Assembly (NCBI GenBank): GCA_964573245.1
Contig: CAZNJA010000014.1
Coordinates: 13,045 to 27,705 of the forward strand
Length of the DNA stretch: 14,661 bases
Source: an uncultured bacterium
GTDB lineage: Bacteria > CAIJMQ01
Reading direction: 5' to 3'
How positions within the stretch are numbered: position 1 is the first letter of the stretch; every line of letters begins with the position of its first letter. Below the pieces are notes generated by a model. It was not told the origin of the DNA, did not search any database, and was given only the letters and a program-made list of their open reading frames with translations. Of this stretch, positions 1 through 14,661 are shown piece after piece. Made by a program: the position numbers and the translations under genes.

Positions 1-6
1 AGTTAT

Positions 7-59
7 GGGCGATTAGCTCAGTTGGTTAGAGTGCTCCGACGTAACGTCGGAGAGGTCAG
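7..59 (+). pseudogene. Truncated tRNA-Val-derived copy: 5' half intact, anticodon arm replaced by a perfect palindrome, T-arm and 3' acceptor strand missing
   Basis: Nt 1-34 are identical to 109-142 (6-nt leader plus tRNA 5' strand and D-arm). CTCCGACG-TAA-CGTCGGAG (34-52) stands where the anticodon arm should be. GAGGTCAG (52-59) matches tRNA 158-165, and similarity ends there. Confidence 0.85.
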
Positions 60-114
60 CATGTTTAGAGTAATGATAGATTTGCTGAGTAGGAGAGCAA
101 GAAATCGTAGTTAT

Positions 115-191
115 GGGCGATTAGCTCAGTTGGTTAGAGTGCCACGTTGACATCGTGGAGGTCAGAGGTTCAAATCCTCTATCGCCCACCA
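115..191 (+). tRNA. tRNA-Val(GAC), 77 nt, CCA encoded
   Basis: Acceptor stem GGGCGAT/ATCGCCC, D-arm GCTC-AGTTGGTTA-GAGT, anticodon arm CCACG-TT-GAC-AT-CGTGG (anticodon 149-151), T-arm AGAGG-TTCAAAT-CCTCT, 3' end ACCA. Confidence 0.97.
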
Positions 192-199
192 GTTCAAAA

Positions 200-469
200 A
201 TGAGAGGATTTGTATACATATTGCATAGTGCAAAGAATGACAGGTATTACATTGGAAGTACTAATAGTGTAGATAGAAGGTTAAAAGAACACATTGCTGG
301 GATTGTAAAAGCAACTCGTAATCTTCGGCCACTATTGTTAGTATTTCAGCAAGAATATAAGACACTATGTGAGGCAAGGCAGGTTGAGCGAAAGTTAAAA
401 AGGTTCAAAAGAAGAGATATAATTGAAAGAATAGTAAAGGGAAAAAAGATATTAATAACAGGCGGTTAG
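200..469 (+). CDS. Stand-alone GIY-YIG nuclease family protein (89 aa, UPF0213/SLX1-like)
   Basis: Motifs FVYIL...RYYIGST...RRLKEH...EARQVERKLK match the GIY-YIG core. The ORF-track start at 155 lies inside the tRNA, so ATG at 200 is the plausible start. Confidence 0.9.
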   Translation: MRGFVYILHSAKNDRYYIGSTNSVDRRLKEHIAGIVKATRNLRPLLLVFQQEYKTLCEARQVERKLKRFKRRDIIERIVKGKKILITGG

Positions 470-576
470 CTTAATTTGGAGTGCTCTCCGAAGAGTCCGT
501 ATACTCGTCCTTTCGGAGTCATCGGACCGACGTTATGTCGGAGAGGTCAGAGGTTCAAATCCTCTATCGCCCACTA
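460..576 (+). pseudogene. Degenerate tRNA-Val copy with a palindrome-replaced anticodon arm and a nested palindromic insertion
   Basis: AGGCGGTTAGCTTAATTTGGAGTG (460-483) aligns to the tRNA 5' end GGGCGATTAGCTCAGTTGGTTAGAGTG. Nt 543-574 are identical to tRNA 158-189 (32 bp). The copy ends ACTA instead of ACCA, and 484-543 holds two hairpins. Confidence 0.85.
487..526. repeat. 40-nt imperfect palindrome with TCCGA...TCGGA ends
   Basis: TCCGAAGAGTCCG (487-499) is complementary to CGGAGTCATCGGA (514-526) at 11 of 13 positions, with a 14-nt loop. Confidence 0.7.
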
Positions 577-594
577 ACTAAAAAGGATAAAAAT

Positions 595-626
595 TAGCCA
601 ATCAATATATTGGCTGTTAGGTTTTT
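595..626 (+). terminator. Possible weak intrinsic terminator or regulatory hairpin just upstream of thrS
   Basis: AGCCAAT (596-602) pairs with ATTGGCT (609-615) around a 6-nt loop, followed by GTTAGGTTTTT. The U-tract is not directly adjacent to the stem. Confidence 0.35.
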
Positions 627-2375
627 ATGAAACAGAACCCTCAAAATGTTCCTCTTGAAGTGTATAGGCATAGCGCTTCACATATTCTTGCCTGCGCTGT
701 TAAAGAACTCTACTCTGATGTAAAACTTGCCATAGGTCCTGCTATTGAGGACGGTTTTTATTACGATTTTGACACCTCTCATAGATTTGTTCCCGAAGAC
801 CTTGTCAAGATAGAAAAGAAGATGCAGGAAATAATAAATAAAGATGAACCTTTTGTAAGAGAAGAGATATCCAAGAAGGAAGCCGTAAAAATCTTTAAAG
901 AAAAAGCCGAAAAATACAAAGTGGAACTCCTTGAGGAAATAAAAGACAAGAAAGTTTCTCTGTACAAATCGGGTGATTTTGTTGACCTTTGCAGAGGGCC
1001 CCATGTCGAATCTACCGGCAAAATAAAAGCGTTTAAATTACTTAGGATTTCAGGTGCTTACTGGAGAGGTAGCGAAAAAAATCCCATGCTTCAGAGGATA
1101 TACGGGACTGCGTTTTATAATGATAAAGAATTAAAAGATTATTTAAATAAACTGGAGGAAGCCGAGAAAAGAGACCATCGTAAACTGGGTAAAGAACTTG
1201 ACCTTTTCAGCACAAATACGGAAGTTGGTACTGGTCTTATACTATGGCATCCGAAAGGCGCTTTAATCAGAAGTATAATGGAAGATTATTGGCGCCAGAG
1301 TCATAAAAAAGGCGGATACGAATTTGTTTTTACTCCGCATATCGGAAAAGCTTCTCTTTGGCAAACCAGCGGTCATTTGCAATGGTATAAGGACGGCATG
1401 TATTCGCCGATTGAAATTGATGAAGTTCAGTATTATATGAAACCGATGAATTGCCCGTTTCATATGATGATTTATAAAAACAGCGTCAGAAGTTACAGGG
1501 AGTTGCCAGTAAGGTTTGCGGAACTCGGAACAGTTTATCGTTATGAGAGGACTGGTGTTCTTCACGGGCTTTCGCGTGTAAGGGGCTTTACGCAGGACGA
1601 TGCGCATATATTCTGTTCGCCTGAACAAGTGGTAGAAGAAATAACAAGAACGTTGAAGTTTTGTCTGTCATTCATAAAAGCATTTAATCTTCCTGCTCCG
1701 TCAATGGAATTAAGCGTGCGCGATCCGTCTAACCCGGATAAATATGCCGGCAGCGACGAAAATTGGCAGAAAGCGGAAGAAGCATTGATAGCCGCTCTTA
1801 AATCGCAGGGATTAACTTATAAAAGAATGGAAGGCGAAGCTGTTTTTTACGGTCCCAAAATAGACATGAAATATTACGATGCTTTGGGACGGGCATGGCA
1901 GGGTTCGACAATACAATTTGACTTTAATATGCCTGAAAAATTTGATTTGTCTTATGTAAGCAAAGAGGGCAAACAAGAGCGCCCGTATATGATTCATAGG
2001 GCATTATATGGTTCGTTGGAACGTTTTTTTGCGCTTTTGATAGAACATTACGGCGGAGCTTTTCCTCTATGGCTTTCGCCTGTTCAGGTAAAAATTCTTC
2101 CGATTTCCGAAGATAATTTGCCTTATGCCGAAGAAATATATTCAAAAATGAAAGAAGCTGATATAAGAGTTGAATTGAATTCCAAAAATGACACCCTCGG
2201 TTATAAAATAAGGGAATCTGAAAAGGAGAAAACCCCTTATATAATAGTGTTAGGTAAAAACGAAGAAAAAGAGAAAACGATTTCCGTAAGAAAAAGAAAA
2301 GAAGGCGACAAGGGTAAAATCGCTGTAGAAGAGTTCATTGAGAATATAAAAAAAGAGATAGAAAACTATAAGTGA
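627..2375 (+). CDS. thrS: Threonine--tRNA ligase (short form, apparently lacking the N-terminal TGS domain)
   Basis: Motifs RHSASHILA, GFYYDF, DLCRGPH, GAYWRG, RDHRKLG, KPMNCP, RVRGFTQDDAHIF, FYGPKID, TIQFDF and HRALYGSLERF; 582 aa. Confidence 0.98.
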   Translation: MKQNPQNVPLEVYRHSASHILACAVKELYSDVKLAIGPAIEDGFYYDFDTSHRFVPEDLVKIEKKMQEIINKDEPFVREEISKKEAVKIFKEKAEKYKVELLEEIKDKKVSLYKSGDFVDLCRGPHVESTGKIKAFKLLRISGAYWRGSEKNPMLQRIYGTAFYNDKELKDYLNKLEEAEKRDHRKLGKELDLFSTNTEVGTGLILWHPKGALIRSIMEDYWRQSHKKGGYEFVFTPHIGKASLWQTSGHLQWYKDGMYSPIEIDEVQYYMKPMNCPFHMMIYKNSVRSYRELPVRFAELGTVYRYERTGVLHGLSRVRGFTQDDAHIFCSPEQVVEEITRTLKFCLSFIKAFNLPAPSMELSVRDPSNPDKYAGSDENWQKAEEALIAALKSQGLTYKRMEGEAVFYGPKIDMKYYDALGRAWQGSTIQFDFNMPEKFDLSYVSKEGKQERPYMIHRALYGSLERFFALLIEHYGGAFPLWLSPVQVKILPISEDNLPYAEEIYSKMKEADIRVELNSKNDTLGYKIRESEKEKTPYIIVLGKNEEKEKTISVRKRKEGDKGKIAVEEFIENIKKEIENYK

Positions 2376-2397
2376 GTAAAAACAAAAGGAGTAAAAA

Positions 2398-4506
2398 ATG
2401 AGTGTAGTTGTTAAGGCGAAAATAGGAGAAAAAGAACTTATCATAGAAACGGGTAAATTAGCTAAACAGGCAGACGGCGCTGTGGTTGTTCGCTACGGCG
2501 ATACTGTTGTTTTGACTACCGTTGTAGCGCGCGAGCTGCAGGATATACCTCCGTTCTTTCCTTTGTTTGTTGATTATAGGGAAATGACATATGCCTCAGG
2601 TAAAATACCCGGAGGATTTTTTAAAAGAGAAGGCAGGCCTTCCGAGAAAGAAATTGTAACATCAAGAATGATAGACCGCCCTCTGCGCCCTCTTTTTGCC
2701 GACGGTTATATGGAAGAGGTGCAAATTGTTTCCACTGCTCTTTCTGCAGATGGAGAAGTTGACCCCGATATATTGGGAATTATTGGTGGTGCAGCAGCTT
2801 TGGCAATTTCCGATATACCTTTCCCTGCTCCTATAGGAGCGGTCAGAATAGGAAGGCTTCAAGATAAATTTATTATTAATCCCACCTATAAACAAGTGGA
2901 TGAAGGCGGATTGGATTTGGTGGTTTGCGGTTGGGAGGATGGCGTGTCCATGGTGGAAGGTGATGCAAATGAAATAGCTGAAGAAACTATTCTTGAAGCT
3001 TTAAAGCTGGGACAAAAGGTTTGCGGCGAAATCTCCGCTCTTATACAACAACTATCCCAAAAAACGAAAGTTTCCAAAAAGGAAGTTAAAGTTATTTCTG
3101 TTCCTAAAGAACTGGAAAAAGAAATAGAAGATTTTGCTTCAAAAAGAATTGATGAAACAAAAAAGATTGAAGGTAGAAAGAACAGAACACTACATATGAA
3201 GACATTAATAAAAGAATGCGTAGAAAAATTCGGTGAGACATATGCTGAGAAACTTGTGGAAATGGCTTTGAACAATTTAGAGCAGAAAAAATTCAGAGAG
3301 AAAATAATTAATGAAGCGGTAAGGGCTGACGGCAGAAAGAGAGATGAAGTAAGACCTATAACATGTGAAGTGAGTGTATTACCCAGAACGCACGGTTCGG
3401 CTGTTTTTACCCGAGGCGAAACACAAAGTTTGGTAGCTACAACACTGGGGACTGCCGAGGATGAGAAAAGAATGGATGAACTGCGGGGAGAATCTTCTAA
3501 GACATTCATGCTGCACTATAATTTCCCAGCGTTTTCGGTTGGAGAAGTCAAACCCTTAAGAGGTCCGTCCCGAAGAGATATAGGTCATGGCAATTTGGCG
3601 GAAAGAGCTTTGAAACCTATGATGCCGAATTGGGATGACTTTCCCTATACTGTAAGATTGGTGTCCGAAATACTTGAGTCTAACGGTTCTTCTTCTATGG
3701 CTACTGTATGCGGCGCGTCGCTTTCCTGTTTTGACGCGGGTATCCCCCTTAAAAAAGCTGTGGCAGGTGTTGCGTTGGGCGTTATCAAAGAAGGCAAAAA
3801 ACATATTCTTCTTTCAGACATTGCGGGATTAGAAGATAAATACGGAGACATGGACTTAAAAATCGCCGGAACCAATGAAGGAGTTACCGCAATCCAGATG
3901 GATGTTAAAATTAAAGGTATAGAATACGATATCTTGAAGGAGGCGTTTCTGCAGTCGAAGCAAGCCAGAAAGCACATATTAGACATAATGGAAAAAACAA
4001 TCGGCTCGCCTCGTGAATCGGTTTCTGTCTATGCTCCGCTTATAACTATTCTTGATATTAATCCTGAAAAAATCGGGGCGTTTATTGGTCCCGGCGGGAA
4101 AAACATACGCAAGATTATTGCAGAAACAGGAGCAAAAATAGATATTGATGATGAGAAAAACAAAGTGATTGTAGCTGGAACAGATAAGGAAAGCACAAAG
4201 AAAGCCGTACAATATGTTGAGGCATATACGCATGAAGTCAAGGCAGGAGAAATATTTGACGCGACAGTGACTAAAGTTATGCAATTCGGCGCTTTCGTTG
4301 AAATTCTTCCCGGGCAGGAAGGCCTTGTCCATGTTTCCGAGTTGGATTCCAATTTTGTTAAAAACGTTGAAGATGTAGTCAAAGAGGGTGATAAATTCAA
4401 AGTGAAAGTGTTAAAAATAGACGAGAAAGGAAGAATAAACCTTTCTAGAAAAGCAATGATGAAAAAGGAAGATAAGAAGGATGGAATTGAAAATAGAAAG
4501 AACTGA
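2398..4506 (+). CDS. pnp: Polyribonucleotide nucleotidyltransferase (PNPase)
   Basis: Motifs ETGKLAKQADG, GKIPGGFFKREGRP, HGSAVFTRGETQ, SNGSSSMA and GDMDLKIAGT; KH (IGPGGKNI) and S1 (FGAFVEI...GLVHVSE) domains; RBS AAGGAG at 2386-2391. Confidence 0.98.
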   Translation: MSVVVKAKIGEKELIIETGKLAKQADGAVVVRYGDTVVLTTVVARELQDIPPFFPLFVDYREMTYASGKIPGGFFKREGRPSEKEIVTSRMIDRPLRPLFADGYMEEVQIVSTALSADGEVDPDILGIIGGAAALAISDIPFPAPIGAVRIGRLQDKFIINPTYKQVDEGGLDLVVCGWEDGVSMVEGDANEIAEETILEALKLGQKVCGEISALIQQLSQKTKVSKKEVKVISVPKELEKEIEDFASKRIDETKKIEGRKNRTLHMKTLIKECVEKFGETYAEKLVEMALNNLEQKKFREKIINEAVRADGRKRDEVRPITCEVSVLPRTHGSAVFTRGETQSLVATTLGTAEDEKRMDELRGESSKTFMLHYNFPAFSVGEVKPLRGPSRRDIGHGNLAERALKPMMPNWDDFPYTVRLVSEILESNGSSSMATVCGASLSCFDAGIPLKKAVAGVALGVIKEGKKHILLSDIAGLEDKYGDMDLKIAGTNEGVTAIQMDVKIKGIEYDILKEAFLQSKQARKHILDIMEKTIGSPRESVSVYAPLITILDINPEKIGAFIGPGGKNIRKIIAETGAKIDIDDEKNKVIVAGTDKESTKKAVQYVEAYTHEVKAGEIFDATVTKVMQFGAFVEILPGQEGLVHVSELDSNFVKNVEDVVKEGDKFKVKVLKIDEKGRINLSRKAMMKKEDKKDGIENRKN

Positions 4507-4915
4507 AGAAGCAAAAAAGCTAAATATTCCTCTCCCTTCTTATCAACATGAAGGAGATGCCGGGCTTGATTTAAGGGCAACTGTTGAGTGTGTAGTGAAA
4601 CAGGGAACAAGACAGACTATACCGACCGGTATCAAAGTAGCAATTCCTTCGGGTTTCTTCGGTCTTGTCAAAGACCGCAGCGGTTTGGCTTCAAAACATG
4701 GAATTCACACGCTTGCGGGGGTAGTCGATTCCGGATATAGGGGTGAAGTTGCTGTAGTCCTTCATAATTTGGGAGCAGAAGATTTTTCTGTTGATATAGG
4801 CATGAGAATAGCTCAACTTTTAATAGTACCGGTTGCCTCTGTTAAAGTAAACGAAACGTCTCTTGATGAAACTTCAAGAGGTACTGGCGGGTGGGGAAGT
4901 ACAGGGCATAGATAA
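4481..4915 (+). CDS. dut: dUTP diphosphatase (trimeric dUTPase)
   Basis: Motifs AGLDL, RSGLA, GVVDSGYRGE, RIAQL and RGTGGWGSTG; overlaps the pnp 3' end by 26 nt. Confidence 0.97.
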   Translation: MELKIERTEEAKKLNIPLPSYQHEGDAGLDLRATVECVVKQGTRQTIPTGIKVAIPSGFFGLVKDRSGLASKHGIHTLAGVVDSGYRGEVAVVLHNLGAEDFSVDIGMRIAQLLIVPVASVKVNETSLDETSRGTGGWGSTGHR

Positions 4916-4916
4916 C

Positions 4917-4944
4917 TCAAAAGTCAAAATGCAAAATTCAAAAT
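4917..4944. repeat. Four tandem 7-mers, TCAAAAK-type
   Basis: TCAAAAG TCAAAAT GCAAAAT TCAAAAT directly after the dut stop codon. Confidence 0.75.
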
Positions 4945-4976
4945 TTCCGAAGGTCTAAAACTTTAATCTATTTTAA

Positions 4977-7190
4977 ATGGTACATAAAAGAGAAATAGCA
5001 ACTGTTGTATGGCTGGGCGTGGTTGTTCTTATGTTTTTGAGTTTAATATCTTTTTCTCCTGCCGATTTAAGCATTCTTAAGAGTCCACCCAATCGCCCTA
5101 CTCAAAATATGATAGGCATAGTAGGAGCATGGGTAGCATTTGGGCTTTATTCTCTTTTTGGCATATCATCCTATTTACTAGTTCTTTTCGGATTGGGTCT
5201 AATTTATCTACAGTTTTTTTCACGTTATGAAACACATATCCGCTCCAGAATAATTGGCTGTGTCGTTTTGCTCTTTTCTTTGACTGTTTTTTTATCTCTC
5301 ACAGGAAAAGGCAGTGTTTTTCTTAAGGGTCTTTTTGTAGAAGATGAAATTCAATTTGCGGGAGGGATAATAGGCCATTTGTTGTCTTCTACAATGCTTA
5401 GTTTTTTTGGCAGTATAGGAACGTATACAATAATGATTACTGCATTTATTGCTGGTGTTATTCTTATATCCTCTTATGAAAATTTTTATTTTTTTCTGTT
5501 GCAGAGAATTAAACGGTTGAAAAGTTATAGAGTGACAAAATCGTTTCAAACACAGAAAAAGAAAGAAGTTTATTCCCCGCCAAGACCAAGTGTTTTGCCT
5601 AAAGAAGAAAATATTAAATCGGACACTGAAATCAAATCGCCCATTCCTGTTAAAACCCATGAAAAGAAAGAGGAGAAAAAATCTGTTCCCGACCTTTTTC
5701 AGACGGAGGAAAAACGCGGAGCAGACAGTTCTTTATTTGCTCTTCCTCCTATCTCTTTGCTTAACGACCCGCCTGTTGAAAAATTGGCAGATGATTCTTA
5801 CATTTATAATAATTCCAAGAAATTGGAACAGGCACTTTCCGAATTTGGAATTGAGGCAAAAGTAACAAGTGTTCAAAAGGGTCCTGTGATTACCTCGTAT
5901 GAAGTCGAACCCGGTGTTGGCGTCAAAGTGGGAAGAATTGTTGCGTTAGCGGATGATATTGCTTTGGCACTTCGTGCCCCTTCTATTAGGATTGTGGCTC
6001 CTATTCCGGGCAAAGCTGTTATGGGAGTTGAAATTCCAAATCCTGCTCCGCGTCTTGTGTATCTGAAGGAAATTCTCCAATCAAAAGAATTTGTAAGTTT
6101 AGGTGCGAAATCGAAACTTGCGGTTGCTTTGGGCAAGGATATAAGAGGCAATCCTCTTGTTGACGATTTGAAAGGGATGCCGCATCTTTTGATTGCGGGG
6201 ACTACCGGCTCGGGAAAAACAGTTTATTTGCATTCATTGATTTCTTCTATACTTTTTAACGCTTATCCGCATGAAGTGAAATTTTTACTTGTTGACCCGA
6301 AGATGGTTGAACTTGCGCCTTTTTCTCAAATACCTCATTTGTTTGCACCTATCGTAACAATGGCAAAGGAAGCTCCCGCAGCTTTACAGTGGATAGTTGA
6401 AGAAATGGAAACAAGGTACGGAAAACTTGCGGAAATGGGAGTAAGACATATTGAAAAATTCAATGAGAAGATGGAACAGGAGAAAAACGATAACGAAAAA
6501 ATGCCTTATATCGTGGTTATTATAGATGAACTAGCCGACCTTATGGCTGTGGCTTCGAGAAAAGTTGAAGAGATGATTATGCGGCTTGCCCAACTTTCAA
6601 GAGCCGCTGGGATTCACCTTGTTCTTGCAACTCAGCGTCCTTCTGTGGATGTGGTAACAGGTGTGATAAAAGCGAATTTCCCTTATCGTATTTCTTTTCA
6701 GGTTTCTGCTCGTGTGGATTCAAGGACTGTTCTTGATTCTATGGGTGCCGATAAACTTCTTGGCAAAGGAGATATGCTCTACCTAGCGGCTGGCGGAAAA
6801 CCTATTCGTGTGCAGGGACCTTTTATTGCCGAAGAAGAAATTGAAAGAATTGTTAAATATCTTGAAAAAATGGGCAAGCCTGATTTTGGCGGCATAGATT
6901 TTCAATTAGATAAAACTAAAAAAGAGCAAGACTCTACACTTCCGGCGGAAAAAGACCCGCTTTTTAAAGAGGCCATAAAAGTGATTTTATCAAGCGGACA
7001 GGCATCCGCGTCACATCTTCAAAGAAGGATGAGTATCGGCTATGCAAGGGCAGGTCGGCTTATTGACCTTATGGAAGAGCAGGGGATAATAGGGCCGCCA
7101 CAAGGTGTTAAGCCGCGCGATATTCTGGTGGGTGAATCGTATTTGGAGAAACTGGAAAACAACAACGGGAAACAAAAGCAGGAAACTTAA
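4977..7190 (+). CDS. ftsK: DNA translocase FtsK/SpoIIIE
   Basis: N-terminal transmembrane region, linker, PHLLIAGTTGSGKT (Walker A), DPKMVEL, IIDELADLM, LATQRPSVDV, LLGKGDML and a gamma domain (LQRRMSIGYARAGRLID). Confidence 0.97.
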   Translation: MVHKREIATVVWLGVVVLMFLSLISFSPADLSILKSPPNRPTQNMIGIVGAWVAFGLYSLFGISSYLLVLFGLGLIYLQFFSRYETHIRSRIIGCVVLLFSLTVFLSLTGKGSVFLKGLFVEDEIQFAGGIIGHLLSSTMLSFFGSIGTYTIMITAFIAGVILISSYENFYFFLLQRIKRLKSYRVTKSFQTQKKKEVYSPPRPSVLPKEENIKSDTEIKSPIPVKTHEKKEEKKSVPDLFQTEEKRGADSSLFALPPISLLNDPPVEKLADDSYIYNNSKKLEQALSEFGIEAKVTSVQKGPVITSYEVEPGVGVKVGRIVALADDIALALRAPSIRIVAPIPGKAVMGVEIPNPAPRLVYLKEILQSKEFVSLGAKSKLAVALGKDIRGNPLVDDLKGMPHLLIAGTTGSGKTVYLHSLISSILFNAYPHEVKFLLVDPKMVELAPFSQIPHLFAPIVTMAKEAPAALQWIVEEMETRYGKLAEMGVRHIEKFNEKMEQEKNDNEKMPYIVVIIDELADLMAVASRKVEEMIMRLAQLSRAAGIHLVLATQRPSVDVVTGVIKANFPYRISFQVSARVDSRTVLDSMGADKLLGKGDMLYLAAGGKPIRVQGPFIAEEEIERIVKYLEKMGKPDFGGIDFQLDKTKKEQDSTLPAEKDPLFKEAIKVILSSGQASASHLQRRMSIGYARAGRLIDLMEEQGIIGPPQGVKPRDILVGESYLEKLENNNGKQKQET

Positions 7191-7197
7191 AATTATA

Positions 7198-7254
7198 GGA
7201 TGCTAGATTCCAGATGCTTGTACAATTAAAACACTAGAATCCAGAATCTGTAAT
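7198..7254. repeat. Two short 7-mer arrays in inverted orientation (GATGCTA-like family)
   Basis: GGATGCT AGATTCC AGATGCT (7198-7218) and CTAGAAT CCAGAAT CTGTAAT (7234-7254). Nt 7199-7213 match the reverse complement of 7234-7248 at 12 of 15 positions. Confidence 0.65.
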
Positions 7255-7268
7255 CAGTCGTTTTAATA

Positions 7269-8018
7269 ATGATTCCGATTAAATCTGCAAAAGAAATTAA
7301 AATTCTCGGCGAGGCGAATAGGATAGTTGCTAAGCTCTTGAATGCAATGAAAACAAGAATTAAGCCTGGCATAAACACGAAAGAGTTGGATGTTTTTGCG
7401 GAAGATTTGATAAAAAAAGAGGGAGCAACTGCCGCATTTAAAGGTTATCATGGATATCCTGCATCCGTTTGCACTTCTATAAACCAAGAAGTGGTTCATG
7501 GTATTCCTTCCGATAAAAGGTTCTTAAAAGACGGTGATATTATAAGTGTAGATTTTGGGGTGAGATTCAAAGGTTATTACGGCGATGCGGCGATTACTTG
7601 CTCTGTCGGAAAAATAAGCAATAAGACAAAAGAACTTCTCAAAGTTACGGAACAAGCACTTTATAAAGGTATAGAACAGGCGAAAATAGGTAATTATTTA
7701 TTCGATATTTCTTGGGCGATTCAATCATTTGTTGAAGGAAAAGGATATGGAGTAATAAGAGATTTTGTAGGGCATGGAATTGGCAGCCAACTTCATGAAG
7801 AACCGCAAATACCCAATTGCGGCAAACCCCACACAGGTCCTGTCTTAAAAGAAGGAATGGTCTTTGCTATTGAACCCATGGTTTCTCAAGGCACGTGGGA
7901 AGTGGAAGTTCTTGATGATGGATGGACTGCTGTTACTTTGGACAATTCTTTATCTTGTCATTTTGAGCATACGATTGCTATAATGAAAAACGGGCCGGTG
8001 ATTTTAAGCAGAGAATAA
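7269..8018 (+). CDS. map: Methionine aminopeptidase, type I
   Basis: Motifs CTSINQEVVHGIP, GDIISVDFG, GYYGDAA, GHGIG...HEEP, AIEPM and HFEHTI. Confidence 0.97.
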   Translation: MIPIKSAKEIKILGEANRIVAKLLNAMKTRIKPGINTKELDVFAEDLIKKEGATAAFKGYHGYPASVCTSINQEVVHGIPSDKRFLKDGDIISVDFGVRFKGYYGDAAITCSVGKISNKTKELLKVTEQALYKGIEQAKIGNYLFDISWAIQSFVEGKGYGVIRDFVGHGIGSQLHEEPQIPNCGKPHTGPVLKEGMVFAIEPMVSQGTWEVEVLDDGWTAVTLDNSLSCHFEHTIAIMKNGPVILSRE

Positions 8019-8061
8019 AATAAATTGGCAAAACATCGTGTAAAACAAAAAGGATATTGTT

Positions 8062-8514
8062 ATGAAAATCAGAAAGGCAACAGTTAAAGATGTTGTTTTT
8101 ATTTACAAATTGTTGGAATATTTTAGTTCCAAAGAGTTGTTGCTTCCCCGTTCTTTGTCTGAATTGTATGACAATGTAAGAGATGTTTTTGTCGCCGAAG
8201 AAGAAGGGGAAATAATAGGATGTTGTTCTTTGCATTCGTGCTGGGAGGATTTGGGAGAAATAAAATCTTTGGCTGTGAAAGAGGAGTGGAACAGCAAAGG
8301 AATAGGTAAAAACTTAGTAGAAATGTGTTTGAATGATGCTCCTAAATTGGGGCTTAAGAAGGTTTTTGCTCTCACTTATGTTGCCAATTTTTTCAAAACT
8401 TTGGGATTTAAAGAAATTCCAAAAGAGGAATTACCCCATAAAGTATGGAAGGAATGCGTTAGTTGTCCGAAATTTCCCGACTGCGGCGAAATTGCTTTAA
8501 TAAAGGATATATAA
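8062..8514 (+). CDS. GNAT N-acetyltransferase, short ArgA-like (probable N-acetylglutamate synthase)
   Basis: IRKATVKDV, LLPRSLSELY, EIKSLAV, acetyl-CoA loop KGIGKNLV and C-terminal LPHKVWKECVSCPKFPDC, typical of the short ArgA-like family. Confidence 0.85.
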   Translation: MKIRKATVKDVVFIYKLLEYFSSKELLLPRSLSELYDNVRDVFVAEEEGEIIGCCSLHSCWEDLGEIKSLAVKEEWNSKGIGKNLVEMCLNDAPKLGLKKVFALTYVANFFKTLGFKEIPKEELPHKVWKECVSCPKFPDCGEIALIKDI

Positions 8515-8536
8515 AAACACAATAGGAGATTGTGAT

Positions 8537-9205
8537 ATGCGAGAAAAATATGTGGTGGACGCACTTTCTGCACACGAAAGCTGGCGAATATTTAGAATTA
8601 TGTCGGAATTTGTGGATTCCATAGAACAGTTAAGCGAAATCCCGAAAGCAGTTTCCATAGTCGGTTCTACAAGAATAACGCCATCAGACCCTCTTTATCA
8701 GCAGGCTTATGATATTGCAGGCAAACTTGCAAAGGAGGGGTTTTCCATAATTACGGGTGGCGGTCCAGGCATTATGGAAGCCGCCAATAAAGGAGCTAAA
8801 GATGCAGGCGGTATTTCTGTTGGTCTTAATATTGAACTTCCACAAGAACAAAGCCCTAATCCGTATGTGGGAACTTTACTCAATTTCCGTTACTTTTTCA
8901 TAAGAAAAGTGATGTTCGTAAAATATTCCACCGCGTTTATTATTATGCCCGGCGGATTCGGCACGTTGGATGAATTTTTTGAACCTGTAACTCTGATCCA
9001 AACAGATAAAATTAAACCTTTTCCGGTTATACTGGTTGGTAGAAAATACTGGGGCGGCTTGACCGAATGGATGAAAAATACGTTATTGGAAAGCGGTAAA
9101 GTTACACCGCAAGATATGGAAATATTCAAGACCGTTGATACAACTGATGAAGTAATAGCGACAGTTAAGAAGGGAATAGTAAGAGTCAATTCTGTAAAAG
9201 AATAG
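8537..9205 (+). CDS. LOG-family (TIGR00730-type) nucleotide phosphoribohydrolase
   Basis: Motifs TGGGPGIMEAANKGA, FFIRKVMF and PGGFGTLDE; RBS AGGAG upstream. Confidence 0.93.
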   Translation: MREKYVVDALSAHESWRIFRIMSEFVDSIEQLSEIPKAVSIVGSTRITPSDPLYQQAYDIAGKLAKEGFSIITGGGPGIMEAANKGAKDAGGISVGLNIELPQEQSPNPYVGTLLNFRYFFIRKVMFVKYSTAFIIMPGGFGTLDEFFEPVTLIQTDKIKPFPVILVGRKYWGGLTEWMKNTLLESGKVTPQDMEIFKTVDTTDEVIATVKKGIVRVNSVKE

Positions 9206-9722
9206 TTTCCAACACTGCCTTAATTTCCTTAATTGAACCATCAATTTTGTGATAGTCCATTTCTAAAAATACGGCTTTTACTTTGTTTCTCAAAAAATGA
9301 ATTAATATCCCTTCCCCTTTTTTTAAGTTATTGTTCCTATCGTAAACATAAGAGACAGAACAACTCGGAGACCTGGCAATGCCTATAAATACGATGTGAT
9401 AATCTTTGAATTTTTCAAGATTCTCAATAACATCTTCCGCTAATTTTTCACAAAAACCTTTGAATCCCTGCCCGCCAGGTCTTGTTGGGTGGGCCTCTAA
9501 TTCCATATACTCATCATAAGTCTTTGGTTCTCTTTCCCCAAGGAATAAAAACTCAGGGCAAGGTAACTCTTCTATTTTCGCGTTATATTTTCTTGCTAGT
9601 TTTATTATTTTCTGTTTTATTCCAGGATGCTGTGAAAGCCCGTTAGCTCGCAACTTTGGATTAAGGAGGCAAGGAGCTACGGTGAGAATAACCGTCTTTT
9701 TATTGGGTTTTAATTTTTGCAT
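9186..9722 (-). CDS. DUF523 / 2-thiouracil desulfurase (TudS)-like putative Fe-S protein
   Basis: Motifs CLLN, LPCPE and GIARSPSCS plus a C-terminal GEGILI. Its 3' end overlaps the convergent LOG gene by 20 nt. Confidence 0.75.
   Translation of the reverse strand: MQKLKPNKKTVILTVAPCLLNPKLRANGLSQHPGIKQKIIKLARKYNAKIEELPCPEFLFLGEREPKTYDEYMELEAHPTRPGGQGFKGFCEKLAEDVIENLEKFKDYHIVFIGIARSPSCSVSYVYDRNNNLKKGEGILIHFLRNKVKAVFLEMDYHKIDGSIKEIKAVLETILLQN
9468..9494. mobile_element. Putative 25-nt palindromic insertion plus 2-bp duplication, in frame within the DUF523-like gene
   Basis: GCCCGCC (9470-9476) and GGTGGGC (9488-9494) form a GC-rich inverted repeat, flanked by CT at 9468-9469 and 9495-9496. The 27 nt encode AHPTRPGGQ. 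Confidence 0.55.
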
Positions 9723-9727
9723 ATTGT

Positions 9728-9791
9728 GCTTCTTGATACTATATTCTAGATGTTAGTAGTTACAAGTATCAAGTATCTAGCATCCAGCATC
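9728..9791. repeat. Two 7-mer arrays in inverted orientation, same family as 7198-7254
   Basis: GATACTA TATTCTA GATGTTA (9735-9755) and CAAGTAT CAAGTAT CTAGCAT CCAGCAT (9763-9790). The reverse complement of the right arm shares GGATGCTAGAT with 7198-7208. Confidence 0.7.
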
Positions 9792-10739
9792 TTCTTTTTT
9801 CTTACGTGCCCAATTTATCGCATATTGCATATCTTTCGGCAACGGGGCTTCGAATTCCATGATTTTTTTTAATGTGGGGTGGTAAAATTTTAATTTATGC
9901 GCATGCAGTAATTGTCTTGTAATTTTATCCTTTATTTTTTTCAAGCTTGACGAAGTTATCCGCTTTTTCCCACCGTATACTTCATCACCTATTATCGGAT
10001 GTCCGAGAGAAGAAAGATGAACTCTTATTTGGTGGGTTCTTCCTGTTTTGAGCTCCAGTTCCAATAACGCGAAATCTTCAAATCTTTCTTTTACCGTAAA
10101 AAGGGTTCTGGATTCTCTCGCCTTTGCGGAAAAAATACTCATTTTTTTTCTGTCTCCTATCGACCTACCGATGGGAATGTTGATTTCTCCGGTATTTTCT
10201 TTGATAATTCCCCACACAAGCGCAATGTATATTTTTTCTGTCTCTCGTTCTTTGAATTGGCGTGCGATTTCATTATGTGTTTTTTCGGTTTTTGCTATTA
10301 CCATTACGCCTGAAGTATTCTTGTCCAACCGATGAACAAGCCCGCCTCTTTCATTTCCACCTATTTTTAATATTTCCTCGCCGCAATGGTTAAGCAAAGC
10401 ATTTACCAGTGTCTGTGTTTTTTTTTCGCCTGCCGGATGGACAATAAGCCCTGCGGGTTTATTTATGACAATAAGTTCTTCGTCTTCGTAGAGGACATTT
10501 AAAGGGATATTTTCTGCTTCAAGAGTAGTAGGGGAAATGGGTAAAATTCGAACTTCTACTATTTCGTTCCTTTTGACTTTATGATGCGGGATACTGATTA
10601 CCTTTTGATTGATTTTTACATTTCCGTTATGTATCAGTTTTTGAATTTTGGAGCGGGATAATCCAAGTTTTGACAGTAAAAATTTATCTAAACGTTGGTT
10701 TTCATCTTCGATGCTGGGAGAAAAATTAAAGCTTTTCAC
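9777..10739 (-). CDS. rluD: RluA-family pseudouridine synthase, RluD-like with an S4 domain
   Basis: N-terminal RLDKFL...SRSKIQ (S4), INKPAGLIVHP, catalytic VHRLDKNTSG, TGRTHQIRVH, GHPIIGD and LLHA; GTG start. Confidence 0.92.
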   Translation of the reverse strand: MKSFNFSPSIEDENQRLDKFLLSKLGLSRSKIQKLIHNGNVKINQKVISIPHHKVKRNEIVEVRILPISPTTLEAENIPLNVLYEDEELIVINKPAGLIVHPAGEKKTQTLVNALLNHCGEEILKIGGNERGGLVHRLDKNTSGVMVIAKTEKTHNEIARQFKERETEKIYIALVWGIIKENTGEINIPIGRSIGDRKKMSIFSAKARESRTLFTVKERFEDFALLELELKTGRTHQIRVHLSSLGHPIIGDEVYGGKKRITSSSLKKIKDKITRQLLHAHKLKFYHPTLKKIMEFEAPLPKDMQYAINWARKKKEDAGC

Positions 10740-10770
10740 TGGCTATTTTTTTATAAATCTTCAGTATTTA

Positions 10771-10793
10771 CGATAACCGACAACCGATAACCG
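10771..10793. repeat. Three tandem 7-mers CGAYAAC
   Basis: CGATAAC CGACAAC CGATAAC CG in the ilvD-rluD spacer. Confidence 0.7.
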
Positions 10794-10797
10794 TTTT

Positions 10798-12477
10798 TTA
10801 TTTTAGTATTGCGCCTTTATCCGCGGAAGTTGTCAGGTGAGAATACCTTTTGAGGAAAGGAGATTTTACTTTAGACGGTAAAATTTTCATTTCTTTTTTT
10901 CTCTTTGTTAATTCTTTGTTGTCCACTTTAAGCGAAATTTGTCTTTTCGGGATACTTATATCTATCCTGTCGCCGTCTTTTACATATGCTATGGGTCCGC
11001 CTTCCGCTGCTTCGGGAGACACGTGTCCTATTGCCAGGCCCCTTGTTCCGCCGGAAAAACGTCCGTCGGTAATAAGAGCAACACTTTCACCGAGCCCTTT
11101 TCCCGCAATCGCCGAAGTAGGTGAGAGCATCTCTCTCATTCCGGGTCCGCCTTTAGGCCCTTCGTATCTTATAACAACCACATCACCTTTTTTTATTTTG
11201 TTGGCTACTATCGATTTCATTGCATCTTCTTCGCAGTTAAAAACCTTTGCCTTTCCGGAAAAACTCCACACTTTTTCATTAACTGCAGAACGTTTAACTA
11301 CTGCTCCGTTAGGCGCGAGGTTCCCTTTCAATATGGCAATACCGCCTTCTTTATAATACGGTTTATTGAACGGTCTTATAACTTCAGTATCAAGGTTGGC
11401 GGCATTTTTTACTCTCGGTTCTATTTTCCCTTCAACAGCGGTGAGTTTAAGATTTAATAGTTTTTTCTTCGAAAGTTCTTTCATAACCGCAAGGATTCCG
11501 CCTGCCTTGTCCAAATCTTCTAAATGCCAAGGACCAGCCGGCGATAGTTTACAAAGATTGGGAGTTTTTCTCGAAATTTTATCGAATGTATCCAGTTCCA
11601 GTTTTATACCCGCTTCATGAGCGATAGCCGGTAAATGCAAGACCGTGTTTGTGGAACTGCCCAGTGCCATCTCAACAGTCATAGCGTTCTTAAAAGCTTC
11701 CATTGTGGCAATTTGTCTCGGCTTTATATCTTTTTTTATAAGCTCGACTATTCTCATCCCGACCTTCTTTGCTAATCTTCTTCTCTGTGACATAACTGCG
11801 GGAATAGTTCCGTTTCCAAACGGCGCAAGACCCAAAGCTTCGGATATACAATTCATGGAATTTGCGGTGAACATCCCCGAACAAGACCCGCATGTAGGAC
11901 AAGCGCATTCTTCGAGTTCTGCAAGTTCTGCAGTTTTCATCTTTCCCGATGAGAATTTTCCCACCGCTTCGAATACTGTAATCAAATCAAGAGATTTCCC
12001 TCTTAAATTACCTGCCAGCATAGGTCCGCCTGAAACAAGAATAGAGGGAATATTCAATCTTAGCGCTGCCATCAGCATACCGGGAACTATCTTGTCGCAG
12101 TTTGGAATCAAAACGAGTCCGTCAAAAGGGTGCGCGCTTGCCATAATCTCAACAGAGTCCGCAACAATTTCTCTTGAAGGAAGTGAAAACTTCATTCCCT
12201 CGTGTCCCATGGCTATACCGTCGCATACGCCGATTGTCTGAAATTCCATCGGTGTGGCGCCTGCCATCCTTATACCATTTTTTACTGCAGTCGCTATTTC
12301 CTTAAGGTGTATATGTCCGGGAACTATTTCATTCCATGAATTTGCTATACCGATAATGGGACGTGATAGTTCTTCGTCCGTAAAACCCGATGCTTTCAAT
12401 AGAGAACGGTTCCCCGCCCTTTCAAAACCTTTTTTCATCCTGTCTGATCTCATTTTTATCCTCTCTACTTTATTCAT
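10798..12477 (-). CDS. ilvD: Dihydroxy-acid dehydratase
   Basis: Motifs [72 protein letters not shown] and GHVSPEA. The start could be the ATG at 12477 or a nearby downstream ATG (MRSD...). Confidence 0.97.
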
Positions 12478-12485
12478 TAATTACT

Positions 12486-12524
12486 GTAATCGGTGTAATC
12501 TTATTTGAAGTAATCTGTGTAATC
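12486..12524. repeat. 15-nt direct repeat built from 9-nt-period GTAATC units
   Basis: GTAATCGGTGTAATC (12486-12500) and GTAATCTGTGTAATC (12510-12524) differ at one position. Confidence 0.7.
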
Positions 12525-12678
12525 ATTTTTTCTTATAATCTTTACACTCTATAGCATTAGGCCTTTCCGGCCTTGAGCACGCTTCCCGCCAGTTATATCT
12601 GCAATCATCACACAGAAACTTCCCGCCTCTGAAACTACCCTTTATCTTCCGCCAAAACCGTTTTAAAAATTCTATCAT
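12523..12678 (-). CDS. Small basic four-cysteine protein (51 aa), putative metal-binding
   Basis: MIEFLKRFWRKIKGSFRGGKFLCDDCRYNWREACSRPERPNAIECKDYKKK has a C-x2-C-x7-C-x10-C pattern. The ORF-track TTG start at 12720 is the promoter -35 box, so ATG at 12678 is preferred. Confidence 0.7.
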   Translation of the reverse strand: MIEFLKRFWRKIKGSFRGGKFLCDDCRYNWREACSRPERPNAIECKDYKKK

Positions 12679-12690
12679 AAAATATGGTTG

Positions 12691-12720
12691 ATTATAAGAG
12701 AATGGATAAACAGATGTCAA
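12691..12720 (-). promoter_or_regulatory. Consensus sigma70 promoter for the small-protein/ilvD/rluD/DUF523 cluster
   Basis: On the minus strand, TTGACA (12720-12715), an 18-nt spacer and TATAAT (12696-12691), ending 12 nt before the ATG at 12678. Confidence 0.8.
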
Positions 12721-12783
12721 AAGAGGAAGTGGAAGAAGAACAGGACGAGAAGAGAAAAGCGTATTTGGAAGTGTGTTATTGCA

Positions 12784-12895
12784 AGACCTGACCCCATATT
12801 TTGACGCAGATATAAGATTTTCAAAGAGCGAGGAAGGAAGTTACTTAGACTAAATCTAACCTGTCAATTGTGGAGACCTGATGACCCCATATTTG
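12784..12895. repeat. Two direct copies of AGACCTGACCCCATATTT (possible transposase-end or REP-like remnants)
   Basis: AGACCTGACCCCATATTTTG (12784-12803) and AGACCTGA-TGA-CCCCATATTTG (12874-12895); the second has a 3-nt TGA duplication. Confidence 0.7.
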
Positions 12896-12898
12896 CTA

Positions 12899-13525
12899 CT
12901 ATCTTTGTAACCCTATCTTTGATTTATTTTCTAATTTGAATAATGTTGGCTGTTCTTCTTCAGATTCTGAGTGCTCTGGATCCTTCAAATTGCTCGATTC
13001 AACCAATTGCGCCTTGAGAGCACGCACCTTATCTTCTATGAATGCTTTATGTACTGGCTCCAACTTTTCTGTCATTGCATTTTCAAAAGCCTCTTCACCC
13101 ATTCTCAAATGAATTTTACCAATTTCGATAAGAACAAGAGCCCTCTGCATACTAAAATTCTTTCGATCCTCTTCTCTATCGGTGAGAATTAGGATTTTTT
13201 GGTATTCTTCAAGAGCCATGTCGTACTTGCTCTGCGAAAAATAGGCTTTCGCTTTATTTCTGTGTTCTAAAATAAGATTGCCAGTCTGTTCAAGTTTATC
13301 AAAAGCATCCCTTAATTCTGGATTTTCATTTATAAGTTGGTCGAATTTTCCTAAAGCTTCTTTAAAAGCTTTTTCGTCTCCTACCCTTTGAGCTTCTCTA
13401 ATCTCTCCGTTCAGTTTCTCAATCTGCATTTTAACATTTTCATCAATGCTATAGGCAGGGCTGAATAAACTACAGAGTCCAACTAGTATCAAAATACCCA
13501 CAGCTTTGTTTAACATTTTTTTCAT
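12899..13525 (-). CDS. Hypothetical exported helical protein with a TPR-like segment
   Basis: Signal-peptide-like N-terminus (MKKMLNKAVGILILVGLCSLFSPAYS), TPR-like AKAYFSQSKYDMALEEYQKI and ALVLIEIGKIHL, RBS-like AAGGA upstream. Confidence 0.7.
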   Translation of the reverse strand: MKKMLNKAVGILILVGLCSLFSPAYSIDENVKMQIEKLNGEIREAQRVGDEKAFKEALGKFDQLINENPELRDAFDKLEQTGNLILEHRNKAKAYFSQSKYDMALEEYQKILILTDREEDRKNFSMQRALVLIEIGKIHLRMGEEAFENAMTEKLEPVHKAFIEDKVRALKAQLVESSNLKDPEHSESEEEQPTLFKLENKSKIGLQR

Positions 13526-13565
13526 TTCCTTATCCTTTTTTGCATTATTGGTTACTTATTTACTC

Positions 13566-14660
13566 TCAGTTACACTCGACGGTTATTTGTTCAACCTGAA
13601 TATAATATCCATCACCATACGAATTGTTAAATTCAGTAGCAGCTTGATTTTCCTCACCGACTGCCGTAGCCTCTCCTTTAAATTTAACTCGAATTGTATG
13701 TTGTCCAGAAGACACACTGTTGAAATTTTCACTAAATATATAACTTCCATTATAAGTCTGATTCTCACCACTAGAATGTAACAATTTATAATCCCCACCA
13801 TCTAATTTTACCCATATTCTAAATTTTACAATAGCAGCTGATGCCCTGACTTTACCATTCAGTTTGGTTTTAATACACACTTTTACATCTGCAGGAATTT
13901 CTTGTGAATAAGTACTCCCTAATATGCCCGAAGCCCAACAGGAACCCCCCATCTCCACTGGCACTCCCAATAAGTCTCCAGTTACACCCCATGAGAATGC
14001 TAAGAATTCTATCGTTTTTTGTGCAGTATTTACATTGCTTTCATGCAAGGTGTTAGCACAAAACATCACAGCGCCTTCAGGATTGCATGCATGATCTGCA
14101 AAACCAATAGTCATATCGTCAATAACCCACGGCCCCACATTCACACAATTGCCATTATCACATTTTTGACAATCCCCACATTCTTTCGGCTGACATTCAT
14201 CATTCACGCATTCCTGACATACGGGACATACCTTTTCTTCACAAAATCCGGTATCTACATGGCATTCTTCACATAAAGAAGCGCAAACTATCGGCTCACA
14301 GAAATTATCTTCGTTGCATTCATAACAGGAGTTACAATCCTCATCATCCTCACAATCTGTCCCATCACAACTCTCATAACAATTCCCGTCGTTACAGCAG
14401 ATAAGACCTAATTCAGCACAGGTCTTGCAACTTCCGCCTGTAGAACAGACCACGCAATCTCCCGTGCAATTGTCCACGCATACACCATTATTGCAAATCT
14501 GGCAGTCGTTGCATTTATCTATACATGAATCATCTACACAAATCTCACAAAGTAGGGGCTCACAGTCTGATTGACACTCATCATTAGTACATGTTTCACA
14601 GTCAGGGCATTCTGTAGCCAGGCAAATATCACCGACACATTCCTCGCAATCTTCCGTGCA
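13566..14660 (-). CDS. Cysteine-rich repeat protein, 5'-partial, with a C-terminal beta-rich domain
   Basis: The frame stays open from the ORF-track GTG at 14477 to the window edge, adding CTEDCEECVGDICLATECPDCETCTNDECQSDCEPLLCEICVDDSCIDKCNDCQICNNGVC. About nine C-x(2-4)-C-x2-C-x(4-6)-C units are visible, and the true start lies outside the window. Confidence 0.8.
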   Translation of the reverse strand, partial: CTEDCEECVGDICLATECPDCETCTNDECQSDCEPLLCEICVDDSCIDKCNDCQICNNGVCVDNCTGDCVVCSTGGSCKTCAELGLICCNDGNCYESCDGTDCEDDEDCNSCYECNEDNFCEPIVCASLCEECHVDTGFCEEKVCPVCQECVNDECQPKECGDCQKCDNGNCVNVGPWVIDDMTIGFADHACNPEGAVMFCANTLHESNVNTAQKTIEFLAFSWGVTGDLLGVPVEMGGSCWASGILGSTYSQEIPADVKVCIKTKLNGKVRASAAIVKFRIWVKLDGGDYKLLHSSGENQTYNGSYIFSENFNSVSSGQHTIRVKFKGEATAVGEENQAATEFNNSYGDGYYIQVEQITVECN

Positions 14661-14661
14661 G

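Follow-up and report, generated by a model that had tools for sequence, protein, structure and literature searches.

SegB, a free-standing GIY-YIG homing endonuclease, resides in the tRNA gene cluster of phages T4 and T6 (PMC2330249, relevant passages). It cleaves inside tRNA genes at the motif RAWTSGAAC and drives the formation of tandem repeats of tRNA-Tyr and C-terminally truncated segB, whose junctions show microhomology between the 3′ end of segB and the 5′ end of the tRNA; SegB homologues are associated with many tRNA isotypes (PMC13096335, relevant passages). GIY-YIG-encoding insertions are also found in the rRNA genes of Candidate Phyla Radiation (CPR) bacteria, where they are described as sparse, favour loops of the RNA fold and contain no recognisable intron ribozyme (PMC11270868, relevant passages). 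The word tRNA does not occur in the main text of that paper. The freely accessible literature that was searched does not describe mini GIY-YIG genes linked to tRNAs and accompanied by tRNA copies that bear a palindrome. Among the smaller GIY-YIG proteins, those of the UPF0213 group have, to our knowledge, neither an assigned function nor a reported linkage to tRNA genes, while Slx1 carries a RING domain and needs Slx4. We know of no cognate palindrome for UPF0213 or Slx1.

The locus described here occupies the first 576 nt of a 14,661-nt stretch of DNA from an uncultured bacterium (hereafter the window). It combines an 89-aa GIY-YIG gene with complete and defective copies of tRNA-Val, and its layout, which recurs beside many tRNAs in uncultured bacteria, looks like an undescribed selfish DNA element. 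SegB is the closest known system to this mini GIY-YIG unit. In both, a GIY-YIG nuclease gene is embedded among tRNA genes, and many tRNA isotypes are involved, as far as the cited passages on SegB go. The reverse complement of RAWTSGAAC appears, on our own reading, to be the T-loop sequence, which is where the partial tRNA copies of the present family end. Similarly, the junction of nuclease 3′ end and tRNA 5′ end given for SegB in those passages seems to be of the same kind as the fusion of ORF end and tRNA start found here. The two differ in their hosts, since the present family is cellular (Patescibacteria, Omnitrophota, Elusimicrobia and others) and SegB belongs to phages. A fixed duplication, and spare tRNA copies overwritten by a conserved palindrome, have no counterpart in SegB of which we are aware.

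The tRNA-Val locus and its GIY-YIG gene

The features of the locus are collected in Table 1. ARAGORN, Rfam, a repeat search and Pfam recover the tRNA-Val units and the ORF exactly where an earlier note, made from the sequence alone, had placed them. All three units that it listed are present, but a fourth, degenerate copy between the first two had been overlooked. The only tRNA called by ARAGORN is the tRNA-Val(GAC) at 115-191, which is the functional copy. The repeat connecting it with unit 1 (1-34 and 109-142) consists of 6 nt of upstream flank and the first 28 nt of the tRNA. Over 460-573, unit 3 reaches 32.1 bits against the Rfam tRNA model, whose gathering score is 29, and the alignment places a 50-nt insert in its anticodon arm; the last part of the unit (544-576) is the same as in the intact tRNA-Val, except that CTA then follows instead of CCA. 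The GIY-YIG ORF starts 8 nt past the CCA of the intact tRNA and, as had been claimed, lies between units 2 and 3 and ends inside the latter, its TAG stop (467-469) forming positions 8-10 of the tRNA-like copy. The reported absence of integrase and transposase genes also holds for the 13 window ORFs that were scanned.

Table 1. Features of the tRNA-Val locus and of the adjoining region, in window coordinates
Feature	Position	Strand	Evidence
AGTTAT flank copy (6 nt preceding the intact tRNA, duplicated with the tRNA 5′ part)	1..6	+	100% identity, 1-34 vs 109-142
Defective copy 1 (upstream): acceptor 5′ strand and D arm of tRNA-Val	7..33	+	Identical to 115-141
Palindrome CTCCGACGTAACGTCGGAG, at the anticodon-arm position of copy 1	34..52	+	Repeat search; core shared with homologous loci
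Copy 1 variable loop and first T-stem bases, where the copy stops	53..59	+	36-59 = 527-550 at 92%
Fourth, strongly degenerate copy (flank and tRNA 5′ part), inside the 60-108 spacer	69..102	+	62% vs 1-34; weak
Intact tRNA-Val(GAC) with encoded CCA	115..191	+	ARAGORN; Rfam 72 bits
89-aa GIY-YIG gene, catalytic domain only	200..469	+	Pfam PF01541, 51.1 bits
Defective copy 3 (downstream): acceptor 5′ strand and D arm, both diverged; the last ORF codons overlap this part	460..485	+	Rfam alignment 460-573
Hairpin-forming filler of ~40 nt, ahead of the copy 3 palindrome	486..524	+	50-nt insert in Rfam alignment; fold
Palindrome GACCGACGTTATGTCGGAG, at the anticodon-arm position of copy 3	525..543	+	Repeat search
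Copy 3 variable loop, T arm, acceptor 3′ strand and discriminator	544..576	+	153-199 vs 538-584 at 87%
Hairpin resembling a terminator, located between the unit and thrS; both strands have T runs	595..616	.	Consensus scan only
thrS	627..2375		NCBIfam TIGR00418

The ORF product matches the Pfam GIY-YIG domain over residues 3-71 (51.1 bits, cut-off 22.6; E = 1.7e-13). Among 27 sequences, Y6, Y17, G19, H31 and E63 are invariant and R27 nearly so, and we take the conserved Tyr, Arg and Glu to be equivalent to the catalytic residues of I-TevI and UvrC. An AlphaFold2 model (pLDDT 89.5) has the element order E-E-H-E-H-H and shows the three-stranded sheet with flanking helices of GIY-YIG domains. In profile searches of the PDB, the matches to BH0048, EF2693 and Slx1 reached 5.6e-14, 2e-10 and 9.1e-07, and all top Foldseek matches to the model are GIY-YIG domains, with UPF0213 and Slx1 filling ranks 1-13. 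On these sequence and fold matches, the protein is closest to the UPF0213/Slx1-type nucleases, its sequence affinity being to them rather than to SegB or I-TevI, and it shares the size and single-domain organization of BH0048 (PDB 1zg2) and EF2693 (PDB 1ywl). The Slx1-type C-terminal RING domain is absent from its single domain, and no Slx4-like partner was found among 140 ORFs flanking related loci. Unlike SegB and I-TevI, the 89-aa protein is reduced to the catalytic domain and has no separate DNA-binding domain of the homing-endonuclease type. A homodimer prediction scored 0.01 (mark 0.42) and gives no indication either way about a dimer on the palindrome.

The family is large, with 4817 cluster representatives matching at E ≤ 1e-10, and only four weak matches were found among 50,697 phage records. 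Matches to PHROG homing-endonuclease families are weak and N-terminal, and the NCBIfam model grpIintron_endo reaches 25.1 bits over residues 2-38 only, below its cut-off of 56.05. A group I intron with a homing endonuclease was rejected: no intron family matched positions 1-800 of the window at E ≤ 10 or eight of the related loci at E ≤ 0.5, and the non-coding parts are too short.

Recurrence of the layout beside tRNA genes

Subfamily patterns retrieved 141 relatives from 185,579 species genomes, and the best 80 of these 141 loci, holding 84 ORF copies, were analysed. Their hosts are mostly Patescibacteria, Omnitrophota and Elusimicrobia. The earlier note had proposed that a recurring arrangement of tRNA, GIY-YIG gene and defective tRNA would support a selfish element, and such recurrence was observed. 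In 58 of the 84 copies, an intact same-strand tRNA starts between -21 and +18 nt from the ORF end; the start lies at exactly -10 in 28 of them, where the stop is a TAG at tRNA positions 8-10. Within this best-80 set, the adjoining tRNAs represent 11 amino-acid types. Far flanks (at least 600 nt away) hold ~39 tRNAs in 324 kb, and tRNAs and palindromes are enriched ~100-fold near the ORFs over the flanks. L014 repeats the exact layout of the window, including a tRNA-Val(GAC) adjoining thrS.

The partial copies recur as well. An upstream 5′ tRNA fragment matches the downstream tRNA of the same locus in 47 of 69 copies, against 16 of 69 for a control tRNA. Of the 32 copies scored for the number of 3′-terminal nucleotides missing from these fragments, 18 lack 15-19, the commonest values, which places the usual end of the fragments in the T loop. 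The linker preceding the ATG is mostly 0-13 nt long. Defective copies on both sides, in the order upstream copy, ORF, intact tRNA, downstream copy, are present in L019, L024, L028, L031, L032, L036 and L076. The repeating unit suggested earlier, a nuclease gene plus a tRNA copy, is supported by tandem repeats of ORF and partial tRNA in L059 (263 nt at 100% identity, with a period of 378 nt) and L019 (168 nt at 93%); both were found by a general repeat search, and Tandem Repeats Finder returned no rows for either locus. L006 and L054 contain two ORFs each, and L039 and L065 are copies beside different tRNAs in one assembly. Such sporadic, multi-copy occurrence next to tRNA genes is a further likeness to SegB.

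Three units lie in rRNA operon spacers (L002, L008 and L056). Going by the cited passages, the present family and the rRNA-gene insertions of CPR bacteria have in common the host group, the position of GIY-YIG genes in or next to structural-RNA genes and a preference for loops of the RNA fold. Those insertions, however, are located in rRNA genes, whereas the units here adjoin tRNAs (tRNA-Ile or tRNA-Ala) even in rRNA operon spacers. Likewise, the genomic islands and prophages of tyrosine integrases have a tRNA landing site, a partial tRNA duplicate flanking the insert and one functional tRNA preserved. They differ from the units described here in four respects. No integrase is present here, in the window or among the 140 nearest-neighbour ORFs of related loci, which also contain no transposase or recombinase and no recurring neighbour gene family. 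The insert measures ~300-450 nt rather than kilobases, the duplicates are 5′ or internal parts ending in the T loop rather than 3′ ends, and the spare copy bears a specific palindrome.

On a tree of the nucleases, which is poorly resolved (5 of 81 inner branches starred), the tRNA label changes 33 times, compared to 44-54 times in 200 shuffles. The unit has been kept at the syntenic pairs L040/L072 and L009/L016, the flanks of which have diverged to 65-70% identity. The window and L014 have the layout and the nearby thrS in common; their nucleases are 57% identical and their ThrS proteins only 45%, a difference that hints at transfer, though this comparison does not amount to proof. The T arm and acceptor of the downstream defective copy of L014 differ from those of its neighbouring tRNA. 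An upstream copy is closer to a foreign tRNA than to its own in 4 of 69 cases, two of which are tRNA-assignment artefacts (L006b and L075). L013 and L029 are suggestive candidates for imported tRNA arms, and L036 is a weaker reciprocal case of L013, below the threshold for a foreign arm; direct support for tRNA arms moving along with the ORF is thin. With each species represented by a single genome, close genome comparisons were precluded, and neither a cleavage site nor an empty site nor any presence/absence polymorphism was observed in the collection.

The palindrome

The same palindrome replaces the anticodon arm in both clear defective copies of the window (34-52 and 525-543). Units 1 and 3, described in the earlier note as truncated and degenerate, have thus not decayed at random, and the palindrome is a conserved, unit-specific element rather than damage. 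The palindrome measures 14-19 bp around a core of CCGAY...RTCGG, and the core is found beside the ORF in 75 of the 84 copies from the best 80 of 141 loci; a near-identical version occurs in L010. The 100 nt upstream of the ORFs contain 102 matches (12.6 per kb), against a chance-level density of 0.13 per kb in the flanks more than 600 nt from an ORF. In the window, three matches occur versus 0.57 expected, a number reached by 3 of 200 shuffles; the tRNA copies account for two of them, and the one at 12230 has no relation to the unit. At most loci the hairpin-bearing tRNA-like copies precede the ATG by 10-45 nt, and 54 of the 84 ORF copies have no palindrome within 260 nt downstream. The side of the palindrome varies nonetheless, being upstream of the ORF in type A loci and downstream in the window, L014 and L052. 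Some loci have paired hairpins in the D loop, after GG, instead of the anticodon-arm palindrome, and L040 and L072, although syntenic, carry palindromes of different classes.

In 56 of 58 short palindromes, position 5 can pair with its mirror position (T:A in 25 and C:G in 31). The arms are often complementary all the way to the middle (7+7 or 7+1+7), so that no hairpin loop is left. The inner pairs of the long hairpins are poorly defined. Mismatches in the arms are divided between G.T (17) and A.C (19). By inspection, a palindrome centre that keeps the local anticodon holds for the four Gly-GCC loci but does not seem to be a general rule.

REP/RAYT and IS200/IS605 elements resemble the unit in that a short conserved palindrome accompanies a single small gene of nuclease type and classical transposase ends are missing. 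Their enzyme is an HUH Y1 transposase, unlike the GIY-YIG protein here, and the present hairpins are located inside tRNA-derived copies and are not dispersed. A dispersed REP-like repeat was thus rejected, given the chance-level density in far flanks and the two unit copies in the window.

A proposed SegB-like mechanism and its alternatives

By analogy with SegB, the unit could be a selfish nuclease cassette that duplicates its tRNA target and has the palindrome as its own cis site, a model to which we give an even chance. Whether positions 1-576 represent one copy of a compact selfish unit living on tRNA genes is just as finely balanced. Of the two proposals in the earlier note, the selfish tRNA-targeting element gains support from the recurrence of the layout, with nuclease activity, targeting and mobility argued from the anatomy and from SegB; alternatively, the nuclease may be co-expressed with tRNA-like RNAs.

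Starting from the observed anatomy, its recurrence and the conserved catalytic residues, we infer how such a cassette might cleave DNA, move and use its palindrome. There is no room for a promoter of its own at the ORF, so the gene would be transcribed from the tRNA promoter along with the tRNA copies. Its product would break DNA in or near tRNA genes; the probable site is the vicinity of the T loop, at which the upstream fragments stop. Recombinational repair between conserved tRNA blocks would then copy the ORF and part of the tRNA, giving rise to partial tandem duplications. The same repair could mediate homing to the same tRNA gene in other genomes and occasional jumps to other tRNAs, while selection would maintain one intact tRNA copy. 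The palindrome, or the paired hairpins in the D loop, would be the element's cis site for nuclease binding, cleavage or self-immunity, and would interrupt the direct-repeat homology that could otherwise delete the ORF. Finally, with the stop codon located within the tRNA, RNase P processing would strip the mRNA of its stop and keep the nuclease level low.

Several findings count against this SegB-like model. Besides the lack of any observed cleavage or empty site, the long retention of the unit at syntenic loci, the thin support for travelling tRNA arms and the poorly resolved nuclease tree, the T loop of the adjoining intact tRNA is ordinary, GTCCRA variants occurring in 7 of 83 adjacent and 5 of 66 other tRNAs, and self-immunity via a mutated T loop in that tRNA was rejected on these counts. 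Moreover, the protein has no DNA-binding domain, and its nearest relatives are structure-specific (Slx1) or uncharacterised (UPF0213) nucleases rather than site-specific homing endonucleases. A bolder version, which we consider possible if rather doubtful, posits a new kind of mobile element, in which a palindrome-specific or structure-specific nuclease works without a recombinase. The nuclease would put its own site in place of the anticodon arm or D loop of a tRNA copy, split the copy and carry along a replacement tRNA. Because that replacement would be a working one, the cell could not lose the element without losing the tRNA.

If correct, the SegB-like model would provide a cellular counterpart of phage SegB, with nuclease-driven tRNA gene duplication operating in the small genomes of uncultured bacteria, where tRNA genes are usually single-copy and essential. 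It would also offer a possible route for tRNA gene duplication, which a change of identity could follow. One of the smallest conceivable nuclease genes would be paired with a palindrome of defined length, a combination that makes the enzyme-plus-site hypothesis directly testable.

The strongest alternative, which we nevertheless regard as unlikely, is a domesticated nuclease that is useful to the host. This UPF0213/Slx1-like enzyme would be co-transcribed with heavily transcribed tRNA genes and clear branched or folded DNA (R-loops, cloverleaf, cruciform) from them, leaving partial copies as by-products of repair. Its nearest solved relatives, structure-specific Slx1 and stand-alone UPF0213, suit such a role, as do the catalytic residues kept across a very large family and an ORF whose short ATG linker allows expression only by read-through from the tRNA promoter. 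Long retention at L040/L072, L009/L016 and window/L014, over deep divergence at the syntenic loci, would likewise fit a useful gene. This explanation is, however, opposed by the patchy distribution (141 subfamily-pattern matches in all the species genomes searched), by the presence, within single genomes or loci, of several copies next to different tRNAs (L006, L054, L039 with L065), by truncated and identical tandem ORF copies, by the enrichment of loci at contig ends and by the change of palindrome class between L040 and L072. It also offers no reason why a conserved palindrome should overwrite the spare tRNA copies.

Slightly less probable still is a cassette with palindromic ends, consisting of palindrome, ORF plus intact tRNA, and palindrome. 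The nuclease would cut the palindrome, and the cassette would enter a resident tRNA gene or replace its anticodon arm, splitting the gene into the upstream and downstream defective copies; as it supplies a working replacement tRNA, its loss would cost the cell that tRNA. The two defective copies overlap by ~35-40 nt centred on the palindrome in L076, L032, L019 and L028, as in a long target duplication, and window positions 36-59 match 527-550. Between the two halves, the ORF precedes the tRNA in L076 and follows it in the window and in L014; the T arm and acceptor of the downstream copy of L014, which differ from those of the neighbouring tRNA, and the tracking of tRNA identity by nuclease clades point the same way. 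Most loci, on the other hand, consist of an upstream defective copy and an intact tRNA with no downstream copy, and the majority of ORF copies have no palindrome nearby on that side. Furthermore, the tRNA parts beside the palindrome usually match the local tRNA, and neither a free or circular form nor an empty palindrome-bearing target was seen in the 80 loci.

We consider it improbable that the hairpin-bearing, tRNA-like copies are a functional RNA that controls the nuclease mRNA, be it an attenuator, a type III-like RNA antitoxin or a tRNA-shaped scaffold competing with RNase P processing. Its appeal lies in hairpins that replace or enter cloverleaf loops (the anticodon arm, or the D loop after GG) at arm-like lengths, in covarying palindrome arms and in the position of the copies within the presumed transcript, shortly ahead of the ATG in most loci. 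ARAGORN even accepts the palindrome-bearing copies of L056 and L078 as tRNAs, and window positions 460-576 fold somewhat better than shuffles (z = -2.0). A fixed regulatory role, however, does not predict palindromes on either side of the ORF, and the frequent loopless pairing to the centre fits recognition of duplex DNA by a symmetric binder. Truncation leaves many copies unable to fold as tRNA. The arm mismatches show no strand bias, a result that is uninformative about a sense-strand RNA hairpin. Lastly, an assembly artefact or chance resemblance is scarcely credible: errors are common in repeats close to contig ends, and the L058 sequence terminates in what resembles an adapter, but 80 independent assemblies, produced by many projects, show the same architecture with copies that have diverged and are not identical, tRNAs and palindromes are strongly enriched over flanks, and the exact repeat in the window spans only 34 nt, so that an assembly error there is unlikely.

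The SegB-like unit would account for tRNA pseudogenes that pass or nearly pass tRNA finders and for mis-started gene calls. Of 59 N-terminally extended database proteins, 27 contain peptide signatures of read-through across the palindrome or across tRNA arms, compared to 2.3 in shuffles, a count that is illustrative only since the patterns were written after viewing the same data. The unit would also account for contig breaks at tRNA loci in metagenome-assembled genomes; a contig end lies within 300 nt in 15 of the 80 loci, against 3.5 expected.

Layout of the tRNA-Val and GIY-YIG unit

The unit is real and lies far from chance. ARAGORN, Rfam, repeat and Pfam searches bear out the arrangement that an earlier note described for the window's first 576 nt, namely three tRNA-Val-derived copies with a small GIY-YIG gene between the second and the third (see table). 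The open reading frame (ORF) starts 8 nt past the CCA of the intact tRNA, and its TAG stop occupies positions 8-10 of the third tRNA-like unit. None of the scanned window ORFs encodes an integrase or transposase, as the note had also stated; the remaining 12 have housekeeping roles (thrS, pnp, dut, ftsK, map and others). The decay of the first and third units, described there as truncation and degeneration, is not random: the same palindrome fills the anticodon-arm site in each, and its core pattern has no other meaningful match in the 14.7 kb of the window.

Features of the window in and around the tRNA-Val/GIY-YIG unit
Feature	Position (nt)	Observation
Repeat pair	1-34, 109-142	100% identity; six flank bases and first 28 tRNA bases
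First unit, defective tRNA-Val copy	7-59	
Palindrome of first unit	34-52	CTCCGACGTAACGTCGGAG
Repeat pair	36-59, 527-550	92% match
Fourth 5′ tRNA copy	69-102	Heavily decayed; absent from the earlier note
Intact tRNA-Val(GAC)	115-191	Single tRNA called by ARAGORN; CCA encoded; Rfam 72 bits
Repeat pair	153-199, 538-584	87% match
T-loop/T-stem 3′ strand	171-180, 556-565	CAAATCCTCT
GIY-YIG ORF	200-469	89 aa; Pfam GIY-YIG match 51.1 bits
ORF codons 2-5	203-212	AGAGGATTTG
Third unit, defective copy	460-576	460-573 passes Rfam as tRNA (32.1 bits, threshold 29); 50-nt insert in anticodon arm
Palindrome of third unit	525-543	GACCGACGTTATGTCGGAG
Hairpin, T runs flanking on both strands	595-616	Between unit and thrS; consensus scan only; resembles a bidirectional terminator

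In the nuclease, residues Y6, Y17, G19, H31 and E63 show no variation and R27 almost none, and the structure model is confident (pLDDT 89.5). By both sequence and fold, the solved proteins nearest to it are BH0048 and EF2693, stand-alone members of UPF0213, and the Slx1 nuclease domain; I-TevI is a distant match. No second domain was found in the 89-aa protein, and cultured-phage records contain just four weak matches to it.

Predicted N-terminal extensions of at least 12 aa occur in 59 of the 150 database representative proteins P0031-P0180. Many of these read through the palindrome or tRNA arms, a sign that gene callers place the start of such ORFs too far upstream. The opposite error affects the window ORF's own database entry, where a TTG start yields 82 aa and the catalytic Tyr6 is therefore missing.

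Recurrence beside tRNA genes

Of 1.84 billion cluster representatives, 4817 match a profile of the protein at E<=1e-10. Scanning a single genome for each species gave 141 relatives, and the best 80 of these, with four second copies, provide the 84 ORF copies analyzed. Their hosts are mostly Patescibacteria, along with Omnitrophota, Elusimicrobia, Planctomycetota, KSB1 and bins titled Gammaproteobacteria. The earlier note had proposed looking among homologues for a recurrent layout of tRNA, GIY-YIG gene and defective tRNA, and this layout does recur, across tRNAs for Ala, Gly, Val, Asp, His, Pro, Ile, Thr, Phe, Arg and Asn. An intact same-strand tRNA starts -21 to +18 nt from the ORF end in 58/84 copies, with a 59th case (locus L075) masked by ORF read-through; the offset is exactly -10 in 28/84, which makes the stop codon the TAG at tRNA positions 8-10. 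In eleven further copies the intact tRNA lies farther downstream, at 36-117 nt, and a defective copy usually intervenes. The far flanks, with about 39 tRNAs in 324 kb, set a background that this adjacency greatly exceeds.

Upstream, a 5′ fragment of the ORF's own downstream tRNA (score of at least 12 of 26) is found within 150 nt in 47 of 69 testable copies, versus 16 of 69 for a control tRNA of another anticodon. This defective upstream copy (U*) most commonly lacks 15-19 3′-terminal nt (18 of 32 scored copies) and thus usually ends in the T loop, and the ATG mostly follows it by 0-13 nt. At several loci a defective downstream copy (D*), running from the 3′ part of the D arm to the acceptor 3′ strand and overlapping U* by about 35-40 nt, lies 3′ of the intact tRNA. 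The order U*-ORF-tRNA-D* is seen in L019, L024, L028, L031, L032, L036 and L076, while the window's order, intact tRNA-ORF-D*, belongs to a minority (L014, L047, L080 and partly L052). L014 (2866-3311 and 4298-6070) copies the full window layout, U*-tRNA-Val(GAC)-ORF-D*, and the next recognizable gene, about 1 kb downstream, is thrS. The window and L014 are 57% identical in the nuclease versus 45% in ThrS, which could mean that the unit was transferred later, or simply that a small domain is well conserved. The T arm and acceptor strand of the L014 D* differ from those of the adjoining tRNA.

Three loci, L002, L008 (758-2559 and 3001-3331) and L056, carry the unit in an rRNA operon spacer 3′ of the 16S rRNA gene, fused to tRNA-Ala(TGC) or adjoining tRNA-Ile(GAT), and have upstream rRNA sequence in common at 72-92% identity. 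PMC11270868 documents GIY-YIG genes within rRNA insertions of Candidate Phyla Radiation bacteria, and the word "tRNA" is absent from its main text.

Several observations suggest that the unit is active. The earlier note's repeating unit of nuclease gene plus tRNA copy has counterparts in L059 and L019, where an ORF and a partial tRNA are repeated together: in L059, two ORF copies spaced 378 nt apart have 263 nt in common at 100% identity, and L019 has a truncated ORF copy (168 nt at 93%, spacing 323 nt). L006 and L054 each contain two full ORFs beside different tRNAs, and L039 and L065 come from one assembly. For 15 of the 80 loci a contig end is no more than 300 nt away, versus 3.5 expected, which suggests that repeats or strain variation break the assemblies. 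At the contig end of L058, inside a tRNA, the last ~30 nt resemble a sequencing adapter rather than genomic sequence.

In all-against-all BLASTN, most related pairs have just the ~400-nt unit in common. On the nuclease tree, which is weakly resolved and whose relatives have labels in common anyway, the tRNA amino-acid label changes 33 times versus 44-54 times in 200 shuffles; clades (Gly-GCC, Ala-GGC, Pro-CGG, His, Thr) thus follow tRNA identity across differently named phyla, although label switches are frequent. Loci titled 'uncultured Gammaproteobacteria' (L006, L007, L009, L011, L014, L019 and others) interleave with Patescibacteria on this tree and have tRNAs resembling theirs, and the taxonomic titles of those bins may be unreliable.

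The palindrome in spare tRNA copies

In the 100 nt ahead of the ORFs there are 102 matches to the core CCGAY...RTCGG (12.6 per kb), versus 42 in the 324 kb more than 600 nt away (0.13 per kb, equal to the chance prediction). At least one core lies within 160 nt upstream or 260 nt downstream of 75/84 ORF copies, and several of the nine core-less copies bear variant palindromes. By strict flank patterns, which the rest of the palindromes did not fit, two placements are distinguished: a 14-19-bp palindrome that precisely fills the space from the D-stem 3′ strand to the variable loop (21 upstream, 7 downstream), and a pair of neighboring D-loop hairpins that share their arm sequence (20 upstream, 6 downstream). 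The short forms CCGATG-NN-CATCGG and CCGACGT-N-ACGTCGG number 29 each; position 5 is complementary to its mirror in 56/58 of them, with both T:A and C:G states seen, and complementarity often extends to the center. The flank, placement and pairing data together define a conserved, symmetric, unit-specific palindrome not tied to anything else in the flanks, and it is kept across proteins just 45-60% identical.

The loci L040 and L072, syntenic at tRNA-Pro(CGG), bear the anticodon-arm palindrome in one and paired D-loop hairpins in the other, pointing to remodeling of the defective copy, or re-invasion of the locus, at one conserved site. ARAGORN calls palindrome-bearing copies tRNA-Val(GAC) in L078 (about 2840-2912) and tRNA-Ser(TGA) in L056 (about 2890-2975). 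The palindrome can therefore mimic an anticodon arm, which may inflate the tRNA counts of such genomes; alternatively, the copy in L078 may be a true tRNA-Val with a palindrome-like arm.

Relation to SegB and possible origin

The closest known system is SegB of T-even phages. As described in PMC13096335, SegB cleaves inside tRNA genes and has the cleavage motif RAWTSGAAC, and its homologues are over-represented in the vicinity of tRNAs of many isotypes. Amplification of a 718-bp unit of tRNA-Tyr and C-terminally truncated segB needs SegB nuclease activity and phage recombination genes, and amplified units join where the 3′ end of segB and the 5′ end of the tRNA share microhomology (PMC13096335). 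By our own reading of the motif, not that of PMC13096335, its reverse complement would correspond to the T-loop sequence. The present unit likewise has its ORF end fused to a tRNA start, partial copies ending in the T loop and tandem repeats. By analogy, it resembles a fixed, miniaturized, cellular version of the SegB arrangement. Two features of the protein place it outside the Seg family: it lacks a DNA-binding domain, and by sequence it is closer to UPF0213 and Slx1 than to SegB.

Among the 140 nearest-neighbor ORFs of related loci no integrase, transposase, recombinase or recurrent partner was found; as the window has no integrase either, an integrase-borne tRNA island is ruled out. A REP/RAYT-type repeat is ruled out as well, the palindrome being at chance beyond 600 nt, and so is a group I intron: no intron family matched window positions 1-800 at E<=10 or eight of the related loci at E<=0.5. 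The unit belongs to a large family, and a full-text literature search found no description of a tRNA-linked mini GIY-YIG unit with a palindrome. Phages already provide examples of free-standing GIY-YIG nucleases that ride on tRNA genes; what is new is the cellular miniature form with its dedicated palindrome overwriting spare tRNA copies.

The reading that we favor, a selfish SegB-like cassette, has about an even chance of being right. The ORF would be transcribed from the captured tRNA promoter and the nuclease would cut the DNA of tRNA genes. Recombination at conserved tRNA blocks would then partly duplicate the target and carry the ORF along, with selection retaining one tRNA copy, and the palindrome would serve as both the element's cis site and a homology breaker. 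This scheme leaves the sparing of the adjoining intact tRNA, which has a normal T loop, unaccounted for, and site-finding by a lone 89-aa domain is a second weak point. Retention of the unit at syntenic loci over deep divergence also counts against a selfish SegB-like cassette or is left unexplained by it. Of three rival readings, a useful structure-specific repair nuclease is the most likely, though well behind the favored one. A cassette with palindromic ends that brings its own replacement tRNA is somewhat less likely, and the idea that the tRNA-like copies act at the RNA level is the least probable.

The T-loop/T-stem 3′ strand CAAATCCTCT, present in both the intact tRNA and the third unit, is perfectly complementary to ORF codons 2-5, AGAGGATTTG; by our estimate, chance alone would give about 0.2 such 10-nt matches in 700 nt. 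This complementarity could reflect pairing within a tRNA-mRNA co-transcript or a relic T arm at the 5′ end of the cassette.

What the first reader, a model, noticed from the sequence alone, without database searches (positions are those of the whole stretch)
34..52. Anticodon arm precisely swapped for nearly the same palindrome in both defective tRNA copies
Seen: the intact tRNA reads GAGTG-C[CACGTTGACATCGTG]G-AGGTCAG and copy 1 reads GAGTG-C[TCCGACGTAACGTCGGA]G-AGGTCAG, a perfect 8-bp stem with a TAA loop. After removing its nested insert, copy 3 reads GAGTG-C[TCCGACGTTATGTCGGA]G-AGGTCAG (17 of 19 identical to copy 1). Both replacements have the same boundaries. The TTA loop is the reverse complement of TAA, so this is either an inversion or one substitution. 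Inference: this is a hairpin-for-hairpin replacement, not random decay. It could remove a nuclease recognition site, produce a non-decoding tRNA-shaped RNA, or mark the landing site of a miniature palindromic element.
Basis: partly seen in the sequence, partly recalled or inferred. Interest (0 to 1): 0.72.

Follow-up and report, generated by a model that had tools for sequence, protein, structure and literature searches.

The report
Nuclease cassette's hairpin replaces tRNA anticodon arm
The palindrome that sits where the anticodon arm should be in the broken tRNA-Val copies is the conserved hairpin that travels with a tiny GIY-YIG nuclease gene lodged in this tRNA gene, a cassette design that recurs beside many different tRNA genes in many bacterial phyla and that I could not find described in print.

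Summary
Window 34-52 is a perfect 8-bp/3-nt-loop palindrome that exactly replaces the 17-nt anticodon arm of a truncated tRNA-Val copy. Copy 3 (460-573) carries a 17/19-identical version.

It is not decay. The same swap occurs beside tRNA-Ala(CGC) and tRNA-Ala(GGC) in this genome. It also occurs beside about ten other tRNA species in 22 of 80 loci from other phyla that encode homologues of the window's 89-aa GIY-YIG nuclease. In 62 of those 80 loci the nuclease gene lies within 100 nt of a same-strand tRNA.

Three relatives have an empty site: one intact tRNA-Val before thrS. So copy 3 is the disabled resident gene, and the working tRNA-Val (encoded CCA) came with the cassette.

The hairpin core CCGA...TCGG is conserved across phyla and tRNA identities. 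In this genus it is also a dispersed repeat, found in 6S RNA, RNase P RNA, a riboswitch and ORFs.

Best reading, partly inferred: the hairpin is the nuclease's handle, Ssn-like, and the tRNA halves act as homology arms for integration.

Earlier notes of this scan reported the same design on other DNA. Six literature searches found no description.

The parts
7..34 (+). Copy 1, 5' part (positions 1-28) of tRNA-Val, identical to the intact gene
   Evidence: 28/28 identity; sequence
34..52 (+). Palindrome CTCCGACGTAACGTCGGAG (8-bp stem, TAA loop) in place of the 17-nt anticodon arm; this is the finding
   Evidence: DNA fold -8.9 kcal/mol, z -4.7. 13 genome copies per strand against 0 for the control. 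An identical 19-mer lies beside a tRNA-Gly/GIY-YIG cassette in an Elusimicrobia MAG (L090).
53..59 (+). AGGTCAG stub of the variable region; similarity to the tRNA ends here
   Evidence: The same short 3' stub (16 nt or less) is seen in 18 of 21 upstream pseudo-copies elsewhere.
60..114 (+). Spacer that completes the 108-nt tandem unit (5' half + hairpin + stub + spacer)
   Evidence: Units with period 108 on the contig upstream of the window. A contig of an independent run 'goes back 108' (X4).
115..191 (+). Working tRNA-Val(GAC) with encoded CCA; the only Val(GAC) gene found in the genome
   Evidence: ARAGORN; Rfam 72 bits. Its CCA + GTTCAAAA 3' end is shared with the G002 cassette and absent from the empty sites.
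192..199 (+). Linker GTTCAAAA between the tRNA and the nuclease start codon
   Evidence: Conserved as GTTCAAAG in G002
200..469 (+). 89-aa single-domain GIY-YIG nuclease gene; its stop codon TAG (467-469) is T8-A9-G10 of copy 3
   Evidence: Pfam GIY-YIG 1.7e-13. Best PDB matches are the UPF0213 proteins 1zg2 and 1ywl. Y6, Y17, R27, H31 and E63 are invariant in 6 homologues. The same 9-nt overlap with a tRNA occurs in 18 of 80 loci.
460..573 (+). Copy 3: the disabled resident tRNA-Val gene (degenerate 5' part, hairpin modules, perfect 3' part)
   Evidence: Rfam tRNA 32.1 bits with a 50-nt insert. It occupies the position of the single intact tRNA-Val of G001, G003 and G004, with the same downstream flank.
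487..527 (+). 41-nt hairpin module ('nested insert') inside the 5' strand of the palindrome
   Evidence: folds as its own hairpin. A homologous module lies upstream of the nuclease gene in G002.
527..543 (+). Second palindrome copy, CCGACGTTATGTCGG(AG)
   Evidence: The identical 17-mer variant is on contig C46.
543..574 (+). 3' part of tRNA-Val, 32/32 identical to the intact gene, followed by the resident flank TAACTAAAAAGG and thrS (627-2375)
   Evidence: flank comparison; ORF list

Best explanation
The palindrome is the conserved hairpin module of a small mobile cassette that lives in tRNA genes. The cassette has three parts: an 89-aa GIY-YIG nuclease gene, a tRNA look-alike whose anticodon arm (positions 27-43) is replaced by a CCGA...TCGG hairpin, and enough real tRNA sequence to keep one working gene.

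At this locus the cassette entered the single tRNA-Val(GAC) gene upstream of thrS.
- The working tRNA now carries the cassette's 3' end (encoded CCA, then a linker, then the nuclease gene).
- The original gene survives behind the nuclease gene as copy 3, with the hairpin in place of its anticodon arm.
- Copy 1 and its tandem 108-nt sisters are amplified left-end fragments (5' half, hairpin, short stub) of the same design.

Inferred, not shown:
- The nuclease binds this hairpin in single-stranded DNA and cuts nearby, as Ssn nucleases do with their hairpin repeats.
- The tRNA halves on either side of the hairpin serve as homology arms. A crossover in the 5' half gives pseudo-copy, nuclease, tRNA. 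A crossover in the 3' half gives tRNA, nuclease, pseudo-copy, which is the layout of this window.
- In this genus the hairpin has also spread on its own into the tips of other hairpins.
For: Shown in this genome and its relatives:
1. Empty sites. G001, G003 (same genus) and G004 (sister genus) have one intact tRNA-Val followed by CCCAC-TAACTAAAAAGG and thrS, with no nuclease gene. G000 and G002 have the nuclease gene, with the hairpin-swapped copy on that resident flank.
2. The same swap occurs in pseudo-copies beside tRNA-Ala(CGC) on C10 and tRNA-Ala(GGC) on C58, and beside tRNA-Ala in G003.

Shown across phyla:
3. The closest homologues of the nuclease outside the genus (42-63% identity, against 42% or less for the four paralogues in the same genome) lie in other phyla, beside tRNAs with hairpin-swapped copies.
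4. Of 80 homologue loci, 68 hold a tRNA, always with a same-strand tRNA as the nearest one. 62 have it within 100 nt (48 behind the ORF, 14 before it). In 18 the ORF stop is T8-A9-G10 of the tRNA.
5. Arm swaps with both flanks preserved were found in 22 of 80 loci, for Ala, Asp, Gly, Val, Ile, Lys, Arg and Thr among others.
6. CCGA...TCGG hairpins occur at 2.45 per kb next to the ORF ends against 0.12 per kb elsewhere in the loci. They are present in 31 of the 40 best-matching loci and 8 of the 40 weaker ones.
7. One locus (Elusimicrobia, tRNA-Gly) has the identical 19-mer.
8. The two layouts are reciprocal. Pseudo-copies upstream of the ORF have a full 5' arm in 15 of 21 and a full 3' arm in 2 of 21. 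Downstream ones have a full 3' arm in 8 of 14 and a full 5' arm in 1 of 14.
9. Four of five unrelated genomes that carry close homologues hold the TCCGAC..GTCGGA hairpin in 4-27 copies (the fifth has 1), with controls of 0-1.
10. The hairpin class (CCGAC or CCGAT) needs 6 changes on the protein tree, against 10.2 when labels are shuffled.
11. A 322-nt contig of a related strain joins copy 1 directly to the nuclease start and then runs on into a tRNA-Val 5' end. This is the other layout for the same gene.
Against: - No biochemistry: binding or cutting of the hairpin by this protein is inferred from Ssn (PMC11893778, sections read).
- The published Ssn-related motif is not matched: 0 hits in window 1-700, and 2 genome-wide against 1-4 in shuffles.
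- The nearest solved relatives are UPF0213 proteins. Membership of the Ssn clade could not be tested.
- G003 has 18 palindromes, but its best nuclease match is only 42% identical (genome 81% complete). G001 and G004 hold 3 and 2 palindromes without the cassette at tRNA-Val.
- The pseudo-copies on C10 and C58 have no nuclease gene on their contigs.
- Only 39 of 80 loci have a CCGA...TCGG hairpin near the ORF.
- IS200-type Y1 transposase matches occur in exactly the three congeners with 9 or more palindromes.
- The protein tree is weak: 3 of 33 branches are well supported.
- No circular or excised form was seen.
- The precise arm boundaries could be a by-product of gene conversion with the neighbouring intact gene.
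Confidence: 0.6

Rival explanations
1. The palindrome is an autonomous REP- or MITE-like repeat of this lineage, spread by another enzyme (for example a Y1/RAYT transposase) or by replication template switching. It lands in the tips of existing hairpins. Spare tRNA copies are just one tolerant landing place, and the GIY-YIG gene only creates the spare copies.
For: The repeat is dispersed. The relaxed family has 60 hits genome-wide, many inside long ORFs. It is also found in the 6S RNA apex, in RNase P RNA hairpins and in a cobalamin riboswitch of congeners. G000's RNase P RNA lacks the hairpin that G003 and G004 carry at the same place. Y1_Tnp matches are found only in G000, G002 and G003, the congeners with 17, 9 and 18 palindromes. 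One Y1_Tnp locus has a family-like hairpin 48 nt upstream.
Against: None of the 7 Y1_Tnp matches lies on a contig that holds a strict palindrome. Only 1 of 5 inspected loci has a related hairpin, and none is flanked on both sides. The same hairpin core accompanies the GIY-YIG gene in unrelated phyla, with 20-fold enrichment at the ORF ends. A lineage-specific REP would not do that.
Confidence: 0.2
2. Immunity or homology-breaking. The arm was replaced so that the spare copy is no longer a target of the nuclease, or so that the two direct tRNA repeats cannot recombine and delete the cassette. On this reading the hairpin itself has no recognition role.
For: The swap splits about 60 nt of direct repeat into shorter blocks. 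Free-standing GIY-YIG homing endonucleases such as SegB cut tRNA gene regions of cassette-less genomes (PMC2330249, abstract in the search listing).
Against: The intact anticodon arm is still present 300-400 nt away in the working copy, so any target in the arm remains. An arbitrary filler would not be conserved as CCGA...TCGG across phyla and tRNA identities, and would not be multi-copy elsewhere in the genomes.
Confidence: 0.1
3. Copy 3 is a working, non-decoding tRNA-shaped RNA, for example a processing handle that lets RNase P or RNase Z trim the nuclease mRNA, or a decoy. The hairpin is selected for that RNA's function.
For: Copy 3 keeps the acceptor and T arms (32/32 in the 3' part) and still scores as tRNA (32.1 bits). 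G002 keeps a full-length version at the same place. The ORF stop lies inside it, so 5' processing would remove the stop codon.
Against: Copy 1 and most pseudo-copies elsewhere lack the 3' half or the 5' half and cannot form a cloverleaf. ARAGORN does not call copy 1 or copy 3. No RNA data could be obtained: the runs that hold the stretch are DNA contigs.
Confidence: 0.08

Closest known systems
Ssn nucleases with NTS/SRM hairpin repeats (Chenal et al., Nat Commun 2025, PMC11893778; Results, Discussion and one Methods section read)
   Same: A single-domain GIY-YIG protein of about 90 aa. Its gene is flanked on both sides by copies of one hairpin repeat. The same hairpin is multi-copy in the genome. 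Protein-hairpin pairs recur across phyla.
   Different: The hairpin here does not fit the published SRM search motif. Copy numbers are tens, not hundreds. The hairpin is embedded in tRNA look-alikes, and the gene abuts a tRNA gene; the paper does not contain the word tRNA. Membership of the cd10448 clade was not testable, and the nearest solved relatives are UPF0213 proteins.
SegB of phages T4/T6, a free-standing GIY-YIG homing endonuclease in the tRNA gene cluster (PMC2330249 and PMC13096335; abstracts seen in search listings only)
   Same: A GIY-YIG nuclease gene sits among tRNA genes. Presence or absence varies between close relatives. Nuclease-linked local amplification of tRNA-region segments may parallel the 108-nt tandem units here.
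   Different: SegB is a phage protein with an extra DNA-binding part that cuts double-stranded DNA (recalled for the domain structure). The protein here has 89 aa and a single domain. The cassette includes a hairpin-swapped tRNA copy and lies in bacterial chromosomes.
REP elements with RAYT transposases, including GTAG- and CGTC-tagged palindromes (PMC3733652, abstract seen in a search listing)
   Same: Short, dispersed palindromic repeats that can sit in intergenic hairpins and inside genes.
   Different: No Y1 transposase gene flanked by this palindrome was found. The gene that is flanked by it encodes a GIY-YIG nuclease.
Integrative elements that target tRNA genes and leave partial tRNA copies at their ends (Williams 2002, recalled, not read here)
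   Same: One junction restores a working tRNA and the other keeps a displaced fragment. The resident flank stays with the displaced part.
   Different: There is no integrase. The element is about 0.4 kb. The displaced copy has its anticodon arm replaced by a conserved foreign hairpin, instead of simply being truncated.

Membership tests
Ssn family (GIY-YIG ssDNA nucleases with SRM hairpins) | Single-domain GIY-YIG protein of about 90-100 aa | tested here: met
   89 aa. The Pfam GIY-YIG match covers residues 3-71 at 1.7e-13.
Ssn family (GIY-YIG ssDNA nucleases with SRM hairpins) | Belongs to the cd10448 clade of the GIY-YIG superfamily | not testable with these tools
   No CDD model and no SsnA sequence were available. 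NCBIfam gives only a sub-threshold group I intron endonuclease match. The best PDB matches are UPF0213 proteins.
Ssn family (GIY-YIG ssDNA nucleases with SRM hairpins) | Gene flanked by copies of its hairpin repeat on both sides | tested here: met
   Palindromes at 34-52 and 527-543 flank the ORF at 200-469. The hairpin is 20-fold enriched at the ORF ends in 80 homologue loci.
Ssn family (GIY-YIG ssDNA nucleases with SRM hairpins) | Hairpin fits the published degenerate SRM motif | tested here: not met
   0 matches in window 1-700. 2 in the genome against 1-4 in five shuffles, and none overlaps a palindrome.
Ssn family (GIY-YIG ssDNA nucleases with SRM hairpins) | Cuts single-stranded DNA next to the hairpin, and cuts neither dsDNA nor RNA | not testable with these tools
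   Needs purified protein and oligonucleotide assays.
Free-standing GIY-YIG homing endonuclease (SegB-like) | Presence/absence polymorphism with a clean empty site in close relatives | tested here: met
   G001, G003 and G004 have the empty site; G000 and G002 are filled.
Free-standing GIY-YIG homing endonuclease (SegB-like) | Separate DNA-binding domain joined to the catalytic domain | tested here: not met
   The protein has only 89 aa, all within one GIY-YIG domain.
REP/RAYT system | Cognate Y1 (RAYT) transposase gene flanked by the repeat | tested here: not met
   0 of 7 Y1_Tnp matches share a contig with a strict palindrome. 1 of 5 inspected loci has one related hairpin on one side.
Decoding tRNA | Cloverleaf with a 7-nt anticodon loop and an anticodon | tested here: not met
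   ARAGORN calls only 115-191. Copy 3 matches Rfam tRNA at 32.1 bits only by skipping 50 nt at the anticodon loop. Copy 1 lacks the T arm and the acceptor 3' strand.

The most novel reading that the evidence does not exclude
This is a previously undescribed, cross-phylum class of minimal selfish element of about 0.4 kb. It comprises an 89-aa GIY-YIG nuclease and its cognate CCGA...TCGG hairpin, mounted in a tRNA look-alike. It uses the two halves of a tRNA gene as homology arms to integrate into that gene. A crossover in the 5' half or in the 3' half gives the two reciprocal layouts seen. It terminates its ORF on the invariant U8-A9-G10 of the tRNA. It then seeds genome-wide hairpin repeats that enter the tips of 6S RNA, RNase P RNA, riboswitches and ORFs.
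Probability: 0.35. Interest if true: 0.85.

Novelty: new variant of a known kind. Interest (0 to 1): 0.76.

Why it matters
If the reading holds, tRNA genes in many bacterial phyla host a very small nuclease-plus-hairpin element with a fixed architecture, which standard annotation reports only as 'GIY-YIG family protein' plus unexplained tRNA fragments.

- It would link the newly found hairpin-specific single-strand nucleases (Ssn type) to a concrete genomic target and a plausible way of moving.
- It would explain a class of tRNA pseudogenes and tandem tRNA fragments in metagenome-assembled genomes.
- It would give a source for dispersed palindromes that end up inside essential RNAs and proteins.
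- It would offer natural protein-hairpin pairs for single-stranded DNA tools.

Tried and rejected
- Simple chimera with a real tRNA arm: rejected. No palindrome overlaps any of the 40 ARAGORN tRNAs, and tRNA-Leu(TAA) has a different arm.
- Intron or split tRNA: rejected. Removing the palindrome leaves no anticodon.
- Assembly artefact: rejected for the swap and for the tandem unit. Both appear in other assemblies, and a contig of an independent run repeats the 108-nt unit. The number of units stays unknown because of the 100-N gap.
- Ssn-related motif from the paper: no match.
- NCBIfam and the protein atlas gave only generic GIY-YIG labels.
Nothing can therefore be said about expression.
- A contig joint 157>543 in run X2 could be an intact-arm allele on the resident flank. 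It shares 32 nt with both sides, so it may be a k-mer chimera. Not used.
- Joint 31>539 (side 25) was likewise not used.
- The first attempt to scan genomes with a six-sequence alignment failed for lack of a conserved stretch. It was repeated with four sequences.
- The protein tree was too weakly resolved to test co-descent of protein and hairpin rigorously.

Full report
**Observation.** Window 7-59 is the 5' part of tRNA-Val. It matches the intact gene at 115-191 in 28 of 28 bases. After that, the 17-nt anticodon arm is replaced by C-TCCGACGTAACGTCGGA-G (34-52), followed by the 7-nt stub AGGTCAG. Copy 3 (460-573) still scores as tRNA in Rfam (32.1 bits), but with 50 nt where the anticodon loop belongs. 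Without a 41-nt module (487-527) it reads C-TCCGACGTTATGTCGGA-G. That is 17 of 19 identical to copy 1, with the same boundaries. It is followed by 32 of 32 identity to the 3' part of the intact gene. The copy-1 hairpin is very stable as single-stranded DNA (-8.9 kcal/mol, z -4.7). TCCGACGTNNNGTCGGA occurs 13 times per strand in this 1.46-Mb genome, against 0 for the reversed control.

**Wider locus.** The window starts directly after a 100-N scaffold gap. Upstream on the contig lie:
- tRNA-Cys and tRNA-Leu(TAA);
- a tRNA-Val 5' fragment with a 76-nt hairpin insert in its D loop;
- at least two more identical 108-nt units, each made of the 5' half, the palindrome, the stub and a spacer.

A contig from an independent public run also repeats the unit head to tail. 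Between the working tRNA and copy 3 lies an 89-aa ORF (200-469) with a GIY-YIG domain. Its residues Y6, Y17, R27, H31 and E63 are invariant among six homologues; that these are the catalytic positions of GIY-YIG enzymes is recalled knowledge. Its stop codon TAG (467-469) is T8-A9-G10 of copy 3.

**Empty sites.** Upstream of thrS, two congeners (G001, G003) and a sister genus (G004) have a single intact tRNA-Val(GAC), followed by CCCAC-TAACTAAAAAGG, with no nuclease gene. G000 and congener G002 have the nuclease gene. In both, the copy on that resident flank is the hairpin-swapped one. The sequence before the nuclease gene ends in an encoded CCA plus GTTCAAA(A/G), which the empty sites lack. 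So copy 3 is the disabled resident gene, and the working gene owes its 3' end to the cassette. In G002 the pseudo-copy has a D-loop hairpin insert and the plain palindrome. The 41-nt 'nested' module of G000 sits elsewhere in the G002 cassette.

**Recurrence in this genome.** Pseudo-copies beside tRNA-Ala(CGC) on C10 and tRNA-Ala(GGC) on C58 have exactly the arm replaced, by TCCCGACGTTACGTCGGGA and CTCCGACGTGACGTCGGAG. Both are truncated in the D loop. G003 has the tRNA-Ala case too. Four GIY-YIG paralogues (42% identity or less) exist. Two abut tRNA-Ser and tRNA-Gln, and these carry other hairpins.

**Recurrence elsewhere.** The closest homologues outside the genus are in other phyla: 62% in a KSB1 genome, 54% and 42-43% in two others. 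Each has the same design with a related hairpin.

A scan of one genome per species returned 441 relatives, of which the best 80 loci were kept. They come from KSB1, Gammaproteobacteria, Elusimicrobia, Saccharibacteria and other Patescibacteria, Omnitrophota, Verrucomicrobiota, Chloroflexota, Bacteroidota, Planctomycetota and others. In these 80 loci:
- 68 hold a tRNA within 1.2 kb, and the nearest tRNA is always on the ORF's strand.
- 62 have it within 100 nt (48 behind the ORF, 14 before it).
- In 18 the ORF overlaps the tRNA by exactly 9 nt, so that U8-A9-G10 is the stop. 12 loci hold no tRNA.
- With strict anchors (10 nt on each side of positions 27-43, at most one mismatch), arm replacements were found in 22 of 80 loci. 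They affect Ala, Asp, Gly, Val, Ile, Lys, Arg and Thr genes. A few of the listed rows are artefacts that span two copies.
- The replacements are 16-23-nt hairpins with the invariant core CCGA...TCGG. One, in an Elusimicrobia genome beside tRNA-Gly, is the identical 19-mer.
- Such hairpins occur at 2.45 per kb next to the ORF ends against 0.12 per kb in the rest of the loci. They are present in 31 of the 40 best-matching loci and in 8 of the other 40.
- Four of five unrelated genomes with close homologues hold the TCCGAC..GTCGGA hairpin in 4-27 copies (the fifth has 1), against 0-1 for the control.
- On a weakly resolved protein tree, the hairpin class (CCGAC or CCGAT) needs 6 changes against 10.2 for shuffled labels.

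**Layouts.** Pseudo-copies upstream of the ORF keep a full 5' arm (15 of 21) and only a short 3' stub (16 nt or less in 18 of 21). Those downstream keep a full 3' arm (8 of 14) and a partial 5' part (full in 1 of 14). These are the two products expected if a unit [5' part, hairpin, 3' part, linker, ORF] recombines once with a resident tRNA gene, either in the 5' half or in the 3' half. This window is the second kind, and the flank evidence from the empty sites fits. A 322-nt contig of a related strain (13 differences in 238 nt) shows the first kind for the same gene: copy 1 joined to the ORF start, with the ORF running on into a tRNA-Val 5' end. This integration route is inference. No circular or excised form was seen.

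**The hairpin as a dispersed repeat.**
- CCGACGTNACGTCGG occurs 17, 3, 9 and 18 times in the four congeners. It occurs 2 times in the sister genus, 2 and 1 in two genomes of the same class, and 0 in the other 34 genomes sampled.
- It, or close variants, forms the apex of 6S RNA in all four congeners.
- It forms variable hairpins of RNase P RNA. At one of these places G000 has no hairpin, where G003 and G004 have one of this family.
- It lies inside a cobalamin riboswitch.
- It caps longer intergenic hairpins.
- Many copies lie within long ORFs.

**What drives the dispersal is open.** IS200-type Y1 transposase matches occur only in the three congeners with 9 or more palindromes. None of the seven matches shares a contig with a strict palindrome, and only one of five inspected loci has a related hairpin nearby.

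**Comparison with what is known.** The nearest published system is Ssn: single-domain GIY-YIG nucleases that bind a hairpin repeat in single-stranded DNA and cut upstream of it, with genes flanked by the repeat (PMC11893778, Results, Discussion and Methods section 17 read).
- That paper never mentions tRNA.
- Its degenerate motif does not match this hairpin.
- I could not test clade membership. The nearest solved structures are UPF0213 proteins.

So 'works like Ssn' is a reasoned analogy and not a membership claim. SegB of T4/T6 is a free-standing GIY-YIG endonuclease in a tRNA cluster (abstracts in listings), but it is a larger phage enzyme. Six full-text searches found no description of hairpin-swapped tRNA copies beside small GIY-YIG genes. 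Subscription-only papers are outside that library.

**Earlier notes of this scan.** Notes on other genomes (Bacteroidota, Patescibacteria) describe the same design. They gave me the Ssn lead, which I tested as above.

**Verdict.** The palindrome is the conserved hairpin module of a tRNA-gene-resident GIY-YIG cassette. The arm swap is a regular feature of that cassette and not decay. Nuclease recognition of the hairpin and integration by tRNA homology are the most likely mechanism, but they remain inferred.

Noticed in passing
window 467-469; L087-L166: The GIY-YIG ORF ends on the T8-A9-G10 of the tRNA (or tRNA look-alike) behind it. The overlap is exactly 9 nt in 18 of 80 homologue loci, and other loci overlap by 10-22 nt. 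RNase P processing of that tRNA would therefore cut the stop codon off the mRNA.
   Followed up: partly
G000:C14:12663-12787 (just upstream of the window): A further tRNA-Val 5' fragment whose D loop carries a 76-nt insert of nested hairpins. It ends exactly where the anticodon arm would begin. G002's pseudo-copy has a shorter insert at the same D-loop position, with the same ends.
   Followed up: partly
G000:C14:12945-13044: A 100-N scaffold gap lies inside the tandem array of 108-nt units, so the real number of units is unknown.
   Followed up: partly
G000:C86:446-631; L079-L081: The apical hairpin of 6S RNA in all four congeners is a variant of the same CCGAYG...CRTCGG hairpin. G001 has the exact palindrome.
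   Followed up: partly
L083-L086 (RNase P RNA of G000, G004, G001, G003): Several variable hairpins of RNase P RNA are of this hairpin family. One is absent in G000 and present, with different sequences, in the other three. G003 also has an insert of about 80 nt.
   Followed up: partly
G000 contigs C2:22740, C6:22240, C13:15615, C16:11083, C1:12219, C23:12188: Palindromes of the family lie inside long open frames (469-934 aa). This suggests in-frame insertions in protein genes, but gene identity was not checked.
   Followed up: no
G000:C1:9943-10391: Another GIY-YIG paralogue sits between a 36-nt 5' copy of tRNA-Gln(CTG), which runs through the anticodon and then jumps to the tRNA's 3' end and terminator-like hairpin, and the intact tRNA-Gln. 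The theme is the same, but without the CCGA hairpin.
   Followed up: no
G000 C2:20619, C5:32903, C6:22240, C13:15614, C17:9847, C22:7837, C80:3024: A second repeat family, ACCCCGTTAGAGATAGC ... GCGTAAAC, often carries the palindrome at its apex, and nested insertions occur. In G003 a different outer hairpin (CCCGCAGAGTATC ... GATGGTTTACGTTGCGGGG) does the same.
   Followed up: no
window 200-437 against run X2: A related strain in a public run carries the same nuclease gene in the other layout (hairpin pseudo-copy, ORF, tRNA-Val), with a different C-terminal end.
   Followed up: partly
L057 1-50 (G002:C86): G002's working tRNA-Val has a T arm different from the resident type (CACTGG/CCAGTA instead of AGAGG/CCTCT). 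This hints at a foreign origin for that copy.
   Followed up: no
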